Program-made: the position numbers and the translations under genes
Shown here: positions 1-64,000 of the stretch, piece by piece
Layout of the letters: each line of letters opens with the position of its first letter
Position numbering within the stretch: position 1 is the stretch's first letter
Notes under the pieces: model-generated
Seen by the model: the letters and a program-made list of their open reading frames with translations, nothing else
What the model was told of the DNA's origin: nothing
Database searches by the model: none
Source of the DNA: a virus
Taxonomy: Duplodnaviria; Caudoviricetes
DNA: 64,000 nt
IMG/VR virus record: IMGVR_UViG_2513237098_000002
Location: 1-64,000 of that record
Strand: one strand, 5' to 3'

Positions 1-1182
1 TTAATTCTGGCGCTGCGCGGTCCCGGAAACGGTCCCGGAAACGATTGGTTTTCGGGACCGACTCAGTTTGACGCCCAGCAAGTTGTCGAACGTGCGCGGC
101 GTCTCGTGCCGGTAGGTCTTGCGGATAGTCTCAACCGACACGCCGCAATATTGGCTCACCAGTTCGATATCCACGCCCGCGTCAAGGTACCACGTGATTG
201 CGGTGTGGCGCAGCGTGTGGCGCACCACCTTGCGGCGCTTGTCGTCAGTCCCGAGCCCAGCCTTCTCAACGAGACTTTCCCAGCCATCGTGAACGCGCTT
301 CACGGGCTTGCCCATGAATTCGACAACGGAGTGGTTAGAGATGCCAAGCCGCTTCCAGCGACGCATGTGCGCAAGCAGGCGAGGCGGCAGCGGCACCGTC
401 GGCTGCTGCTTGCTGGTCGCCTCCTTGTTGTCTGGCTTGCGCTTGAAGATGCCGCGATCCAGGTCAACATAGCCGCGGCCGATGGTCGGGATTACGGCGG
501 CGTTGCAGATGTCGCCGTTGCGCGAGCCAGTGTAGAGACCGACAAGGATGTATCGCGCGAGATGACGCAGCGTGTGGCGACCTTTGCTGGTCGCTAGTTT
601 GGTCGCCTTGCGATATCGCCAAGCGGTCCACAACATTTTCGCGGCCTCGCCGCGCTCTAAATAGCGCTCGCGAGACTTTGGCGCGGGCGGTAGCGTCGCA
701 CTAAACTTCGGCTGGATGCCGCCCTTGGTTTTCTTAACGCAACGATTGATCGCCGCCTGCAATAACTTCAGATCACGAAACGCTGATGCGCCGGTCTCTG
801 TTAAGCGCTCTTCGGCGTACCGTTCTTGCAGCGCGCCATCGAGATCGCCGATGGTGTAATCGGCAAACCAATTGCCGATGCGCTGTATGGCAGAGATCAG
901 TTGGTTCTTGTACGTCTGATCGATGTTGCGCTTACTGATGTGTCGAATTTCGAGCGAGCAAACGTCGGTGATCTTAATCGTGTTTACGTCGTTAGCGCTC
1001 AGCGCCTTCTTTGGGTCGTGCTTTTTGGTGATGTACGCGGCGAGGGCTTTTTCAGCTCCTGCGCGATCATGTTCATAGCATCCCGTGCCAGCGTCTTTGT
1101 CGCCGTCGCGGATGATCCACATGGTTTCTCTACCGGCACGCTTCTTTTTGCGGAGGTAGGGCGGCTTGCTTGGACGCGGCAT
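1..1182 (-). CDS. int: Tyrosine recombinase (phage integrase)
   Basis: Catalytic motifs TGSR, RHTLRHTAITW, GH-equivalent QYCG and Y in RKTYRH. Confidence 0.95.
   Translation of the reverse strand: MPRPSKPPYLRKKKRAGRETMWIIRDGDKDAGTGCYEHDRAGAEKALAAYITKKHDPKKALSANDVNTIKITDVCSLEIRHISKRNIDQTYKNQLISAIQRIGNWFADYTIGDLDGALQERYAEERLTETGASAFRDLKLLQAAINRCVKKTKGGIQPKFSATLPPAPKSRERYLERGEAAKMLWTAWRYRKATKLATSKGRHTLRHLARYILVGLYTGSRNGDICNAAVIPTIGRGYVDLDRGIFKRKPDNKEATSKQQPTVPLPPRLLAHMRRWKRLGISNHSVVEFMGKPVKRVHDGWESLVEKAGLGTDDKRRKVVRHTLRHTAITWYLDAGVDIELVSQYCGVSVETIRKTYRHETPRTFDNLLGVKLSRSRKPIVSGTVSGTAQRQN
19..59. repeat. Candidate integrase arm-type sites
   Basis: ggtcccggaaac in tandem at 19-42 plus an inverted 1-mismatch copy (gttttcgggacc, 48-59) inside the int 3' end. 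Confidence 0.55.
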
Positions 1183-1388
1183 GACGATCTCATTTCCTCT
1201 ATAGCGGCAAGCGTGACGTAATACTTGCCAGCGATCAATTCGTGCGACACTTGCCCGGTGACAACCAACCTACGCAAAGCAGAAACTGACATCGAGCCAT
1301 CAGGGAAAGCCAATTGAGCTGCTACTTCGAGGCGCAATGGCGTTGACGTAGTGATGTCAGTCGGTGCTGGGATTTTGGAACGCATCAC
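999..1388 (-). CDS. xis: Excisionase-like winged-helix protein
   Basis: Overlaps int start; PLRLEVAAQLAFPDG...IAGKYYVTLAAIEEM resembles the Xis/MerR-like fold. Confidence 0.7.
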   Translation of the reverse strand: MMRSKIPAPTDITTSTPLRLEVAAQLAFPDGSMSVSALRRLVVTGQVSHELIAGKYYVTLAAIEEMRSSCRVQASRPTSAKRSVPVEKPCGSSATATKTLARDAMNMIAQELKKPSPRTSPKSTTQRRR

Positions 1389-1546
1389 TCAACTCCCACT
1401 ATATATAGGGCAAAATGCCCGCTATCAACCGTCCCGGTAGTTCTTTGATTTTGATCAGTTTTTGCCGCGCGATGCGCGGCCACCAGCATCACCGAGACGA
1501 TCGCGCTCAGCGCCAGATAGAGCTTCGGTGCGGTGATCATGATCAT
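1385..1546 (-). CDS. Small membrane protein (53 aa)
   Basis: Manual translation MIMITAPKLYLALSAIVSVMLVAAH..., one hydrophobic helix, overlapping junctions. Confidence 0.4.
   Translation of the reverse strand: MIMITAPKLYLALSAIVSVMLVAAHRAAKTDQNQRTTGTVDSGHFALYIVGVE
1402..1429 (-). promoter_or_regulatory. Sigma70-like promoter of xis-int with a palindromic operator in the spacer
   Basis: Minus strand TTGATA-17nt-TATATA; spacer contains GGGCATTTTGCCC; SD GGGAG before xis ATG. Confidence 0.6.
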
Positions 1547-1797
1547 AGCTTTCGCACCACCGGGATATCCAGCAGGGCCATATAGTTGCAGCCGCGCTGC
1601 CGGATGTTGGTCAGCACGTTGCAGCGGTCGCAGCTGCCGTACTCGTGGAAGGTGTTGGGGGTTTCCATGGTCAGCCGGGCGCCGCAGCCGGCGCAGGTGA
1701 ATTTCTGGAAGACCGTGGCGCCCATGGCAATTCGCTCATCGGCCTGGCGCCGGACTTCTTCAAACGGATAGTCCTGATACTCAGTCGCTGTCGCCAT
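1543..1797 (-). CDS. Small zinc-ribbon protein
   Basis: MATATEYQDY start; FTCAGCG and CDRC motifs. Confidence 0.65.
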   Translation of the reverse strand: MATATEYQDYPFEEVRRQADERIAMGATVFQKFTCAGCGARLTMETPNTFHEYGSCDRCNVLTNIRQRGCNYMALLDIPVVRKL

Positions 1798-2053
1798 TGA
1801 ACTGCCTCGACGCTGGAATCTTGCTGCCGATGTTCTGATGCAGTTGATCGATGAACCAGCCATAGACCTGGCGCTTGGCATCGTTCGAAACGATCACGTC
1901 AAGCACCCGGTGAATATTGCTGCCGAACGCGCCAAGGATCACGGTGACCGGCGTGTCGTCCGGAAGCCGTTCCAGAATGTCACCGATATCGTCGGTGAGT
2001 TCGGTCAGTAGCTCACAGAGCGCTTCACGCTCTCGTTGCGTCATCACTGGCAT
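1781..2053 (-). CDS. Hypothetical phage protein
   Basis: MPVMTQRE start, tightly packed operon. Confidence 0.6.
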   Translation of the reverse strand: MPVMTQREREALCELLTELTDDIGDILERLPDDTPVTVILGAFGSNIHRVLDVIVSNDAKRQVYGWFIDQLHQNIGSKIPASRQFNGDSD

Positions 2054-2216
2054 GAGGAGTCTCCCTTGCGTGATTGGAACGCGTGCGCGCCAGCAATCGC
2101 ATGACGCGGTTGGCTTCACTGATGAAGTCGTGGCGATGACAGTGCTCGCCGTCTTGTCGGCACTGATCGCCGCAGCACAGGGCGATCAATAGGTCGGTGT
2201 AGATATCGTGAGTCAT
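2025..2216 (-). CDS. Small Cys/His-rich hypothetical protein
   Basis: MTHDIYTDLLIALCCGDQC...HCHRH. Confidence 0.5.
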   Translation of the reverse strand: MTHDIYTDLLIALCCGDQCRQDGEHCHRHDFISEANRVMRLLARTRSNHARETPHASDDATRA

Positions 2217-2243
2217 GTTCCGTGAAGCCAATTGAAGAAGGGT

Positions 2244-2633
2244 TCAGGCGACGGGGACGAAGTCGCCGAGCGCCAGCCGGATCTCGTTGTCGTATTTGCG
2301 GCAGGTGTACATGATCGTCGTATGATCGCGGTCGAAGGCGCGACCGATCCGGCGCCACGACGCGCCCGAGACCACGTGCGTAAACGAGATCAAGATCTGA
2401 CGGATATGGATGATGCGCCGGCCGCGGGACCTTGCGCGGAGATCGTCGACCTCGACACCGAAGGCGCGGGCGCCGGCATTGCGGCACGCCACCGTCGCAG
2501 ACCAAGAGGGACAACCGTCGATACGGCGATGCACTTCGGCGAGCGCCCAGGCCAGGCGCTCGGCGTCGGTGGTCAGTTCAAGGCGATAGGAAAAGGGAGC
2601 GGGGGTCGCGGGCTCGGCGAGTTTCAGTAGCAT
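2244..2633 (-). CDS. DnaA C-terminal (domain IV) HTH-like protein
   Basis: FGVEVDDLRARSR...RQI...SWRRIGRAFDRDHTTIMY matches the Bac_DnaA_C pattern. Confidence 0.8.
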   Translation of the reverse strand: MLLKLAEPATPAPFSYRLELTTDAERLAWALAEVHRRIDGCPSWSATVACRNAGARAFGVEVDDLRARSRGRRIIHIRQILISFTHVVSGASWRRIGRAFDRDHTTIMYTCRKYDNEIRLALGDFVPVA

Positions 2634-2678
2634 CGGTAGCCCTCCTGCCGTTGTCGCTCTTGGGAGGCGACTTCACGC

Positions 2679-2707
2679 AGGAAAGATTAACCGACGATAC
2701 TTGTCAA
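2679..2707 (-). promoter_or_regulatory. Candidate leftward early promoter
   Basis: Perfect TTGACA on minus strand (2702-2707) between repressor and leftward operon; -10 weak. Confidence 0.4.
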
Positions 2708-2748
2708 CGAAATTTCACGCTCGATTGAAAAGTTCAACCGGCGGGATA

Positions 2749-3537
2749 TCAGAGCGGGTGCACAACAGCCATAACGCGACCGATGATCCGCTTGTCGGGG
2801 AGCTGGGTCGTGCCCCATACCACGTTGGCGCCGTCGGCATCGCCTTGCAGATAGACACCGGGTTCGTTGTCGATCCCGGTGCGCGATTGATCGACGATTG
2901 CATAGTCGCCGCGCTCTAGTTTGGTTTCGCCCTCCGACCAGCTCGCCACCACGCGCATCACCATGACATCGGTAGGCGAGCAATTGAGACCCTTCTCTAA
3001 CGTCGTGTGGGAAATCATCCAGTGGCCGAATTCGTGCGCGACGCTGAATTGGGCGGTCTGCCAATTCGTGATCAGTCGGGCAAGCTTCCGATAATTGTTG
3101 ACCTCAGGAACGCGCTGATACGCTTCATCTATAGCGGTGTTGTGCGCTTCCGTCGTCGTCGGGCGGCGCTCGAGGGTTGTCATTGTGGCCGCAGTCAAAC
3201 TGCTTTTGCCAGCACCTGCGGGGACCTCAATGTTAGCGAAGTCCGGTGGCGGCCCTGACCCGGTCAACAGCCAATCCAAAGACACCTTTGTCATCTCAGC
3301 AAACTTGATCAACTTGCTGATCGGAATGTTTTCCACCGCGCCGGTCTCCCACGTCGAGAGCGCATTACGGGACATATTGAGCCTTTCGGCGATCTGATCG
3401 GCATGCAGTTTCCGCCCCAGCCGAACCGCTTTGATGCGGTCGCCGATACGGTTGCCGGCTAGGAGCCTGGCTAATTCTGCGATCGGGCCGGTCATTAGAT
3501 CGTCAGGAGCGTCGGAGGGCATCAAGTTCCTCTTCAA
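2749..3537 (-). CDS. CI-like XRE repressor with degenerate S24-like C-terminus
   Basis: IGDRIKAVRLGRKLHADQIAERLNMSRNALSTWETG HTH; divergent from Cro-like gene. Confidence 0.85.
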   Translation of the reverse strand: MKRNLMPSDAPDDLMTGPIAELARLLAGNRIGDRIKAVRLGRKLHADQIAERLNMSRNALSTWETGAVENIPISKLIKFAEMTKVSLDWLLTGSGPPPDFANIEVPAGAGKSSLTAATMTTLERRPTTTEAHNTAIDEAYQRVPEVNNYRKLARLITNWQTAQFSVAHEFGHWMISHTTLEKGLNCSPTDVMVMRVVASWSEGETKLERGDYAIVDQSRTGIDNEPGVYLQGDADGANVVWGTTQLPDKRIIGRVMAVVHPL

Positions 3538-3614
3538 TGGTGGTGGATAGCTGTCTTCACGCTTGGCTGATTTCGGCTTATCCCTGATGCCTCACCAGCA
3601 AGCGAGGCGAGGCG

Positions 3615-3842
3615 ATGCCGAAGCGGAAGGCAAATGCCGTGATCGAGGCGATCCGGACCCAGCGCGGGCTGGCGGCCAAACTGGCAAAAGTGTGCGGAAT
3701 CTCGCGGTCGGCGGTCTGGAAATGGCAGCAAGTACCGGCCGAGCACGCCCTGGCAGTCGCAACGTTCCTGCAGCTGAAGCGCCATGAAGTCCGGCCTGAT
3801 CTCTACCCTGCCAACCTGCCCGAAGAACGGGTAGGTGCCTAA
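3615..3842 (+). CDS. Cro-like (YdaS/Cro) regulator
   Basis: LAKVCGISRSAVWKWQQVP...HEVRPDLY. Confidence 0.85.
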   Translation: MPKRKANAVIEAIRTQRGLAAKLAKVCGISRSAVWKWQQVPAEHALAVATFLQLKRHEVRPDLYPANLPEERVGA

Positions 3843-3900
3843 CGACTCTGTCATCTGCACTGAAGACCTATGTCAACTTTTTCTCACGGTCAACTAACCA

Positions 3901-4362
3901 TTGCAATGCCAGATGAAAAATTCCCAACCCGCGATCCCACTGCCGCCTCCCGTCCGGGTTGGGAAGAGTAAGTCGCGCAATCGCAGTTACCTCGGCGCGC
4001 CCAGCGAACACCAGCTCCAGGTGCGGGTCCTCGAAATTCTCGCCTACACCAAACGTCCCGAGATTTTTGTTTTTGCGATTCCGAACCAGAGCAACCGGCA
4101 TATCCGCAACGCAGTGCGGATGAAGGCCGAAGGTCTTCGGTCGGGCATCGCCGATCTCTGCATTCTGTTTCCACGCGACGAAGGGTCGGTGGCCTGGCTC
4201 GAGCTAAAGAAGCGCGGCGGATCGCTCACCGACGAGCAGAAGGGCTTTCGCGCGATCTGTCAGCGGCTCGGGATCCGCTGGGCCGTGGCGAAGTCGGTCG
4301 AAGAAGCGCTCGCCGTGCTGCAGGGCTGGGGCGTGCTCAAGCCTGGCGTGGTGATTCTATGA
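3901..4362 (+). CDS. VRR-NUC domain nuclease
   Basis: SEHQLQ, GLRSGIADL, WLELKK, LTDEQKGF motifs. Confidence 0.85.
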   Translation: MQCQMKNSQPAIPLPPPVRVGKSKSRNRSYLGAPSEHQLQVRVLEILAYTKRPEIFVFAIPNQSNRHIRNAVRMKAEGLRSGIADLCILFPRDEGSVAWLELKKRGGSLTDEQKGFRAICQRLGIRWAVAKSVEEALAVLQGWGVLKPGVVIL

Positions 4363-4526
4363 GCCAACGCGCACGCGATAGTCACGACAACGATTGCCTT
4401 AAGGCGGCGCGCCGGTTCGTCAACTGGTTCGACGCGCATGAGGATCGTTTGCGCGAGCAATTTATCGAGGCGGATTTCTATGAGTTGCAGGAAATTGCGG
4501 ATCGTTGTCGGGAGCAACTGCGATGA
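4359..4526 (+). CDS. Hypothetical protein (55 aa)
   Basis: Manual translation MSQRARDSHDNDCLKAARRFVNWFDAH...; ATGA overlaps at both ends. Confidence 0.6.
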   Translation: MSQRARDSHDNDCLKAARRFVNWFDAHEDRLREQFIEADFYELQEIADRCREQLR

Positions 4527-4852
4527 CGCTGTTCCGCGATTCCTTATCCGACAAGTTGACCCAGCCTGATCCAACACTGACCCGGCAGGCGCGCGCGACC
4601 TATCCCGGCATGGCGCACTTCGCCGGCACCTATGGCGACAGCAACATGACCTGCCGGCAATGCCTGCACTGGGAGCACCGCGCTTACGCCTATCACAGCA
4701 AGAACGGCAAATACCACGGGCTGATCAAGCCGGCGCCGTGCCGCAAATACCGGGCGATCACCGGCAAGACCGGCCCTGCGGTGCCCGACAATGCCGAGGC
4801 TTGCAAATATTTCGAGTGGAATGTCGCACATCCGCGGAGGTTTGCCCAATGA
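4523..4852 (+). CDS. Cys-rich hypothetical phage protein
   Basis: TCRQCLHW...C...ACKYFE pattern; operonic. Confidence 0.65.
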   Translation: MTLFRDSLSDKLTQPDPTLTRQARATYPGMAHFAGTYGDSNMTCRQCLHWEHRAYAYHSKNGKYHGLIKPAPCRKYRAITGKTGPAVPDNAEACKYFEWNVAHPRRFAQ

Positions 4853-5142
4853 CCGACGACATCACCGCCAATTACCACGGCGGCCATCCGCGCAGCGTCG
4901 AGGCGCACGAGGCTACCAAGCCGCGCAAGAACACGGACTATATCCGGATTCTTCAGCTGCTGCGCCAAGAGCCGGCGGGTCTCACCTGCGATGAAGCCGA
5001 GATCCTGCTTGGCATGCGCCACCAAACCTGCAGTGCGCGCTTCTCTGACATGAAGCGCAAGGGTTGGTTGGTGACGCGCGGCAAGCGCAGGACGCGGTCG
5101 GGCTGCAGCGCCGATGTGCATTTCGAGGCGTCGACAGCATGA
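4849..5142 (+). CDS. Winged-helix DNA-binding protein
   Basis: GLTCDEAEILLGMRHQTCSARFSDM..G...RRTRSG. Confidence 0.7.
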   Translation: MTDDITANYHGGHPRSVEAHEATKPRKNTDYIRILQLLRQEPAGLTCDEAEILLGMRHQTCSARFSDMKRKGWLVTRGKRRTRSGCSADVHFEASTA

Positions 5143-5603
5143 GCAACAGCTTCGAACGATATGCGGCGATGGCCGCGCCGCGTCGCGCCAAGCGGGTGCG
5201 CGCGGTGCGGTCGGAGTCCGACGCACCGCCGGTGCCGAGCGCGCTGGAGCAAGAGCAGCGCGATAACACCGCGCAGTTCCAACGCTACCAACGGGCGCTG
5301 CGGACCGAGAGCGCCGCCATGCTGACCGGAGAGCACGGCGCGGACTACCGGAGCTTGCTGGCGCTATTGAACCGGCTGACGCCGCAGTGCTCGCGCGAGC
5401 TGCTGGACTATGTGAAGGGCGCACGCTGGATCGCCGCCTGCAACCTCGAACAGAAACAGACCGTGCTGTCGATGATCGACATGGCGATCACCCGCGCGCG
5501 CGTGTGCGCCGGCCTGCCGCCATTCGACGACGCATTACCTGGTGAAGCCGACAACGTCTTCCTGATCATTCGAAGAGAAATCATCCAGGAGTTAAGCACA
5601 TGA
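5139..5603 (+). CDS. Hypothetical phage protein
   Basis: ATGA-coupled to neighbours, typical codon usage. Confidence 0.65.
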   Translation: MSNSFERYAAMAAPRRAKRVRAVRSESDAPPVPSALEQEQRDNTAQFQRYQRALRTESAAMLTGEHGADYRSLLALLNRLTPQCSRELLDYVKGARWIAACNLEQKQTVLSMIDMAITRARVCAGLPPFDDALPGEADNVFLIIRREIIQELST

Positions 5604-6442
5604 AGATTATCTCGGCCTCCGAACGATTACAGGAAGACAAGGGCGTCAAGGCGTTGATCGTCGGCCCGGCTGGCGTTGGCAAGACATCGCTGCTGCGTAC
5701 GCTCAATCCGGACAACACGCTGTTCGTCGACTTGGAAGCCGGGGATTTGGCTGTGCAGGATGTTGCGGTCGACAGCGTTCGTCCCGATACCTGGGAAGCC
5801 TGTCGTGACTTGGCCTGCTATCTCGGTGGCCCCAATCCGGCATTGCCCGACACCGCGTGCTATTCGCGCGAGCATTATCGCGAAGTCCTCAACACGTTCG
5901 GCTCGACCAACACCCTGGCCAAGTATCATACCTATTTCATCGACAGCATCACCGTCGCCGGCCGGCTGTGCTTTCGGTGGTGCGAGCAGCAACCGGAATC
6001 CTTCAACGAACGTGGCAAGAAGAATGTGCTGGGCACCTACGGCTTGATGGGCCGCGAGATGGTCAACTGGTTGGTGCATCTGCAGCATGCCCGCGATCGG
6101 AACGTCATTTTTCTCGGCCTGCTCGAAAAAGAGCTGGACGACTTCAAGATGGTACATTGGGAGCTGCAGATCGAAGGCTCCAAGACCGGCAAGGAATTGC
6201 CGGGCATCGTCGATCAGATCATCACCATGCAGTTCATCGACTTCGGCGACGGCAACCCGGTTCGCGCGTTTGTGTGCACGCAGCCGAACCCGTGGGGCTA
6301 CCCGGCGAAGGACCGCGCCGGCCGGCTCGAGCAGATCGAAGAGCCGCATCTCGGCAAGCTGCTGAGCAAGCTGACGGCGAACACGCCGCGCAAGCCGCTT
6401 GACCACACCCTTTCCCCAGCAACCGAAACCCAGGCAGCATAG
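5600..6442 (+). CDS. AAA_24 / Sak4-like phage ATPase
   Basis: Walker A GPAGVGKTS; FIDSIT; PAKDRAG. Confidence 0.85.
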   Translation: MKIISASERLQEDKGVKALIVGPAGVGKTSLLRTLNPDNTLFVDLEAGDLAVQDVAVDSVRPDTWEACRDLACYLGGPNPALPDTACYSREHYREVLNTFGSTNTLAKYHTYFIDSITVAGRLCFRWCEQQPESFNERGKKNVLGTYGLMGREMVNWLVHLQHARDRNVIFLGLLEKELDDFKMVHWELQIEGSKTGKELPGIVDQIITMQFIDFGDGNPVRAFVCTQPNPWGYPAKDRAGRLEQIEEPHLGKLLSKLTANTPRKPLDHTLSPATETQAA

Positions 6443-6454
6443 GAGCACAGCACC

Positions 6455-7021
6455 ATGGCTTATGATTTTAACGCAGCTGGCGAACAGCGTTCGTTCAACG
6501 AGCTGATTCCGGACGGCACCGTGTGCCCGGTGCATCTCACCATTCGTCCCGGCAACGCGGGCGAGGGTGGCTGGCTGAAGCGCGCGGCCGACGGCGGCAG
6601 CATGGCGCTGGATTGCGAATTCACCGTGGTCGAGGGGCCCTATGCCAAGCGCAAATTCTGGACCCTGATGACGGTCGAGGGCAGCACCGAGGGCCATGCC
6701 AAGGCCGGCGAGATCACGATGTCGCGCCTGCGCGCGATCCTCGAAAGCGCCCGCGGCATCAAGCCGAGCGATGAAAGCGAAGCGGCGCGCATCGCCCGTC
6801 GGGTCAATTCCTATGGCGACTTCGATGGCCTGCGGTTCCTCGCCCGCGTCTCGGTCGAAAAGGGCGGCACCCAATATAAAGACAAGAACGCGCTCGACAT
6901 CGCCATCACGCCGGATCGCAAGGAATGGACCCGGGTCGAGCAGGTGGCCAAAACCGCGGGCGCCACGCCGGGCCAGCATCAAGCCGCCGCGGCAGTCCAG
7001 AAGCCGGAATGGGCGAAGTGA
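6455..7021 (+). CDS. ssDNA-binding protein-like (DUF669-type)
   Basis: LIPDGT...LDCEFTVVEGPYAKRKFW; follows Sak4-like ATPase. Confidence 0.65.
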   Translation: MAYDFNAAGEQRSFNELIPDGTVCPVHLTIRPGNAGEGGWLKRAADGGSMALDCEFTVVEGPYAKRKFWTLMTVEGSTEGHAKAGEITMSRLRAILESARGIKPSDESEAARIARRVNSYGDFDGLRFLARVSVEKGGTQYKDKNALDIAITPDRKEWTRVEQVAKTAGATPGQHQAAAAVQKPEWAK

Positions 7022-7560
7022 TGGCGAAGATCACCCATCAGATGACCGATGACGAATGGCAGGTTCGCGCGACCGAATCCGCCATCGCCGCCTGCCGGGA
7101 TCTGTTGAAGGGTGGGATCAATTCCCGCGCGACGCTGGCCTCGCTCGGCAATATCGAGTGGGGCTGGATCGCCGCGGCGTCGGTCTTCGCCTGGATCAAG
7201 GTCCGCGCCGAGCAGGCGGTGGCCGAAGGCATCTCGCCCGAGGTCACCATTCGCACCATGAGCCATCAAGTCCCTGGGCCATGGGAGGCGGGGGCGATCG
7301 AAAGCATCCTGCCAGCGCTCGGCGATATTAAAGGAGTCGATTGGTCGAAGCCGGTCGGCTTTTGGTCGAAGCAGGAGATCATCCGCTTCGCCTTCCACAT
7401 CAACATTCTGGTCAACAAGGCGCTGGCCGCACGCGACAAGGCGCAGGTCGGCGCCATCGTCACCAGCAACAAGGACACGGTTGAGCGACTGCACAGCGCC
7501 GCCAATGGCGGACCGTTGATGTCGCATGCGGAAATACACGACGAGGACATTCCGTTTTGA
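7021..7560 (+). CDS. Hypothetical phage protein
   Basis: MAKITHQ start overlapping previous stop; ends DEDIPF. Confidence 0.65.
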   Translation: MAKITHQMTDDEWQVRATESAIAACRDLLKGGINSRATLASLGNIEWGWIAAASVFAWIKVRAEQAVAEGISPEVTIRTMSHQVPGPWEAGAIESILPALGDIKGVDWSKPVGFWSKQEIIRFAFHINILVNKALAARDKAQVGAIVTSNKDTVERLHSAANGGPLMSHAEIHDEDIPF

Positions 7561-7570
7561 GGAGTAGCCG

Positions 7571-8308
7571 ATGGCTATGCTCGACTTCAACCGGGCGAAC
7601 CTAAGCGGCAGCGAACTGAACATAGCGATCAACGGTCTGCTCGATGCTGCCGCACTTCAACAGCAACGGCTGGAGCGTAGCCGGGACTATCTCGGCGCCT
7701 CGATCATCGGATCCGAATGTCTGCGCAAGGTGCAATACGACTGGATGTGCGATTCGATCTTTCCGGCGCGCACCAAGGCGATCTTCGATCGCGGCCATGC
7801 CATGGAGGAGATCAGCGCCCGGGCCCTGGCCCAGGCCGGTTTCCGCATCGAGCGCAACACCAAGCGCACCGAATTCTCGACCGCCGATGATCGGTTCAAG
7901 GGCCATGCCGACGGCATCATCTTGGATGGACCGCAGGTGAAGGGGCTGCGCTATCCGTGCCTGTGGGAGCACAAGGCGCTCGGCGACAGCGGCTGGAAGA
8001 AGATCGAGCGGGACGGCCTGCGGCGGGTCTACCCGGTCTATTGGGATCAGTGTCAGCTCTACATGGCCTATCTCAATCTCGACGAAAATCCGGCGCTGTT
8101 CACCGCGGTCAACGCCAACACCTGCGAGCGGTTGCATCTCTTGGTGCCGTTCGATGCGGCGGCGGCGCAGGCGGCATCGGACCGCGCGGTCCGCGTGATC
8201 AAGGCAACGCTGGCCGGTGAATTGCTGCCGCGCATCACCGAGAAGCCGGACGATTGGCGCTGTCGGATGTGTTCGCGTCGCGAGCGATGCTGGAACGGAA
8301 AGGCATAG
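7571..8308 (+). CDS. Cas4-like PD-(D/E)XK exonuclease (solo)
   Basis: LGASIIG.ECLRK; GHADGI; LWEHK; QCQLYM; C-terminal CRMCSRRERC. Confidence 0.85.
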   Translation: MAMLDFNRANLSGSELNIAINGLLDAAALQQQRLERSRDYLGASIIGSECLRKVQYDWMCDSIFPARTKAIFDRGHAMEEISARALAQAGFRIERNTKRTEFSTADDRFKGHADGIILDGPQVKGLRYPCLWEHKALGDSGWKKIERDGLRRVYPVYWDQCQLYMAYLNLDENPALFTAVNANTCERLHLLVPFDAAAAQAASDRAVRVIKATLAGELLPRITEKPDDWRCRMCSRRERCWNGKA

Positions 8309-8310
8309 CC

Positions 8311-8495
8311 ATGGGTGCAACGGAAAACGCTGGGTTTACCTCAGGGACGGCAGATTATTTCTGCATACAGAAAATGATGGGCCGCGGTTTCTTCGTCGTG
8401 GTGCCGAAGCATTTGAGGAGGAGGTCACGCTCGACGCGTTGAAGAGATATCCCGCTCTGTATGAAGAGGCCAAACGCTTGTTGCGAGATGAATAG
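8311..8495 (+). pseudogene. Small gene apparently frameshifted near its start
   Basis: ATG at 8311 is out of frame with the protein-like downstream frame (KRWVYLRDGRLFLHTEND...). Confidence 0.35.
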
Positions 8496-8527
8496 AAGAC
8501 CATCGTAATGTGTGGGAGCCGCGATCA

Positions 8528-9204
8528 TGGCGAACGACCTGAAGACGAGCCACCTCGAATCGGAGATCGAAAAGCGACCCCACCTCGCCAAATTTTTCGA
8601 CCGGGTCAATCCAACCCAAGGCCGATTGATCTTTGCGATTGATGCCACGGCCTCACGCCAGCCGACATGGGATATTGCCGCCGAGCTGACGACCCAGATG
8701 TTCGAAGCGATCGACAGCGTCGGCAGGTTGGAGGTTCAACTGGTCTATTATCGCGGCCGTGAGTGTGTCGCGTCACGCTGGTTTTCCGACGCCAAGTTGC
8801 TCGCGCAATTCATGTCCAAGGTGATCTGCATCGCCGGCATCACTCAGATCGAAAGAGTGTTCGCGCACGCCGTGAAGGAAAACCGGAAGAAAAAAATCAA
8901 CGCTCTCGTCATGATCGGCGATGCTTGCGAAGAACACCCGAACGAACTGTTGGACCAGGCCCGCTTGTTGAGCGATGTGCCGATATTCATGTTTCAGGAA
9001 GGCGCCGACGAGCACGTCGCCAGGGTTTATGGCCAGATCGCGGATATCACCCACGGCGCGTTCTGCAAATTCGATAGCAATGCATCGCAACAACTTGCGG
9101 ACCTGTTGAAAGCCGTCGCGGCGTTTGCTGCCGGCGGAATCAAGGCGCTGAGCGCTCAGAACAGTGACGCGGCAAGGTTGCTACTGACACAGATGAAATC
9201 ATGA
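8528..9204 (+). CDS. vWA domain protein
   Basis: MIDAS-like IFAIDATASRQPTW; LVMIGDACEE. Confidence 0.8.
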
Positions 9205-9698
9205 CCACGGGCATGCTGACCGAAACCACCGCCAAGCGCATCGCGACGTTGTTTCGCATGCTGAGCAGCGAGTACCCGGGCGAGATCCTTGGTGCCGTGG
9301 CGGCCATGAAGCGGCTGTTTGCCAATGAGGGTCTGAGCTTTCATGAGATCGCCAACGTCATCGAAAGCTGCAATGGTGAGATCGAGGAGCGCAAATACAG
9401 CGATGCCGATGCCGAGATCATCTTCCAGCGCGGGGTCGAAAAGGGGCGCAGCGAGCAGCAGCCACCACCGTTGGACTATTATGAAGAGGATGGCTCACCG
9501 CGCTGGCATGAGATCGCGCTGTTCTGTCGGAATAACACAGCAAAACTGAAAGGTGATTGGGAGCAGGAGTTCATCACCGACATGGTCAGCAGGACGCTGG
9601 TCAAAACGTTGACACCTCGACAACAAAAATTTCTGTTCGCGATCTTTGTGCGGCTTGGGGGTCCCTATGATGCCGCCAGGCCATTGAATTTCGGGTGA
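9201..9698 (+). CDS. Hypothetical phage protein
   Basis: ATGA-coupled; WEQEFI..M....LTPRQQ motif common before primases. Confidence 0.7.
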   Translation: MTTGMLTETTAKRIATLFRMLSSEYPGEILGAVAAMKRLFANEGLSFHEIANVIESCNGEIEERKYSDADAEIIFQRGVEKGRSEQQPPPLDYYEEDGSPRWHEIALFCRNNTAKLKGDWEQEFITDMVSRTLVKTLTPRQQKFLFAIFVRLGGPYDAARPLNFG

Positions 9699-9701
9699 TG
9701 C

Positions 9702-11786
9702 ATGACCGAGTCCGGCGGCATCATCGACTTCAACTTTGCCAAGCTGCAAAGCGAATTGGGCAAGGCGAGCCTTGATGTCGGCGATATCCGCGAACGGCTG
9801 AACGCCAGCGCGCGGTCGTTCGTCGAATGGCTGTTCTCTGGTCGCGCGCTGATCACGCGCGGCGGCCATGAGGCCCGGATCGGCGATGTCGACGGTAATG
9901 TCGGAACGTCATTGTCGATTCATCTGACCGGATCGAACACCGGCCTGTGGAAAGACCACGCCACCAGCGAGAGCGGTGACCTGATCACGCTGTACCGCAT
10001 GTACATGGGCTACGGCGAAAGCAAGGATGATTTCAAGCAGGCGATCAAGGAGATCGCCAAGGATTTTCTGCACGATCCGATCGAGGTCGAGCGGCCAACC
10101 TTCAGGCCGACGCCGGAGATGGTGATCCGGTCCAAGAAGGAGAAGTTCGGCACCAAGCCGCGCGATGACGATGTCGAATTGGGCGCGCCGGTCGCCACCT
10201 TTAAATATTTCAACACCCGGGGCGAGATCACGGCGTCGGTGGTGCGCTATGAGCCGGACGGCACCCGCGCCAGCAAGACCTTCCGGCCGTTCTGCTACCG
10301 CGACTTCGACGGCAAGAAGCGCTGGGCCGCGGGCGCACCGGATATCCGGCCGCTGTACCGGCTGCCCGAGATCTCGCTGAGCGGTTCGGTGATCCTGGTC
10401 GAGGGCGAGGGCAAGGCCGACGCCTTGGCCAGGCTCGGCATCGAGGCGACCTCGGCGATGCAGGGCGCCAATGCCCCGATCGACAAGACCGATTGGTCGC
10501 CGCTCGCCGGCAAGCGGGTGACGATCTGGCCGGACAACGATCAGCCGGGCTTCGACTATGCCAACACCGTCGCCAAGCGGCTGCTACAGCTGAACTGCAC
10601 CGTGTACGGCATCAACCCACCGGCCGATGCCCCGATCGCCTGGGATGCCGCCGACTGTATCGCCGAGGGCCGCGATCCGCACGAGCTGATCAACGCGGCG
10701 GTTTTGTATTCGGGGCAGGACGATATCCGCACCCGGGTCCGAATTCGGATCATCGATATCGATGATCTGGAAAACCTGCCGGCGCCGCAATTCCTGATCG
10801 ACAACGTCATCACCGAAGGCGGGTTGTCGGTGCTGTGGGGCCCGCCGGGCGCGATGAAGTCGTTCGTTGCCCTCGACATGGGCTTGTGTGTCGGCACCGG
10901 TTACTTATGGCATGGCAAAACTACCAGGCTTGGCACCGTGGTCTATCTTGCCGCTGAAGGCGCGCACGGTCTCGGCCAGCGCGCGGTAGGCTGGCGCAAT
11001 ATCCGCGGCAAGGGCCTGGCAAAGCCGAAGTTCAAGATCATTCCGCATTCAATCGCGATGACTGGTGTCGACGATTTGAATGCGCTGATCGAGGCCATTC
11101 TCAAGCTCGATGAACTGCCGATCCTGATCATCATCGATACGCTGGCGCGCACGTTCGGGGCCGGCAACGAGAACCAGCAGTCCGACATGAATGCCTACGT
11201 CAACGCCGCCGATAAACTGCGCGAGGCAACCGGCGCGCATGTGATGATCGTGCATCATTCCGGCGTGCACGAGGTCAATCGCGAGCGCGGCTCCAACGTG
11301 CTGCGCGGCGCCGCCGATACGGTGATCAAGGTCGCCCGCAAGGGCAACAAAATCGACATCGTCAACCGCGCGCCGGCCGGCAAGCAGAAGGATTTCGAAG
11401 AGTTCGACACTGTCAAGCTGCGCGCGGTGATCGAGCATTGGCAGACCGGCGAGAACGGGGAGGTCGACCATTCGACGGTCATTCTCACCTTGCGCGAGGA
11501 CGGCGACAAGGAGGTGGACATGGATCAAGAGCCCAAGACCGAGACGGCACAGGAGACCAAATCGAGGGTGACCGGCAAGAACCAGAAACTGGTGCTCAGC
11601 GCCCTCAAGGCGTCCGCTGAGCCGCTGACGGCAACCACCCTGATCCTGCGCACCGGGCTGGACAAAAATCGCATGTACGAGGTTCTGAACGATCTGGTCG
11701 AGAAGGGTCTGGTGGCTTGTGAGGACAGCGCTGACGGCAACGCCGCGCTCTGGAACATCACCGATGAGGGCCGCGATGTTCTGTAG
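9702..11786 (+). CDS. TOPRIM primase-AAA_25 (RepA-like) helicase with C-terminal wHTH
   Basis: VEGEGKADAL, IWPDND, WDAAD (TOPRIM); GPPGAMKS, IIIDTLAR, VHHSG (SF4/AAA_25). Confidence 0.9.
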   Translation: MTESGGIIDFNFAKLQSELGKASLDVGDIRERLNASARSFVEWLFSGRALITRGGHEARIGDVDGNVGTSLSIHLTGSNTGLWKDHATSESGDLITLYRMYMGYGESKDDFKQAIKEIAKDFLHDPIEVERPTFRPTPEMVIRSKKEKFGTKPRDDDVELGAPVATFKYFNTRGEITASVVRYEPDGTRASKTFRPFCYRDFDGKKRWAAGAPDIRPLYRLPEISLSGSVILVEGEGKADALARLGIEATSAMQGANAPIDKTDWSPLAGKRVTIWPDNDQPGFDYANTVAKRLLQLNCTVYGINPPADAPIAWDAADCIAEGRDPHELINAAVLYSGQDDIRTRVRIRIIDIDDLENLPAPQFLIDNVITEGGLSVLWGPPGAMKSFVALDMGLCVGTGYLWHGKTTRLGTVVYLAAEGAHGLGQRAVGWRNIRGKGLAKPKFKIIPHSIAMTGVDDLNALIEAILKLDELPILIIIDTLARTFGAGNENQQSDMNAYVNAADKLREATGAHVMIVHHSGVHEVNRERGSNVLRGAADTVIKVARKGNKIDIVNRAPAGKQKDFEEFDTVKLRAVIEHWQTGENGEVDHSTVILTLREDGDKEVDMDQEPKTETAQETKSRVTGKNQKLVLSALKASAEPLTATTLILRTGLDKNRMYEVLNDLVEKGLVACEDSADGNAALWNITDEGRDVL

Positions 11787-11796
11787 CTGTTCATGG

Positions 11797-11936
11797 TCCG
11801 AAAGCACGTTTCGGATCCGTTTCGGACTGCTGTTTCGGACTTTGCAGGCTCGCATTTGGCCAGTCCGAAAGTCCCGACGTGGCTCCGACCTGCTTTACCT
11901 AAAGGTACGCAGTCGGGACATTCGGACTGGCCAAAT
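11797..11936. repeat. Ori-like region: GTTTCGGA iterons plus 25-bp inverted repeat
   Basis: GTTTCGGA at 11808, 11819, 11832; IR arms 11854-11878 and 11912-11936 (24/25 match). Confidence 0.7.
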
Positions 11937-11976
11937 TCGAAGCAACGAGGTCCGGAAAGGGGAGGTTTTCAGAAAA

Positions 11977-12264
11977 ATGGGTCGTTCGATAAATCGACGC
12001 GAGCAGTTTCCAAACACGATGAAGCTTATTGCAGAGCGGGACGACCTTCAGCTCTTTAATCGCGATTTTGCCGACAAGGGGGAGTGGAGATCGTTAAGGC
12101 TGATCAAAGGTGGCAGGAAGTCGCGTCGAGTTCCAAAGCGAAGCTTCTGGCTTGGTTGGAATGGTCAACGTCTTGCACGCAACCATGATACCGGCGTGCT
12201 CGCCGAGCATTACCCGGAAATCTATGATTGGGTGGTTGCGGAATTGGAGGCCGCGCAATGGTGA
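11977..12264 (+). CDS. Hypothetical protein
   Basis: MGRSINRREQFP start after GGGAGG. Confidence 0.55.
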   Translation: MGRSINRREQFPNTMKLIAERDDLQLFNRDFADKGEWRSLRLIKGGRKSRRVPKRSFWLGWNGQRLARNHDTGVLAEHYPEIYDWVVAELEAAQW

Positions 12265-12536
12265 ACGTGAATCGCCACCCGGTCGACCAGCTCGCCGACG
12301 TGCGCGCCGAGATCAAGACGCTGCAGGAGCGCGAGACCGAACTGAAGGAAGGCTTGCTGCTCGAGGACGCCGATCTGTCGGGCAGCGAATACTACGCCCG
12401 GATCGTGCCGCTGACCCAGCATCGGCTGGATCGGAAATTGTTGGAGCAACGTTTTGGCCAGCGAGCCGTGGAGGAGTGCTGCAAGGATGTCGAGACGGTG
12501 CAGATCCGGTTGGTGCATCGGGAGGAGGAAGGTTGA
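12258..12536 (+). CDS. Coiled-coil hypothetical phage protein
   Basis: HPVDQLADVRAEIKTLQERETELK. Confidence 0.65.
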   Translation: MVNVNRHPVDQLADVRAEIKTLQERETELKEGLLLEDADLSGSEYYARIVPLTQHRLDRKLLEQRFGQRAVEECCKDVETVQIRLVHREEEG

Positions 12537-13049
12537 ATGACGACCTTATTACGACGCGCTCAAGATCTGCTGCCATTCGATCCGCTTGACGAACAACCGA
12601 TGCTGCCATCGGTTTGGACTGGCGAGCATGTTGGTCTGCGGTTGGTCGAAGCGATGCAGACGTTGCGATTGCTGCCGGGCGAGGGGCTTGGATCGCGGAG
12701 TGCGTGGCCGCCGTACCTCTATGAGTTCGATGATCTGGTCGAACAGCAGCGGCAGGGCGAGCTGGAGCGTACACAGCAAATCCAGAACCGCACGCGGGTG
12801 TCGCCGAGCCTGACGGAGATTTCGCGGATGGAGTTGGTGATCTGGTGGCCGATGCATTTTCTGATGTTCGGCGCGCCGCATCTGGTCGAATCCGTGATGT
12901 GGCTCTCGCACGCCTACTCGATCGAGCGCGATGCCGAGTGGGTGGTGCGCAAGCGCGGCGGCTTCGCTGACACCTGGCGCGCGCGTCATGCGCGCGGGTG
13001 CGAGATCATCGCCGAGGGTTTGATGGCCGAGAAGGTGAGGGTATTCTGA
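12537..13049 (+). CDS. Hypothetical protein (possible transcription regulator)
   Basis: WTGEHVGLRLVEAMQTLRLLP; late-control position. Confidence 0.6.
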   Translation: MTTLLRRAQDLLPFDPLDEQPMLPSVWTGEHVGLRLVEAMQTLRLLPGEGLGSRSAWPPYLYEFDDLVEQQRQGELERTQQIQNRTRVSPSLTEISRMELVIWWPMHFLMFGAPHLVESVMWLSHAYSIERDAEWVVRKRGGFADTWRARHARGCEIIAEGLMAEKVRVF

Positions 13050-13234
13050 TGGGCAAGCACAAGGAAAGGCTGGTTGACATCGCGGGCGATAAGACGGGCG
13101 AGACCGAGAGGGCCTATCGGATTTTCGACGGTAAGAAAACCGAATGGGTGCCGAAGTCCCAGGTTGAGTACAACGAGGATGATGGCACGTTCACGATGCC
13201 GGAATGGCTGGCGAAGGAAAAGGAATTCATTTGA
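13049..13234 (+). CDS. Small beta-rich phage protein
   Basis: WVPKSQVE...TMPEWLAKEK motif. Confidence 0.7.
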   Translation: MGKHKERLVDIAGDKTGETERAYRIFDGKKTEWVPKSQVEYNEDDGTFTMPEWLAKEKEFI

Positions 13235-13271
13235 GATTGCCACAGGGCGATCGAAAGGAAGGTTGCTGCAT

Positions 13272-13526
13272 ATGGCCCCGCCGCGAAAGAAACACAGAAA
13301 GCCTGGTGAAACGCATGCCGTTCATTTGCGGTTGCCGGCGGACGTCTTCAGACGGATCGAGGCGAAGGCCGCGATGGCAGGCTGGCCACTCAATCGCGTC
13401 GTCGTCAAGGAGTTGGTCGCTTTCCCAGATCTGGAAAAGCTGAAGAAACTTGGCGAGCTGATCGCGGACATGGAAGTTGTTTTGGCGCGACACGGAGCTA
13501 GGCTCAAGGAAAAGGAATTTATCTGA
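13272..13526 (+). CDS. Arc-like ribbon-helix-helix protein
   Basis: VHLRLPADVFRRIEAKAAMAGWPLNRVVV. Confidence 0.75.
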   Translation: MAPPRKKHRKPGETHAVHLRLPADVFRRIEAKAAMAGWPLNRVVVKELVAFPDLEKLKKLGELIADMEVVLARHGARLKEKEFI

Positions 13527-14119
13527 TGATCGAGCTGCCACAGGGTGCCGCGCGCGACTATCTGCAGGTGTTCGGTGTGGCGGCGATCTATGTGGCGGTG
13601 TCGCCCGATGGCCAGTGTTGCCGGATTGGCAGCTCGCTCGATCTGGCGCGGACGCAGGGCTTCCTGGGCAGGTTTGAGGTTGATCAGGTGTTTTGGGTGC
13701 GAGACGCCAGGACGGCGCGGCTGGTGGCGCGATTGGCGCGGGCCGGTCTGCCGACGTTGGGTGGTGGCCTGGTGCGAGCGTCGAGGGAGATCGCCGGCCG
13801 GGCGGTTGAGGCGGCGGCAGGGCGCCTGGGCATGCGGCTGACCGAGCACCAGGCAGCGCTAATGAGGGTGTCCAGCGCCCTCGACCAGGTTGATGCGATG
13901 TTGGCGCTGGCCCATGCCGACGGCGCGCTGAGCTGGTTTAACCGGGCCTACAGGGCTTATCGGCTGGCCAGCACTGGAAGGACCATGCTGTACGGGGAAG
14001 CCAAGGTGAGGCTCCGCAACGCCGTGGTGAGGCGGATCATGGCCGGTGGCGACCTGCAGGATCTGCGGGAAGAGATCTTCGGCGAGGCTATCCACCACCA
14101 ATTCAAAAAATCTGCTTGA
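13526..14119 (+). CDS. Hypothetical protein (weak GIY-YIG/T5orf172-like N-terminus)
   Basis: IYVAVSPDGQCCRIGSSLDL. Confidence 0.55.
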   Translation: MIELPQGAARDYLQVFGVAAIYVAVSPDGQCCRIGSSLDLARTQGFLGRFEVDQVFWVRDARTARLVARLARAGLPTLGGGLVRASREIAGRAVEAAAGRLGMRLTEHQAALMRVSSALDQVDAMLALAHADGALSWFNRAYRAYRLASTGRTMLYGEAKVRLRNAVVRRIMAGGDLQDLREEIFGEAIHHQFKKSA

Positions 14120-14180
14120 ACCGTGAGCTGGGGAGGGGGTTCTATACGCGCGCACGGGCTCCGCCCGAGGTGTGTTTGAT

Positions 14181-14216
14181 CGGCTTCCTGGGCGTTGCCC
14201 TAGGGACCGGTTTTTT
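14181..14216 (+). terminator. Hairpin plus T6
   Basis: cctgggc-gtt-gccctagg stem followed by ccggtttttt. Confidence 0.45.
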
Positions 14217-14527
14217 CATTCGTCACCATCGTCATCGCCATCGTCGTCATCGTTGACGACGCGCTTATCGCTGAGCCGGTCGAGGATGAACCTGATTTGG
14301 GCGGGCTTGACGCCCGCGGTTCTCAGCACTTCTTCCGGCCCGATGTCCTTGGCCAGCATCAGCTCGAGCACCATGGCCACCGGCCGCGCCACGTGATTGT
14401 TTTGCTTCCATCGCCGTGCCGTGCGTTCGTTGACACCGAAGAAAGTGGATGCGCCGCGTTCGGTCCAACCCAGTCGGGTCAGGATCTCGAGATAGCGTTT
14501 CGTATTCATGGTCGGTGCTGCCATCAT
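14216..14527 (-). CDS. XRE-like HTH regulator with acidic tail
   Basis: LTRLGWTERGASTFFGVNERTARRW. Confidence 0.75.
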   Translation of the reverse strand: MMAAPTMNTKRYLEILTRLGWTERGASTFFGVNERTARRWKQNNHVARPVAMVLELMLAKDIGPEEVLRTAGVKPAQIRFILDRLSDKRVVNDDDDGDDDGDE

Positions 14528-14536
14528 GGCGTTGAT

Positions 14537-14606
14537 CCCTTAGGGCTTCTTGGCGATGGTGTTTCGTACTGCGCACCAGGAGGGTGCGCAGGGTCGAAAC
14601 ATCACC
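14537..14606 (-). repeat. Structured leader repeat copy A (divergent)
   Basis: TTTCG-ACC-CTGCGCACC/GGTGCGCAG-TA-CGAAA hairpin before the HTH gene. Confidence 0.8.
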
Positions 14607-14829
14607 CGTCGACTAGATCGTTGCTTACGACGATTCTGAGCAATTGACCATCAACGTAACGGTAGTTCACCGGGTCATCGCTTTCGGTGGCGCGATATTC
14701 CCGCACCAAGGTCCAGCGCATCGCGAGATCGCGCACATTGGCCTCGGCCTCTTCTTTGGTGGCAAAGCGCAAGGCGTTGCCGACCCATTGGCCGCTATTG
14801 TCGGCGATGACTTCTGGCTTCCAAGACAT
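14602..14829 (-). CDS. Hypothetical protein (75 aa)
   Basis: MSWKPEVIADNSGQWVGNALRFATKEEAE; SD GGAAGGA. Confidence 0.75.
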   Translation of the reverse strand: MSWKPEVIADNSGQWVGNALRFATKEEAEANVRDLAMRWTLVREYRATESDDPVNYRYVDGQLLRIVVSNDLVDG

Positions 14830-14840
14830 TGCAAGGTATC

Positions 14841-14918
14841 CTTCCGGGCTTGGCCCATTTGAATGAAGCGGGAGCGCTTCGTTCTGCGCACCGAGCGATG
14901 CGCAGGGTCGAAAAGCTC
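14841..14918 (-). repeat. Structured leader repeat copy B
   Basis: Long hairpin + GCTTCATTCAA + GGGCCAAGCCC + GGAAGGA. Confidence 0.9.
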
Positions 14919-14932
14919 GCAGCCTTGCGTTG

Positions 14933-15193
14933 TCAGTTCGGCTTGTTGCGATAGCTTCGTTCGATGATCCGACCGCGTGGGTCGTAGGTGGTCGTGGTGC
15001 TGCCGCTGGTCGATGAGCGCGCCGAGACGCGCCCGCCGGCATCGTAGAACGTGGTCGTGCCTTGGCTATCGGTAGCGGAGCGGCCGATCACCCGGCCGCC
15101 CGCGTCGTAGTGGGTTCGCTGCCGCGCCTGGGCGGCGGTCAACGTGACCGCAACCAACGCGGCAGCAGAGATCATCAACTTGATCATTCTCAT
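14933..15193 (-). CDS. Exported protein with YDAxGR repeats
   Basis: Signal peptide ...TAAQA; HYDAGGR, FYDAGGR, TYDPRGR. Confidence 0.75.
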   Translation of the reverse strand: MRMIKLMISAAALVAVTLTAAQARQRTHYDAGGRVIGRSATDSQGTTTFYDAGGRVSARSSTSGSTTTTYDPRGRIIERSYRNKPN

Positions 15194-15205
15194 TTTTGCT
15201 TCTCC

Positions 15206-15505
15206 TTAGCGTAGCGATGGCGAGATGGTGTAGCAGCGCGACATATTGCCGGATGAGCACACCATCTGTGGCCGCATCGGAATTTTGATGATTTCCGGGT
15301 CAGGCCATATGCTGCCGTTCACGATCAGCGGCGCTGCAAGGATCGCAAGGCTGGTGCTTCTGGGATCGAATATCGGAAGCTCCGGTGGTTTGGTGTGTTT
15401 TGGCAATACCGGGATCGGCACGCTTGCCCAGATGCTGTCGCTTTGCGCGTGGCTCGCGCCACTCAACGCGATGACAGCGGCAACAGTAGCTATGATCAGT
15501 CTCAT
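15206..15505 (-). CDS. Exported Pro-rich hypothetical protein
   Basis: Signal peptide ...GASHA. Confidence 0.6.
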   Translation of the reverse strand: MRLIIATVAAVIALSGASHAQSDSIWASVPIPVLPKHTKPPELPIFDPRSTSLAILAAPLIVNGSIWPDPEIIKIPMRPQMVCSSGNMSRCYTISPSLR

Positions 15506-15559
15506 TTCAGGTTATTCCTTTGTGATGCAATGTGAGAAATTTATCCGGAGGCGCGCTCA

Positions 15560-16204
15560 TCACACCGACCCGTCGTCTTTCTTGCCGGGCCTCACCGGTG
15601 CGCTCGGCACGGGCGATGTCGGCGGTACGGGCGACGTTGCCTGCGGCTGTCGCGGCACAGGCGACGTGGCGGTGCCCCCGCTGTTGGCGATCTTGGCGAT
15701 GCAGAACTTGAACCATTTCGTTGCATGGCGACTGCCAATCATCTGCGCTGTCCAAGGCGGCTCATTGCCTTCCTTGAACGAGATCACAAGTTGATCGGCA
15801 TCGGCGAAGTCTTGAACGAACCCGACAGCCTGCTCGCTCGCGATGCTGATCTGGATCAGCGAGCTGCCGCTGGTTGAGGTTATCGTCGTGCCAGAGCCCT
15901 CGCGCACGCCCCTGTCGAATGAGATCGACATCGGGACACTGATGTCGGCCGGGAATGCCCAGTTCGACTTGCTGATGTGCATGAACAGCCCGGTTTCGTT
16001 GGACCATTTCATCGATGCGGTGCCGATTGCGCCGCTGGGGAACGTCCATTGGCCGGAGATGACGCACATCGGCCTCCCTTCACTGTTCCGCGCGTAGTGG
16101 CTCGTTTGCCAGTAATTACCCGTATAGAGCCGCGTGACGTTCTCAGCCTGGGCGGCGGTGGTAGTCAGCAGCGCCGCGGCTGCGGCCATAACAAGATGTT
16201 TCAT
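15560..16204 (-). CDS. Exported hypothetical protein
   Basis: Signal peptide ...TAAQA; Pro-rich C-tail. Confidence 0.75.
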   Translation of the reverse strand: MKHLVMAAAAALLTTTAAQAENVTRLYTGNYWQTSHYARNSEGRPMCVISGQWTFPSGAIGTASMKWSNETGLFMHISKSNWAFPADISVPMSISFDRGVREGSGTTITSTSGSSLIQISIASEQAVGFVQDFADADQLVISFKEGNEPPWTAQMIGSRHATKWFKFCIAKIANSGGTATSPVPRQPQATSPVPPTSPVPSAPVRPGKKDDGSV

Positions 16205-16215
16205 TCCTAGTTTCC

Positions 16216-16295
16216 TTCCGGGCTTAGCCCATTTGAATGAAGCGGGGAGCGCTTCGTGCTGCGCACTGGGAAATGCGCAGGGTCGAAAAGCTTCC
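16216..16295 (-). repeat. Structured leader repeat copy C
   Basis: Same architecture as B, different loop. Confidence 0.9.
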
Positions 16296-16300
16296 GACGA

Positions 16301-16552
16301 TTAGCGGGGACCAAACGGAAACGGGGATGGCACCGCGATTTGTGGCGATGACGGCGGTCCGTCTGGCCGGCATTCGGCGGCGGCGCGGATCGAGATCTTG
16401 TGCCCCTGCAGTTCGCGCTCGATCACGCTCGGATACAGATCGCGCGCCGCGGCCTTGCAGGCTTCGCGATTGGCGAAGTCGGTCACGACCGACGACACCG
16501 AGACCGAGCCGGTATCGGTGAGCGCGAGCACGGTGGCGAACAGTTTCCACAT
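16301..16552 (-). CDS. Small exported hypothetical protein
   Basis: MWKLFATVLAL; F.NREAC..AA...AEC. Confidence 0.65.
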   Translation of the reverse strand: MWKLFATVLALTDTGSVSVSSVVTDFANREACKAAARDLYPSVIERELQGHKISIRAAAECRPDGPPSSPQIAVPSPFPFGPR

Positions 16553-16556
16553 CGGC

Positions 16557-17027
16557 TTAGCCTTGCAGCGGCGGCACTGAAGAGGTGACGGGCAGGGGTG
16601 GTTGGCTGACTTCGATCCAGCCCTTGCGCCGATAGCTATCGACGATGATGCGATAGGCGAAGAAGGCATAGACGAACCAGCCGACCAAAACGCCGAAGCC
16701 GCCGAACGGTACCAGGAAGATAAATATCAACGCCGTGATGCCGGCGTGCAGCCACGCTTCTTTGTAGGCCAGATAGAAACAGCCGAAGAAGAACGTCAGC
16801 CAGAACGCCGAGCCTTTGTTGATCCTGACGACCGCACCGGTCTGAGGGTTGCGAAAGGCAGTCTCGTAGGCTTGCGGCTGGGACGGCACGCTGAAGGGCC
16901 GGCCGGTGCTGCCCATCGCCGGCATTGCGATCACTTCGGCGCGCAGCTTCTCGAATTCGTCTTGGCTGATCAGCCCCTGGTCGCGCATTTCGGCCAGCTC
17001 TTTGATCTTGTCGATTTTGTTGGTCAT
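16557..17027 (-). CDS. SHOCT domain plus multi-TM (DUF2628-like) membrane protein
   Basis: IKELAEMRDQGLISQDEFEKLRAEVI; FFGCFYLAYKEAW. Confidence 0.8.
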   Translation of the reverse strand: MTNKIDKIKELAEMRDQGLISQDEFEKLRAEVIAMPAMGSTGRPFSVPSQPQAYETAFRNPQTGAVVRINKGSAFWLTFFFGCFYLAYKEAWLHAGITALIFIFLVPFGGFGVLVGWFVYAFFAYRIIVDSYRRKGWIEVSQPPLPVTSSVPPLQG

Positions 17028-17038
17028 CTAATCCAATC

Positions 17039-17116
17039 TTTCCGGGCTTAGCCCTTTTGAATGAAGCGGAGTTGCTTCGTGCTGCGGCGACATGCGCCGC
17101 AGTGTCGAAACATCCC
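17039..17116 (-). repeat. Structured leader repeat copy D
   Basis: Inner stem changed to CTGCGGCG/CGCCGCAG (compensatory). Confidence 0.9.
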
Positions 17117-17118
17117 GG

Positions 17119-17235
17119 CTAGTGCAGTTTGGCGTTCGCCGGTTTCTGATGCAGTTGCGCTAAAAAGGCTTCGATCAGCTTTTGCATGCGTTCCAGGTTG
17201 GCGAGCCGTTGCATGATCAATTCGATTTCCGACAT
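17119..17235 (-). CDS. Small helical protein (38 aa)
   Basis: Manual translation MSEIELIMQRLANLERMQKLIEAFL... Confidence 0.5.
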   Translation of the reverse strand: MSEIELIMQRLANLERMQKLIEAFLAQLHQKPANAKLH

Positions 17236-17244
17236 CGTTAGTAT

Positions 17245-17571
17245 TCACTCGGTGAACCAGAGGTCGATGTGGTCGAGCGGAAAGTCGGTGAATGCGATTT
17301 CCTCGCGATAGACGACGTTGTCGTTGCCGTCTTCGCACACCAGCGTGGCTCGATTGTCCGCGACCTTCAGTTTCCAGACCTGAAATTCTTCGGTGCGAAC
17401 GACCGGCTCGAGCTGCAGCGTCGCGACCTTGTCGACCAGCCAGTATGCGCCGGCCTTCTCGGCGAGATACTGCACGCCTTCGGTGTAAGTGATGTTGCGC
17501 ATCAGGCTGTGGCGAAACCACTGCTCACTGCCAGTGAACTGCGCCAGATCAGCATGGGTAATGCTCGTCAT
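17245..17571 (-). CDS. DUF6876-like phage protein
   Basis: LAQFTGSEQW..H...YTEGVQYLAEKAGAYWL...FQVWKL...TDFPL. Confidence 0.75.
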   Translation of the reverse strand: MTSITHADLAQFTGSEQWFRHSLMRNITYTEGVQYLAEKAGAYWLVDKVATLQLEPVVRTEEFQVWKLKVADNRATLVCEDGNDNVVYREEIAFTDFPLDHIDLWFTE

Positions 17572-17579
17572 GGAATTCC

Positions 17580-17657
17580 TTTCCGGGCTTAGCCCTTGAA
17601 TGAAGCGGAGCGCTTCGTGCTGCGCAGGTGACGAGCTGCGCAATGTCGAAAAGCTCG
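17580..17657 (-). repeat. Structured leader repeat copy E (promoter-proximal)
   Basis: Same architecture; directly downstream of promoter and operators. Confidence 0.9.
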
Positions 17658-17670
17658 CCTTCCTATGTAA

Positions 17671-17722
17671 GCGGGCATTTTGCCCGCTTTCTATAAGTAG
17701 GGCATTTTGCCCGGTTTATCAA
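17671..17722 (-). promoter_or_regulatory. Promoter of the cassette operon with two palindromic operators
   Basis: Minus strand TTGATA-17nt-TACTTA; GGGCATTTTGCCC at 17673-17685 and 17700-17712. Confidence 0.7.
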
Positions 17723-17747
17723 GGTCAGCTGCAGAAGGAACTGCGCC

Positions 17748-17996
17748 ATGTGCTTTACCCTCGGATGGCTCGAGCAACTGATTGTTTGGCTGATCGTGGT
17801 TGGCGCGGTGGTCGCCATCATCAAGCTTTTGATTCCCTTCCTCGACAGCCTGACCGGCATGCCGATCATCGGGCGGATCCTGATCATCGTGCTGTGGGCC
17901 ATCGTGGCCATAGCGGTGGTGATCCTGGTGTTTGGGCTGCTGTCCTGCCTGTTGGGAGGGACAGGCACGCTTGGCTTTCCCCACCCAATCCGGTAG
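17748..17996 (+). CDS. Small multi-TM membrane protein (holin candidate)
   Basis: Two long hydrophobic segments in 82 aa. Confidence 0.7.
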   Translation: MCFTLGWLEQLIVWLIVVGAVVAIIKLLIPFLDSLTGMPIIGRILIIVLWAIVAIAVVILVFGLLSCLLGGTGTLGFPHPIR

Positions 17997-18259
17997 CCGC
18001 GTCGAGGATCTGCCGCCTTATCCGCCTGCACCGCCTTCAATCTGCAAGGGCTGTTGAGCCTGACCGGTAACCAATAACCTCGTTGTATCAATGGGTTGCA
18101 TGCGTAGAAGGCCATGCTACGTGGGACAGGTCAGGTTCCCTATGAGAACAGTTGTTCACGTGAGGGAATACAACGAGAACACGTGCTTGGCGTGCAATGC
18201 CCATGCGTTTGCATGGATAATGGAATTAAACAACTGAAATTATTGAGGAATATTCTTCC

Positions 18260-18490
18260 AAGGGGAGGGGGGAGGTTCGGAAAATCCGAAGTTCCTTAAG
18301 TTCCCAGCGCGGCGGCGCTCCAAAATCTGCGGCCGGAAAATGGAAATTCTGGGTTCCGGGATAAATCTTCTACAGATCTAAGATATCGAGATCACGACAA
18401 AAATAGCTACAAACGCAAAATCGTCCAAATCCACTTAGCAGCAGCCGTCCCTCCTAAGTGAGTTGCCCGTCGCCCCCCCCCCCCCCCGCG
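18260..18490. other. Probable cos/packaging region
   Basis: Non-coding, AT-richer, G-run motifs, directly upstream of a P27-type terS; C15 tract at 18473-18487. Confidence 0.4.
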
Positions 18491-18607
18491 AACGGTAATA
18501 GCGCACCACTCGCAGAGCTAGAGGAATTTCTCTTTTGCGTCAGCGGGATACCGTTGGTGAGAAGGGCCGGAGTTCCGTTCTGATTATCCGAAAATGCAGG
18601 AGTTCCC

Positions 18608-19093
18608 ATGCCCGGACCGCCCAAAACCCCGACGCAGCTGCGCATGCTGCGCGGGAATCCCGGCCACGAGGCCATCCCGAGAGGTGAGCCGAAGCCGCGG
18701 GGTTACGACAAGGTGCCGCCGCCGCCCAGCCGCCTCAAGGATGAGGCCCGCGACGAATGGCTCCGCCTGGCGCCGGAGCTGCACCGGCTCGGCCTGCTGA
18801 CGGTCGCCGACATCGCGCCACTGATGCTGTACTGCGACGCTTACGGCACCTGGTGCGAGGCCCAGGACGCCATGACCGCGATCAAGGCCGATGACCCGCA
18901 CCATTTCGGCCTGCTCACCAGGACCGAGCGCGGCATCGCGGCCAACGCCCTGGTCAAGATCGCCCGCGACGCCGCCCACGACCTGCTGCGCTACGCCCAG
19001 GAATTTGGCTTCACGCCGGCATCCCGGACCCGGATCTCCGGTGGCGCTTCCGCCGAGCCGGAAAGTAAATTCGGCGAACTGCTCGCGAACTGA
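18608..19093 (+). CDS. terS: Terminase small subunit, P27 family
   Basis: GPPKTPTQLRMLRGNPG; EFGFTPASRTRI. Confidence 0.92.
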   Translation: MPGPPKTPTQLRMLRGNPGHEAIPRGEPKPRGYDKVPPPPSRLKDEARDEWLRLAPELHRLGLLTVADIAPLMLYCDAYGTWCEAQDAMTAIKADDPHHFGLLTRTERGIAANALVKIARDAAHDLLRYAQEFGFTPASRTRISGGASAEPESKFGELLAN

Positions 19094-19095
19094 AT

Positions 19096-20688
19096 ATGAG
19101 CGCGCTGCAGCGGATCACGACGCGCCCCGATCGCGTCATCCGCTTCATCGAAAAACTCACGGTGCCGAGCGGCATCGGAAGCGGCAAGCCGTTCCGGCTC
19201 GAGCCGTTTCAGAAGCAGTTCATCCGCGACATCTACGAGCCGCACATCGGCGCCAATCGTGCAGTGCGGCGGGCGATCCTGTCGATCGCGCGCAAGAACG
19301 GCAAGACCGCGTTGATCGCGGCGATCGTGCTGGCGCACCTGGTCGGCCCCGAGGCGATCGTCAACGGCGAGATCTATTCAGCGGCCAATGATCGTGATCA
19401 GGCGGCGATCGTGTTCAAGTTTGCGAAACAGATCGTTGAGCTGGAGCCGGAGCTGCGCGCCCAGATCGAGATCATCCCGTCGACCAAGACGATGGTGGCG
19501 CGGCGCACCGGCTCAGTTTATCGCGCGGTCTCCAGCGAGGTCGGCACCAAGCACGGCTATTTGCCGAGCGTCGTGATCTATGACGAGCTGGCGCAGGCCC
19601 GCAACCGCGACCTCTACGACGTGCTCGACACCGCGTTTGGCGCCCGCGAGGAGCCGCTGTTCATCGTGATCTCGACCCAGTCGAATGATCCGGAGCACGT
19701 GCTCAGCAAGCTGATCGATGACGGCATCAGCAAAATCGATCCCTCGATCGTCTGCCATTTACATGCCGCCGACGAAGAATGCGATCTCGACGACGAGACA
19801 CAATGGCTGAAGGCCAACCCGGCGCTCGGCGTCTTCCGCAACCGCGAGGATTTGGTCGCCGCGGTCCGCAAGGCCAAGCGACTTCCGGCCGAAGAGCCCA
19901 AGGTCAGAAACCTTTTCCTCAACCAGCGGATCTCGCCGATCTCGAGCCTGATCTCCAGAGCGGAATGGATGGCGTGCGGCGGCACCGCTGACGACGCCGC
20001 GCTGGTCGACGGCGAGGATATCTATTTGGCGCTCGACCTTTCCAGCGTCGCCGACCTGACCGCGCTGGTCGCCGGCAGCGCGGAGGAGCCGGTGCGGATC
20101 CAGCCGTTCTTCTGGAAGCCGGCCGATCATCTTGCCGATCATTCGCTGCGCGACTTCGGCGCCGGCACCCACCGCTATGAACAATGGCGCGACGCCGGCC
20201 ATCTGCTGGCGTCATCCGGCCGTTCGATCGATCCCGAAGCCATCGCGCTTACGATCGCCGAGCTGGTCGGCCGCTACAACGTCAAGGGCCTGGCCTACGA
20301 TCGCTGGCGCATCGCCGATCTGATGCGCGAGTTCGATCGCATCGGGTTGGCGGCGTGGGAGGACAAGGGCGCCGAGGCCGCGAAGAGCCATGAGGACGGC
20401 TTGCGCATGGTGCCGTGGGGTCAGGGCTACCGCGACATGGGGCCGGCGATCGACGCGCTCGAGCTGGCGGTGATCGAGCGCAAGCTGATCCATCCGCACA
20501 ATCCGTGCCTGACCTGGAACATGGCCAATGCGGTGGCGACGATGGATCCGGCCGGCAACCGCAAGCTCGACAAGGACAAGGCGCGCTTCCGGATCGATGG
20601 CGCGGTGGCGCTCGCGATGATGCTGGGCCTGCGCTCGCGCGACCGCGTCACTGAGCAGCCTGTCGATATTGAGGCGCTGATTGCGTAG
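19096..20688 (+). CDS. terL: Terminase large subunit (HK97-like)
   Basis: LEPFQ, IARKNGKT, IYDELA, LALDLS, YDRW, IDGAVALAM. Confidence 0.95.
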   Translation: MSALQRITTRPDRVIRFIEKLTVPSGIGSGKPFRLEPFQKQFIRDIYEPHIGANRAVRRAILSIARKNGKTALIAAIVLAHLVGPEAIVNGEIYSAANDRDQAAIVFKFAKQIVELEPELRAQIEIIPSTKTMVARRTGSVYRAVSSEVGTKHGYLPSVVIYDELAQARNRDLYDVLDTAFGAREEPLFIVISTQSNDPEHVLSKLIDDGISKIDPSIVCHLHAADEECDLDDETQWLKANPALGVFRNREDLVAAVRKAKRLPAEEPKVRNLFLNQRISPISSLISRAEWMACGGTADDAALVDGEDIYLALDLSSVADLTALVAGSAEEPVRIQPFFWKPADHLADHSLRDFGAGTHRYEQWRDAGHLLASSGRSIDPEAIALTIAELVGRYNVKGLAYDRWRIADLMREFDRIGLAAWEDKGAEAAKSHEDGLRMVPWGQGYRDMGPAIDALELAVIERKLIHPHNPCLTWNMANAVATMDPAGNRKLDKDKARFRIDGAVALAMMLGLRSRDRVTEQPVDIEALIA

Positions 20689-20699
20689 GAGCCGGAAGA

Positions 20700-21044
20700 T
20701 TGCGTGTGCTGGTGTGCGGTAGCCGGAAATACCGCAATCGCGATCATGTCTGGCGAACGCTCGACCAGCTGCATTGGGTGACACCGATCACTTGCCTGAT
20801 CCATGGCGGTGCAACCGGAGCCGATGCGTTCGCGGCAGCGTGGGGCAAGGCCTTCGACATCGAGGTGCTGGAATTTCTCGCCGACTGGCACAGGCTGGGG
20901 CCGAGCGCCGGACCAAAGCGCAATGCCGACATGATCAAGTATGGCGAGCCCGAGCTGGTGATCGCGTTTCCCGGCAACAGCGGCACCAACAACATGATCG
21001 AAAAGGCCGAGGCTGTCGGGATCCCGGTTGTGAGGCAGGCATGA
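20700..21044 (+). CDS. SLOG family (YspA/DUF2493) protein
   Basis: RVLVCGSRKY...LIHGGATGAD...AGPKRNADM...IAFPG. Confidence 0.85.
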   Translation: MRVLVCGSRKYRNRDHVWRTLDQLHWVTPITCLIHGGATGADAFAAAWGKAFDIEVLEFLADWHRLGPSAGPKRNADMIKYGEPELVIAFPGNSGTNNMIEKAEAVGIPVVRQA

Positions 21045-21136
21045 GACCGCTGGACAACATCACACCCAAGATCTGGGTCGTGCTGATCATTGGTGTGGTG
21101 GTGCTGATCGCGATGGTCTGGCTGCTGCCGCCATGA
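21041..21136 (+). CDS. Single-TM peptide (31 aa)
   Basis: MRPLDNITPKIWVVLIIGVVVLIAMVWLLPP; ATGA overlaps. Confidence 0.5.
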   Translation: MRPLDNITPKIWVVLIIGVVVLIAMVWLLPP

Positions 21137-21390
21137 TCGATCGCGACGACTGGAGCGAGCGCGAGCTGCAGGATGCCGAGGCCTACGCCACCACTTGCAG
21201 CAACGTGATCAGCCACATCCTCGGTCAGCTCGGCGCTGTCGAGGTGGCGCTGTCGGAGGATAAGCGTGCTGCGGTCGAGGTCGCCGCGCTGCTCGAGGCC
21301 GCGGTGCATCTGGCGCAGGACAAGCTGCAGCTCAATGCCGACGACTTCGCTGTTGCGGCTTGCGAGATGTATATGCGGATCAGGTCATGA
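21133..21390 (+). CDS. Hypothetical protein
   Basis: ATGA-coupled, typical codon usage. Confidence 0.6.
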   Translation: MIDRDDWSERELQDAEAYATTCSNVISHILGQLGAVEVALSEDKRAAVEVAALLEAAVHLAQDKLQLNADDFAVAACEMYMRIRS

Positions 21391-21593
21391 GCTGGTGGAA
21401 GCTGCAAACCTTCTACGGTGTCGAGGAGCCGGAGAACGGCAAGCATCGCGGCGACTGCGCGATCCAGACGATGTTCACCGACGACCGCGCGCTGCAGGCC
21501 GCGATAGCGGCTTCCCGTTTGCGCGACGACATCGGCTGGGTCGACGTCACCGACATGATCACCCACAAGCTCCGACGCGAGTATATGCGATGA
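21387..21593 (+). CDS. Hypothetical protein
   Basis: MSWWKLQTFYG start, ATGA-coupled. Confidence 0.55.
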   Translation: MSWWKLQTFYGVEEPENGKHRGDCAIQTMFTDDRALQAAIAASRLRDDIGWVDVTDMITHKLRREYMR

Positions 21594-21607
21594 AGAGGAG
21601 AGGCAGA

Positions 21608-21883
21608 ATGCGAACCATGGTCTTTGCTGTGGCTTTTGCCGTTTTTGGCTTCCTGGCCACCGAAGCCTCCGCCGGCACGGTGCTCAACACCACGCAGGCC
21701 GATGTGAAAAAGCAATGCGAGGGCAAGACCAAGTGCAGCACCGCCTGCGGCTCCACGCTCTGCAACTATGTTTGCGATGATCCGAAGCAGCAATGCACGG
21801 TCGCGATCTACATCAAGCGTCCGCCGAAGCCGCCGACGCGTCCGATCCCGCCGATCGGCACGGACGGCACGACTCGGCGCTGA
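21608..21883 (+). CDS. Exported Cys-rich protein
   Basis: Signal peptide; six Cys. Confidence 0.6.
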   Translation: MRTMVFAVAFAVFGFLATEASAGTVLNTTQADVKKQCEGKTKCSTACGSTLCNYVCDDPKQQCTVAIYIKRPPKPPTRPIPPIGTDGTTRR

Positions 21884-21894
21884 GTCGCCCACCG

Positions 21895-22134
21895 ATGATC
21901 GCCGCTCTGATCGTGCTTCGCCTGGTGCTGTTGCATGGTCCGGACGGTCACGAGATCGCGCTCAATCCGGAGCAAATCACGACGATGCGGGCGGCGTTGC
22001 CTAGCGGTCAAAACAAATATCTGACCGGCGACGCGCGCTGCATGATCTCAACCAGCGACGGCAAGTTCGTCAGCGTGGTCGAGACCTGTGACCAGGTGCG
22101 TCAATTGATCGAGGACGCGGAGAAATCCCAATGA
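21895..22134 (+). CDS. Hypothetical protein (FlbD-like small beta fold)
   Basis: LHGPDGHEIALNPEQIT...VVETCDQV. Confidence 0.6.
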   Translation: MIAALIVLRLVLLHGPDGHEIALNPEQITTMRAALPSGQNKYLTGDARCMISTSDGKFVSVVETCDQVRQLIEDAEKSQ

Positions 22135-22388
22135 GCGATCATCCGGGCCGAATGCTTTTGGTCATGATTGCCGGTCTCATGCTGCTGCTGACCTCTGTCG
22201 CCGCTCCGGCGAGTCCACAGAGCAGGGGCTTCCATGGCGGCTCCGGCTTCCGGGCGGCGACCATCAGGCCACCCGTTGTGCAGCCGCAAAGCCGCAAGTC
22301 CTGCTACCGCCGCCGGCTCCACCAGCTACTTGCACTCGGCCATGATTACGACCTGGCCCAGGAAGAGGCGTTGTTGATTTGCGGATGA
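22131..22388 (+). CDS. Membrane-anchored hypothetical protein
   Basis: N-terminal hydrophobic helix. Confidence 0.5.
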   Translation: MSDHPGRMLLVMIAGLMLLLTSVAAPASPQSRGFHGGSGFRAATIRPPVVQPQSRKSCYRRRLHQLLALGHDYDLAQEEALLICG

Positions 22389-22413
22389 TGAATTCATGGG
22401 GAGTTCGTATGGC

Positions 22414-23190
22414 ATGAGTGACCATCCTTCCTGCATCGATATCTCGCACTGGCAGGGCTTTCCGGATTTTGAGGATGTTGCGGCGCAGGGCGTCGTCGCC
22501 TGCATCATGAAAGCGACCGAGGGCACGAGCTACATCGACCCCAACCGCGCCACCAATTATGTCAACGCCACCGCCGCCGGCATCGCGTGCTGTACCTACC
22601 ATTGGATCAAGCCAGGCAATGCTGCCAAACAGATGGAATTCTATCTGTCGGTGGTTGATCCGGTTGGCGGCGAGAGAATGGTCATTGACTATGAGGAAGA
22701 TGGCCTTCGACTTCAGGAGCTTTTGGAAGCGGTGGAGGTTCTGAAGGCCGATCCGCGCGAGCTGCAGGTCACGGTTTACAGCGGTCATCTCCTGAAAGAG
22801 CAGCTTGGCACCGACTGCAACGACTATCTCGCCGAGAACACCGACCTTTGGCTTGCGCAATATACCGACGGCACGCCGAGCTGGCCGAGCGGCACCTATC
22901 CGCATTGGACCTTGTGGCAGTACTCAGAGAGCGGCGAGGTCGACGGCATCGACGATACCAATGTCGATCTCAACCGCTTCGATGGCGACAACGATGAGCT
23001 GGTGCGGTGGATCAGCCCGGCCGGGTTCGCGCCGCCGAAGCCGCCGGAGCCGGAGCCCAGCGAGGCTGTGATCGTCGACATCACGGCACCGACCAATCTC
23101 CCGGTGCTGGTGACGGTCAACGGTGCCGAAGTGCAACAGCGGCGTCGCCGCCCTCGGTTGCGGGTCCCGCGCGGGCCTGATCTCAGATGA
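22414..23190 (+). CDS. GH25 muramidase (endolysin)
   Basis: IDISHWQG, KATEG, IDYEE, LWLAQY, LWQYSESG, VDLN. Confidence 0.92.
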   Translation: MSDHPSCIDISHWQGFPDFEDVAAQGVVACIMKATEGTSYIDPNRATNYVNATAAGIACCTYHWIKPGNAAKQMEFYLSVVDPVGGERMVIDYEEDGLRLQELLEAVEVLKADPRELQVTVYSGHLLKEQLGTDCNDYLAENTDLWLAQYTDGTPSWPSGTYPHWTLWQYSESGEVDGIDDTNVDLNRFDGDNDELVRWISPAGFAPPKPPEPEPSEAVIVDITAPTNLPVLVTVNGAEVQQRRRRPRLRVPRGPDLR

Positions 23191-23300
23191 GCCGATGGCG
23201 CCACTGGCTCGGCAGCCCGACCGGCGCGCTGTGGTACTTCGGCACGGCGTGGGGCCTGATCCTGCTGTACTGGTTCTGGTTTTGGTGGACCGAGCCATAG
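23187..23300 (+). CDS. Trp-rich single-TM peptide (37 aa), lysis-accessory candidate
   Basis: Manual translation MSRWRHWLGSPTGALWYFGTAWGLILLYWFWFWWTEP. Confidence 0.5.
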   Translation: MSRWRHWLGSPTGALWYFGTAWGLILLYWFWFWWTEP

Positions 23301-23624
23301 ATGGACGAAAGCTCGACCCGCACCCAGTGGCAGCACTTCTATGACACCGCGGTCTGGCAGCGTCTGCGTCGGCTGCAGCTCACCCACGAACCGCTGTGCA
23401 AGATGTGCCTGGCGCGTGGCGTGGTCACGCCGGCCCGGGTTGCCGACCATGTCGAGCCGCACAACGGCGACTGGAATAAGTTTCGGCTCGGCGCGCTGCA
23501 GTCGCTCTGTTTCGACTGCCACGACATCCATAAGCGGCGCATCGAGTTGCGCGGCTATTCGAGCGACATCGACGAAGACGGCTGGCCGATCGATCCAAAA
23601 CATCCCGCGAACAGGAGAGGGTGA
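23301..23624 (+). CDS. HNH endonuclease (terminase-associated, gp74-like)
   Basis: EPLCKMC...ADHVEPHNG...LQSLCFDCHD. Confidence 0.9.
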   Translation: MDESSTRTQWQHFYDTAVWQRLRRLQLTHEPLCKMCLARGVVTPARVADHVEPHNGDWNKFRLGALQSLCFDCHDIHKRRIELRGYSSDIDEDGWPIDPKHPANRRG

Positions 23625-23625
23625 C

Positions 23626-23979
23626 ATGGCACTGCAGGTTCTGAACGGCCCGTTCATTCAACCGGGCGAATCCTTGTCGGACGCGCACGACTGCACTGCC
23701 GGCAGCATCATCCGCCTGACGATGCCTGGCGTATGGACGCCGGCCAACATCTCGTTCCAAATTTCGACCGATGGTGCGCTGTTCAACGACCTCGTCGATT
23801 TCGACGGCGATTATGTGCAGGTGCCGATCGTCGCCGGCTCCGCGCTCGTGGTCGCGCCGCTCGTCGACTACCTGAAGGCGGTGGCGTTCCTGAAGATCAG
23901 ATCCGGCACGCCGGATCATCCGGTGCCGCAAGCCGACCTGCGCGAGTTCGCGGTGGCGATCGAGGTCGCCGGAGCGTGA
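23626..23979 (+). CDS. Virion-type jelly-roll protein
   Basis: GESLSD...MPGVWTPANISFQISTDG. Confidence 0.7.
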   Translation: MALQVLNGPFIQPGESLSDAHDCTAGSIIRLTMPGVWTPANISFQISTDGALFNDLVDFDGDYVQVPIVAGSALVVAPLVDYLKAVAFLKIRSGTPDHPVPQADLREFAVAIEVAGA

Positions 23980-23980
23980 C

Positions 23981-24406
23981 TTGCCGATTTTGCAATGGCG
24001 TTGCGCGCATGGTGAGGCTCCAGCTGTCACGCTTCCGTGCGCCGCGACGGTCGCCATTGCGCCGCACGACGACAGCGTCGATAGCAACGTCGTCCTCATC
24101 ACCGGCAAAGGCACCATCGAGTCCTTCGGCGACGGGCCGCATATCATCAAGCGGGTCCTCTTCGAGCCCGGCATCACGCTGAAGCATTCGGCTCAGCTGC
24201 AGCTACTGAGCTGCACCGACCGCGAGATCTCCACCGCGGCAGTCGGTTGGTATGCCTGCGATGGCGCCGGCCACTGGCATGAAGTCCATTTTAGCGCGAC
24301 CGGTGCGGCCGAGCTGACGCGCCGGCTCGAGGTCATCCTGCGCCGTTTCGACGAGATCGAGGCGCGGCTAGAGCGGCTGGAGCAACGCAGCGATGTCGAC
24401 CATTGA
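23981..24406 (+). CDS. Hypothetical structural protein
   Basis: VLITGKGTIESFG motif resembling fibre segments. Confidence 0.6.
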   Translation: MPILQWRCAHGEAPAVTLPCAATVAIAPHDDSVDSNVVLITGKGTIESFGDGPHIIKRVLFEPGITLKHSAQLQLLSCTDREISTAAVGWYACDGAGHWHEVHFSATGAAELTRRLEVILRRFDEIEARLERLEQRSDVDH

Positions 24407-27400
24407 GCGGCAACGTGCGGCGTTGCGGCGTGAACGGTGGATGCAGACCAGCGCGCATTCGCTTCGCCTGCTCGGCCGGCTTTATACGCGCGACTTCGAT
24501 CCGAGCCAGCCGCGCGACGAGCACGGCCGCTGGGTCGATGCCGGCGGCAGCGATGGCGGCGGTGCGGCGCCCGTGATCGACACCGCCAAGGTCGAGGCCA
24601 AGACCCAGAGCAACGTCACCGCGGCCAGTGCCAAGGCGCTCGCCAACGGCGTTGAACCATTGCCGGGCAGCAAGGGCGAGCATCCCAACACGATCGGCTC
24701 CCGGCAACCGACGGCGAAGGGCGCCAAGCTGGCCTACGGCCAACCCGACGTCGCGTCGATGAAGCTCGACCCGAAGCGCTACGCCCACGACATCGCGCTG
24801 CTCGGCAACGCCGACTTCTATCCGAACTTCCGCGCCAAAGAGATGGCCGGTTCGACCGATGCCGCAACCCGCGCCGCGGTCGAGCACATGAAGGACAATC
24901 TGAAATTCCTGTACAGCTTCGCCGATAAGTCGACCCAGGTCTGGTACGACGGCGCCCGCGCCCTGGTCGACGACCGCGCCAAGCTCTGGGGCTTCAACGA
25001 CGCCAGCGTTGCCGGGGTCTATGCCGCGCTGTCGCCGACCAAGGACTGGGATCAGAACGTCCACATCGCGGACATGCTGATGAAGACCTACAAGACCCAG
25101 CAGGGCCACCGCTGGGACGACGCGATGGAGGAACAGGCGAAGACGCTGTGGTCGGACAAGAACCAGGCCGTGGTCGACCTGGTGCGCGGCAAGACCCTCG
25201 GCGAACTGACGAGCCCGGCCGAGAAGGCGCTCTGGATCCGGACCTACGACGAGACCCACAACTCGACCGACTACCGCACCGTGCTGCCGAACGGCGCGCT
25301 CGGCGCCATCGTACGCAACAAGGACGGCAGCAACGCCAAGGTGGTCTGGCAGTCCCTGGCCTCGATCACTAACGCGGTGAAGGCGCTGGAGGCCAATGGC
25401 GATACCGCGACGATCTCGGCGGCGATGGGGACCGCGCACAAGGTGCGGTCGTTCTACAACAACATTCTTGATCCGCATTCCGCCAATGGTGACGTCACCA
25501 TCGACACCCATGCGGTTGGCGCCGCGCTGCTGCGTTCGCTCAGCAACAAGACAGTGCCGGTGCTGCACAATTTCGGCCTGGCGCCCGACAAGGCCGACAA
25601 GCCGGAGGGCTGGGAAGCCGCCGGCTCATCGGTCAAGACCGGCTTAAGCGGGCTTTATCCGGTTTATGCGGAGGCCTACCGCGAGGCCGCCAAAGAGCTG
25701 GGGATTCAGCCGCGTCAATTGCAATCGGCGGTGTGGGTGGTAAAACGCGAGGCCTTCGGCAACCTTAGCAAAAAGCAGATTGCCGCCGTCGAGGACGCCT
25801 GGCGCGCCTATCACGACGATCCGAAGGTGACGCTCGAGGCGACGCAAGCGACGATCGCCGAGCTGGCTGGATTGAGGAAGCATGAACGACACGACCCAGA
25901 ACGACATCATCAAGCTATTGAAGGAAGCCGGCGTCCCGGTGACCCGCGAGAATTACATCAATCTGAATTGGGGCGAGCCGCTGCCCGAGTGGACGGCGGA
26001 GCTGGAAATGGAATTGCCGAAAGAATTGCAGGACTGGTCGCTGTTCGAGACGCGCGACGGCGAGCTGCAGCTGAAGAAGTAGCGCAGGCGGAGCGCGCCC
26101 GCCGCTGGAGGCAGCTGCGGCAGAAGTGGGACGAAAGCCAGCACCCGCGCGATCCCGCCGGCACTTCGACCGGCGGTCAGTTCACCTCAAGCGGTGGCGG
26201 TAGCAGCAGCGGTGAAGCCGCCGCCGCGGTCCCGGTCGACGCCGAAGTCGTCAACGTCGGCGGCGATAAATGGAATCAGGAAATTGCCAAGGAGCTGGAG
26301 CGCGAGTATCAGGCGGCGCGCCCCGAGCTTGAGGAATTGGCGGCAGGGGCGGTTGGCGAATCCACCGTAACCGACGCGGATGAAGACGAGGAAGATCCGC
26401 CCTACGTCCCGGAAGAATGGGATTCGCTCTCGGGCGATGACCAGGAAGAGGCCGCGCAGGAATACAAGAGCAAGAACTACGACGACTACCTGCAGAGCGA
26501 GAGCGATAATTGGTACAGCGAGTATGCGCCCGACGATGCCCGGGTCTTGGTCGCGGAAAATTACAACGACGGCACCACGACTGACTGGGTGAGCGAAACG
26601 CTCGATGATCTGCGCAGCGACCGCAAGGCCGATGGGCTGCCGGACTTTCCGTTCACCGATCAGCAGATGATGGATGCGCTGACGATTGACTACGAAGCCT
26701 ATGGCGGCGGCTCGACCAACGATCCGGAATTTTCCTGGGATGACGACAAGCTGACGGCGCCGGCCGGCTACGATCCGGCACAGCAGACATTGCCTGGCGT
26801 CGAGCCGCTGAAGCCGGAAGATTATCTGACGCCGAAGATGCGCGACGAGATCGAGAAGGCGCTCGCGGCGGAGTTCAACAAGCAGGGCGACGATCTCGCC
26901 GGCAAGATGGATCCGCCGGATTACCTCGGCGACAGCGCCAATGAATTCCTCGAGGAGTCCTGGAATTCGATGCAAGATTCGGAAAAGTTCGCCTGGCTCG
27001 AGAGCAACACCAACATCCTCGAAAAATACCAGGAAGCCGCCGAGACAGCGGACGCGCCGCAGGAGCTGGTGGTCGAAGCGCTGCCGAGCAAATTCGATCC
27101 GTTGCAGCAGAACGCCAGCGCCGAGCAGTATCAGCGCACCCAGGCTTTAGCGCGCTATCTCTCCGCCGAACGTGCCGTGCAGGTGCTGGAAGATCGCAAG
27201 TTGCCGGTGCCGAGCCGGCAAGCGCTGGCCAATATCGACAGTCAATTGTGGGGCGCCTGGAAGAGCAGCTCCACCTCCAAAAACGGCATGCTGCTGCAGG
27301 TCGCGACCGCCGATGAGCTGGAGGGCCGGCTCAATGCCAAGACCGCGACCGAGATCAACCGCGATGAGATGAAACGCTACGCCGATCAGTATTATGCGAA

Positions 27401-27842
27401 CATCGGCGGCTACAACGGCGTTAAGGCCTACGTGCGCGCGAAATGGGAAGTGACGCAATATCTGCTCGACAAGGGCGGCATCAAAACCCTGCAGCTCTAT
27501 CGTGGCATTCGGTTGCCGCCCGATGTGATTGCGAAACGGTTCAAGCATCTGCCGGCCGGCCGCCAGATCGAGGGCCACACTTTGATGCCGACTTTGGAGG
27601 TGGTGCGCAACGGTGCCGCCTCGACGTCGCTCAATGCCGGTGTCTCTAACGGTTGGGGCAATAGCGACAACCGGATCGTGTTGCGATTGGAAGTGCCGCG
27701 CACCGCAGCGCTGTCGGTGCCGGCCTACGGCATCAACGTCCATAGCGAGCGCGAGGTGGTGGTCGCCGGCACCGCCTGGAAGGGCTGGGATGCCTGGAAA
27801 GACACGGCCCCAGAATTTCATAAGGTACCGTTGGCGGCATAG
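24393..27842 (+). CDS. Polyvalent protein: glycosylase-like (DUF7178-like) module plus C-terminal R-S-E ADP-ribosyltransferase
   Basis: YAALSP..W..N, KVRSFYNNI, VTIDTHA, PRQLQSAVW; then LYRGI, ASTS, SERE. Confidence 0.75.
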   Translation: MSTIERQRAALRRERWMQTSAHSLRLLGRLYTRDFDPSQPRDEHGRWVDAGGSDGGGAAPVIDTAKVEAKTQSNVTAASAKALANGVEPLPGSKGEHPNTIGSRQPTAKGAKLAYGQPDVASMKLDPKRYAHDIALLGNADFYPNFRAKEMAGSTDAATRAAVEHMKDNLKFLYSFADKSTQVWYDGARALVDDRAKLWGFNDASVAGVYAALSPTKDWDQNVHIADMLMKTYKTQQGHRWDDAMEEQAKTLWSDKNQAVVDLVRGKTLGELTSPAEKALWIRTYDETHNSTDYRTVLPNGALGAIVRNKDGSNAKVVWQSLASITNAVKALEANGDTATISAAMGTAHKVRSFYNNILDPHSANGDVTIDTHAVGAALLRSLSNKTVPVLHNFGLAPDKADKPEGWEAAGSSVKTGLSGLYPVYAEAYREAAKELGIQPRQLQSAVWVVKREAFGNLSKKQIAAVEDAWRAYHDDPKVTLEATQATIAELAGLRKHERHDPERHHQAIEGSRRPGDPRELHQSELGRAAARVDGGAGNGIAERIAGLVAVRDARRRAAAEEVAQAERARRWRQLRQKWDESQHPRDPAGTSTGGQFTSSGGGSSSGEAAAAVPVDAEVVNVGGDKWNQEIAKELEREYQAARPELEELAAGAVGESTVTDADEDEEDPPYVPEEWDSLSGDDQEEAAQEYKSKNYDDYLQSESDNWYSEYAPDDARVLVAENYNDGTTTDWVSETLDDLRSDRKADGLPDFPFTDQQMMDALTIDYEAYGGGSTNDPEFSWDDDKLTAPAGYDPAQQTLPGVEPLKPEDYLTPKMRDEIEKALAAEFNKQGDDLAGKMDPPDYLGDSANEFLEESWNSMQDSEKFAWLESNTNILEKYQEAAETADAPQELVVEALPSKFDPLQQNASAEQYQRTQALARYLSAERAVQVLEDRKLPVPSRQALANIDSQLWGAWKSSSTSKNGMLLQVATADELEGRLNAKTATEINRDEMKRYADQYYANIGGYNGVKAYVRAKWEVTQYLLDKGGIKTLQLYRGIRLPPDVIAKRFKHLPAGRQIEGHTLMPTLEVVRNGAASTSLNAGVSNGWGNSDNRIVLRLEVPRTAALSVPAYGINVHSEREVVVAGTAWKGWDAWKDTAPEFHKVPLAA
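25882..26082 (+). CDS. Nested +1-frame small protein (immunity candidate)
   Basis: SD GAGGA; strongly GC3-biased codons while the host frame is A/T3-rich over the same bases. Confidence 0.75.
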   Translation: MNDTTQNDIIKLLKEAGVPVTRENYINLNWGEPLPEWTAELEMELPKELQDWSLFETRDGELQLKK

Positions 27843-27844
27843 CG

Positions 27845-28066
27845 ATGGCCAACAAGCCCGAGCCCTACAAGATCGACATTGTGCTGATGGAGCTGCAGCA
27901 GCATCTGCCGCACTGGCTCGACCCCAAGGAACGCTATCCGGAAAAGTTCGACGCGATCCGCGACAAGCATCGCGAGCGCTGGATTGCTGAGCAGCAAGCC
28001 AGGGGCAAGAAGGCAAAGCGCGCCAAGCGCTTCCGAGACCTCAAGCGAAAATTTCTCGCGCGCTGA
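27845..28066 (+). CDS. Small basic protein after the ART domain (immunity candidate)
   Basis: 73 aa, 2 nt after the toxin-like ORF stop. Confidence 0.65.
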   Translation: MANKPEPYKIDIVLMELQQHLPHWLDPKERYPEKFDAIRDKHRERWIAEQQARGKKAKRAKRFRDLKRKFLAR

Positions 28067-28130
28067 CTGTCTGAAACCTTAGCGGAATTTCTGACGTCCG
28101 GAGTCTCTGGCTCCGGCGGGAGGCGGAGCT

Positions 28131-30368
28131 ATGCCGATTTCACCACCGCACAACGGCGAAAGCCAGAGTGCATTTATGTCGCGCTGCGTCCCCGAGATGA
28201 TCGGCGAGGGCGCCGACAAGCGACCGCAGGAGCAGGCCAACATTTGGCGCGAGAACAAGACGGCCAAGCAGATCGACCCCGAGGACTACGACGATCGGAG
28301 TGAGTTCATGTCCGATTGTCTCGAGGAAATTGGCGATCAAGACCAATGCCAGCTGATGTGGGATGAACGCGCGGCGAAAGGCGTCGTGCACAAGACCCAC
28401 GCCGAGACCGTCAACGGCATGGACTTCGTGCTGTCGGACGAAACGCCGGATCGCATGGACGACATCATTATGTCGGACGGCTGGGATCTCGAACATTTCA
28501 AGAAAAATCCGATCGCGCTGTTCAACCACAAGAGCGATTTCCCGATCGGCAAATGGAAGAACCTGCGCGTCGAGGGCAGGGCGCTTCGCGGTCACCTCGA
28601 GCTGGCGCCGGCAGGCACTTCGCCCAGGATCGACGAGATCAGGCGCCTGGTCGAGGCCGGCATTTTGCGCGCGGTCAGCGTCGGCTTCCGGCCGATACAG
28701 CGCCGGTCGCGCAACGAAAAGGACGAACACGGATTCGGCGGCAGCATCTTCACCAAGAGTGAACTGGTGGAGACCTCGCTGGTCGCCGTGCCGGCCAACC
28801 CCAACGCATTGGCGGTGGCCAAGTCACTGAAGATTTCTCCCGCAACCATCGATCTCGTCTTCGCCGGGCAAGGCAAAGGGGACGGCATCAAGCGGCGCGG
28901 GCTCAACGGCGGGCAAGCCAATCGATCATACGGGAGTGATGGAAAGGGCACGACGATGTCGCTTGCTCAACAGTTTTCTCAACGCATTACCGCTGCGGAG
29001 AGTCGCCTGGTCGATCTCCGCGACAAGCTGACCGAACATTTCGCCAACGTCGACGATGAAAACGTCAGTGACGAGCAGCTCGAGACCGCCAGGGATCTCA
29101 ACGCCAGGATCACCCAGGAAGAGCGTAGCCTCGAACAGCTGCGGATGTCCGAGCGGAATCTGGCCCTGGCCAGCAATGATGGTGGCCGCACCGTCATCCA
29201 CAACAACGTGACGCGCAGCAACGACGACGATCGGTCGCAGCAGCGGCCGTTCAGCATGCCGAAAAAGAAACTGGATCCGCTCGACCTGTTGGTTCGCGCG
29301 GGGACCGTGCAGTTGTTCTCGCACCTGCGCCATGAGCCGCTCGACCAAGTTCGTCGCGCGATCTATGGCGAAGACGAGATGACCAGGGCGGTGATTGACT
29401 GGGCGACCAGGGCCGCCACCGCGCCGGCCAAGACCACGGTCACCGGCTGGGCGGCGGAGCTGGTCGGCCAGATCAACGCCGACTTCATGGAGCTGCTGCA
29501 GGCCAAGGCGATTTATCCGCGGCTTGCAGGGATGGGGCTCGGCCTGACGTTTGGTCGTAATGGCCGGATCATCATTCCGACCCGGAGCCGGACGCCGACC
29601 GTTGCCGGCTCGTTCGTCGGTGAAGGCATGCCGATCCCGGTGCGTCAGGCCGCGTTCACGGCGGCGACCCTGACGCCGAAGAAGATGGCGGTGATCACCA
29701 CCTGGACCCGGGAAATCGACGAGCACTCAGTGCCCGCGATCGAGGGGCTGTTGCGCAACGCCATCCAGGAAGACACCGCGGTGTCGCTCGACAGCGTGCT
29801 GCTCGATACCAACCCGGCGACCACGATCCGGCCGGCGGGCATCCTCAACGGTGTGGCGGCTCTGCCGGCGACCGCTGGCGGCGGCTTCGCTGCGCTGGTT
29901 GGCGACATCAAGCAGGTCTCTGGCGCGTTGCTCACGGCCACGATGGGCAATGTGCGGAAGCCGGCCTGGCTGATGAACCCGCAGCAGGTGATGAGCGCTG
30001 GTCTCACCGCGGCGCCGGGCGTGGGTGCTTTCCCGTTCCAGGCCCAGATCGCGGCCGGCAACCTGCAGGGGTGGCCGATCATCGATTCCGGCACGGTGCC
30101 GCTCGGCACGGTGATCGCGGTCGATGCGGCGGACTTCTGCACGGTCGGCGGGGAAGGGCCGCGGTTCGAGATCTCGGACCAGGCCACGCTGCACCTGGAG
30201 GACACCACGCCGGCCGATATCGGCACGGCTGGTACGCCTCCGGTGGTCGCAGCTCCGGTCAAGTCGATGTGGCAGACGGACTCGCTCGCACTTCGTCTAA
30301 TCCTGCCGATCAACTGGACGCTGCGCCGGAGTGGTGTTGTGGCCTGGGTGCAGGGCGTGACCTGGTAG
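28131..30368 (+). CDS. Fused HK97 prohead protease-major capsid protein
   Basis: IALFNHKSDFPIG, AVSVGFRP, LVETSLVAVPAN; capsid LTPKKMAVI, WLMNP, WQTDSLALR. Confidence 0.92.
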   Translation: MPISPPHNGESQSAFMSRCVPEMIGEGADKRPQEQANIWRENKTAKQIDPEDYDDRSEFMSDCLEEIGDQDQCQLMWDERAAKGVVHKTHAETVNGMDFVLSDETPDRMDDIIMSDGWDLEHFKKNPIALFNHKSDFPIGKWKNLRVEGRALRGHLELAPAGTSPRIDEIRRLVEAGILRAVSVGFRPIQRRSRNEKDEHGFGGSIFTKSELVETSLVAVPANPNALAVAKSLKISPATIDLVFAGQGKGDGIKRRGLNGGQANRSYGSDGKGTTMSLAQQFSQRITAAESRLVDLRDKLTEHFANVDDENVSDEQLETARDLNARITQEERSLEQLRMSERNLALASNDGGRTVIHNNVTRSNDDDRSQQRPFSMPKKKLDPLDLLVRAGTVQLFSHLRHEPLDQVRRAIYGEDEMTRAVIDWATRAATAPAKTTVTGWAAELVGQINADFMELLQAKAIYPRLAGMGLGLTFGRNGRIIIPTRSRTPTVAGSFVGEGMPIPVRQAAFTAATLTPKKMAVITTWTREIDEHSVPAIEGLLRNAIQEDTAVSLDSVLLDTNPATTIRPAGILNGVAALPATAGGGFAALVGDIKQVSGALLTATMGNVRKPAWLMNPQQVMSAGLTAAPGVGAFPFQAQIAAGNLQGWPIIDSGTVPLGTVIAVDAADFCTVGGEGPRFEISDQATLHLEDTTPADIGTAGTPPVVAAPVKSMWQTDSLALRLILPINWTLRRSGVVAWVQGVTW

Positions 30369-30374
30369 ACGACA

Positions 30375-30407
30375 CAAGGGGCCGCAACGTGCGGCCCCTT
30401 TTGTTTT
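30375..30407 (+). terminator. Rho-independent terminator after capsid gene
   Basis: aaggggccgca-acg-tgcggcccctt followed by ttgtttt. Confidence 0.8.
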
Positions 30408-30420
30408 GAGGGGTGTGAAC

Positions 30421-30921
30421 ATGGATCGCATTGAAGAAGCGGCGCGGCAGCAATTGGCCGACGACCGAGAGCTGCGGCGCCTGATGCTGGAAGCTGCCCT
30501 TGCTGCATCGGACGTTCAACCGACTCCGACGCAGCTCGAAAACGACATGGCTGTCGTGATCCGTATCCCTTTGGAAAAAACTTATGACGGCAGCCCGATC
30601 GACCCCAGCTCTCCGGATCCGACCGAGCCGAGTCCGCCTGAGCTTCCACCGCCGACGTTGGCAAGCTTCACCCCAACCACAGCCGTGGCGCCGGCAACAC
30701 TGACGCTGACGGCAACCGGCGCCAATTTCGGGCCGGACTGCAAGATCGTCTTCAACGGTAGTGAGTGTGCGACGACGGTCGTGTCCTCGAGCGAAGCGAC
30801 GTGCTCGGTCACTGGCGATGTTGCCGCCACTTACGATGTGCTGGTGCGTGGCTTGAAGGGCGACAGCACCACTCAGCAATTCACGTTTACGGCCGTGCAA
30901 CCGGAGGAGACCAAACGATGA
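30421..30921 (+). CDS. IPT/TIG (Ig-like) domain protein, possible head decoration
   Basis: PTLASFTP...LTATGANF....IVFNG...TTVVSSSEATC. Confidence 0.75.
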   Translation: MDRIEEAARQQLADDRELRRLMLEAALAASDVQPTPTQLENDMAVVIRIPLEKTYDGSPIDPSSPDPTEPSPPELPPPTLASFTPTTAVAPATLTLTATGANFGPDCKIVFNGSECATTVVSSSEATCSVTGDVAATYDVLVRGLKGDSTTQQFTFTAVQPEETKR

Positions 30922-31223
30922 CCGATCAAGCCAACGAGCAGAGGGAAGCGGCCAAGAAGAAACTCGCCGAAGCGCGCGAGGCCCGCGACAAGGAGAGTGA
31001 GCGCATGGCCAAAGCCAAGCCGACTCCGACCCAGGAGGAGAATGACCTGGCGCGGCTCGGGGTCTACGTCGGCGAGCACGAGGACGATGGAAGCGGCCCT
31101 GATCCACATCAGCCTGGTGCGGCGCGCAAACCCGTGGACCATCAGAAGCGTCAGGTGGAGGCGGACAGATCGGCGCAGCGCAGCCCCTACAGCACCAGGG
31201 CCTCGTCGCCAAGCCACGAATGA
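30918..31223 (+). CDS. Head-module hypothetical protein
   Basis: KPTPTQEENDLARLG motif. Confidence 0.7.
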   Translation: MTDQANEQREAAKKKLAEAREARDKESERMAKAKPTPTQEENDLARLGVYVGEHEDDGSGPDPHQPGAARKPVDHQKRQVEADRSAQRSPYSTRASSPSHE

Positions 31224-32635
31224 CGGTGCGTGGTTGGCTGTCACGGGCAGCTGGTCGCCTGATTGGCAAGGCCGAGGGCGAGTATCGCCGCGGACCCTGG
31301 TATTTGCCGGTGACCGGCGGGTGGTTGCCTGCCGGCGTCGGCGACAGCATCAACTGGTGGCAGAACGGCTACAATGTCGTCGGCCCGTCGACCCAGTCGG
31401 CGATGGTGGAGGCCTGCGTCTCGGCCTATTCGCAAACGGTGGCGATGTGCCCCGGCGATCACTGGCGGCTGAATAGCAAGGGCGGACGGGAGCGGGTGAA
31501 GAATTCGGCGCTCGCCCGCCTCTTGCGCCATCCCAACGAATACCAGTCGATTTCCGACTTCCTGCTGAACGCGACCCGCTCGCTGTATCTCGACGGCAAT
31601 ACCTATGCGCTCGGATTGCGCAACGACCGTTACGAGATCGACGAGCTGCATCTGATGAATTCGACGCTGTCGCACCCGCGATTGGCGGACAATGGCGAGA
31701 TCTTTTATCAGCTCTACGGCAACGACGTGATCAACCAGAAGCTCGGCGAGACCGCGCTGCTGGTGCCGGCGCGCGACGTGCTGCACATCCGGCTGCACAC
31801 CGTCCACCATCGGTTTCCGGTGCCGTTGGTCGGCGAGTCGCCGGTCGTTGCCGCCTATGATGACATCGGTGTCGGCGCCGCCATCGCCAAACAACAGATG
31901 GCGTTTTACCTGAACGAAGCGCGGCCCAGCGCGGTGCTGTCGACCGATCTGAAGCTCGACAAGGACCAGGTGCAGGCGCTGCGCGACCGCTGGAACGACC
32001 AGGCGCGTCAGCTGCATCAGGGCGGCACGCCAATCCTGACCGCAGGTCTGAAGGTGCAGCCGTGGTCGGTCGGCGGCAAGGACGCTGCGACCGCCGAGAT
32101 CCTCAAGCTGTCGAATGAGCACATCGCGCTGGCGTTCCGGATCCCGCTGCAGATCCTCGGCATCGGCGGCACCACCTATTCATCGACCGAGCTTTTGATG
32201 CAGAGCTGGATCGCCTCCGGTCTCGGCTTTGCGCTCAACCACATTGAAGAGGCCTTCGGCGTGCTGTTCGCGCTGAAGGGCCAGCCGGACGAATACATCG
32301 AATTCGATACCGCGGCGCTGCTTCGGTCGGCGCTGAAGGATCGGATCGAGGCGCTCGCGCGCGGCGTACAAGGCGGCATCTATGCACCCAACGAGGCCCG
32401 TCAGAGCGAGGGCCTCGATGCCGTTCCGTTCGGCGATGAACCCCGCGTCCAGCAGCAAGTCGTGCCGCTGTCGGCGGCGGCTGCGATCCCCGCGGCGCCG
32501 TCGCCGAACGCGCCGCCATCGGCTGAACCGGTGCCGCCGCCGCCTCCCGAGAAGGGCAATCGCGATGCAATCCAACGGGAAGTCCGAAACCTATTTAGAG
32601 TCGCCGACCGCGCCGGCCGCCGAATGTCTTCTTGA
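31220..32635 (+). CDS. Portal protein, HK97 family
   Basis: [41 protein letters not shown]. Confidence 0.92.
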
Positions 32636-34142
32636 TGCATGGCGCGAGGCGCTCGGCGATGCGCTTGATATCGAGCGGCGGCAATGGCAGCGCGAGCGCG
32701 CGCTGATCGAAGCCCAGGCACAGACCGCGATCTCGAAAGCTGAGACTGTCATTGCGGAGCTGCGCGCCGAGTTCACCGCCTTCCGCACCGAGATGGCCGA
32801 ACTGGTCAGGACACGGCTGGCCGAGCTGAAGGACGGCGCCCCTGGCGAGCGCGGGCCGATCGGTCCTGTCGGTGAGAAAGGCGATCCCGGGCCCGCGGGA
32901 ATTCCCGGAGAGCAGGGTTTGCCTGGACCGGCAGGCCCGCCAGGCGCCAGTGGAGAGTCCGGTGAGCCGGGTTTGCCGGGGCCGGTCGGTGAGCCCGGGC
33001 CGGAGGGAAAGCCGGGCCCGGCAGGGCCGCGCGGCGAGCCGGGGGCGGCTGGACCACAGGGCGAGCCAGGAGCGCCAGGCGAAGCCGGCGAGCGCGGCGA
33101 GCGCGGCGAGCAGGGCCCGCAAGGTGAACGCGGAGAACGGGGCGAACGGGGCGAACAAGGAGAGCGAGGCGAACATGGCGAAAAAGGCGAACAAGGCGAA
33201 AGCGGCGCGCAAGGGCCACAAGGCGAGCCGGGCGAGCAAGGCGCTCGCGGCGCTCAAGGTGTCCCCGGTGAAAAGGGCGAGCGCGGTGAAAAGGGCGAAC
33301 CCGGTACGGCGGGCCAGCCGGGGCCGATAGGTCCGCGCGGCGAGCCGGGCGAGCAAGGCGCTCGCGGCGCTCAAGGTGTCCCCGGTGAAAAGGGCGAGCG
33401 CGGCGAAAAGGGCGAACCCGGTACGGCGGGCCAGCCGGGGCCGATAGGTCCGCGCGGCGAGCCGGGCCCCCAAGGCGCGCGCGGCGAAAAGGGTGAACCT
33501 GGTGCGGCGGGCGCGCCGGGGCCGATAGGTCCGCGCGGCGAACCCGGTCCCCAAGGCGAGCGCGGTGACGACGGGCGCGACGGCGCCCCAGGCGAGCGCG
33601 GCGAGAAGGGGGACAGGGGCGAGACCGGTGCATTGCCGATGGTCCGCGCCTGGACCGACGACGACGTCTCCTATGCGGGCGACGTCGTTTTCTGCGATGG
33701 CGCCACCTGGCAAGCCAAGAAAGACACCGCGCAGAAGCCGCCGCACAAGGATTGGATCTGCCTGGCCGCCGCCGGCCAGGATGGCCGCGATGCCGTGATG
33801 CCGACCATCGTCGGCACTTACCGCGATGGCGGGATCTATTGCGCGTTTAACATCGTCGCGTTGAACGGCTCCAGCTTCATCGCCCGCAAAGACAATCCCG
33901 GACCATGCCCCGGCGACGGTTGGCAGCTGATCGCCTCCGCCGGCAAGCCTGGCAAGCCGGGACCGAAGGGCGAGCAGGGCGCACCAGGGCAGCGCGGCGA
34001 GCGCGGCCTGCCTGGTCTGACGGTGGTGGGCTGGAAGGTCGACCCCGAGGACTATTCGGTCACGCTGGTCACGTCGGACGGCGAGATCGAGCCGCTGCGG
34101 TTGCGCCGCCTGTTCGAGCAATTCCACATCGAGACACGCTAA
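32565..34142 (+). CDS. Collagen-like (G-X-Y) virion protein
   Basis: Long G-X-Y run; C-terminal beta domains with DVV..DGATW motif. Confidence 0.85.
33222..33467 (+). repeat. 117-bp tandem duplication in the collagen gene
   Basis: Unit starts at 33222, 33339, 33456. Confidence 0.85.
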
Positions 34143-34792
34143 TGGCTGACATCACGATCAAGGTGCTGGCGCCGGCCGACAGCTATGATCTGGTGACGCT
34201 CGACGAGATGAAGATCATGCTCGGAATCTCGCCCTCGGCGACGACCGACGATCCCCAACTCGAGACGTGGATCACGCAGTATTCCGACGTGATCGCGACG
34301 ATGTGCAATCGGGTGTTTGCCAAGGAGAAGGTCGAGGAGACCTGGCGCGGCGATCTGCCGCCTTACGACACGCAAAATGGTCGGATCTTTCTCACCCATT
34401 ATCCGGTCGCCGATGCCGACGTCGAATTGGTGAGCGCGAATGGCACCGTGATCGATCCGGTGAGCTATGAGATCGAGAACCGCACTGGCAAATTGCAACT
34501 CTTCAGCTCCTGGTCGGAGCCACTCCGCATCACCTATTCCGGCGGCTACGATTTGCCCGAGGAGACGCCGCCGGCCTTGAAGCAGGCCTTGGCGATCATG
34601 GTCGGCGCGGCGCGCATGCAAGCCGCGCAACAGCTCACCAGCGGCATCCGCTCGATCTCGCACCGGGAAAGCCGCGTGCAATTCTTCGATGTCAACGCCG
34701 CGATGGCGAAGATGGGCGGCAGCGGCCCGATCGGCATGGCCGGCGATACCGTCAACGCGCTGCTCTACAAGTACATGCGGATCTATGTTTAG
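34142..34792 (+). CDS. Head-tail connector (gp6-like)
   Basis: LVTLDEMKIMLGI...ITYSGGY...PPALKQA. Confidence 0.8.
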   Translation: MADITIKVLAPADSYDLVTLDEMKIMLGISPSATTDDPQLETWITQYSDVIATMCNRVFAKEKVEETWRGDLPPYDTQNGRIFLTHYPVADADVELVSANGTVIDPVSYEIENRTGKLQLFSSWSEPLRITYSGGYDLPEETPPALKQALAIMVGAARMQAAQQLTSGIRSISHRESRVQFFDVNAAMAKMGGSGPIGMAGDTVNALLYKYMRIYV

Positions 34793-35177
34793 CGTCGTAC
34801 TCGACGACGTCATCAATCTGGTGACCAAGTTCGACACGCTCGCCAAACAGGTCAGCAATCTGCATCAGGCCGTGCCGCAAGAGCTGACCACCTGGCAGCG
34901 CGAAGACATGCGCCGCAAATATCCGAACATGACGGTCGCCGCGCCCGGCAACCAGACCGCGGCGATCACCCTGATCTGGCCGCGCGCGCGGTTCGAGCGA
35001 CCACAGCAGTCCGGCAAGCAGCCGAACACTGCGCGTGGGCCGAAAACCTATCGGCCCAAGGGCGCCGGTCCTGGCCGGCAGCCGGCTTCGAACCGGCCGA
35101 TCCTGCGCGAGGTGCTGAAGGATCAGCTTGACCAGCGCATGCTCACCTTGACGCAAGAGGCAATGCAATGGCCGTGA
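34785..35177 (+). CDS. Neck/tail completion protein
   Basis: Position; RPILR motif. Confidence 0.6.
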   Translation: MFSVVLDDVINLVTKFDTLAKQVSNLHQAVPQELTTWQREDMRRKYPNMTVAAPGNQTAAITLIWPRARFERPQQSGKQPNTARGPKTYRPKGAGPGRQPASNRPILREVLKDQLDQRMLTLTQEAMQWP

Positions 35178-35527
35178 ACCTCGACGTGCTGCTGCAGGCG
35201 TCGATCTTCGACGTCTGGGCGGTGCCGGTGACGTTCGTGCCGTTCGCCTCGCAGCCGATGGCCGGCAGCTATCAAGGGCGCGGCATCCTCAACACCTACA
35301 GCGCCGATGTGATGGGGATGGACCATCACATCTATTCCGATCAGCGCACCATTCTCGACATCCGCGAGAGCGAGTTCAGCGTGCTGCCGCAGCAGAACGA
35401 TCACGTCATCATTCCGGCGGACTGCAATGGCGTGCCGAAAGGCGAGTACCAGGTCACCGACACCACCAGCGACGGCGGTGGCCAGACCGTGCTCGAATTG
35501 AAGAAGATCGACACCAGGACCGGCTGA
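35168..35527 (+). CDS. Head-tail joining protein
   Basis: Position; VPVTF...GRGI...YQV.D...DGGG. Confidence 0.7.
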   Translation: MAVNLDVLLQASIFDVWAVPVTFVPFASQPMAGSYQGRGILNTYSADVMGMDHHIYSDQRTILDIRESEFSVLPQQNDHVIIPADCNGVPKGEYQVTDTTSDGGGQTVLELKKIDTRTG

Positions 35528-36192
35528 TGGGCATCACCGACACCCAGAGCTATTCCCTGGTGATCCGCGACATTTTCTACGACGTGCTGGCTGCCGATCT
35601 GTTCTTCGCCAACTACCACAAGCGCAAGAACAAGATGCTGCAGGTGCAGAGCGAGCTGATCCCTTATCTCGGCGTCTACATCATCGACGAGACCATGTTG
35701 CCCGACGGTGATCCCAACGCCGGCTGCATTCGGTTCTCACATACATTGCGGATCGGCTTCTCGGTGATCATCGCCCACAACGATCCGGTGGTCGCGGAGC
35801 AGACCATCGACGCCGCGTTCTGGCACATCATGCAGCGACTGTGGCGTGACCAGTACATCATGAACGTGCTGGACACCTACAATCCACATACCGGCATTTC
35901 GAACCCGGACAACACGCGGATCGAGAGTATCACCCGCGGCACCCGCCGCCATGTGTTCGGCACCGCGCAGTTCAACAACGAAACCCCGGTCGCCGAGCTG
36001 CAGTACGACGTCTCGTGTTTCTATCGCACCGACTGGTGGCCGGAGATCACCGACACGCTCGACGAGATCGACGTCAGCACCGGGATCAAGATCGGCGATA
36101 CCCCCGAAGAGATGGCGCAGCGTCAACAGCTGCATGCCAAGTACGTCTTCGCCCCTGCACCTGAAAAGGAAACGGAGAAAGCAGATGACTGA
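35527..36192 (+). CDS. Tail terminator-like protein
   Basis: Position upstream of sheath. Confidence 0.65.
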   Translation: MGITDTQSYSLVIRDIFYDVLAADLFFANYHKRKNKMLQVQSELIPYLGVYIIDETMLPDGDPNAGCIRFSHTLRIGFSVIIAHNDPVVAEQTIDAAFWHIMQRLWRDQYIMNVLDTYNPHTGISNPDNTRIESITRGTRRHVFGTAQFNNETPVAELQYDVSCFYRTDWWPEITDTLDEIDVSTGIKIGDTPEEMAQRQQLHAKYVFAPAPEKETEKADD

Positions 36193-36487
36193 GAAAAACA
36201 TTTCGCTGCGCAAGCAGCGTCAGAATGAGCGCCTCGCCAAGGTGCGGTCGTTCCAACCGAAGGGCGTGCGGGTGCTGCCGGCCAGTGATGAGCTGCGCAA
36301 GGTTTTGAAGCATCCGAACGGCATGGGCTTCCGGCCCGAGGGCTCGAGCGAATGGCCGAACGATCGCTTCACCAAGCGACGGATCGCCGATGGCTCCGTC
36401 ACGCTCGAGGGGAGCGGAGCGAAGAGCGAAGAGAAGCCACCGCCACGACGATACAGCCAACGATCCGAACCCAGCAGCGCCGCCTAA
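36185..36487 (+). CDS. Small Mu-like tail protein
   Basis: WPNDRFTKRRIADGSV motif. Confidence 0.7.
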   Translation: MTEKNISLRKQRQNERLAKVRSFQPKGVRVLPASDELRKVLKHPNGMGFRPEGSSEWPNDRFTKRRIADGSVTLEGSGAKSEEKPPPRRYSQRSEPSSAA

Positions 36488-36501
36488 CCAGCGGCGCTTT
36501 T
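36476..36501 (+). terminator. Hairpin/weak terminator before sheath
   Basis: agcgccgc-7nt-gcggcgct then ttt. Confidence 0.4.
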
Positions 36502-36520
36502 CATTTGAGAGGAGGCGTTC

Positions 36521-38095
36521 ATGCCGATCAGCTTTGCCAACATCCCTGCCAACATCAAGGTGCCGCTCTACTGGGTCGAGGTCGACCCGTCGATGGCCGG
36601 CCTGCCCTCGATCAATCTCCGCGCGCTGATGGTCGGCATCATGACCGCCGATGGCGACGCCACGCCCGACGTGCCGATTCCGATCGGCAGCCAGGCGCAG
36701 GCCGACATGCGGTTCGGCCAGGGCAGCGAACTGTCCCGCATGTTTCAGGCCTACTACGCCAACAACTTCGCCAACGAGGTCTGGGGCCTGCCGCTGGCAG
36801 AGCCGGTCGGCGCGGCGGCAGCATCCGGGACCATCACCGTAGTCACGGCGCCGGCTGAGGCCGGCACCATTCATCTCTACATCGCCGGCACCCATGTGCC
36901 GGTTAATGTCACGCCGACCGACACGATCGATGTTATCGCCGCGGCGATTGCTGCCGCGATCAATGAGGATGACACCTTGCCGGTCACGGCGGTGGCAGCT
37001 CCAGCGCCAGCCGCCACGGTCACCTTGACCGCGATGTGGAAGGGCATTCTCACCAACGACATCACGGTGTCGCTGAACTATTACGGCGCCCGCGGTGGCG
37101 AGAAGCTGCCGCCCGGTCTTGAGATCACCCTGCCGACCGACGGTCTGTTGACCGGCGGCTCCGGCACGCCCGTGTTCGACGACGCCATCAACAACATGGG
37201 GGAGGAGCCGTTCGAATACGTGGCGATGCCCTACACCGACAGCTCGTCGCTGTTCGATTGGGACCAGGAGTTCGGCTTCACCGATGACGGCCGTTGGGGT
37301 TGGCAGCGCCAGCTGTTCGGCCACGTGTTCTCGGCCAAGCGCGGCACCTACGCCGACCTGCTGTTGTTCGGTCAGCTGCACAACTCCGGCGTCGAATCGA
37401 TCATGGCGTTCGAAGTGGCGTCACCGTCGCCATGCTTCGAATGGGCCGCCGCCTATGCCGCCAAGGCCCAGCGCGCCCTGGTCAATGATCCGGCCCGGCC
37501 GCTGCAGGCGCTGTCGTTCAACAAGATCAAGGCCGCCGGCATCCACGAGCGGTTCAATTTCGCCGAGCTGAATTCGTTGGCCTCGAACGGTCTTGCGATC
37601 CAGAAAATCGGCGCCGACAAGCAGCCGATGATCGCCCGAGAGCAAACCACCTATCAGTGGAATCTCTACGGTCAGACCGACGATGCCTACGAGCTGGTGA
37701 CCACTTTGGCGACGCTGGCCAAGCTGCTGCGCAACCAGCGCCACGCCATCACCTCGAAATTCCCGAGGCATAAGCTTGCCAATGACGGCACGCGGTTTGG
37801 ACCCGGCCAGGCCATCGTCACGCCTGGCATCATCAAGGGCGAGCTGATCGCGCAATATCAGCAGGATATGTGGAGCGGCCTGGTCGAAGATCTGCGCAAC
37901 TTCAAACGGCACCTGCTGGTGGAGCGCGATCCGGACAATCCGAACCGCGTCAACGTGCTGTATCCGCCGGACCTCATCAACCAGCTGCGCATCTTCGCCG
38001 TGCTGGCGCAGTTCCGCCTGCAGTACGACCGCGGCATCGACAACGTCATCATCGGCCAGAACCAGCCGCCCTACAACGCCGCGTCGAACGCATAA
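36521..38095 (+). CDS. Tail sheath protein (Mu gpL-like)
   Basis: IPANIKVPLYWVEVD; ARPLQ; NPNRVNVLYPPDLINQL. Confidence 0.92.
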   Translation: MPISFANIPANIKVPLYWVEVDPSMAGLPSINLRALMVGIMTADGDATPDVPIPIGSQAQADMRFGQGSELSRMFQAYYANNFANEVWGLPLAEPVGAAAASGTITVVTAPAEAGTIHLYIAGTHVPVNVTPTDTIDVIAAAIAAAINEDDTLPVTAVAAPAPAATVTLTAMWKGILTNDITVSLNYYGARGGEKLPPGLEITLPTDGLLTGGSGTPVFDDAINNMGEEPFEYVAMPYTDSSSLFDWDQEFGFTDDGRWGWQRQLFGHVFSAKRGTYADLLLFGQLHNSGVESIMAFEVASPSPCFEWAAAYAAKAQRALVNDPARPLQALSFNKIKAAGIHERFNFAELNSLASNGLAIQKIGADKQPMIAREQTTYQWNLYGQTDDAYELVTTLATLAKLLRNQRHAITSKFPRHKLANDGTRFGPGQAIVTPGIIKGELIAQYQQDMWSGLVEDLRNFKRHLLVERDPDNPNRVNVLYPPDLINQLRIFAVLAQFRLQYDRGIDNVIIGQNQPPYNAASNA

Positions 38096-38111
38096 CCATT
38101 AGGAGGGAAAC

Positions 38112-38477
38112 ATGGCACAGAGAATTGCGGGCATCGCCTTCCTGACGGTGGACGGCGTGCAAATGGCAGTGCGCGGCAACTTCACGGTCAGTCCGTCACC
38201 GGTCGAACGCACGATGATCGCGGGACAGGACGGCGTGCACGGCTATCAGGAATTGCCGCGCGTGCCCTACATCGAAGCCGATCTCTCGACCATGCCAGGC
38301 TTCTATCTGGAAGACCTGATGGACGAGACCGACGTCACCGTGGTGGCGCAGCTCGCCAACCACATGCAGTACACGCTGATCGCGGCCACCTGCAAGGGCG
38401 GGTTCGAGAACAACACCCGCGACGGCCAGGTGCGGGTGCGCTGGGAAGGCGTCACCTGTGAGGAGGTCAGCATATGA
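38112..38477 (+). CDS. Tail tube protein (Mu gpM-like)
   Basis: RIAGIAFLTVDG...GQDGVHGYQE.PRVPYIE. Confidence 0.88.
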   Translation: MAQRIAGIAFLTVDGVQMAVRGNFTVSPSPVERTMIAGQDGVHGYQELPRVPYIEADLSTMPGFYLEDLMDETDVTVVAQLANHMQYTLIAATCKGGFENNTRDGQVRVRWEGVTCEEVSI

Positions 38478-38944
38478 ACGTTAGCCCGAAGCGCGAAGGC
38501 TTCATCAACGACGAGGGCGACAATCGGATCGCGCGTCCGATGGTCGACGTCACGCCGGAGAAGCCGGCGGCCGAGAGGAAGTCGCGCCCCGTCCAGGAGC
38601 CGGCGATCGAGCCATCGCCGGCCGAGCAGGATCCGGGGTCGACCGAGCTAGAATGGCCGATCACCGTCAAGCTGCTGCACAAGCCGATCCGCAACAACAA
38701 AGGCGAGAAGATCCGCGAGATCACCCTGCGGGAGCCGCGCGCCGCCGACATCAACCGCTATGGCAATCCGGTGCGGATCGACCAGGAGGGCGAGGTGCGG
38801 ATCGAGGAGCGCAAGATGACCTTCATCATCGCCGCGCTGTCCGACATCCTGCCGCCGTTCATCGAGGACATGCATCCACGGGATTGGAACAGCGTGGCGT
38901 TTCGCCTGCAGCGTTTTTTTCTTCCCGATCCAGCGGCTTGGTAG
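38474..38944 (+). CDS. Tail assembly chaperone (G-like)
   Basis: L.KPI....E...ITLREPRAAD. Confidence 0.85.
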   Translation: MNVSPKREGFINDEGDNRIARPMVDVTPEKPAAERKSRPVQEPAIEPSPAEQDPGSTELEWPITVKLLHKPIRNNKGEKIREITLREPRAADINRYGNPVRIDQEGEVRIEERKMTFIIAALSDILPPFIEDMHPRDWNSVAFRLQRFFLPDPAAW

Positions 38945-39108
38945 GCAGCGAGGACGACGTCATCCTCGACTGCTATCGGCTGGCGCGCTGGTACCACGTC
39001 AACCCCGACATCTTCCTGTCCATGCCACTGACTGAGGTCGCGACGCATCTGCATCGCACGGCGCAACTCGATCGCGAACAGCAGCAGGCCAAGAGTGAAG
39101 ACGACTAA
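38913..39108 (+). CDS. Chaperone frameshift extension (T-like) reached by -1 slip at T7C
   Basis: cgt ttt ttt ctt slippery run at 38914-38921; -1 frame open to 39108. Confidence 0.8.
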
Positions 39109-42023
39109 TGCCAACGGAAGAGGAAGAGCTACGCTTAACCGTTAGCCTCGTCGACAATGCGTCGGCGGGGATCGCGAAGCTGCGCGAGGAAATGCAGAGC
39201 CTCGGCGGCGGCGCGACCGCGCAGGGCGTGGAGAAGTTCAAGCGCGAACAGAGTGCGCTGCAGGAATCCGCCAAGGGGCTCGAGGGCGAGGTTTCTAACC
39301 TAGCCGGCGGGCTCGCCAACATGGGCAAGGTCTCCGCCACCACGGCCTTGGGCGTTACGGCGCTCGGTTATGCGTTCTACAAAGGAGTCGGCTTTGTAAA
39401 GGACTGGGCGGCTAGCCTGCGCGAAATTCAGCAGGTAAGCCGCGCCATCGGTGTCGGCGGCTCTCACATCAAGAACATGATCGAGCAGTTCGGCGCGGTT
39501 GGCGTCAGCGCCGAGACGGTGGTGTCCAACATCGCCAAGATGTCCGACACCATCGCGGAGGTCGGGAGAGCGGGCAGCCAGCTCAAGGACGAGATGATCC
39601 GGAATGCCGGCGTTGCCGGATCAGGTGCTGCTCAAGCCATGAAGGAGCTGCTCGAGCAGCTGCCGAAACTGGATTCTGCGGAAAAGCAATATACCGCCAT
39701 CGCGCAGGCGCGACATAACATCATTCTCAATTTGATGCGCGACCAAGGGAAGTCGCTGCAGGAAGCGACCTCGATCGCGAATAAGTGGGCAGCGCCGTTC
39801 CTGGACAAGAGCCTGCTCGGCGCGCTCGAAGCAGTCAAGGAGCAGACCGACGCCTGGTACAAAGCCGAAGAACGGCGGATGCAATTGGGGACCGAGTTTT
39901 CCAACCAGCTCGGTGAAATGGCCCAGACGTGGTCGTCGATCAGCGACATCATCAAGACGTTGCCGCTGCCGGCGCTGACCGAAGGATTGAAGGTCATCAA
40001 TCAAGACCTCAGGGATATCCTCTCGGTATTCCAGGCGATCGAAAAAGTCGTCATTTTCATCGAGGAGACATGGGCGAAAGTTACACAAACGAAGCCGGAT
40101 GAGGCGAAACGGAATATTCAGGAACGGTTCGGTCGGTTTGGTCTGGGCGTTACACCAGAGCAGCAGGAGCAACTGAGGCAACAGCAAGGTCAGCAAAAGC
40201 AGGCCGACGAACAAAAGCAATCGATCGACGACAATAAGAAGGCGACCGAAGAAAATACCGGGGCGCTGAATTCGATCGGCAATATGTTCAAGGGGCTGTT
40301 CCATCGATCGGCCTATGGCGGTATCGGCGCTGGCGGCGAAGGTTACGGTGGCATGGTGCAACGGGCTTCGTTGACCGGCGCCAACAATGCGCTGGTACAG
40401 CAGGCATCGTTCCGAGACATGGTGCAGCAAGCCGCCTTCACGCCCGGCGGTGGCTTGGGACGGACGCCGGGCGGCGCGCCGATGTTCGGCGGTGGTGGTG
40501 GCAGTTGGGGCGGCGGTGGTGGTGCCGCCGACTACAGCGGCGCGGGCGGCGTCGTCGGTGGTGGGGCCTTTGGCTATAGCGGCGACGCGCAGGGCGGCGC
40601 TGGTGCGTTTCCATCCGCTCCCGGAGGCGGTGGCGCCGGGGCGGCCGATGGCAGCGGCGGCACGCCGAACGGCAGCAGCGTCGGCCCCGGCCAATCCGCC
40701 GCGGGCAATGCAGCCTCCGGCAACGGTGAGGTCGGACCGGCGGCGGCGCTGGCCTTTGCGCGACAGCATCTCGGCGAAGACGAAATCAAAGATCAGACCA
40801 AGCTGAGCGGCTTTTTCCGCGAGCAGGGCATCAAGGTCAATCCGGCAACCACCGCATGGTGCGCGGCCTTCGTCAACGCCAATCTCAAACAGGCCGGCCT
40901 CAAGGGTTCTGGCTCGCTGGTCGCGACGAGTTTCTTGAACTACGGCTCGGCGGTCAAATCAGGGGACGTGCAGGCGGGCGACATTGGCGTATTGGCGCGG
41001 GGCCGCCGCGCCGGTCAAACCGGCGGCCATGTTGGTTTTCTCACGGGCAACACGCGGAAAAATCCGCGAACCGGTGAACTGGAAGTGGAGATGCTCGGCG
41101 GCAACCAAGGTGGCACCGCCTCCGGACGTGGCGGCGTCTCAACTCAGTGGCGGCCGGCATCGCAGGTAACGGTGCGCCGCCCGGACTATACGCCCAACGG
41201 GCAGACCGCCGGTCCCGGCACCGGCAAGGGCGCGGGCGAAACACCGGCCCCGGCCGATGGTGCACAGGCTGCCGGCGGGTTGACGGCAAATCCGCATGAT
41301 CCAAGCGACAAGAGCATTCCAGCTTCGATCCGCAATGCCAATGTCGGGGCTTCATGGCCGCGTGCTGCAGATGCAAAGTATGGCGGCAGCGTTGGCGTGC
41401 TCGGCGATCCCGCCAACAAGATCGGGAAATTTTCGACCGTTGAAGGCGGCATGGCCTCCAACATGGAATTGCTGGCACAAAAATATCAGGGAATGACGGT
41501 CTCCTCGGCAATCTCTAAATGGAGCGGAAGTCATCGGTCTCGCGTCCCCGGATTTGCACCGGGAGAGACGGTCACGGCGGACATTCTCAACGATCCGGAA
41601 AAACGCCGCGCATGGTTTCACGCGCTGGCGAAAGCCGAGGCTGGCAAGGATTGGGTCAGCGACGAGCAGATCGATCGCGCCTACGACATCTACAAGGCCG
41701 GCGGGATCAAGCAGTGGCAGGCTCAAAGAGAAGGGGCTGGCGCAACAGCGTCCTTACCGGGTGGCAGCTCTCAGAGCGCTTTCCGCAGCGGCGGTGGCTA
41801 TAGCGTTCTCGCCGAAGACCGCCAGCAGATCGACAAATCGCAGGCCGCATCCACCAAGGTCGAGGGCAGCGGCAAGATCCGCGTCGATGTCAACGCGCCG
41901 AAGGGCACCAAGGTCGGCGCCGAAGGCGGCGGCCTATTCAAGGACGTCGAGGTCAACCGACAGACCCAGATGGAGCCGGCGCGACGTTCGGCGCAGGCCG
42001 CCGACGAACCGATGAACATCTAA
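39108..42023 (+). CDS. Tape measure protein with CHAP/NlpC-like and lysozyme-like domains
   Basis: Helical N-terminus; AWCAAFV...GHVGF...LGGNQ; SIRNANVGA...F.TVEGG. Confidence 0.85.
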   Translation: MPTEEEELRLTVSLVDNASAGIAKLREEMQSLGGGATAQGVEKFKREQSALQESAKGLEGEVSNLAGGLANMGKVSATTALGVTALGYAFYKGVGFVKDWAASLREIQQVSRAIGVGGSHIKNMIEQFGAVGVSAETVVSNIAKMSDTIAEVGRAGSQLKDEMIRNAGVAGSGAAQAMKELLEQLPKLDSAEKQYTAIAQARHNIILNLMRDQGKSLQEATSIANKWAAPFLDKSLLGALEAVKEQTDAWYKAEERRMQLGTEFSNQLGEMAQTWSSISDIIKTLPLPALTEGLKVINQDLRDILSVFQAIEKVVIFIEETWAKVTQTKPDEAKRNIQERFGRFGLGVTPEQQEQLRQQQGQQKQADEQKQSIDDNKKATEENTGALNSIGNMFKGLFHRSAYGGIGAGGEGYGGMVQRASLTGANNALVQQASFRDMVQQAAFTPGGGLGRTPGGAPMFGGGGGSWGGGGGAADYSGAGGVVGGGAFGYSGDAQGGAGAFPSAPGGGGAGAADGSGGTPNGSSVGPGQSAAGNAASGNGEVGPAAALAFARQHLGEDEIKDQTKLSGFFREQGIKVNPATTAWCAAFVNANLKQAGLKGSGSLVATSFLNYGSAVKSGDVQAGDIGVLARGRRAGQTGGHVGFLTGNTRKNPRTGELEVEMLGGNQGGTASGRGGVSTQWRPASQVTVRRPDYTPNGQTAGPGTGKGAGETPAPADGAQAAGGLTANPHDPSDKSIPASIRNANVGASWPRAADAKYGGSVGVLGDPANKIGKFSTVEGGMASNMELLAQKYQGMTVSSAISKWSGSHRSRVPGFAPGETVTADILNDPEKRRAWFHALAKAEAGKDWVSDEQIDRAYDIYKAGGIKQWQAQREGAGATASLPGGSSQSAFRSGGGYSVLAEDRQQIDKSQAASTKVEGSGKIRVDVNAPKGTKVGAEGGGLFKDVEVNRQTQMEPARRSAQAADEPMNI

Positions 42024-42034
42024 AGAGGAAAACG

Positions 42035-42580
42035 ATGGCAACGGTGTTCGACCTGCCAACGGCGTGGCGCGATCGGTTGATGCAGGCGTCGTTCCGCAAC
42101 GCGCGCTTTCACTGCGAGGTCAACAGCCAGGAGAGCGGCCGGCGCATCGTCGAGCACGAGTTTCCGAAGAAAGAGCTGCCTTACGCCGAGGACATGGGCC
42201 GCGTCGCGCGCGCGTTCACGCTACGCGGCTACTGCATCGTCTATCCCTACGACGACGAAGCCAACGACATCCTGTACCGCCGCAACTACCAGCTGGCGCG
42301 CAACCGCTTGATCCTCGCGCTCGAGGAGGAAGGCCCGGGCCGGCTGCGGCTGCCGACCCTCGGCGACAAGATTGTTGTCTGTCCGCGCTACCGGGTCACC
42401 GAGGAAGAGCGCTTCGGCGGCTTTTGCGTGTTCGACATGACCTTCCAAGAGCAGGGGATCGATCCGGCGCTGTGGGTGCCGATCGTCGACACCGCGGGCG
42501 CCCTAATGAATGAAAGCCGGAACATGCGCAACGAGGCGCAACGTGTGCTCGCCAATCCGCCAGCCGAGATCAATGCATGA
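42035..42580 (+). CDS. Mu-like DNA circularisation protein, N-terminal part
   Basis: WRDRLMQASFRNARF...GRRIVEHEFP...YAEDMGR. Confidence 0.88.
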   Translation: MATVFDLPTAWRDRLMQASFRNARFHCEVNSQESGRRIVEHEFPKKELPYAEDMGRVARAFTLRGYCIVYPYDDEANDILYRRNYQLARNRLILALEEEGPGRLRLPTLGDKIVVCPRYRVTEEERFGGFCVFDMTFQEQGIDPALWVPIVDTAGALMNESRNMRNEAQRVLANPPAEINA

Positions 42581-43245
42581 AACGGCAGGACGCGATCGAA
42601 GCCGCCGGCATCGTCGATCGCATGCTGGCGAATTTGATCGCGACCGTGCCGTCGAAAGGCCGCGCCTGCTCGCAGGCCCGCACCACGATCGGCGACACCC
42701 GGGCCAACGCCTTCAAGCTGCTGATCGAGGACGCGATCGGGCCGCCGCTCGACGCCTGCTTCGATGAGGCCAGGTTGGCCGGCACGACATTGCAACAGAT
42801 CGAAAGTGTGCGGCGGCAGCTCGATGCCGAGATCACGACGACGTTGGGCGGCATCCTGGTGAAGAATGCCAGCGTACGGTTCTGCCTCGCCACTTCCGGC
42901 GCGATCATCGCGACAATGGATTTCGTCAGCCGGCAGGACGTCGCCCAGCGGAAGAGCGAGATGTCGCAGCCCTTCGCCGAGGCCGCCGAGATCGCCGCCG
43001 ACGACATGGACTCGATGAGCTACCAGGCGCTGGTGAGGCTTCATGCCGCGATCACCAACCACCTGGTCGAGACCGCGCGCCCCTTGCCCAGGATGCTCAA
43101 CTATCAGTTTGCCGATGTGCTGCCGTCGCTGGTGCTGGCCTATCGGCTCTATGACGACGCCTCGCGCGCCGACGAAGTCCGCGAGGAAAACAAAATCGTG
43201 CACCCCGCGTTCTGTCCAATACAAGGCCAGGCGTTATCGCAATGA
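42577..43245 (+). CDS. Mu-like DNA circularisation protein, C-terminal part
   Basis: LPSLVLAYRLYDDASRADEVREENKIVHPAF. Confidence 0.8.
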   Translation: MKRQDAIEAAGIVDRMLANLIATVPSKGRACSQARTTIGDTRANAFKLLIEDAIGPPLDACFDEARLAGTTLQQIESVRRQLDAEITTTLGGILVKNASVRFCLATSGAIIATMDFVSRQDVAQRKSEMSQPFAEAAEIAADDMDSMSYQALVRLHAAITNHLVETARPLPRMLNYQFADVLPSLVLAYRLYDDASRADEVREENKIVHPAFCPIQGQALSQ

Positions 43246-43265
43246 CCCCACGCGAGCGCTGATCC

Positions 43266-44405
43266 ATGCCGAGGCCGCAGGAAGTCGCGCAGCTGGCGGT
43301 CGCCGGCAACATCTTCGAAGATTGGGAAACCGTCGAGGTGTGGAGCGATTGGGCGGAATCTTTCAGCCACTTTCGGTTCACTGCGGCCGAGCGCGATACC
43401 CTGGTGACGACCGCACGCGGCAAGGTGCCGTTATGGACCCGGCTGCAATTCAAGCCGGATGATCCCTGTACCATCCTGCTCGCCGGCCGGCTCGCGATCA
43501 CCGGCTTCATCGAGACCCGGCAGGTCGCCTACGACGCGCATCAGCACGGCGTGATGCTGATCGGCAAGAGCCTGACCGCCAATGCGGCGAAATCCAGCGT
43601 CGACACCAAGACCGGTAATTTCGACAACAAGAATATCGTCCAGGTCGCGCAGGAAGTGGTCGCGCCCTACGGCGTCGGCATCAAGGTGATCGGCGCGCCA
43701 GATCTGACGCCGTTCCCGAAACTGCAGAACAGTCCCGGCGAGCTGGTGTGGGATTTCCTCGAGCGCATCGCGCGCCCGCGCGGCGTGGTGATGGGCTCGG
43801 ATGCCCACGGCAATTTCCTCTTGATCGGCGAGCACACCGGCCAAGTCGTCACCGAACTGGTCGAGGGGATCAACATCAAGTCGTGCCAGTGCATCATCAA
43901 TCATGAGCACGTCTACACCGAGCACGACGTGCGGGGCCAACACGCCGCCAGCGACGACAACTCCGGCACCAAGGCCAGCGAGCTGAAATGCATCGCCAAG
44001 GGCATGTCGGGCGCGATGTTCTCGAAACTGATCACGCCGGCCGAACAGCCGGTGAAGACCCAGGCCGAAGTTTGTAACCGCGCCAGGTACGAGGCGATCT
44101 GGCACAACGGCACCAACGTCACTGCGACGATCACGGTGTACGGCTGGCTGCGCGATGAGCAGGCGCTATGGGCGCCAGGCGATGACGTCCACGTCTATTC
44201 GCCGATGGCGATGCTGGACATGCCGATGAAGATCCAGCGCGTCACCTTCACCCAGGACAGCCAAAGCGGCACGCAGACCAAGCTCGATCTGGTCGCGCCC
44301 TGGCTGTTGCGCGATAGCCTCGGCTGGGATGTGCGTCATCCCAACCAGCCCGGCGGCCAGATCATCAACGAAGCGACGCCATCGGCGATACAGACATCAG
44401 CATAA
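43266..44405 (+). CDS. Baseplate hub (Mu gpP-like)
   Basis: WETVEV; ITGFIE; GELVWDFLERIAR. Confidence 0.88.
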   Translation: MPRPQEVAQLAVAGNIFEDWETVEVWSDWAESFSHFRFTAAERDTLVTTARGKVPLWTRLQFKPDDPCTILLAGRLAITGFIETRQVAYDAHQHGVMLIGKSLTANAAKSSVDTKTGNFDNKNIVQVAQEVVAPYGVGIKVIGAPDLTPFPKLQNSPGELVWDFLERIARPRGVVMGSDAHGNFLLIGEHTGQVVTELVEGINIKSCQCIINHEHVYTEHDVRGQHAASDDNSGTKASELKCIAKGMSGAMFSKLITPAEQPVKTQAEVCNRARYEAIWHNGTNVTATITVYGWLRDEQALWAPGDDVHVYSPMAMLDMPMKIQRVTFTQDSQSGTQTKLDLVAPWLLRDSLGWDVRHPNQPGGQIINEATPSAIQTSA

Positions 44406-44416
44406 CGGAGTTACCC

Positions 44417-45226
44417 ATGCACCGTGCCACACCGCTCAATTCATCGTTCGTCGGCTACGTGTCCGGCGGCGCCCGCAGCGTCGTCGACAAGGTCGATGAC
44501 ACCAAGCTGATGCAGGAGATGGGCGGCAACTTCATGGCCAACGAAACCCGGCAGGCGATCGAGGCCGCGCAGAACTACGGCTTCTCGTCGGTGACGTTCG
44601 ATGCCGAGAAAGACCAGATGGGCAAGATCATCGGTAGCGCCGAAACCTTCGTGAACTTCAACGGGGGCAATCGGTCGTTCCCGTCTGCGGGTACGATCGA
44701 CGATCGCCGCCACCGGATGTTCAAGCTGGAGAAGGGCGACACCGCGATGTTTCGCGGGCGCGGCGACAAGCAGCAATTCCACATGACCAAGGACGGCGGC
44801 TTCTGGACTGCACCGCAGGACAAGACCGTGCGCATGCATTTGCTCGAAAAGGACAGCGAGAGCAATGACAGCGTGCAGCAGCAGAGTGATGAAGAGATCG
44901 CCGAGCTGGCCAAGCGTGGCGTATTTGTCAGGCCGCTCGCCGAGGGCGGCCAGGAATCCACCACCGAGGATGGCAAGAAGCAGAAACGCGGCCAGGAAGC
45001 GCTCTACAAGGACGGTCAGAAATCGAAGATGTTTGTCGAAGTCACCAAGGACAAGACGCGGATGGGTGGCAAGACCTGCCACATGGCGCTCGACGACGGC
45101 AACACCTACGTCCATGCTCATTCCGACAAGAACGTCTATCTCGGCGCCGAAGCCGGCAAGGGCACGTTTTCGATGCTGGTGACGCTCGATGGCCCGTGCG
45201 TCAACAGCAAGGGCAAGATCGGCTGA
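44417..45226 (+). CDS. Baseplate spike (Mu gp45-like)
   Basis: QNYGFSSV; GGNRS; DDRRHR...LEKGDTAM. Confidence 0.85.
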   Translation: MHRATPLNSSFVGYVSGGARSVVDKVDDTKLMQEMGGNFMANETRQAIEAAQNYGFSSVTFDAEKDQMGKIIGSAETFVNFNGGNRSFPSAGTIDDRRHRMFKLEKGDTAMFRGRGDKQQFHMTKDGGFWTAPQDKTVRMHLLEKDSESNDSVQQQSDEEIAELAKRGVFVRPLAEGGQESTTEDGKKQKRGQEALYKDGQKSKMFVEVTKDKTRMGGKTCHMALDDGNTYVHAHSDKNVYLGAEAGKGTFSMLVTLDGPCVNSKGKIG

Positions 45227-45230
45227 GCCG

Positions 45231-45752
45231 ATGGCCGGCGAGATCAATGTCCCTGACATCCGGCTGGTCCAGAACAACGTCTTTCCGAAATACTCGGTCA
45301 CGGTTGACTGGTCGTTGCTGCCGAACGGCACGCTGGACGATCGCCAGGCGCTGGCGACCGCGGTGATCGTCGCGCTTGGCACCGACGCGCTGGCCGACAA
45401 GGACGACATCCTGCCCGATCCGGATTCCACCAACCGCTGCGGCTGGTGGGGCGACCTCGACGCCGAGCTGATCTGGAAGGGCTGGCCGATCGGCTCCAAG
45501 CTCTGGCTGTTGCGGCGGGCCAAGATCAACTCTGCCGCCTCGCGCGAAGGGGCGACGCTGGTGCTGGTCGAGGAATACATCCGCGACGCCATCCAGCCGT
45601 TCGTCGATCGCAGGATTTGCACCGGCTTCGATGTCTGGGCGACGCGGGTCGACAAGCAGCGCATCGACGCACTGATCCGGATCTATCGCGGCCCGGAACG
45701 CGAGATCGAGCTGCGCTACGCCGTGCTGTGGGACGCATTAGCGGGGTCATAG
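45231..45752 (+). CDS. Baseplate wedge (Mu gp46-like)
   Basis: LATAVIVALGTD...GWWGD...IGSKLWLLRRAK. Confidence 0.88.
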   Translation: MAGEINVPDIRLVQNNVFPKYSVTVDWSLLPNGTLDDRQALATAVIVALGTDALADKDDILPDPDSTNRCGWWGDLDAELIWKGWPIGSKLWLLRRAKINSAASREGATLVLVEEYIRDAIQPFVDRRICTGFDVWATRVDKQRIDALIRIYRGPEREIELRYAVLWDALAGS

Positions 45753-46865
45753 ATGCCTTGGGAAACACCGGCCCTGCGCGAGGTGCGAAGCCTCGTGCGG
45801 GACAGCATCCGCGTGTCGCTGCCTGGCGCCGACGCCAACGTGCCCAACAGCGTGCTGCGGGTGCTGTCGGACAACCAGGGCGCGCTGTGCCATCTGACCC
45901 TGCAATACATCGACTGGCTGGCGCGGCAGCTATTGCCCGACACCGCCGAGACCGAATGGCTCGATCGCCACGGCCAGATCTGGCTGGTCAACGCCGACGG
46001 CTCCAAGGGTCGGAAGATGGCGACGCTGGCCTATGGCACCGCGCGCTTTGTCGGTGACGGCGCCGTGATCCCGGCTCACACCCAGATGCAAAGCGGCGTC
46101 GCCATGCCGCCCGGATCGGACTCGCCGTACAACGTGGTGACGTTCGAGACCTTGGAGGACATCGAGACCTCGAGTGGCGGCGTCAACGGCAGCATCCGGG
46201 CACTCGATCCTGGCTCGTACGGCAATCTGCCGGCCGACAGCGCGCTGGCGATTTATCCGCCGGTCCCCGGCGTCGAGACCATCGCCACCGTGGTCGGGAT
46301 GACCGGCGGCACCGACACCGAGACCGACGAGCAATTGCGCGACCGGATCCTGCGCCGGATCCAGAAGCCGCCGATGGGCGGCGCGGTGCATGATTACGAA
46401 GCCTGGGCGCTGGCGGTGCCAGGCGTGACCCGGGCCTGGGCCGCGGTCGAGATGGGCATCGGTACCATGACGGTGCGCTTCCTGATGGACGATCTGCGCG
46501 CCGACAATGACGGCTGGCCGGAGCAACAGGACATCCACGCGGTCGCCGGCTACATCGACAAGATGCGGCCGGTCACGGTCGAGGATTGCTTCGTGCTGGC
46601 GCCGATCAAGCAGTTCCTGGACATCACGATCGCCGAGCTGGTGCCCGACACCGAGGAAGCCAGGGCGGAGATCGAGGCCAGCGTCAGCGAAATGCTGAAG
46701 CTTCAGGCCGCGCCAGGCCAGACCATCTACGCCGCCTGGATCAGCTACGCCATCATGAATGCGCCGAGCGTGCAGTCGTTCCGACTGGTGACCGACGACG
46801 ATTTTGTCATGCAATCAGTGGGGCACATGGCGGTGCTGGAGAACATCATTTACGAGCAGCCATGA
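45753..46865 (+). CDS. Baseplate J-like (Mu gp47)
   Basis: PDTAETEWLDRHG; GGTDTETDEQLRDRIL; GGAVHDYEAWALAVPGVTRAW. Confidence 0.92.
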   Translation: MPWETPALREVRSLVRDSIRVSLPGADANVPNSVLRVLSDNQGALCHLTLQYIDWLARQLLPDTAETEWLDRHGQIWLVNADGSKGRKMATLAYGTARFVGDGAVIPAHTQMQSGVAMPPGSDSPYNVVTFETLEDIETSSGGVNGSIRALDPGSYGNLPADSALAIYPPVPGVETIATVVGMTGGTDTETDEQLRDRILRRIQKPPMGGAVHDYEAWALAVPGVTRAWAAVEMGIGTMTVRFLMDDLRADNDGWPEQQDIHAVAGYIDKMRPVTVEDCFVLAPIKQFLDITIAELVPDTEEARAEIEASVSEMLKLQAAPGQTIYAAWISYAIMNAPSVQSFRLVTDDDFVMQSVGHMAVLENIIYEQP

Positions 46866-46875
46866 GAGTGCGCCG

Positions 46876-47658
46876 ATGAGTGATCGCCATATTCGCCGCT
46901 CCGGTGACGAATACCGCGATGCCTTCCTCGAGCTGTTGCCGCAGGGCCAGGCTTGGCCGAAGCACACGATCGACAGCGTGCTCTGGCAAACGTGCGACGG
47001 CCTCTGTCAATATTGGGGCACGGTCGACGGCCGCGCCGCCGATCTCCTCGAGCGCGAGAGCGACCCGCGCATCACCATGGAGCTGTTGCCGGACTGGGAG
47101 CGCAATTGGGGTCTGCCCGATCCATGCTACGCCGAGCCGCAAACCATCGGCGAACGACAGCGCGCCTTGGTGCAGCGGATGACGCTGTGGGGCGCGCAGT
47201 CGCGCCAATTCTACATCGATTTCGCGGCCCAGCTCGGCTACGGAATCACGATCTCCGAATTTCGCACCTTCGAATGCGGGCTCGATCGCTGCGGGGACAG
47301 CCGCGTCGTTGGCGACGGCTCCAACCCGATGTTTCACGACAATTTCGTGCGCGGCTATCTGCCGGTCTACAACCCGAACGGCGAACGCATCGCCGATGGC
47401 GAATTATCGGAATGGCCGAACTACGGATTGGGGCCGCCGGAGAACCGTTACTATTGGACGGTGCATGTCCACACCACCAGCCTGGTCTGGTTTCGCTGTG
47501 GTGGCGGTGGCGGCCAGACCGGCATCGATCCGCACTTACGTATCCGTCGCGCTGAGGATTTGGAGTGCGTCTTGGAGCGCTGGAAGCCGGGCCACACGAT
47601 AATCATTTGGGATTATTCCGGCCTACAGCCGAGCGATCCGATGGCGGGCACGCCGTAA
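46876..47658 (+). CDS. Baseplate wedge (Mu gp48/YmfQ-like)
   Basis: LLPQGQAWP; ELLPDWERNWGLPDPC; LECVLERWKPGHT. Confidence 0.88.
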   Translation: MSDRHIRRSGDEYRDAFLELLPQGQAWPKHTIDSVLWQTCDGLCQYWGTVDGRAADLLERESDPRITMELLPDWERNWGLPDPCYAEPQTIGERQRALVQRMTLWGAQSRQFYIDFAAQLGYGITISEFRTFECGLDRCGDSRVVGDGSNPMFHDNFVRGYLPVYNPNGERIADGELSEWPNYGLGPPENRYYWTVHVHTTSLVWFRCGGGGGQTGIDPHLRIRRAEDLECVLERWKPGHTIIIWDYSGLQPSDPMAGTP

Positions 47659-47730
47659 CGGCTCATTGAACCCTTCTCGACCTGAAACACGGTGGCCCCG
47701 GCGCGGGCCGCCGCAAAAGGACGCGCGCGC

Positions 47731-48777
47731 ATGAAGTACAATCAGCCCTACGGTTTGGCAGAAGAGGACGTGCTCTATAGCGTTCCCTTCGTGAACGGCG
47801 ATCCCTCGATCGGCCGCGCCGGCTCGATCCCGCCAGCGGAGAGTATCGAATACGACCAGCGCGAGATCATCGCGGTGATCCAGTGGGCCTACGACCACGG
47901 CTACGTGGACTACGCCGCGCAGCTCTGTCAGGCCCCGACCAACGCCGACCTGACGCAACTGCTTAAGGCAATCTGGGGTCTCGTCAATTCGCGCTTTCTG
48001 CAAGCGCCGCGCGACTACTATGTGAATGCCGTTACTGGGAACGACGCCAACGACGGGCTCTCCGCTGCCAAGCCGTTCAAGACCTTACAGAAGGCGCAGG
48101 ACACCTTGGTGCGGTTCAATTTGAACGGCTACAACGTTACCGTCCATGTCGCGGCAGGCACCTACGCGCCGGTCAATATCGGCTCAATCGGTGGCGCTGG
48201 AACGGTCTCGTATGTCGGGGACACGTCCAACCCGGCCAACTGCCTGATCGCAGCAAGCGTCGGCCCTTCTGTCGGCGTGATCGGGACCGGCGACTATCGC
48301 TTCTATGGCTTCAAGTGTACATCGGCGGCGAATGACGTGGGCGTCCCGTCAACCTGCTTCTGGGTGTGGGGCACCGCGACCGTCGCTCTATATCAAATCG
48401 AGTTCGGCGCGACCATCGACGCCCACATGATCACGGTCAACGGCGGCTACATCGGGTGCTTCGGGCCGTTCAAGGTCACGGGAAACACCAACAACCATTA
48501 TTATTGCGGTAGCGGTGGGCGCATTCTCAACACGACCTATGCGCCAGCGCTGCTGGCCTTGACGATCCCCAATCCAATCACCGTGACCCGTTGGGTCTAT
48601 TGCGACGGTGCCAGCGGCACCGTCATGAAGTACGGCACCATCACCGGCTTCGCCAATGTCACCGGCCAAAAATATACCGCCGTGCAAAACAGCATCATCG
48701 ATAGCGTGGGAGGCGGCATCAACTATCTGCCCGGAACGATTGCCGGTACAACCGCGAGCGGAGGACAGTACACATGA
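47731..48777 (+). CDS. Tail fibre/proximal protein
   Basis: DQREII...DLTQLLKAI; YYVNAVTGNDANDGLSAAKPFKTLQKA. Confidence 0.8.
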   Translation: MKYNQPYGLAEEDVLYSVPFVNGDPSIGRAGSIPPAESIEYDQREIIAVIQWAYDHGYVDYAAQLCQAPTNADLTQLLKAIWGLVNSRFLQAPRDYYVNAVTGNDANDGLSAAKPFKTLQKAQDTLVRFNLNGYNVTVHVAAGTYAPVNIGSIGGAGTVSYVGDTSNPANCLIAASVGPSVGVIGTGDYRFYGFKCTSAANDVGVPSTCFWVWGTATVALYQIEFGATIDAHMITVNGGYIGCFGPFKVTGNTNNHYYCGSGGRILNTTYAPALLALTIPNPITVTRWVYCDGASGTVMKYGTITGFANVTGQKYTAVQNSIIDSVGGGINYLPGTIAGTTASGGQYT

Positions 48778-49370
48778 GCGCCTATGATCCTTACAATTGG
48801 TACTGGCTCGCCGACGATGCGCGGCTGTTCGCCAGCGCGACCTCGGCGCTGATCCAGTCCGACGATCCGGCCTATGTGGCGTGGACGCAGCAGGGCAACG
48901 CCGCAACACCGTGGCCAAGGGATGACGCCGGGGAGCAGACGCCCGCCGAGCTGCAGCGCGCGCTGTTTCCGTATCGCATCCACGTCGATCTGAAATCCTA
49001 CGCCTTCATGGTGCGCGAGCAGAAGGAACTGGGCGGCATGCCGGTGACCGGCATCGCGGGCTTGACGGAAATCCGCACCGGTCCTTCGACGCAGACCTTG
49101 CTTGAGCGCTATCACTCGGTCGCCGCCGCCGACCCGCAATTCACCGTCACGTGGGTGCAGCCGGATCGCAGCACCGTCACGCTGGACGCGACCGCCATCA
49201 ACAGCCTGTGGAGCCAGCTCGCGACGTTCATCGCCGGCACTTACGATTCCTACGCTCAGGCGGTCTCCGGCGTCGACGGCGGTACCATCACGACCACGGG
49301 GCAGATCGATGCCATCTTTGGCGTGACGCTGCAGCGGGCTCAAAAAGTGGACATCGGCTGGACGTCGTGA
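48774..49370 (+). CDS. Fibre assembly protein (DUF4376-like)
   Basis: YNWYWLADD; LKSYAFMVREQKELGG. Confidence 0.65.
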   Translation: MSAYDPYNWYWLADDARLFASATSALIQSDDPAYVAWTQQGNAATPWPRDDAGEQTPAELQRALFPYRIHVDLKSYAFMVREQKELGGMPVTGIAGLTEIRTGPSTQTLLERYHSVAAADPQFTVTWVQPDRSTVTLDATAINSLWSQLATFIAGTYDSYAQAVSGVDGGTITTTGQIDAIFGVTLQRAQKVDIGWTS

Positions 49371-49371
49371 C

Positions 49372-49725
49372 ATGGCCATCGTCAACATCACGACCATCAA
49401 CGACGCCGACTTCTATCGCAGCTTCATCTACAAGACGGTTGCTGACGTGCCGATTGATCTGACCGGCGTGCAGCTGCGCATGATGCTGCGCAAGCGCGCC
49501 ACCGACGTCACCGTGTGGCTGCACCTGTCGAATGGCGACGAAGGCGGCATCACCATCATCGATGCGGCGGCCGGGCGGTTCAGCGTGCTGATCACACAGG
49601 CGCAGCTGGAGCGGTTACCGATCGATGAGTACGAGCACTCGCTGGTCATGACCTCGGCGGGCGGCACCGAGCAAACCTCGGTGTGGCGCGGCACGCTGAC
49701 CAATCAGGCGGGGCCGTCGCGATGA
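49372..49725 (+). CDS. BppU-like Ig-fold baseplate/fibre protein
   Basis: PIDLTG..LRMMLRK...GRFSVLIT. Confidence 0.7.
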
Positions 49726-51527
49726 CCGACATGGACATCGTGACCGAACCGGTCTCCGATGTTGAGGTCATCAACGACAGCGACGTCGATGTGATCCTCG
49801 TCCCCGAGCAGGGACCGCCCGGACAACAGGGACCGCCCGGTCCGCAGGGGATACAGGGACCGGTCGGCCCGATGGGTCCGCAGGGGCCAACGGGCACATC
49901 CGGCAACACCGTGCGCTATGGCGCGACCGATCCGACCGCAAGCGTCGGCGTCAACGGCGACTTCTACGTCAACACCACCACGCATTTCATGTTCGGCCCG
50001 AAGGCGGGCGGCGCATGGCCAGCAGGCACCTCGCTCGTCGGGCCGCAGGGACCGCAAGGCCCTCAGGGCATTCAGGGCGTGCAGGGACCGCAGGGCACTC
50101 AGGGCGTGCCCGGAGCCGATGGCAACACAGTGCTTTATGGCACCAGCGATCCGGCAGCGGGCGTCGGCGTCAACGGCAACTTTTACATCAACACGACCAC
50201 GCATTTCATGTTCGGCCCGAAGGCTGGCGGCGTGTGGCCCGCTGGCACCTCGCTGGTCGGGCCGCAGGGTCCGCAAGGCATTCAAGGCCCGCCGGGGGTC
50301 GGAAGTCCGGCGACTGCGCTGCCATTGATCGATGGTGTTGCAGCGGTCGGCGTCTCGACCAACTTCGCGCGCGAGGATCACATCCACCCGTCCGACGTGG
50401 CGGCGCAGGCGGTGCGTTTCGATGTCGCGCAGTCACTGACGGCGGCACAGCAACAGCAGGCGCGGCAGAACGTCTACGCCGCCCCGTTCGATGCGCTGGC
50501 GTTCAACGGCATGCAGATCAACGGCGGGATGGAGGTCAGCCAGCAATTCGGCACGGGCGGCGTTGCAGTCCCCGGTTATCCGGTCGATGGTTGGTATTAC
50601 AGCAAGGTCGGCACTGCCGTCGTGGGCATAGGCCAGTACGCCTTTGGCGCTTCGGGTTTCGGCTTCAACAACCTGCTGGCGCTGACCGTTTCGACGGGGC
50701 AGGCGGCGATGGCGGCGGGCGATGTCTTCCTCCTCCAGCAAGTCATCGAGGGGTTTCGCGTGGCGCGGCTGGCGTGGGGCACGTCGGGGGCGCAGCCGAT
50801 CACCATCGGCTTCTGGACCGCGCATGCACGGCCCGGTCTCTACTGCGGTGCGGTTCGCAACATCGCGGCCGCGCGCTCCTATGTCTTCACCTACACCCAG
50901 AACGCGGCGGGTGTGTACGAGTACAAGACGGTGACGATCCCCGGCGACACAACCGGGACCTGGAACAAGGACAACAGCAACGGCCTGTCGGTCACCTTTG
51001 CGATAGCGTGCGGAACGACCTTCACCGCGCCTTCTGCCAACAGTTGGCTCGCCGGAAATTTCGTCGCCGCGCCCGGTCAGGTCAACGGTGTCGGGGCCAC
51101 CAGCGATGTCTTCCGCCTGACCGGCGTGATGGTGTTACCGGGCGTTGAGGCACCACCCTCTGCCCGCACACCGTTTATCATGCGCTCGTATGATCAGGAG
51201 CTAACGATTTGCCAGCGCTATCTCCAAGCGCCGCTTACCACTAATTACGGTCTGTCGGGCTACCTTGCGGCGGCCAACATTGCGCGCATCTCTGTTCCGT
51301 TCCGCACGGTGATGAGGGCAGCTCCGACGTTATTGGTTGTGAATGTAGGACTATGCATTGTCAATTGGAGTGGAGGCAATCCCGCTGCAACCAGCGCCTC
51401 GCTGCTTCAATCTGGCCTTGGTGCAGCCGGTGTCGATCTCACTTGCGCTGGTTCTACATTCTCAGTCGGTCAAGGCTGCGTTGCAGGCATGCCAGCCGTT
51501 TCGCTCCTTTTCGATGCGAGGCTCTGA
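49722..51527 (+). CDS. Tail fibre with collagen segments
   Basis: GPQG repeats; FAREDHIHP; QQQQARQNV; [13 protein letters not shown]. Confidence 0.85.
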
Positions 51528-51736
51528 TGGCGGACTATCAGCTCACCGCAACCGACATCGTGATCCGCACCGCCGATGGCGCGTACATCCCGAACGATCC
51601 CGCCAACCGCGATTGGCAGGAGTATCAGGACTGGCTCGCGGCCGGCGGCGTGCCCGATCCGGTGAAGCCGCCGATCAATCCGCAGCTCGACACCAAGCCC
51701 GCAAAGACAGCCGCTGAAATCTTGGGAGCAACCTAA
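51527..51736 (+). CDS. Small fibre-associated protein
   Basis: IRTADGAYIPNDPANRDWQEYQDWLAAGG. Confidence 0.8.
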   Translation: MADYQLTATDIVIRTADGAYIPNDPANRDWQEYQDWLAAGGVPDPVKPPINPQLDTKPAKTAAEILGAT

Positions 51737-52066
51737 ATGTCCGCGCTCGACCAGATTGCCACGGCCTCCGATCCGACCTTCGCCGGTCGCGTCATGATGC
51801 TGATGTTCAAGACCGCGCAGAACGTCGCCAGCGAGGACCCGGCCACCGCCAACCACGCCGAACGCATCAACTACGCAGGCTTGGTGATCCGGGGCGAGGA
51901 GAAGCCGCAGCTGGTCGCCGCCCACGTCATCTCATCGAACCCCACCATCTCGGCAGCCATCGAAAGCGACCCGGCGGCGCTGGGCTCCAACGTGCCCGAC
52001 GGCGACATCGAGTTCGCGCTGGCCTCGATTTGGGACGCGCGTTCGCTGGCGTTTGCGGCGGCTTGA
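51737..52066 (+). CDS. Hypothetical late protein
   Basis: Operonic, typical codon usage. Confidence 0.7.
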   Translation: MSALDQIATASDPTFAGRVMMLMFKTAQNVASEDPATANHAERINYAGLVIRGEEKPQLVAAHVISSNPTISAAIESDPAALGSNVPDGDIEFALASIWDARSLAFAAA

Positions 52067-52179
52067 TAGACGCCCTGACGGAGGAAGAAAAAGAAGAGCT
52101 GCGCCTGCTGCGCGCGGTGGTGATCTGGGCGATAGCCATGGCCGCAGTGATCCTGCTCGGCATGTGGGCATTGTCCTGA
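52063..52179 (+). CDS. Single-TM peptide (38 aa)
   Basis: Manual translation from TTG: acidic N-terminus then VVIWAIAMAAVILLGMWALS. Confidence 0.4.
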   Translation: MIDALTEEEKEELRLLRAVVIWAIAMAAVILLGMWALS

Positions 52180-52282
52180 ATGAATCGGACGGCGTCGCCA
52201 TTCGGGCGGCGTCGGGACCGATCCTGGAGTGAAAGGCAAGCTAAACCTGCTTCTTTGTTTAACTCCCAAACGCGACTCCTTT

Positions 52283-52310
52283 AGCCCTCGCTTCGGCGAG
52301 GGCTTTTTTT
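52283..52310 (+). terminator. Rho-independent terminator ending the late operon
   Basis: agccctcgc-ttcg-gcgagggct then T6. Confidence 0.88.
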
Positions 52311-52343
52311 GTGGCCGGAAAAACCAACACGAACGACAGTCGA

Positions 52344-52625
52344 TCACAGCCACACCTCAACGATCTGCGGCTGGTCGCCTTCCATCCGTGCCAGCGGCGT
52401 CAGCCCGGAACGGGCGAGACATTCGTGCAGCGGCTCCAGTTCATGGGCCACAATGATGTCGTCGGTCGGCACCGGCTCCGGAGTGCCCTTGCCGGATTCA
52501 AACCGTCGTGCCACGAACGCAGCGGGAAAGTCGCGCGGGTGGTCGAAGACCGTCCACGTCGACAGCATACCCCGCTGCGCGGCCTCCCACTGGCGCGTCA
52601 TCACGAGCTGAACCGGGTCCCTCAC
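52344..52625 (-). CDS. Accessory protein, paralog 1 (WxxFDHPxDxP family)
   Basis: WTVFDHPRDFPAAFVARRF...DQPQIVEVW. Confidence 0.75.
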   Translation of the reverse strand: MRDPVQLVMTRQWEAAQRGMLSTWTVFDHPRDFPAAFVARRFESGKGTPEPVPTDDIIVAHELEPLHECLARSGLTPLARMEGDQPQIVEVWL

Positions 52626-52846
52626 GGCTGCACACCCAGCCGCTTCGCAATCGCGGTTGCTGTCGGATTGTTGAGCGCGTCGCGGAAGTCGGCCGGGTCG
52701 AGTTTGTCGGCATATTTCCGTGCCACCTCCAGCATCCGCAAGCTCAATCTTCTCGATGCGGCCGTGTTGCCAGCGACGATAGCCTGCTCGGACGCGATCA
52801 GTAGCGGCTCAAGCTCGGCGATGAATTGTTGCTTCAGGTGCGTCAT
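52622..52846 (-). CDS. Hypothetical protein
   Basis: MTHLKQQF start, overlapping junctions. Confidence 0.6.
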   Translation of the reverse strand: MTHLKQQFIAELEPLLIASEQAIVAGNTAASRRLSLRMLEVARKYADKLDPADFRDALNNPTATAIAKRLGVQP

Positions 52847-53274
52847 GCGTGACCCTCTTCCTTCGGCGCGTAGAGCGACACCAGATTGACCGCGTACTCG
52901 CCGGGGGCGTATTCCTCCATCCACATCTTGTCGGCCGGGAACGGGACGCCGAACTCCTTGGCAATCATCTTCACCGCCTCCGGGTTCGGGCACGCGCCTT
53001 TTGTCGAGCGGCCCACGACGCTGACCGAGAGGTGCGCGCAGAGACCGGCGGGCTGATCCTCAATCGAGAACGCGGCGCGGAAGCCGCCGGGGAAAACGAC
53101 GTGTTGCGACGCCGGACGTTCGTAACCGGCCTTGCGGTCTTTTAGCTCCAAGACATCGGTATCGGCGACCATGCCGTCGCGGAGCGTTTCAAACGACAGC
53201 GGGTGGGCCTTGGCGTAGGCGACGAGTTCGGCAATCTTTTCGCGCTCAGTCGCACCAATCATCAGTACAGCCAT
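52843..53274 (-). CDS. Hypothetical protein
   Basis: AFSIEDQP...HLSVSV motif. Confidence 0.7.
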   Translation of the reverse strand: MAVLMIGATEREKIAELVAYAKAHPLSFETLRDGMVADTDVLELKDRKAGYERPASQHVVFPGGFRAAFSIEDQPAGLCAHLSVSVVGRSTKGACPNPEAVKMIAKEFGVPFPADKMWMEEYAPGEYAVNLVSLYAPKEEGHA

Positions 53275-53305
53275 TGGTCTCTCTCACTCGATAATCTTCA
53301 CGGTA

Positions 53306-53572
53306 TCATCCCAAATCGCCGTCATCGTCTGACTGCATCCCTCGTTCTGTCAGCCAACGTTTCGAGTGCATCCGCGCCTCCAGCGGCAGACTGACGACCG
53401 CGGTGCGCGCCTTGTGCATCATGATCTCAAGCACCTCGCGTGACGGACAGGGAACGCCCGGTCGCGCCAGGCGGAAGAAGTACGCGCAGCGATCTATGTC
53501 CAGCGACATAAGCATCTTGTTGCGCTCCTCGTTGAACCGCTTAACCGCTGCGTTTTGCTCTTCGGTGTTCAT
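53306..53572 (-). CDS. Hypothetical protein
   Basis: SD GGGAG; operonic. Confidence 0.65.
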   Translation of the reverse strand: MNTEEQNAAVKRFNEERNKMLMSLDIDRCAYFFRLARPGVPCPSREVLEIMMHKARTAVVSLPLEARMHSKRWLTERGMQSDDDGDLG

Positions 53573-53639
53573 TCATCGTCTCCCGTCAATTTAAACGCGT
53601 GCGCCGGCGGCAATTCCTTTCTGGAATTGCCGGGGCCCG

Positions 53640-53840
53640 CTAGGAGCGAGGCAGCGCGATCTTGGCGGAGGCACTTTTTGGTTTTTGATTTTGCCGTTCT
53701 GCTTCCAGGACCGCCGAACGCGTCGCATCCAGCGACTTCTTAAAGTGGGCCAACGTGGCAATTGTTCTATTGATGATTGTTTGTTTTGCGTTAACGCGCG
53801 AGAGCGCGCGCGAAAGCTCATGGCGTTCTTTCGCACCCAT
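53640..53840 (-). CDS. Small helical protein
   Basis: MGAKERHELSRAL... Confidence 0.45.
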   Translation of the reverse strand: MGAKERHELSRALSRVNAKQTIINRTIATLAHFKKSLDATRSAVLEAERQNQKPKSASAKIALPRS

Positions 53841-53849
53841 TCCAATTGC

Positions 53850-54011
53850 CTATTCCAAGTAAACACCGAAGGCTTTTCGCAGTGCCTTCATCACTGCAAT
53901 CCGACGTGTGTTGCGCACGCGGAAATCCTCTGACCTGCGCCAATTCAGTTCGGGCCGGTCCAAATCGGACATCACCGCCAAGTCGCCGAGATGGAAATGA
54001 GGCATGGGCAT
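53850..54011 (-). CDS. Small hypothetical protein
   Basis: MPMPHFHLGDL... Confidence 0.4.
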   Translation of the reverse strand: MPMPHFHLGDLAVMSDLDRPELNWRRSEDFRVRNTRRIAVMKALRKAFGVYLE

Positions 54012-54195
54012 CTGCAAGGTTCTTCGTAAAAAAACGCGAGGCAGGTCCGGCTCGTCATGGCAACTTACCGTTCCCGCCCCGCGCCTCAACAACGACTGAC
54101 TGGGGTCTGGGGGCAGAGGCAGGTCAGTCGCCGTCGATCTCTTCGACCATTTCGTGCATTCGGAATTTGATCAATCGGAAGATCGGTTTCATTGC

Positions 54196-54417
54196 CTACC
54201 ACTCCCGATCCTTGACGCGCCGGTTCAGCGTCCAGCGCTGGCTGGCTGGATGCCATTCGCCTTCGAAGTAGGCCTTCGGATCGGTGCCCATCAGTTTCAG
54301 GATCGTGTAGTCGAGCTTTTGTTGCGTGACGTGCTTCTGATGGCGGTCATAGATCAGGGCAGGCGCCTTCGGATCATTGCTGGCCAACGGCACCTGGACT
54401 TTGACAATTTCGGTCAT
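54196..54417 (-). CDS. Hypothetical protein
   Basis: IVKVQVPL...ALIYD...KAYFEGEW. Confidence 0.7.
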   Translation of the reverse strand: MTEIVKVQVPLASNDPKAPALIYDRHQKHVTQQKLDYTILKLMGTDPKAYFEGEWHPASQRWTLNRRVKDREW

Positions 54418-54449
54418 GACAAATCTCCTGATTCGATCTTCTACCAGCG

Positions 54450-54671
54450 TCATTGCCATCCTCGCTTTAGCATGAAGCCGTGTGCCCATTGCTGGGTGTA
54501 GTCGCAGAACGGACAAATCCAACCGCGCACGGTCGGAAACAGCGCGCCAAGATCGCCACCGACAATGCGATGATTGCCGTCGTTGCGGTTGGGACAGGTA
54601 AACGGATGAAAATTGCCATGACGTTGGTAGAAGTCGAGGTTGACGACTTCGTCGGGGGTGAACGCGCTCAT
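54450..54671 (-). CDS. Zinc-binding hypothetical protein
   Basis: HPFTCP...GWICPFCDYTQQWAH. Confidence 0.75.
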   Translation of the reverse strand: MSAFTPDEVVNLDFYQRHGNFHPFTCPNRNDGNHRIVGGDLGALFPTVRGWICPFCDYTQQWAHGFMLKRGWQ

Positions 54672-54898
54672 GATGCGCGTCCAATTTTCCAATCGACGAC
54701 GAAGACCGGCACGCCGGGCAGGTGCGACCACTCGACGAAATAGCCCAAGCCGACGTCCGGATGCGAGATTGAGCCGAGCACCTTGCCGCGCGTGCCAATT
54801 GGATTGGCGTCGCGTGGCTCAGACTCGACCTTGACGATCTGTGTGCCGTTCGGCAGCGCGCCTGGCGCCTGCTTGGTGCTGAAGATGATACGCGTCAT
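54668..54898 (-). CDS. SH3-like small protein
   Basis: GTRGKVLGS...GYFVEWS. Confidence 0.65.
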   Translation of the reverse strand: MTRIIFSTKQAPGALPNGTQIVKVESEPRDANPIGTRGKVLGSISHPDVGLGYFVEWSHLPGVPVFVVDWKIGRAS

Positions 54899-55068
54899 TG
54901 CTCACCCCGCAGTCGGGCTTTCATCTCGGCAGGCATGTCTGGCATCATCTCCCGGATGACGCGGCAAACGCCGCACACGTTGATGCCGTCGTGGGTGCCG
55001 AAGTTAATGATGGTGCGGCAGCATTCTTCGCAGATGAATTCGACGCAGGCTTCTTTTTGTGGGCTCAT
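54895..55068 (-). CDS. Small zinc-ribbon protein (57 aa)
   Basis: Manual translation MSPQKEACVEFICEECCRTI...CGVCR. Confidence 0.55.
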   Translation of the reverse strand: MSPQKEACVEFICEECCRTIINFGTHDGINVCGVCRVIREMMPDMPAEMKARLRGEQ

Positions 55069-55070
55069 GG

Positions 55071-55289
55071 CTAAAACCAGTTTTCAAGGATCTGTGGTTC
55101 ATCGGCGAAGTCGCGCGGCAAGCGCATCAAACCGCGATGGAGGAGGGACCGACGCAAATCGGTGAGATCGGATGACCGGATCGTGCACTGGGTGGCGTGG
55201 TCGCCGTCAACGCTGACAAGAAACTTTCGAGCGATATACCCGACCGGGTAATCGGTGGGATGATCGAAAATGACCCAGATGGCAAGCAT
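55071..55289 (-). CDS. Accessory protein, paralog 2 (WxxFDHPxDxP family)
   Basis: WVIFDHPTDYPVGYIARKF...DEPQILENW. Confidence 0.75.
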   Translation of the reverse strand: MLAIWVIFDHPTDYPVGYIARKFLVSVDGDHATQCTIRSSDLTDLRRSLLHRGLMRLPRDFADEPQILENWF

Positions 55290-55603
55290 TATGCCGACCC
55301 CCTCGAACGCGCGACACGTAACTCGAATTCTCGAGCGAACTTGCGCAGTTCCTGGTCGATCAAGTCCATCTTGTGCAGATCGGCCGGCGTCGGCTCGCGG
55401 TCGGAATCCATGATCACCATGATGCTGCTAAACAGATGCTGTGCCCCGGCGAAAAACGCCATGCGCATTTCATCGAGCTGATCCTTCGGCGCGTTGGGAT
55501 GCAGCACCGCCAAACGGAGGCCGACCCAACCGGCTTCGATCAGCAAGCCATTGTCAGCGAGTTCTTTGGACAGACGTTCCAGGTGCGCACGGTCAGCCAT
55601 CAT
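55289..55603 (-). CDS. Hypothetical phage protein
   Basis: QLDEMRMAFFAGAQHLF motif. Confidence 0.75.
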   Translation of the reverse strand: MMADRAHLERLSKELADNGLLIEAGWVGLRLAVLHPNAPKDQLDEMRMAFFAGAQHLFSSIMVIMDSDREPTPADLHKMDLIDQELRKFAREFELRVARSRGSA

Positions 55604-55815
55604 TGAACTTCCTGTGCTGCTCGCTGCCGCGTGGTGCGCGGCGTATCGAGGTGAGATCGATGTCGATCAGCGGCAAAGCAGTGATCGCAAATGAAAAACC
55701 ACCGGTTCTCCGGGTCGCGCCAGATGCCCTTGGCGGCGTGGCACAGGACGCAATCCCGCTTGTGGGACGTGGCGCGCGCGATGAAGCGGCGGCGGGTGCT
55801 GGTGTTGTCGGTCAT
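55600..55815 (-). CDS. Small zinc-binding protein
   Basis: CVLC...ICDHC. Confidence 0.55.
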   Translation of the reverse strand: MTDNTSTRRRFIARATSHKRDCVLCHAAKGIWRDPENRWFFICDHCFAADRHRSHLDTPRTTRQRAAQEVQ

Positions 55816-55831
55816 TCCTCGGCCTCGGTCG

Positions 55832-56311
55832 CTATGAGGACAGTTTCCGTCGCGGCAGCAATCCCACCAAGCGGCCTTCAGTCGTGCCCTGCTCGAGGGA
55901 GTAGAATTGCAGGGGGCCGAGGCGCGGCTTGGCGTCGTCCTTGCGAAGAATTAACCGGGTCGCCATCGTCAAGCCTTCTTTCTCGTCTTCACCCGAGAAC
56001 ATCAGCACCTCCACGCGCCTGGGATGAGAGTTGGCGCCGAAACGATGCAGACGTTCGTGATCTTCGGCGCTCAACTCGCCACCGACCATCCAACCCTCGT
56101 CGATGAAGACGACGCGGCTGGCATTCACCGTCTTCAAGACCACGCGAATCAAACTTGCGATCATGTCTTTATCGTTCTCCGGCGGGATCGTGATGACGAC
56201 GTCCTCGCCTTCGCCGTCGACGAAATGAAGGATCGGCCTGATTGAGCCCATTCGTTCGAAGCGCTCGCCAACCAGCTCTGACGCGATCTCGATGAATTCG
56301 TGCAAGCCCAT
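55832..56311 (-). CDS. Hypothetical phage protein
   Basis: VVFIDEGWM...RVEVLMF. Confidence 0.7.
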   Translation of the reverse strand: MGLHEFIEIASELVGERFERMGSIRPILHFVDGEGEDVVITIPPENDKDMIASLIRVVLKTVNASRVVFIDEGWMVGGELSAEDHERLHRFGANSHPRRVEVLMFSGEDEKEGLTMATRLILRKDDAKPRLGPLQFYSLEQGTTEGRLVGLLPRRKLSS

Positions 56312-56329
56312 TTTGCATTCCCACGCGCG

Positions 56330-56605
56330 TTATCGGTGTTCCACGTCGTTCAGCTGGCACAGTCGGATGCCTTTGGTGGTCAGCTGATAGATGTCGCAGT
56401 CGATCCGGTACTCGCTCACGTCGGCGCGGGTGATCCAGACAATACAGCCATGACGCATCAACCACGAGACGGCAGGCAGCACATCCTGGTGGAGGAGCGC
56501 GCAAGAGCGTGGGACAGCGATCTTGTCCAGGGCGCTGCGGCGCTCCAGCACCCGACGCACTTGCGGCGTGATCGTTAGCTCTGGTCCATCAGGCTGTGCT
56601 TCCAT
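56330..56605 (-). CDS. Winged-helix-like small protein
   Basis: VSWLMRHGCI...YQLTTKG. Confidence 0.55.
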   Translation of the reverse strand: MEAQPDGPELTITPQVRRVLERRSALDKIAVPRSCALLHQDVLPAVSWLMRHGCIVWITRADVSEYRIDCDIYQLTTKGIRLCQLNDVEHR

Positions 56606-56620
56606 GGCTGTGGGTTTCCT

Positions 56621-56974
56621 CTATCGTTTTTTGCTGTTGGTCTTGGCCTTCTCTCGGGCACGCGCCTGTTGTTCACGCCACTTTGCAGCGGCTTCCAATT
56701 CCTTTTCGAAATCGAGCTTTTCGGTTTTGACGAACTTCTCTTCGTAACCGAGTGCCGACATCGTCGCCATGATGGTGGCGTGCTTCGGGTCCTTGGTGTC
56801 GCCCTCGAACCAGCCATCGAAGGTCGAGAGAGCAACGCCAGACAGCTCGTGCAGCATCTTGCGTTTGTTTTTGGCGAACATCCCTTCGTCCTGGAGAACG
56901 GTTCGCATTTTATCGATCACCGGGTTTTTTGTTTTCCAATTGTAGGTACGGTACGACATGATGAAGCGTGCCAT
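56621..56974 (-). CDS. XRE-HTH protein
   Basis: LHELSGVALSTFDGWFEGDTKDPKHATIMA. Confidence 0.8.
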   Translation of the reverse strand: MARFIMSYRTYNWKTKNPVIDKMRTVLQDEGMFAKNKRKMLHELSGVALSTFDGWFEGDTKDPKHATIMATMSALGYEEKFVKTEKLDFEKELEAAAKWREQQARAREKAKTNSKKR

Positions 56975-56978
56975 GATT

Positions 56979-57143
56979 TTACGCCTCGTCCCCTGGTTCT
57001 GGTTGCGGATGTGGTTCGGATGCTGTTGCTCGATTGTGGGCGCGCTGCTCTTCATCCTCCTTCAGGATGACCCGAACTCTGTCGATAGCCGGATCCTTGT
57101 CTAGAAGATTGTACGTTCGATACATCTTGATGACGCGTGCCAT
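56979..57143 (-). pseudogene. Truncated paralog of the adjacent XRE gene N-terminus
   Basis: MARVIKMYRTYNLLDKDPAIDRVRVILKED versus MARFIMSYRTYNWKTKNPVIDKMRTVLQDE. Confidence 0.55.
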
Positions 57144-57146
57144 GAC

Positions 57147-57857
57147 TTACGTCTCGCCCCCGAGTTGCAGTTGCGAGGATTCTGGTGATGCGGGCAGCGC
57201 GCCTTTTGCCGTCAGCTCGAATTCTCCGCTTGGGCGTTTCTTGAGGAAGCCATCGCGGCGCGCGCGGTCAATGATGCCTCTAACGCTTTTTGACGAGACG
57301 GTTTCGCCAAGCGCGGCCCTGATCTCGGCGAACTTCATCGGCCCGCTGTCGGAAAGCACCTGACGTAGCGCGGTCAGGCCGGTGCCGCGTTCGGCGCGTC
57401 CGCTGTTTGGCTTGAGGACAGCGTGTCCGTTCCTCTTAGCGGGAGGATGGGATCGCGGTTTCGGCAGGGCAGGGGTCGTCGGTTTGGCGGGCGCATTGGT
57501 GGGCGCTTTGCCGGTCATCAACTGCATCGCCTTAGCGCTGAGCTTGTATTCGCCCTTGCCAACCTGTTGCAGCACGCCTTTCTTCTTCAGTGCGTAGAGG
57601 GCGCTATACGTCTTGCTGCGAGCGCCGCCAAGTTCGGCCTGCACCTCATCGACGGAGATCGGCCCGCCGTTCCGGTCGGCAAACATTGCGACCATGGTTT
57701 GCTCGGTGCTCATGCCACCGGGACGCGCGGCCGGCGTCGGCTTTTCATCGAGCAGCGCCAGATGCAGCTTGATAATGCCCGGCATTTTCTTCAGCGCGAT
57801 CAGCACCGGCCCGACCGCGATGTCTTCGACTTCCAGATAGATGGGTAGAGTTGCCAT
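57147..57857 (-). CDS. Protein with two winged-helix domains
   Basis: SKTYSALYALKKKGVLQQVGKGEYKL; IIDRARRDGFL...GEFELTAKG. Confidence 0.7.
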   Translation of the reverse strand: MATLPIYLEVEDIAVGPVLIALKKMPGIIKLHLALLDEKPTPAARPGGMSTEQTMVAMFADRNGGPISVDEVQAELGGARSKTYSALYALKKKGVLQQVGKGEYKLSAKAMQLMTGKAPTNAPAKPTTPALPKPRSHPPAKRNGHAVLKPNSGRAERGTGLTALRQVLSDSGPMKFAEIRAALGETVSSKSVRGIIDRARRDGFLKKRPSGEFELTAKGALPASPESSQLQLGGET

Positions 57858-57946
57858 GACGATTCTCTCTCTAGTGTTGGTCACATCTGCTCAATGCACA
57901 AACTGCATAGTGAGTGGTCCCGGAATCCAAATGCAGTGTTTCAAAA

Positions 57947-58179
57947 AATCCAAATGTTTGGATTGTGTGAAGGGCGTGTTTTCAGCATCGTTGCAATACT
58001 TCCTCATACCCACGAACGAATTCGCAGATCAGCAGTGCAGATCAACCGCAGTGTTTTCAGCATTGTGATTGGATACGCGCGGCAGTGTGTTCTCACATCG
58101 CCCTTGCGCAGGCGCAGCAGGTTCGCTCCCAACCAGTTGTGTCCCGTGTTGCGTCCGTAACAAAATCCAAATTTTTGGA
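57947..58179. promoter_or_regulatory. Two TCCAAA-N2-TTTGGA palindromes in a divergent intergenic region
   Basis: aatccaaatgtttggatt (57947-57964) and tccaaatttttgga (58166-58179); half-site at 57924. Confidence 0.65.
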
Positions 58180-58395
58180 AAGGACGATCACGTGTTGGTT
58201 GCAAGCTTGGCGCAAGTCACCCGAATGTGTCCAGTGCCTCACGCAAAGAAAAAAGTGCCAACTCGTGATACATTGCCGAGCGCTCGTGATTGCGTCGCGG
58301 ATCAGTTCGGAAAATGTTGTCGCGGCAAATCGTGAAGCCGCAAAGTTGCTGCAATGGGAGGGGAGACCGAACGCGCAATTCGGTTAGAAAGTAAA

Positions 58396-58881
58396 ATGAA
58401 AAATAAGAAAGCAAGAACGGCGACCGCAACGGTCGGACATGATCAGCACATTGAACTGTCCGCCTACGCTGCAATGGCACAATTCGTCCTGAACTTTCGC
58501 CGCATGAACAGCCAAGACCCGGTGTTCGCGGATGAGGATGTGAACCTGCCGGCGTCCAGGGGTCGCGCGTTGACGCTGATGGTTGTTCGCATTGCAACGG
58601 CGAGCCAGCGCACCGTCACCATCGCCGAGATCGCATCTCAACTCGGAATGCCGCATTCGACCGTGAGCGGCCACGTCGAGTGGTTGGAGCAGAAAGAAGC
58701 GATCAGGCGACGACCGGATAAGCGGATCGAAGCGGCGCCGTTCGATATCGAGGCATTGCTGGAGTGGCTCGACATTCTGGCAGCGGATAGCAATCGCTTG
58801 CAAGCCGCGATCAATCTGCTGCAGACCAAAATCGATCGGGAGTATCCGGTGGGCGAAAACGGTCGTAAGAAAAAAATCTAA
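58396..58881 (+). CDS. MarR-like winged-helix regulator
   Basis: VTIAEIASQLGMPHSTVSGHVEWLEQKEAIRR. Confidence 0.7.
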   Translation: MKNKKARTATATVGHDQHIELSAYAAMAQFVLNFRRMNSQDPVFADEDVNLPASRGRALTLMVVRIATASQRTVTIAEIASQLGMPHSTVSGHVEWLEQKEAIRRRPDKRIEAAPFDIEALLEWLDILAADSNRLQAAINLLQTKIDREYPVGENGRKKKI

Positions 58882-59132
58882 CGCCGTTTGACGTTGACGG
58901 ATCGCAACTGACTAGCGGGAATCCGGAGCGCCTTCGCCAAGGCGGGGATGTTCTTTTCGATAATGCGGTTCGCAACTTCCCATTGATAAAGCCGGCTGGT
59001 GGTAACGTTGCATTCGAAAGCGACAAGTTCGGCGCTTAGTCCTTTGCGCTTGCGGGTTTGGCGGATCAACTGGCCGATGGTCTGCTTGGTCGGCCTCGGC
59101 GGACGTTTCCCATTGATCTTCTTTTTCTTCAT
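58878..59132 (-). CDS. XRE-HTH protein
   Basis: IGQLIRQTRKRKGLSAELVAFECNVTTSRLYQWE. Confidence 0.75.
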   Translation of the reverse strand: MKKKKINGKRPPRPTKQTIGQLIRQTRKRKGLSAELVAFECNVTTSRLYQWEVANRIIEKNIPALAKALRIPASQLRSVNVKRR

Positions 59133-59330
59133 CAGGAAACGTCGCCTCTCTAGCCATGGGCTCAACATAGGGTTGTTTATATCCACGCCCCACGCGGGCG
59201 ACAATTTGAACAATTCTAGAAGACCGTGGAATGACACAGGGACACGGCAAAGTGAAAAATTTGGAGTGGCACGACGAATACCAGAATCGGTCAGAAGTAG
59301 GCCGATCAAAGGGAATGCAAGTGAGCAACA

Positions 59331-59967
59331 TATGTCGAAACTGGCCACAAGAATATTGATTGTCGACGACCACCCGGTGGTGTTGTCCGGATGCCGGGCG
59401 TTGTTCGCTTCCGACCGTGCAATCAAGATCGAGGAAGCCACCGACGCCAGGTCAGGCCACCGGGTTTATGTTAGCAGGAAGCCCGATGTGGCCGTGATCG
59501 ACATCAACCTCCCGGATGTTTCCGGCTTTGAGTTGATGCGCTGGATTCGCAAGGACGATCCGGCAGCCAGGATCATGATGTTCAGCACGAACAAAGACCC
59601 GGCCGTCGTGGTCCGCGCGGTGGAAGCGGGCGCCCAAGGCTATGTTTCCAAGGCCGACGACCCCAGGGTGCTCGTGAAGGCCGTCCGCACGATCGCGGCA
59701 GGGGGCACGTTCATATCGCCGCACCTGACGAAGGCCGTGACCTTTTCGGGCGCCGCCATCAAGGCCAATCCAGTCTCGCTGATGTCGCCGCGCGAACTGG
59801 AGATCCTGCGGCTGCTCGGCCGGGGCGACAAGATTGGCGAGGTCGCCGCGGCGCTCAGCATCTCCTACAAGACCGTCGCCAACACCACCTCGCGTCTGAG
59901 AGAGAAGCTCGGCACCAAAAATCATTCCGACCTGATCCGCATCGCCGTCGAAATGGCGTTGGGCTGA
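59331..59967 (+). CDS. Orphan NarL/LuxR-family response regulator
   Basis: ILIVDDHPVV, VIDINLPD, GYVSK; LMSPRELEILRLL..G...VAAALSIS.KTV. Confidence 0.9.
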
Positions 59968-60020
59968 TCCTTCATCCACCGCGACGCAGGCGTTATGTCC
60001 GGAAAGTTGGCGCGCCGCCC

Positions 60021-60050
60021 TTGACAAAGCCGCAATGCGGGCGCTTCTAC
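60021..60050 (+). promoter_or_regulatory. Sigma70-like promoter for the Y RNA-rsr locus
   Basis: CTTGACA about 35 nt upstream of the first RNA unit. Confidence 0.55.
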
Positions 60051-60056
60051 CGCGCC

Positions 60057-60128
60057 GCCACGCCGTAAGCTCTCGGTTACTTCGCACTAGCAACTATGCA
60101 CCAAGCACCGGGCGCGTCACTTGCTGGC
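60057..60128 (+). ncRNA. Short Y-RNA-like unit 1
   Basis: Shared motif CGCCGTA..CGGTTACTTCG; ctcggt pairs with accggg. Confidence 0.45.
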
Positions 60129-60133
60129 ACCCC

Positions 60134-60272
60134 TGAGACAGACGCCGTAGAAGTCGGATACTTCGCTTGAAGAGCCCCGGTCGTTGGTTCGATTCCAACC
60201 CGGCCCGCAAGGGCCGGTAGCTTAGTGGTAGAGCAGGGAAAAGGTGCCGGTTTCGCCTTTTGCTCTGTCTCA
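60134..60272 (+). ncRNA. yrlA: YrlA-class tRNA-mimic Y RNA
   Basis: 9-bp terminal stem; T-arm GTTGG-TTCGATT-CCAAC precedes an acceptor stem closed by GCAA, then D-arm GCTT-AGTGGTA-GAGC; adjacent to rsr. Confidence 0.85.
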
Positions 60273-60305
60273 CCGGTTGCGGTCGTGGTCCCGGACGATT
60301 GGAGT

Positions 60306-60400
60306 GGCCGCCGTAGGAAGCGGTTACTTCGTTGGATGAAGCGCCTGCCGCTGGCAGGCTTGGCCGTTCGAGTCGGCAAGTCCGCTTTCCGCCTCTCGCG
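60306..60400 (+). ncRNA. Y-RNA-like unit 3 with T-loop hairpin
   Basis: Same 5' motif; ggaagcgg/ccgctttcc stem; gccg-TTCGAGT-cggc T-like arm. Confidence 0.6.
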
Positions 60401-60441
60401 CCATTCCACCCGTCTCGGGAGAATGCAAACAGGAGCGACCG

Positions 60442-61782
60442 ATGCGAACCAACATCCGCGCGACGAACGCCCTTCGCACCCACGAGGGCGCCATGGCCCA
60501 TCCCGTCAATACCGAGCAGGCGCTGCGGCGCTCGGTGCTGTCCTGCCTCCTGTTCGAGAAGGAGTTCTATGAGGACGGCGTCGAGATTTCCGCGCGCATC
60601 AAAGCGCTGGCGGAGAGCCTGCCGCCGGAGATCGTGGCCGCGCTCGCCGTCGAGGCGCGCACCGTCATGCATCTGCGCCATGTGCCGCTGCTCCTGCTCG
60701 AGGTGCTGTCGCGCACCGCCGCCGGTCGCACCGACGCGCTGGTCGCCAGGACCATCGCGCAGGTGATCGCGCGCGCCGACGAGATGGCGGAGTTTCTGGC
60801 GATCTACACCGCAGGCGGCGACCGCCGCGCGGCCACGGCTGGCCATGGCCGCCAGTTCACCGCGCAGGTGATGCGCGGCCTCGACCTGGCGCTGCGAAAG
60901 TTCGATGCTTACCAGCTCGCCAAGTACGACCGGGCCGGCAAGGTCAAGCTGCGCGACGTCTTCCGCATCGTGCGGCCGAAGCCGGAGGACGATGCGCGGG
61001 CGGCCTTCTTCAAGGCGGCCAAGGACGGCGCCCTGCCGGCGCCCGATACGTGGGAGGTGGCGCTGTCGTCCGGTGCCGAGACCAAGCGGGAGGTGTTCGA
61101 GCGTCTCCTGACCGGCGACAAGCTCGGCTACCTGGCGCTGCTGCGCAACCTGCGCAACATGGCGGAGGCTGGCGTCGATCGCGACCTCGTCACTGACAAG
61201 ATCGCACTGCGCAAGGGCGCGGCCCGCGTGCTGCCGTTCCGCTATGTCGCGGCGGCACGCGCAGCTCCGCAGTTCGAGCCGGCGATCGATCGGGCGCTGC
61301 TGGCGGCGATCGGCGAGATGAGCAAGTTCGGAGGTAAAACTGCCATCCTCGTCGACGTCTCCGGCTCGATGAACGAGAAGCTGTCGGCGAAGTCGGACCT
61401 GACGCGGATGGACGCGGCGGCGGCGCTGGCCGCGATCCTCCCCGGCGACGACGTGCGGCTGTTCTCGTTCTCGAACCATGTCATCGAGGTGCCGGCGCGG
61501 CGCGGCATGGCTGGCATTGATGCGATCCTGCGCAGCCAGGGCCATCAGGGCACTTACCTGGGCCGGGCGGTGGCGTATATGAACGGCCTTGGCGCTGACC
61601 GCCTGGTGGCGATCACCGACGAGCAGAGCCACGACACCGTGCCGCCGCCAGAGATGAAGTACGCGTACATGATCAACGTCGCCTCGAACCGGAACGGCGT
61701 TGGCTATGGCCGCTGGACCCACATCGACGGCTTCAGCGAGAACGTGCTCCGCTTCATGCATGCGCATGAGGCCGACGACTGA
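60442..61782 (+). CDS. rsr: Ro60-related TROVE + vWA protein
   Basis: THEGA, LRRSVLSCLLFEKEFY, RTVMHLRHVP, RADEMAE, LLRNLRN, RVLPFRY; vWA LVDVSGSM, ITDEQS. Confidence 0.92.
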   Translation: MRTNIRATNALRTHEGAMAHPVNTEQALRRSVLSCLLFEKEFYEDGVEISARIKALAESLPPEIVAALAVEARTVMHLRHVPLLLLEVLSRTAAGRTDALVARTIAQVIARADEMAEFLAIYTAGGDRRAATAGHGRQFTAQVMRGLDLALRKFDAYQLAKYDRAGKVKLRDVFRIVRPKPEDDARAAFFKAAKDGALPAPDTWEVALSSGAETKREVFERLLTGDKLGYLALLRNLRNMAEAGVDRDLVTDKIALRKGAARVLPFRYVAAARAAPQFEPAIDRALLAAIGEMSKFGGKTAILVDVSGSMNEKLSAKSDLTRMDAAAALAAILPGDDVRLFSFSNHVIEVPARRGMAGIDAILRSQGHQGTYLGRAVAYMNGLGADRLVAITDEQSHDTVPPPEMKYAYMINVASNRNGVGYGRWTHIDGFSENVLRFMHAHEADD

Positions 61783-61791
61783 AGATAGAAG

Positions 61792-61816
61792 GGGGCTCGC
61801 CGCAAGGCGGGCCTCC
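61792..61816 (+). terminator. GNRA-capped hairpin after rsr
   Basis: ggggctcgcc-gcaa-ggcgggcctc; no U-tract. Confidence 0.4.
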
Positions 61817-61879
61817 TAGCCGGATCAGCCTTTAGGACAAAAGATTTGATTCGCCGTGGCTGATACATAGATCAGCGCC

Positions 61880-62479
61880 ATGACCAAGAACCTTGAATTT
61901 GCCCTGCCGAAGAAGGGCACCACGGTGCCGGCAACCGCCGACTGGTTCCACGAAGTCAAATACGACGGCTATCGGCTGATGGTGATCCGTGACGGCGCCA
62001 GCGTGCGGCTGCGGACCAAGGGCGGCCACGATTGCACCAAGCGGTTTCCTTGGATCGCCGAGACCGCCCGCCAGATCCGCACCAAGCAATTCGTGCTCGA
62101 TGGCGAGGCGGTGCTGCTCGGGGTCGACGGCGTCAGCGACTTCGACGGGCTACATTCCGGCAAATACAACGAAGAGGTGCAGCTCTACGCCTTCGACATC
62201 TTGGCCGACAATGGCGAGGACGTGCGCAAGCTGCCATTGTCGATGCGCAAGCTGAACCTGGAGCGGCTATTGGCGCGGCGCGCCAGCGGCATCTTCGCGG
62301 CGCCGTTCGAGCGTGGTGAGATCGGGCCGGATCTGTTCCGGGCCGCCTGCAACATGGGGCTGGAAGGGCTGGTGTCTAAGCACAGCGGGCGCTGGTATGG
62401 TGCCGGACCATGCAGTCACTGGATCAAGGTCAAGAACCCGCAGCATCCGGCCTATCGACGAGTGCAGGATCAGTTCTAG
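61880..62479 (+). CDS. ATP-dependent ligase, adenylation domain only
   Basis: HEVKYDGYR, LDGEAV, YAFDIL, EGLVSK, WIKVK; ends without an OB domain. Confidence 0.88.
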   Translation: MTKNLEFALPKKGTTVPATADWFHEVKYDGYRLMVIRDGASVRLRTKGGHDCTKRFPWIAETARQIRTKQFVLDGEAVLLGVDGVSDFDGLHSGKYNEEVQLYAFDILADNGEDVRKLPLSMRKLNLERLLARRASGIFAAPFERGEIGPDLFRAACNMGLEGLVSKHSGRWYGAGPCSHWIKVKNPQHPAYRRVQDQF

Positions 62480-62502
62480 GAAAAAGATCGAGGGAGGCAA
62501 AA

Positions 62503-63027
62503 ATGCGTTTCTCTCCGGCCCTTATCGCGTTCGCTCTTATCCCCTCGCAATCGTTTGCGCAGTCGCCTCTCAAAGACGGTCACTACGTGATGCCGCCGCA
62601 CGACCTGTTCGTCTCGGGCGGCGGTACAAACATAACAGTCAACTTTCGCTTTAGGCCGGACAGACGCTGCCCCAACACACTCGACAACGCTCTCGACTAC
62701 GTGCTTCCGGCCGGCTATGCGGGTACTCCAATCAATTATGTTGCCGGGCGTTGCAACAGTAAATTCGACTGCGATGGCATTACGTATAGATGTTCTAGTC
62801 CGACACCAAAAGAGCATCCCAACCCGACGACATTCCGCCAGCCGCCCGCGGCAAATCTCGTAAACGTCCAGTCCTCCTGGGTAAGCGGCGATTTCGCCTT
62901 TACGACGCCCGTTATGCCTGTTTCAACGAAGCGCGCACCAATGGGCAAGTTCGAGATCGTTGAGCAGTCGCCGGACAAAAAGCAATGGACGGTCCGGCTA
63001 ATTGGGCCGCTACGCGCTAGACGTTGA
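62503..63027 (+). CDS. Exported Cys-containing hypothetical protein
   Basis: Signal peptide ...QSFA; visibly lower GC. Confidence 0.6.
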   Translation: MRFSPALIAFALIPSQSFAQSPLKDGHYVMPPHDLFVSGGGTNITVNFRFRPDRRCPNTLDNALDYVLPAGYAGTPINYVAGRCNSKFDCDGITYRCSSPTPKEHPNPTTFRQPPAANLVNVQSSWVSGDFAFTTPVMPVSTKRAPMGKFEIVEQSPDKKQWTVRLIGPLRARR

Positions 63028-63058
63028 TCAGTTTGGATATTTCGCGTGGAGTATGCGT

Positions 63059-63406
63059 ATGCGTTTCTCTTCCTCAATTGTCCCACCCTCTGACGACATT
63101 GATGTCTATCTGGTCCTGGATGAGGTAGGCCACCAGTTGGGCCGGGTGTGGCGCGAGACCGACGAGGGTGACACCGACCGCGCCACTCTGCTGCGCAATC
63201 TGATGGAGGGCCAGTACAGCAGCCCGGTTCGGATTGTCAGCTTCAACACCGCGGAAGGCTGGTCGCGCGATGTCTCGGAGGAGATCGCCATCGAGCTGAG
63301 CCAGCGGTGCGCCGAGCGCGGCGAGATCCCAGAGCCATTGGCGGCGTTCATCGGCCGCCATGGTGAACCGCCGGCAATCCAGCTGGCGTTGCCGATCCAG
63401 CTATAA
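63059..63406 (+). CDS. Conserved rhizobial hypothetical protein
   Basis: GQYSSPVRIVSFNTAEGWSRDVSEEIA motif. Confidence 0.7.
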   Translation: MRFSSSIVPPSDDIDVYLVLDEVGHQLGRVWRETDEGDTDRATLLRNLMEGQYSSPVRIVSFNTAEGWSRDVSEEIAIELSQRCAERGEIPEPLAAFIGRHGEPPAIQLALPIQL

Positions 63407-63546
63407 GCGATCGAGTTGGAACGGGCGTGTTCTGGCGGGGTTCTATTGTCGCACGCACGCTGGCTCACAACGTGTGTGTACGGTGACGAACTTGGCAGCT
63501 CCGGCCGATGCGACGGCTGGGCTGCTTTTTTTGGTGAAGGACCCAC

Positions 63547-63744
63547 GTGACGAAACCGAATTGCCCGGTGTGCCATGGGCTGGGCTGGGTGTGCGAAAAT
63601 CACCCTGATCGTCCTTGGACAGAGGAGGTTTGGGGATGCCAGTGCGGCGCCGGCATGCCATGCGAGGAATGTAACCGCGGCGACGGGATTGATGAGCCTG
63701 ATGTGAGTGGGGTTCTTGACGAGACGCCGCCGATCAAACACTAG
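63547..63744 (+). CDS. Small Cys-rich protein
   Basis: CPVCHGLGWVCENHPDRPW...CGAGMPC. Confidence 0.7.
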   Translation: MTKPNCPVCHGLGWVCENHPDRPWTEEVWGCQCGAGMPCEECNRGDGIDEPDVSGVLDETPPIKH

Positions 63745-64000
63745 GGCGCGTACTCATTAGATCATCGTCGATGTCCGTTCGCCTCCACACCAACCGCCTT
63801 GTGCAACCGCAGCAAATGTCGCGACTGGCCACAAGGAGGCACTTTATTTCGGCCGGTTCAGCCATTCGTCGCGGGTGATCTCCCAAATCTCTTCCATCTG
63901 TCGGCCTGATACATACTCGTGATATTGAGTTCTTATCACTCGCATTCCGCTGCGCTCCGAAATCCGGCGTGATTTGAGATTGGCTACAGCTTTGGGCGCG

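Follow-up and report, generated by a model that had tools for sequence, protein, structure and literature searches.

What are the five repeats that punctuate a nine-gene accessory operon on the minus strand of this prophage, and what do they do for the genes that they separate? We examined them in a window of 64,000 nucleotides, the whole stretch of DNA analysed, where the operon is flanked by the prophage replication module on one side and the module for terminase, portal and sheath on the other. The five repeats are true copies of a structured RNA element, widespread but not described before, that phages place between genes, and it most likely serves to cut or re-fold the operon mRNA at each gene junction. 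All five copies were found on the minus strand at the places given in the original prediction, and scored 55–99 bits with covariance models (14536–17660; Table 1). The genes follow in the order DUF6876, 38 aa, SHOCT-membrane, 83 aa, 214 aa, 99 aa, 86 aa RHS-repeat, 75 aa and HTH; the description of this cargo as mostly exported or membrane proteins holds for five of the nine.

Table 1. Positions of the five elements, the operon that carries them and the flanking features in the window
Feature	Position	Strand	Score or basis	Context
Element E, leader copy	17577..17660	-	87.2 bits (model R1), 59.6 bits (model R2)	
Element D	17037..17119	-	85.5 bits	Between 38-aa gene stop and SHOCT/membrane gene
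Element C	16213..16297	-	94.8 bits	Between 83-aa gene and 214-aa exported protein
Element B	14839..14922	-	98.6 bits	Between 86-aa RHS-repeat secreted protein and 75-aa gene
Element A, diverged copy	14536..14608	-	59.6 bits; fold z −5.0	
Nine-gene accessory operon	14216..17571	-	ORF list and Pfam	Carries the elements
DUF6876 gene	17245-17571	-	Pfam	
SHOCT-membrane gene	16557-17027	-	Pfam	
HTH protein gene	14216-14527	-	Pfam	
Two palindromic operator-like GGGCATTTTGCCC copies	17673..17712	.	Repeat family D15	Divergent control region upstream of E
Terminator-like hairpin with flanking A and T runs	14185..14206	.		Between convergent operon end and + strand gene 13526-14119

Each copy folds into a hairpin, H1, which has the predicted architecture of an outer stem (P1) ending in UUCG/CGAA, a 3x2 internal loop (ACC or ACA facing CA, AA or UA), an inner stem (P2) and a variable loop. 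All five folds beat their own shuffles (z −2.2 to −5.0), with element E at −33.3 kcal/mol (z −2.95). The base-pair covariation described for the stems was confirmed, as the inner stem reads CUGCGCA in A, B and C, CUGCGGCG in D, where the changes relative to those three copies are compensatory, and UUGCGCAG in E, and the outer stem occurs as two haplotypes, elements B, C and E carrying A-U/C-G and elements A and D carrying G-C/U-A. The core pattern occurs exactly five times in the window, and eight times with one mismatch allowed versus 2.6 expected. Downstream of H1, GCTTCATTCAA is indeed conserved in four of the five copies (four exact, about one expected by chance), but it is not simply unpaired as had been supposed, since its GCUUC part forms the third strand of an alternative hairpin, H2. 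The small GC hairpin followed by a purine-rich Shine–Dalgarno sequence likewise holds within the window, but the GGGCUAAGCCC hairpin is an embellishment of this prophage and not a feature of the family. Element E presents the parts in order: H1 (P1, 3x2 internal loop, P2), the GCUUC strand, the small GC hairpin and the ribosome site of DUF6876.

The elements were said to begin close to the upstream stop codon, and the stop was found 0–13 nt before the stem (the TAG of the 38-aa gene lies 3 nt before P1 of element D) or, in element A, within it, where the 5′ arm of P1 contains the TGA that ends the 75-aa gene. This diverged copy has CGAAAC as its 3′ arm and lacks the alternative hairpin, and the HTH gene's ribosome site comes next; the minimum-energy fold of element B, by contrast, includes the alternative hairpin as GAAGCG/CGCUUC. 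Element E is a leader copy without a real upstream ORF, as proposed, because the 150-aa minus-strand ORF ending 2 nt before it is spurious: its amino acid identity in relatives (66–73%) is below the DNA identity (80%). The 82-aa membrane protein of the opposite strand, by contrast, is 86–95% identical in relatives. A consensus scan found no promoter on the minus strand, and we infer that the operon promoter lies in the divergent control region upstream of E; a third copy of its palindrome, GGGCATTTTGCCC, is located at 1408–1420.

Beyond the window, about 80 viral or metagenomic contigs carry the element in 153 distinct copies (73 and 80 in two separately fetched sets), with 10 copies in 4.4 kb in the densest array. 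A covariance-model search of the 9.9-Mb genome returned no copies besides the five of the window, and none was found in a search of 150 other families of the class. In agreement with the failure of the first reading to match it to a known family, an Rfam 15 covariance-model scan of the window, which takes in ROSE thermometers and nut/put-like and phage motifs, gave no match on the elements at E up to 10, and six array-bearing loci gave none at gathering score. Paired stem cells amount to 91.8% and 91.7% in the two sets versus 75% and 81% in shuffles, none of 500 shuffles reaches the observed pairing in either set, and slid controls are only 27–47% paired. Compensatory changes affect all seven P2 pairs and six to seven P1 pairs, and the stems covary across the family while the loops drift. 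The original view that the element is selected for its structure is thus upheld.

Across the family, H1 comprises 17–18 bp (strands of 20–21 and 19–20 nt), with a mean of −25 kcal/mol, an asymmetric internal loop that is 3x2 in most copies and most commonly ACA/CA, and terminal loops that are mostly tetraloops. Copies within a contig share one strand, which is the sense strand of the flanking ORFs, and the element always lies between a stop codon and the next ribosome site. The wobble pairs (68 G-U versus 49 A-C) do not separate RNA from single-stranded DNA by their count; RNA is favoured as the acting form because no copy departs from the orientation of its genes and each includes both a stop codon and a ribosome site. 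In the five window copies there is no terminator U-run or T-run after H1 or H2, and a consensus scan detected no promoter-like site inside the elements.

The alternative hairpin H2 arises when the 3′ arm of P1 (CGAAGC) pairs with the downstream GCUUC, which is exclusive of H1. It is present in ~88% of copies, the predicted duplex reaching −7 kcal/mol or lower in 65/72 and 65/74 copies of the two sets (mean −8.7 versus −5.1 for shuffles); the remaining ~12% include element A and its orthologue in Bradyrhizobium sp. BRP22 (L165), a minimal copy that precedes a 93%-identical HTH gene. When the 5′ arm was made unavailable, H2 was predicted in 66 of 71 copies, and the H1 state is predicted to be favoured by a mean of only 5.2 kcal/mol. 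Compensatory changes run through all three strands in L025:2793, L032:9569 and L219:3262 (CAUCG / CGAUGC / GCAUC), and also in L182:2387, and a two-strand change in L007:6980 involves the 3′ arm and the downstream strand.

The stop codon falls within the outer stem at a fixed register in ~60% of copies (38/73 and 46/74), and within 3 nt more of that register in a further eight and five. The register triplets close a long ORF in 40/48 and 46/60 cases versus a background of 0.43. P2 begins 10 nt past this stop, which by the established ribosome footprint is about the leading edge of a terminating ribosome.

How, then, might the element act? We tentatively favour an RNase III-type processing and insulation signal in which cutting of H1 is followed by refolding into H2, a reading to which we give somewhat less than even weight. 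The T7 RNase III parallel was the first mechanism suggested for this locus, and it is still the best-fitting one. The element would be a cis-acting mRNA module that serves phages as a standard gene junction, made up, 5′ to 3′, of the stop codon (usually in the first bases of P1), H1, the strand of GCUUC plus extension, an A-rich spacer, the Shine–Dalgarno sequence and the start codon. Host RNase III, whose gene is present in the host genome, or another double-strand-specific endonuclease would cut H1 at or near the internal loop, as in T7. The upstream cistron would then retain P2 as a protective 3′ hairpin, just past the terminating ribosome since it starts 10 nt after the stop, and the freed 3′ arm would snap into H2, leaving the downstream cistron with a 5′-terminal hairpin right before a standard ribosome site; each cassette would in this way be made into its own insulated message with a defined stability. 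What the sequences establish is the family with its structure, strand and position, the stop-codon register and the three-strand design; that a nuclease cuts the hairpin, which one it is and what follows for message stability we infer. RNase III needs little sequence specificity. The fixed in-frame stop is explained only indirectly by cleavage, through compaction and the position of P2 just outside the ribosome, and the ~12% of copies that lack H2 also speak against this reading.

A more direct account of that stop is given by the main rival, a ribosome-opened switch that couples or uncouples translation and would stand in, as a portable part, for ATGA stop/start overlaps; we regard it as a possibility but a doubtful one. 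A ribosome at the P1-embedded stop would melt P1 and allow H2 to form, altering initiation through hand-off or delayed re-closure. The in-frame register far above background, the start of P2 at the leading edge of the terminating ribosome and two exclusive hairpins only ~5 kcal/mol apart all suit this idea, as does a paralogous operon in the same genome, where homologous genes are joined by ATGA overlaps without elements. Blocking the 5′ arm raised predicted ribosome-site accessibility in 30/72 copies and lowered it in seven, and in element C the predicted unpaired value of the start codon went from 0.11 to 0.73; however, the mean gain is small (+0.06) and absent in E, D, B and A, and the hairpin-to-start-codon spacing of ~37 to 107 nt is loose for a hand-off. 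Moreover, H2 is kept in 26/27 copies whose stop lies outside P1, whether distant or, as in leader copy E, absent, and therefore a terminating ribosome cannot be the sole trigger. An operator for a dedicated RNA-binding protein of phage or host, whether repressor, antiterminator or sequence-specific endoribonuclease, that recognises the invariant P1 top, internal loop and P2 base and controls all cassettes together appears unlikely. Near invariance over contigs spanning 42–67% G+C is seen for UUCG/CGAA, for the loop C (69/73) and for the first P2 pairs, which could indicate such a protein and argue against RNase III, and the window, L012 and BRP22 each have an HTH gene behind an element. Yet the invariant block is the segment under three-way pairing constraint, which can explain its invariance without a protein, and no protein family occurs in more than six of ~30 element-bearing loci (~7 kb either side each), so that a host factor is favoured. 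The element is also unlike a k-turn, a boxA/boxB site or a ROSE element, all of which were rejected by inspection and Rfam.

The locus had further been predicted to carry unrelated, swappable cargo, and comparison of contigs agrees. The 214-aa, DUF6876 and HTH families recur behind elements in differing order (homologues of the 214-aa gene directly follow an element in L036 and L019 as well), an element that is 95.5% identical between L008 and L045 forms the mosaic joint at which an 88%-identical gene meets non-homologous cassettes, and, compared with the paralogous operon, the blocks headed by elements resemble insertions. The elements double as joints for gene-cassette exchange, since these junctions are conserved and sufficient in themselves. 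That they work chiefly at the DNA level, as a conserved linker or a mobile boundary of cassettes for homologous recombination resembling PeSL with the hairpin secondary, is nevertheless improbable. Recombination linkers require identity rather than compensatory changes, whereas here the stems covary and the loops drift, and the strict co-orientation, built-in stop and ribosome site and three-strand design point to selection at the RNA level; gene shuffling is more likely a by-product. The suggestion of attC-like recombination hairpins fails, because no RYYYAAC or GTTRRRY core site occurs on either strand within 15 nt beyond the five elements and the translation signals have the element built into them. 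Intercistronic stabilisers are known from Rhodobacter puf and E. coli REP, and a stable hairpin filling an untranslated intercistronic gap could likewise be a passive barrier to 3′–5′ exonucleases and Rho loading, with neither specific cleavage nor switching. This is very improbable in our view, as it leaves unexplained H2 with its three-strand covariation, the conserved internal loop and the leader copy.

These data would add a large, well-supported structured RNA family, of more than 150 distinct copies, that is absent from Rfam and from cultured phages, and they show that uncultured soil phages and Bradyrhizobium prophages build accessory operons on a standard stop–structure–start junction part. 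Metagenomic phage contigs can be searched for arrays of accessory genes with its covariance model as a marker. Should the two-state design function as we propose, it would explain how unrelated genes slotted into an operon are expressed predictably, and would offer a natural template for synthetic operon insulators. There is some chance, though we would not lean on it, that phage gene junctions hold in this element a two-state RNA switch, portable and complete in itself, flipped from H1 to P2 plus H2 by either the terminating ribosome or a nuclease so as to set the translation or lifetime of the next cistron. Such a switch would be nature's equivalent of the bicistronic or RNA-processing insulators made by synthetic biology, and soil phages would prove to have spread a new class of device for translational coupling.

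Finally, we compared the element with known systems. The erm/cat attenuators and MS2 coat/replicase coupling each occur singly, are specific to a gene and clearly sequester the ribosome site. They share with the element exclusive helices beside the ribosome site, where a ribosome on one segment frees the partner to re-pair, whereas the element is a portable, repeated unit with predicted sequestration that is weak or absent in most copies. REP/BIME or REPIN sequences occur in tens to hundreds of copies scattered across the host chromosome in both orientations and were rejected, the prophage having five copies on one strand in 9.9 Mb. The early operon of T7 carries the signals R0.3, R0.5, R1, R1.1 and R1.3. 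The R1.1 signal, which sits between T7 genes 1.0 and 1.1 as a 60-nt hairpin whose internal loop is asymmetric (4/5), is cleaved by a rhizobial RNase III (PMC6121014), and in the five such signals of T7 early mRNA the internal loops lead to single-strand cleavage and stabilising 3′ hairpins (PMC3867540). The likeness lies in repeated ~60-nt hairpins of about two helical turns with an asymmetric loop, placed between cistrons and after the promoter (PMC3867540, PMC6121014); the ~20-bp T7-type hairpin is matched by 17–18 pairs and a mostly 3x2 loop, in sense orientation at intercistronic or leader sites of a polycistronic phage mRNA. The T7 signals have no sequence relationship to the element, however, which differs in the stop that usually lies in the stem, the third strand that would give a 5′ hairpin, the included ribosome site, arrays of up to 10 in 4.4 kb and cleavage that is predicted. 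PeSL cassettes of T4-type phages, which combine a strong sigma-70 promoter with a terminator hairpin, are also short, repeated regulatory cassettes that flank small accessory ORFs and coincide with modular-shuffling joints (PMC2839356). The element, by contrast, lacks both a promoter-like hexamer pair and a U-run and lies inside a single transcript, and a PeSL assignment was rejected on both promoter and intrinsic terminator. In the portions of PMC3203893 available to us, the SAS/ESAS repeats of Cluster K mycobacteriophages are described as many one-orientation copies among non-structural genes, each with an imperfect 17-bp inverted repeat and a 4–13-nt spacer just upstream of the start-associated motif; this 13-bp SAS motif, GGGATAGGAGCCC, includes the ribosome site and lies 3–8 bp upstream of the start codon. 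With up to three mismatches, GGGATAGGAGCCC occurs 19 times in the window versus 16.7 expected, and never within an element. Sequence and hosts differ, the embedded stop and alternative hairpin of the element are not among the SAS/ESAS features described there, and its inverted repeat is set apart as a folded structure by covariation. The architecture is nonetheless alike, an inverted repeat with a variable spacer before a ribosome-site motif and start, and the element offers a tractable analogue for the still unexplained mycobacteriophage repeats.

The five element copies of the original prediction (A–E, minus strand, within 14536–17660, E being the leader copy of the operon) proved real and correctly placed. 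Each forms the hairpin that had been described (H1: outer stem P1, a 3x2 internal loop and inner stem P2), with z scores of −2.2 to −5.0 against shuffles, and RNAalifold recovered the same structure from the window copies, compensatory pairs included. A covariance model built from these five copies (R1) scored them at 60–99 bits and found no further match anywhere in the window or the rest of the genome. The earlier failure to place the element in a known family was borne out, as neither the window copies (E up to 10) nor six related loci (gathering score) had an Rfam match. The block GCTTCATTCAA, previously read as unpaired, is actually a third strand able to pair with the 3′ arm of P1 in an alternative hairpin (H2) that excludes H1, while the mini-hairpin GGGCUAAGCCC is present but peculiar to this prophage, so that it is no family-wide feature. 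Copies B–E carry the small hairpin before the ribosome site (GGGC-UAA-GCCC, e.g. 17585–17595) with a stop triplet in its loop, in this prophage only; in copy A it is inverted (CCC-UAA-GGG), with the ribosome site within its 3′ half.

A core search pattern (TTCGAC..TGCG, gap, CGCAG.ACGAA) matched 40 IMG/VR stretches, in which R1 confirmed 80 matches, often five to eight per contig. The second covariance model, R2, built from these R1 matches, gave 73 distinct sense copies with the window's five counted in, and scanning metagenomes separately under a stricter pattern added 57 loci and 80 further distinct copies; the model E-values are rough. In every contig all copies lie on a single strand, that of the flanking ORFs. 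The metagenome contig Ga0193743_1013810 (L170, 4427 bp) has 10 copies on one strand, about one-sixth of its DNA, which bracket almost every gene of 46–170 aa, and many small genes of about this size end 5 nt into the following element. Cellular genomes rarely carry the element: 4 of 60 others in the genus have it, as single copies, and none of 150 other families of the class does. A pattern scan of the genome collection returned 96 matches, roughly the number estimated to arise by chance for that pattern, and its model-confirmed named matches came only from Bradyrhizobium and uncultured Alphaproteobacteria. A blastn search with element B gave short chance-level matches or none among 50,697 phage records and 72,556 plasmids, and tblastn searches of the phage records with an array-linked ATPase and with DUF6876 found no cultured relative.

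Covariation was measured on two alignments, each made by fitting to the model. Paired cells make up 91.8% of the first set, compared to 74.9% in shuffles (0/500 reach the observed value) and 30–47% in slid controls, with both-sided changes in all seven P2 pairs and in six P1 pairs. The second, independent set gave 91.7% compared to 81.4% (0/500), with 15 covarying pairs; because the pattern itself picked out one or more copies at every locus, part of the invariance in the pattern columns of this set was imposed, which does not apply to the covarying columns. H1 is predicted to have 17–18 pairs in strands of ∼20 nt, mostly tetraloops and a mean energy of −25 kcal/mol. Its internal loop is asymmetric, most commonly ACA/CA, and the C is invariant in 69 of 73 copies.

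A conserved U-G pair is part of the pairing between the 5′ arm GUUUCG and the 3′ arm CGAAGC, and the 3′ arm is equally able to pair with a downstream GCUUC, often in extended form (GAAGCGCC with GGCG-A-CUUC). CUUC follows within ∼30 nt in 62 of 72 copies, and the predicted energy of this duplex is −8.7 kcal/mol compared to −5.1 in shuffles. With the 5′ arm blocked, H2 forms in the predicted folds of 66 of 71 copies, and the H1 state is predicted to be preferred by only 5.2 ± 3.4 kcal/mol. Where the core varies, the three strands have changed together, to CAUCG/CGAUGC/GCAUC at L025:2793, L032:9569 and L219:3262, and to GUUCUA/UAGAGC/GCUCU at L182:2387; at L007:6980 the 5′ arm has kept its sequence, and only the 3′ arm and its downstream partner are altered (GAAACACC/GGUGUUUU). 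The near-invariance of exactly this block is explained by such a three-way pairing constraint. Target-site duplication was rejected on inspection, as it could not account for the three-strand compensation. At L020:641–745 and L012:2075–2168, an extra G+C hairpin and U-run, terminator-like, lie between H2 and the ribosome site, and junctions of this type may also stop transcription.

In 38/73 and 46/74 copies of the two sets, the first base of the upstream ORF's stop codon lies 7 or 8 nt ahead of the anchor T of UUUCG; another 8 and 5 copies have it within 3 nt more of that register. A stop triplet at the register closes an ORF of at least 40 codons in 40/48 and 46/60 cases, compared to a background of 0.43. 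From this register it follows that the stop forms the first bases of P1 and that P2 starts 10 nt past it, a distance just outside the footprint of a terminating ribosome. Among the window copies the stop is inside P1 in A only, lies 3–13 nt before P1 in B, C and D, and is absent from E. A 150-aa ORF (17663–18115, minus strand) that stops 2 nt before E was dismissed as an artefact of the opposite strand, where the real gene is the one for the 82-aa protein.

The window belongs to a prophage of myovirus type in a 9.9-Mb Bradyrhizobium genome, the genus being assigned from identical DNA in Bradyrhizobium sp. BRP22 (loci L053 and L148). The copies of GGGCATTTTGCCC are probably the operator of one regulator, tying the operon to another promoter.

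Coordinates of the operon, its surroundings and its paralogue
Feature	Position	Strand	Remarks
Replication module	AAA_25 protein 9702–11786	+	Prophage
Nine-gene accessory operon	17571 to 14216	−	Between replication and packaging/virion modules
GGGCATTTTGCCC palindrome	17673–17685, 17700–17712, 1408–1420		Exactly three occurrences; first two in divergent control region upstream of E, third near left prophage end
82-aa membrane-protein gene	17748–17996	+	Divergent region upstream of operon; very hydrophobic; conserved across several genomes of the genus
Packaging and virion module	from 19096		TerL, portal, capsid-protease, sheath
Paralogous operon (L159)	G000 contig C181:9500–14500, ∼1389–4618	+	Same genome

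The cargo genes are heterogeneous and mostly without known function. That they are swappable, as had been proposed, was upheld: in other contigs the element is again followed directly by the gene for the 214-aa exported protein, for DUF6876 or for the HTH protein, in different order. When L008 and L045 are compared, a common gene (88% identity) meets non-homologous cassettes at the element (95.5% identity). The paralogous operon has homologues of the SHOCT-membrane (80%), 83-aa (86%), RHS-repeat (65%) and HTH (35%) genes, whose junctions are ATGA or short overlaps; it contains no copy of the element even with filters off. By comparison with the paralogous operon, the blocks C-g5-g6 (214- and 99-aa genes) and B-g8-A (75-aa gene) look inserted. 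Gene shuffling at element junctions is thus supported; because the stems covary, it more likely follows from an RNA-level function than stands in for one. The 86-aa secreted protein (14933–15193, minus strand) matches the RHS/YD repeat (PF05593, 3e-08), is unusually small for that family, and has homologues in L012 and the paralogous operon. Repeats unrelated to the element occur at L045:4116–4274 (tandem, ∼33 bp; 100% HSPs at offsets of 33) and L008:11892–12314 (within a 237-aa gene).

We favour an RNA-level over a DNA-level function on the basis of orientation and the built-in translation signals; wobble pairs (68 G-U vs 49 A-C) favour neither side clearly. The attC-like hairpins once suggested are not supported, as attC cores are absent from the five window elements, and neither a promoter-like site nor a U-run was found inside these, so the element is neither a PeSL nor a terminator/attenuator. 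Other candidates were also discarded: SAS identity (motif absent from the elements), and a REP-like element (copies not dispersed in the genome), and, by inspection, boxA/boxB (a loose nut-like resemblance in the window copies only, broken by family variants), a k-turn (no tandem G-A pairs), a CRISPR-repeat mimic (the genome holds no repeats like it) and stop-codon readthrough or bypass (loop length varies and every downstream gene has its own start).

Of the mechanisms, RNase III-type processing is our tentative first choice. A cut at the internal loop, like that in the T7 signal R1.1 (PMC6121014, PMC3867540), would detach P2, as 3′ protector of the upstream cistron, from the 3′ arm; the latter would enter H2, leaving no more than a few 5′ bases unpaired, with the A-rich ribosome site directly next. 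Ranked second, and rather unlikely, is a ribosome switch, in which the terminating ribosome melts P1, so that H2 forms and downstream initiation changes. The stop-codon register fits it, as does the linkage of homologous genes in the element-free paralogous operon by ATGA overlaps. As the sole mechanism, however, it sits poorly with the retention of H2 in 26 of 27 copies whose stop is outside P1 (leader copy E included), with the small predicted shift in ribosome-site accessibility on opening P1 (+0.06; 30 up, 7 down) and with the loose hairpin-to-start spacing. These points, together with an RNase III gene in the host and the lack of a partner protein common to element-bearing loci (in short flanks), place processing ahead of the switch; both account for H2, and the two models are compatible. 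A dedicated binding protein comes third and is improbable, and DNA-only or passive roles rank lower still.

Several known systems show likenesses to the element without homology. T7 RNase III signals share its geometry and placement, the ESAS/SAS of Cluster K mycobacteriophages, whose function is given as still unknown, its layout (PMC3203893), and PeSL cassettes its evolutionary role (PMC2839356). Neither an embedded stop nor a three-strand alternative hairpin came to light for any of the three in the literature covered. The T7 RNase III signals, ESAS/SAS and PeSL are the closest known systems, and the element is homologous to none of them.

What the first reader, a model, noticed from the sequence alone, without database searches (positions are those of the whole stretch)
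60021..61782. Ro60 (Rsr) locus with three tandem Y-RNA-like units, one a permuted tRNA mimic
Seen: CGCCGTA(N4-6)CGG(T/A)TACTTCG recurs at about 60061, 60143 and 60309, each able to pair with a downstream strand. Unit 2 is a cloverleaf with the T-arm first, an acceptor stem sealed by GCAA, a D-arm next and the anticodon stem opening into a long terminal stem. Unit 3 has a T-loop arm placed after its hairpin. Unit 1 is minimal. Established: YrlA Y RNAs mimic tRNA in this permuted way and lie next to rsr, often with rtcB. Unusual here: three units of different architecture under one promoter, no rtcB or rtcR in the window, and a position at a prophage edge. Inference: a phage- or island-borne RNA quality-control module, or tRNA decoys against anticodon nucleases.
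Basis: partly seen in the sequence, partly recalled or inferred. Interest (0 to 1): 0.8.

Follow-up and report, generated by a model that had tools for sequence, protein, structure and literature searches.

The report
Ro60 gene with three Y RNAs
A gene for the ring-shaped RNA-binding protein Ro60 (Rsr) is preceded by three small structured Y-RNA genes, one of them a rearranged tRNA look-alike; this is a divergent, unannotated but essentially ordinary example of a known bacterial and phage system, and it sits inside a large mobile insertion.

Summary
The motif CGCCGTA(N4-7)CGGWTACTTCG occurs exactly three times in the 64 kb, at 60061, 60143 and 60309, against none expected. The ORF at 60442-61782 is a TROVE+vWA Ro60/Rsr protein.

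Each motif is the 5' strand of a conserved handle that pairs with its own downstream strand:
- stem I
- a bulged C
- a GC:GC step
- an internal loop, CGUA opposite GCC-UUUU
- stem III

Seven or eight homologous loci (69-86% Rsr identity) keep all three unit types, and compensatory changes support them: 15 of 36, 11 of 25 and 5 of 13 pairs.
- Unit 2 is a YrlA-type permuted tRNA mimic. It scores 42.6 bits on Rfam YrlA (E 3e-8), below the curated cut-off.
- Unit 3 carries two hairpins and a T-arm.
- Unit 1 is a handle with one hairpin.

Arrays of two to seven units precede related Rsr genes in other Bradyrhizobium genomes, other phyla and several phages. Published work already describes two or more polycistronic Y RNAs per locus. 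This scan has also noted many such arrays on other DNA.

The genome has no RtcB. The locus lies in an 87.7-kb strain-specific insertion that holds a myovirus prophage and defence-type genes.

Verdict: new member of a known kind, modest interest.

The parts
60021..60049 (+). Putative sigma-70-type promoter: TTGACA (60021-60026), 17-nt spacer, CTTCTA (60044-60049). It places the transcription start about 60056-60058, at the foot of unit 1.
   Evidence: Read directly. The same TTGACA-N17-(C/G)(T/A)TA.. arrangement at the same distance from unit 1 is present in L005, the C174 paralogue, L071, L074 and L103. The strict consensus scan did not list it. No transcript data are available.
60057..60128 (+). 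Y-RNA unit 1 (minimal). Stem I GCCA/UGGC (60057-60060 with 60125-60128), bulged C 60061, GC:GC (60062-63 with 60123-24), loop CGUAA, stem III (60069-60076 with 60108-60115), apical hairpin 60080-60105.
   Evidence: Motif hit at 60061. Alignment A4 of 8 loci: 13 pairs, 95% of cells paired, 5 pairs with compensatory change, 1/500 shuffles reach the covariation score. The single-sequence fold gives the same shape, but its z-score is only -1.0.
60134..60272 (+). Y-RNA unit 2, a YrlA-type permuted tRNA mimic. Stem I (60134-60142 with 60264-60272), bulged C 60143, GC:GC (60144-45 with 60262-63), stem III (60150-60157 with 60247-60254), tetraloop hairpin 60161-60172, T-arm 60183-60199, 7-bp acceptor-like stem with GCAA loop 60200-60217, D-arm 60220-60234.
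   Evidence: Rfam YrlA 42.6 bits, E 3.4e-8, at 60175-60240; this is one of only two YrlA hits in the genome, both beside rsr. Alignment A2 of 8 loci: 36 pairs, 98% of cells paired, 15 pairs with compensatory change, 0/500 shuffles. Fold z-score -2.8.
60300..60408 (+). Y-RNA unit 3. Stem I (60300-60308 with 60400-60408), bulged C 60309, GC:GC (60310-11 with 60398-99), stem III (60316-60323 with 60382-60390), hairpin 60327-60341, hairpin 60343-60359, T-like arm 60363-60377 with loop UUCGAGU.
   Evidence: Motif hit at 60309. Alignment A3 of 7 loci: 25 pairs, 95% of cells paired, 11 pairs with compensatory change, 0/500 shuffles. The minimum-energy fold equals the comparative structure, z-score -3.0. 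This unit is absent from the C174 paralogue.
60442..61782 (+). rsr: Ro60 orthologue, 446 aa, TROVE plus vWA domains with a MIDAS-like DVSGS motif. GGAG ribosome-binding site at 60432-60435.
   Evidence: Pfam TROVE 7.6e-14 and VWA_2 2.7e-6. PHROG 850 'RNA-binding protein' 3.4e-48. The closest solved structure is Thermus phage phiLo Ro60, 9KOP/9L5Y, E 1e-24. It is 57% identical to Rsr of Brevundimonas, Caulobacter and Xanthomonas phages.
61791..61816 (+). GC-rich hairpin with a GCAA loop just after the rsr stop codon, with no U tract. Possibly a 3' end or stabiliser of the rsr transcript.
   Evidence: Fold -25.6 kcal/mol, z-score -4.2. Not listed by the terminator scan because there is no T run. 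Its function is inferred.
61880..62479 (+). 199-aa ATP-dependent ligase consisting of the nucleotidyltransferase domain only (KYDG lysine motif). It is a neighbour of the rsr module, probably not part of it.
   Evidence: Pfam DNA_ligase_A_M 2.3e-20. Paralogues lie beside Ku at C47:78887-80336 and near the C174 rsr copy. It is absent from the flanks of 45 other rsr loci.

Best explanation
This is an Rsr (bacterial Ro60) ribonucleoprotein operon.

A sigma-70-type promoter at 60021-60049 drives one transcript. It carries three Y RNAs in tandem, followed by the rsr mRNA. The three RNAs are probably cut out of this precursor, as shown for YrlA and YrlB of Mycobacterium smegmatis.

Each RNA ends in the same handle, and the conserved 5' strand of that handle, C-GCCGUA(A)G, is the likely Rsr docking site. 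It is this lineage's version of the published GNCGAAN0-1G motif.

The apical modules differ:
- Unit 2 presents a tRNA elbow (T-arm, loop-capped 7-bp acceptor stem, D-arm).
- Unit 3 presents two hairpins and a T-arm.
- Unit 1 presents one hairpin.

By analogy with Deinococcus and Salmonella, these modules would tether Rsr to different partners. Those could be PNPase or other exoribonucleases, or tRNA-recognising enzymes. The RNAs may also gate the Rsr ring.

Shown here: gene content, motif recurrence, conserved and covarying structures, exclusive linkage to rsr, and the mobile context.

Inferred: transcription start, processing into three RNAs, Rsr binding and the partners.
For: - Motif: 3 matches against 0 expected. 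In the whole genome it is confined to the two rsr loci.
- Protein: TROVE+vWA.
- YrlA model: the only two hits in the genome both lie directly upstream of rsr genes.
- Covariation: support for all three units in 7-8 loci of 69-86% Rsr identity.
- Handles: the cognate pairs are far more stable than cross pairs for units 2 and 3.
- Promoter: conserved at a fixed distance from unit 1.
- Terminators: none predicted between the units and rsr.
- Architecture elsewhere: handle-module-handle arrays of 2-7 units lie upstream of related rsr genes. These include 29 other genomes of the genus, 12 other genomes of GTDB species and phages 10KY502B, Kikimora and CcrColossus.
- Literature (PMC4201824): two or more Y RNAs per species, one of them tRNA-like; M. 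smegmatis YrlA and YrlB lie upstream of rsr on one precursor; YrlB has a T-arm.
- Literature (PMC12135203): phage phiLo Ro60 binds two Y-like RNAs encoded upstream of its gene.
Against: - There are no expression, processing or binding data. No RNA run holds this sequence.
- Unit 2 scores 42.6 bits, below Rfam's 69-bit YrlA cut-off, and only the tRNA-like core aligns.
- The handle differs from the published motif: GCCGUAG rather than GNCGAAG, and AUAC instead of YUAY in unit 2.
- Unit 1 has only a 4+2-bp basal stem, and its single-sequence fold is not better than shuffles (z -1.0).
- The covariation sets are small (7-8 related sequences), so shuffle counts overstate significance.
Confidence: 0.82

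Rival explanations
1. The 385-nt region is one structured 5' leader of the rsr mRNA, not three separate RNAs. Rsr would bind the handle motifs in cis and feed back on its own translation or mRNA stability.
For: One conserved promoter and no predicted terminator before rsr. Unit 3 ends only 33 nt before the start codon. The region is co-oriented with rsr and contiguous with it.
Against: Each unit closes on itself with its own covarying basal stem. That is the design of excisable Y RNAs. In M. smegmatis the same layout yields processed YrlA and YrlB bound by Rsr (PMC4201824). The C174 paralogue keeps the same distance from RBS to ATG without unit 3. The two readings are not exclusive.
Confidence: 0.1
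2. The array is mobile-element cargo used in phage-host conflict. The tRNA-part mimics would act as decoys or sponges for tRNA-targeting nucleases, or Rsr with its Y RNAs would capture host PNPase, rather than serve house-keeping RNA quality control.
For: The rsr lineage groups with phage and mixed alphaproteobacterial sequences, apart from the usual Rsr clade of the genus. The locus lies in an 87.7-kb insertion with a prophage, type I R-M, PIN and HD-domain genes. L005 has an endolysin-like gene 1.8 kb downstream. The NAR 2025 paper proposes PNPase hijacking by phage Ro60 (PMC12135203). Cousin units carry anticodon-arm look-alikes with CU-NNN-A(A/C) loops.
Against: In this window the tRNA mimic has no anticodon-like loop (GCUU tetraloop at 60161-60172), so anticodon nucleases would have nothing to cut. 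No tRNA nuclease or its target is identified here. Packaging of the locus in virions is not shown. About a fifth of genomes in the genus carry chromosomal rsr arrays.
Confidence: 0.07
3. The tRNA-like pieces are decayed tRNA genes or integration-site remnants that happen to lie next to rsr.
For: ARAGORN finds no tRNA here. Mobile elements often disrupt tRNA genes.
Against: The order T-arm, capped acceptor, D-arm is kept with compensatory changes in 8 loci. The handle motif is shared by all units and is restricted to rsr loci. The insertion boundaries lie 46 kb and 41 kb away.
Confidence: 0.01

Closest known systems
Mycobacterium smegmatis rsr locus with YrlA and YrlB (Chen et al. 2014, PMC4201824)
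   Same: The Y RNAs are encoded upstream of rsr on the same strand and made from one precursor. One RNA is a permuted tRNA mimic with a 7-bp acceptor-like stem, and another carries a T-arm. There is no RtcR control.
   Different: There are three units instead of two. The handle motif is GCCGUAG with a bulged C, rather than GNCGAAN0-1G. [quoted passage not shown] Expression and Rsr binding are unknown here.
Salmonella Typhimurium YrlA (Rfam RF02553; structure in bioRxiv 10.1101/312249)
   Same: The tRNA-like core has T-arm, loop-capped acceptor stem, UA linker and D-arm in the same permuted order. It attaches through a stem to the Ro60-binding helix.
   Different: The score is 42.6 bits against a 69-bit gathering cut-off, and only model positions 23-87 align. 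In Salmonella the RNAs lie 3' of rsr in an rsr-yrlBA-rtcBA operon under RtcR. This genome has no RtcB.
Phage-encoded Ro60 with upstream Y-like RNAs (Thermus phage phiLo Yrl1/Yrl2, PMC12135203; CcrColossus and mycobacteriophages listed in PMC4201824)
   Same: The Rsr here is 57% identical to CcrColossus, Brevundimonas and Xanthomonas phage Rsr, and phiLo Ro60 is its closest solved structure. In those phages tandem Y-like units also lie directly upstream of the gene.
   Different: This copy sits in a bacterial chromosome, inside an integrated element. Those phages carry 5-7 units with the GGUGGCGUAG-type handle and UGUUCCCC 3' strand.
Common Bradyrhizobium-type rsr locus (42 of 200 genomes of the genus sampled)
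   Same: Same genus and same overall layout: tandem handle-module-handle units, then rsr.
   Different: Its Rsr is only 50-54% identical to this one and falls in a separate tree clade. Those loci usually carry four units with a GGUGGUGAAG handle. This genome lacks that version.

Membership tests
Rsr / Ro60 (TROVE protein) | TROVE (HEAT-repeat ring) domain followed by a vWA domain with a MIDAS motif | tested here: met
   Pfam TROVE 52 bits and VWA_2 28 bits, both over their cut-offs. DVSGS is readable in the translation. Matches phiLo Ro60 9KOP at E 1e-24 over residues 10-401. Ring shape was not modelled.
Y RNA (bacterial, YrlA/YrlB class) | Encoded within a few kb of rsr, on the same strand | tested here: met
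   All three units lie 34-385 nt upstream of rsr on the + strand. The same holds in every homologous locus examined.
Y RNA (bacterial, YrlA/YrlB class) | 5' and 3' ends pair into a long stem carrying the conserved 5'-strand motif GNCGAAN0-1G, followed by YUAY (PMC4201824) | tested here: inconclusive
   The terminal stems are present and covary. The motif reads GCCGUA(A)G, with U where the consensus has A. Units 1 and 3 have UUAC and unit 2 has AUAC. This is a lineage variant, not an exact match.
YrlA (Rfam RF02553) | tRNA-like module in the order T-arm, acceptor-like stem-loop, D-arm, with conserved tRNA nucleotides | tested here: met
   Unit 2 aligns to model positions 23-87 with GGUUCGAUUCC in the T-loop and UAGCUUAGUGGUAGAGC in the D-arm. 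The T and acceptor stems covary.
YrlA (Rfam RF02553) | Score at or above the curated gathering threshold (69 bits) | tested here: not met
   The score is 42.6 bits, and nothing passes at gathering level. In the eight related loci scanned, phage loci included, no unit reaches the cut-off either.
Y RNA (any) | Bound by Ro60/Rsr in vivo and dependent on it for stability | not testable with these tools
   No RNA-seq or binding data are available.
RtcB-linked RNA repair operon (rsr-yrlBA-rtcBA) | RtcB ligase and RtcR regulator adjacent | tested here: not met
   Pfam RtcB has no match anywhere in the 100%-complete genome. RtcB-like C-termini do lie upstream of the arrays in L012 and L014; I read these from the sequence and did not test them.

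The most novel reading that the evidence does not exclude
Rsr with a multi-unit Y-RNA array is a mobile cassette, moved by phages and islands. Its units would form a small library of tRNA-part mimics: elbow only, T-arm only, or in cousin loci a whole cloverleaf with an anticodon-like loop. These would engage or titrate host tRNA-recognising enzymes or nucleases during phage-host conflict. In this strain the cassette would act without any RtcB repair ligase, perhaps with the adjacent nucleotidyltransferase-only ligase.
Probability: 0.1. Interest if true: 0.65.

Novelty: new member of a known kind. Interest (0 to 1): 0.3.

Why it matters
The locus adds a divergent, comparatively well-supported lineage to the bacterial Ro60/Y-RNA system. 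Its three Y-RNA types share a handle that departs from the published binding motif.

The Rfam YrlA model misses every unit in the eight related loci I scanned, three phage loci among them. Standard annotation therefore leaves these RNAs unmarked, or calls parts of them tRNA genes.

The natural variation could guide binding studies. It includes:
- three modules on one handle
- a paralogue that lacks unit 3
- cousin loci with 2-7 units

None of this changes the current picture of what Ro60 and Y RNAs are.

Tried and rejected
- **Rfam at gathering thresholds.** Nothing in the window and no YrlA in eight related loci. Only the permissive search found YrlA.
- **ARAGORN.** No tRNA or tmRNA in the window or in contig C47.
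- **RNA evidence.** No RNA holder is listed for this sequence. Only four soil-metagenome DNA runs hold small shares of it, so I did not lay reads.
- **Ligase as an RtcB substitute.** The ligase and the two small downstream ORFs are absent from the flanks of 45 other rsr loci. The ligase also has paralogues beside Ku and elsewhere. I treat it as a neighbour, not a component.
- **att-site search by exact repeats of 14 nt or more.** Nothing convincing. The boundaries came from comparison with one relative instead.
- **Synteny through the response-regulator gene at 59357-59967.** Relatives share only that gene, not its flanks.
- **Long-range pairing in the whole-region fold.** The fold pairs the 5' strand of unit 1 with the spacer after unit 2. 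I rejected this because the spacer is missing in the C174 paralogue.
- **Local hairpin at 60239-60261 in unit 2.** I rejected it in favour of stem III, which is what the other units and loci show.
- **Tree scripts.** Two calls returned no answer. A lighter FastTree run replaced them.
- **Literature.** The Annual Review on bacterial Ro60 (PMC10870794) and the supplements of Chen et al. 2014 are not held. I could not check whether arrays of more than two units are already tabulated there.
Full report
**1. What is in the sequence**

The pattern CGCCGTA(N4-7)CGGWTACTTCG has three matches in the 64-kb window, at 60061, 60143 and 60309, all on the + strand. None appeared in 100 dinucleotide-preserving shuffles.

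The ORF at 60442-61782 (446 aa) has a TROVE domain and a vWA domain. It matches PHROG 850 'RNA-binding protein' at 3e-48. Its closest solved structure is the Ro60 of Thermus phage phiLo. It is therefore an Rsr/Ro60 orthologue.

Rfam at curated thresholds finds nothing in the window. A permissive scan of 59950-60470 finds YrlA at 60175-60240 with 42.6 bits, E 3.4e-8. The hit covers model positions 23-87, which are the T-arm, the loop-capped acceptor stem, the UA linker and the D-arm. ARAGORN calls no tRNA.

**2. Anatomy of the three units**

Read against relatives, each unit has the same handle:
- stem I
- a bulged C
- a 2-bp GC:GC step
- an internal loop, CGUA on the 5' side and GCC-UUUU (or UCUC) on the 3' side
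- stem III
- (U/A)UAC
- a variable apical module

Unit 1 (60057-60128) has a 4-bp stem I and a single apical hairpin.

Unit 2 (60134-60272) carries these elements:
- a tetraloop hairpin (60161-60172)
- a T-arm (60183-60199)
- a 7-bp acceptor-like stem closed by GCAA (60200-60217)
- a D-arm (60220-60234)

Unit 3 (60300-60408) has two hairpins and a T-like arm with loop UUCGAGU (60363-60377).

Folded alone, unit 3 gives exactly this structure (z -3.0). Unit 2 keeps the handle, T-arm and acceptor stem (z -2.8). Unit 1 is no better than shuffles (z -1.0).

Cognate 5' and 3' handle strands pair at -25.8 (unit 2) and -30.4 kcal/mol (unit 3). Their cross pairs are weaker, at -12.7 and -13.2 for unit 2 and -18.7 and -21.2 for unit 3. 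Unit 1 is weak at -15.9.

**3. Comparative support**

The own genome has a second rsr copy on contig C174, 81% identical in protein. It carries units 1 and 2 but not unit 3. A 1-nt insertion shifts its frame near codon 418.

Other members of the same handle lineage are:
- Bradyrhizobium sp. SRL28 (L005, 83%)
- metagenome contigs L092 (86%), L071 (72%), L072/L073 (69%, four units), L074 and L103 (70%)

RNAalifold recovers the same handle independently for each unit type. Counting pairs on those structures gives the results below.

| Unit | Pairs | Cells paired | Pairs with compensatory change | Shuffles reaching the covariation score | Cells paired in slid controls |
|---|---|---|---|---|---|
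| 2 | 36 | 98% | 15 | 0/500 | 31-44% |
| 3 | 25 | 95% | 11 | 0/500 | 34-49% |
| 1 | 13 | 95% | 5 | 1/500 | 27-45% |

The sets are small and the sequences are related, so these are indications, not probabilities. Stem I of units 2 and 3, stem III of all three units, the T stems and the acceptor stem all show changes on both sides.

That criterion is not met.

**4. One transcription unit**

TTGACA (60021-60026), a 17-nt spacer and CTTCTA (60044-60049) precede unit 1. The same arrangement, with -10 variants CTTATC, CTATGG, CTACAA and GATAAC, sits at the same distance in L005, C174, L071, L074 and L103.

No terminator-like site lies between the units and rsr. A strong GC hairpin without a U tract follows the rsr stop codon. 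Transcription and processing remain inferences.

**5. How common the layout is**

Upstream of related Rsr genes I found arrays of handle-module-handle units in several groups:
- 1 to 6 units in Hyphomicrobiales, Geminicoccaceae, Amaricoccus, Asticcacaulis, Desulfovibrionaceae, Acidobacteriaceae and Dormibacterota
- 5 units in Xanthomonas phage 10KY502B, 5 in Brevundimonas phage Kikimora and about 7 in CcrColossus
- usually 4 units in the Rsr type common in this genus, which 42 of 200 sampled genomes carry at only 50-54% identity to the window's protein

Those arrays use a GGUGG(C/U)G(A/U/C)AG handle with a UGUUCCCC 3' strand. The window's lineage has C-GCCGUAG with UUUUGC instead. In eight of these related loci scanned with Rfam, no unit reaches the YrlA cut-off.

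The literature already states the following:
- M. smegmatis YrlA and YrlB lie upstream of rsr on one precursor.
- YrlB has a T-arm.
- Phages, CcrColossus included, carry Ro60 and YrlA-like RNAs (PMC4201824).
- Phage phiLo Ro60 binds two upstream Y-like RNAs (PMC12135203).

Earlier notes of this scan record many Ro60 loci with tandem Y-RNA arrays on other DNA. Three heterogeneous units are therefore typical, not unusual.

**6. Context**

The window holds a myovirus-type prophage. Its integrase is at 1-1182 and its CI-like repressor at 2749-3537. Terminase, portal, head, sheath, baseplate and tail-fibre genes run up to 51527.

The 8.5 kb between the tail fibre and the rsr locus holds unknown minus-strand ORFs and a LuxR-type response regulator. 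Nothing in window 52000-59300 matches 40 relatives.

In one relative (G015) the left flank ends at C47:13928. It resumes 176 bp later at C47:101665. So 87.7 kb, window coordinates about -196 to 87541, is an insertion in this strain.

To the right of the rsr locus this insertion contains the following genes:
- a Ku gene with a ligase paralogue
- an SRAP peptidase
- an HD phosphohydrolase
- type I restriction-modification genes
- a PIN protein
- an integrase fragment next to the right junction

A doubled GGTCCCGGAAAC-type motif occurs only at the two ends. Whether this is one element or a prophage plus an adjacent island is unresolved. Packaging of the rsr locus is not shown.

In a FastTree tree the window lineage has support 1.0. 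It is separate from the genus-type clade, which also has support 1.0. It groups with Asticcacaulis, one metagenome contig and the Caulobacter and Brevundimonas jumbo phages at moderate support (0.80). L005 has an endolysin-like gene 1.8 kb downstream of rsr. A mobile, phage-related origin is therefore likely.

**7. RtcB and the ligase**

The genome is 100% complete by marker genes and has no RtcB match.

The 199-aa ligase at 61880-62479 is a nucleotidyltransferase domain only. It is not found near rsr in 45 other loci. It has paralogues next to Ku and elsewhere in the genome. I regard the adjacency as island content, not as a functional replacement for RtcB.

**8. The decoy idea**

In cousin loci the hairpin between the handle and the T-arm often has a 7-nt loop of the form CU-NNN-A(A/C), followed by AGAGGUC; read by eye its stem is 5 bp. 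It therefore looks like an anticodon arm plus a variable loop. Phage records annotate such units as tRNA-Thr, tRNA-Ser or tRNA-Gln.

In the window and its three closest relatives this hairpin is reduced to CUUC-GCUU-GAAG. The mimic here therefore offers an elbow and an acceptor stem, but no anticodon loop. That weakens the anticodon-nuclease decoy reading for this copy.

**9. Verdict**

This is a divergent member of the known Rsr/Y-RNA system, carried on a mobile insertion. It is missed by standard RNA annotation, and comparative evidence for all three RNAs is good. Function, processing and binding rest on analogy.

Noticed in passing
own genome contig C174:20610-22430 (L002, L004): A second rsr locus, 81% identical in protein. 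It has units 1 and 2 but no unit 3. A 1-nt insertion (CCGGAAACGG against CCGGAACGG) shifts the frame near codon 418, so it is a likely pseudogene or an assembly error. A ligase paralogue and two small-ORF homologues lie nearby in rearranged order.
   Followed up: partly
contig C47:13929-101664 (window about -196 to 87541): An 87.7-kb insertion relative to one relative (G015), where the flanks lie 176 bp apart. The junctions share CCCGCCG. A doubled GGTCCCGGA(AAC/TT)GGTCCCGGAAAC motif occurs only just inside each end. A full integrase lies at the left end and an integrase fragment at the right.
   Followed up: partly
C47:78887-80336 (beyond the window end; L048:887-2336): A Ku gene next to a 200-aa nucleotidyltransferase-only ATP-dependent ligase, paralogous to the one downstream of rsr. 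Further copies lie on C174 and C4.
   Followed up: partly
C47:86663-101430 (L048, L070): Defence-type cargo in the same insertion: an HD/HD_assoc phosphohydrolase, type I restriction-modification HsdM and HsdR, and a PIN_12 protein.
   Followed up: no
L056:2304-2371, L057:2302-2376, L058:1631-1698: Features annotated as tRNA-Thr, tRNA-Ser and tRNA-Gln just upstream of phage Rsr genes overlap Y-RNA units. The 'anticodon arm' of each is the hairpin between the handle and the T-arm, with loops CUUGUAA and CUGCUAA in the first two. They are probably mis-annotated Y RNAs.
   Followed up: partly
L019-L047 (genus relatives), about 800 nt upstream of rsr: The Rsr type common in this genus (42 of 200 genomes sampled) is preceded by a conserved array, usually of four units. 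The units have a GGUGGUGAAG handle and heterogeneous tRNA-like modules.
   Followed up: partly
units across L005-L116: In many cousin units the hairpin before the T-arm has a 7-nt loop CU-NNN-A(A/C) followed by AGAGGUC. The middle triplet varies (UGU, GCA, AUC, GUU, GUG, GCU, GAU, CAU). The module therefore looks like a full cloverleaf permuted at position 26/27, not one with a long variable arm.
   Followed up: partly
window 60280-60298: The spacer between units 2 and 3 contains GGTCCCGGACGATTGG. This resembles the terminal motif of the insertion (GGTCCCGGAAACGATTGG at window 31-48). It is not conserved in L005, and the 9-mer frequency fits chance.
   Followed up: partly
L057:5877-6222: Brevundimonas phage Kikimora has a permuted tmRNA (Rfam RF04321, 57.7 bits) about 2 kb downstream of its Rsr gene.
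   Followed up: no
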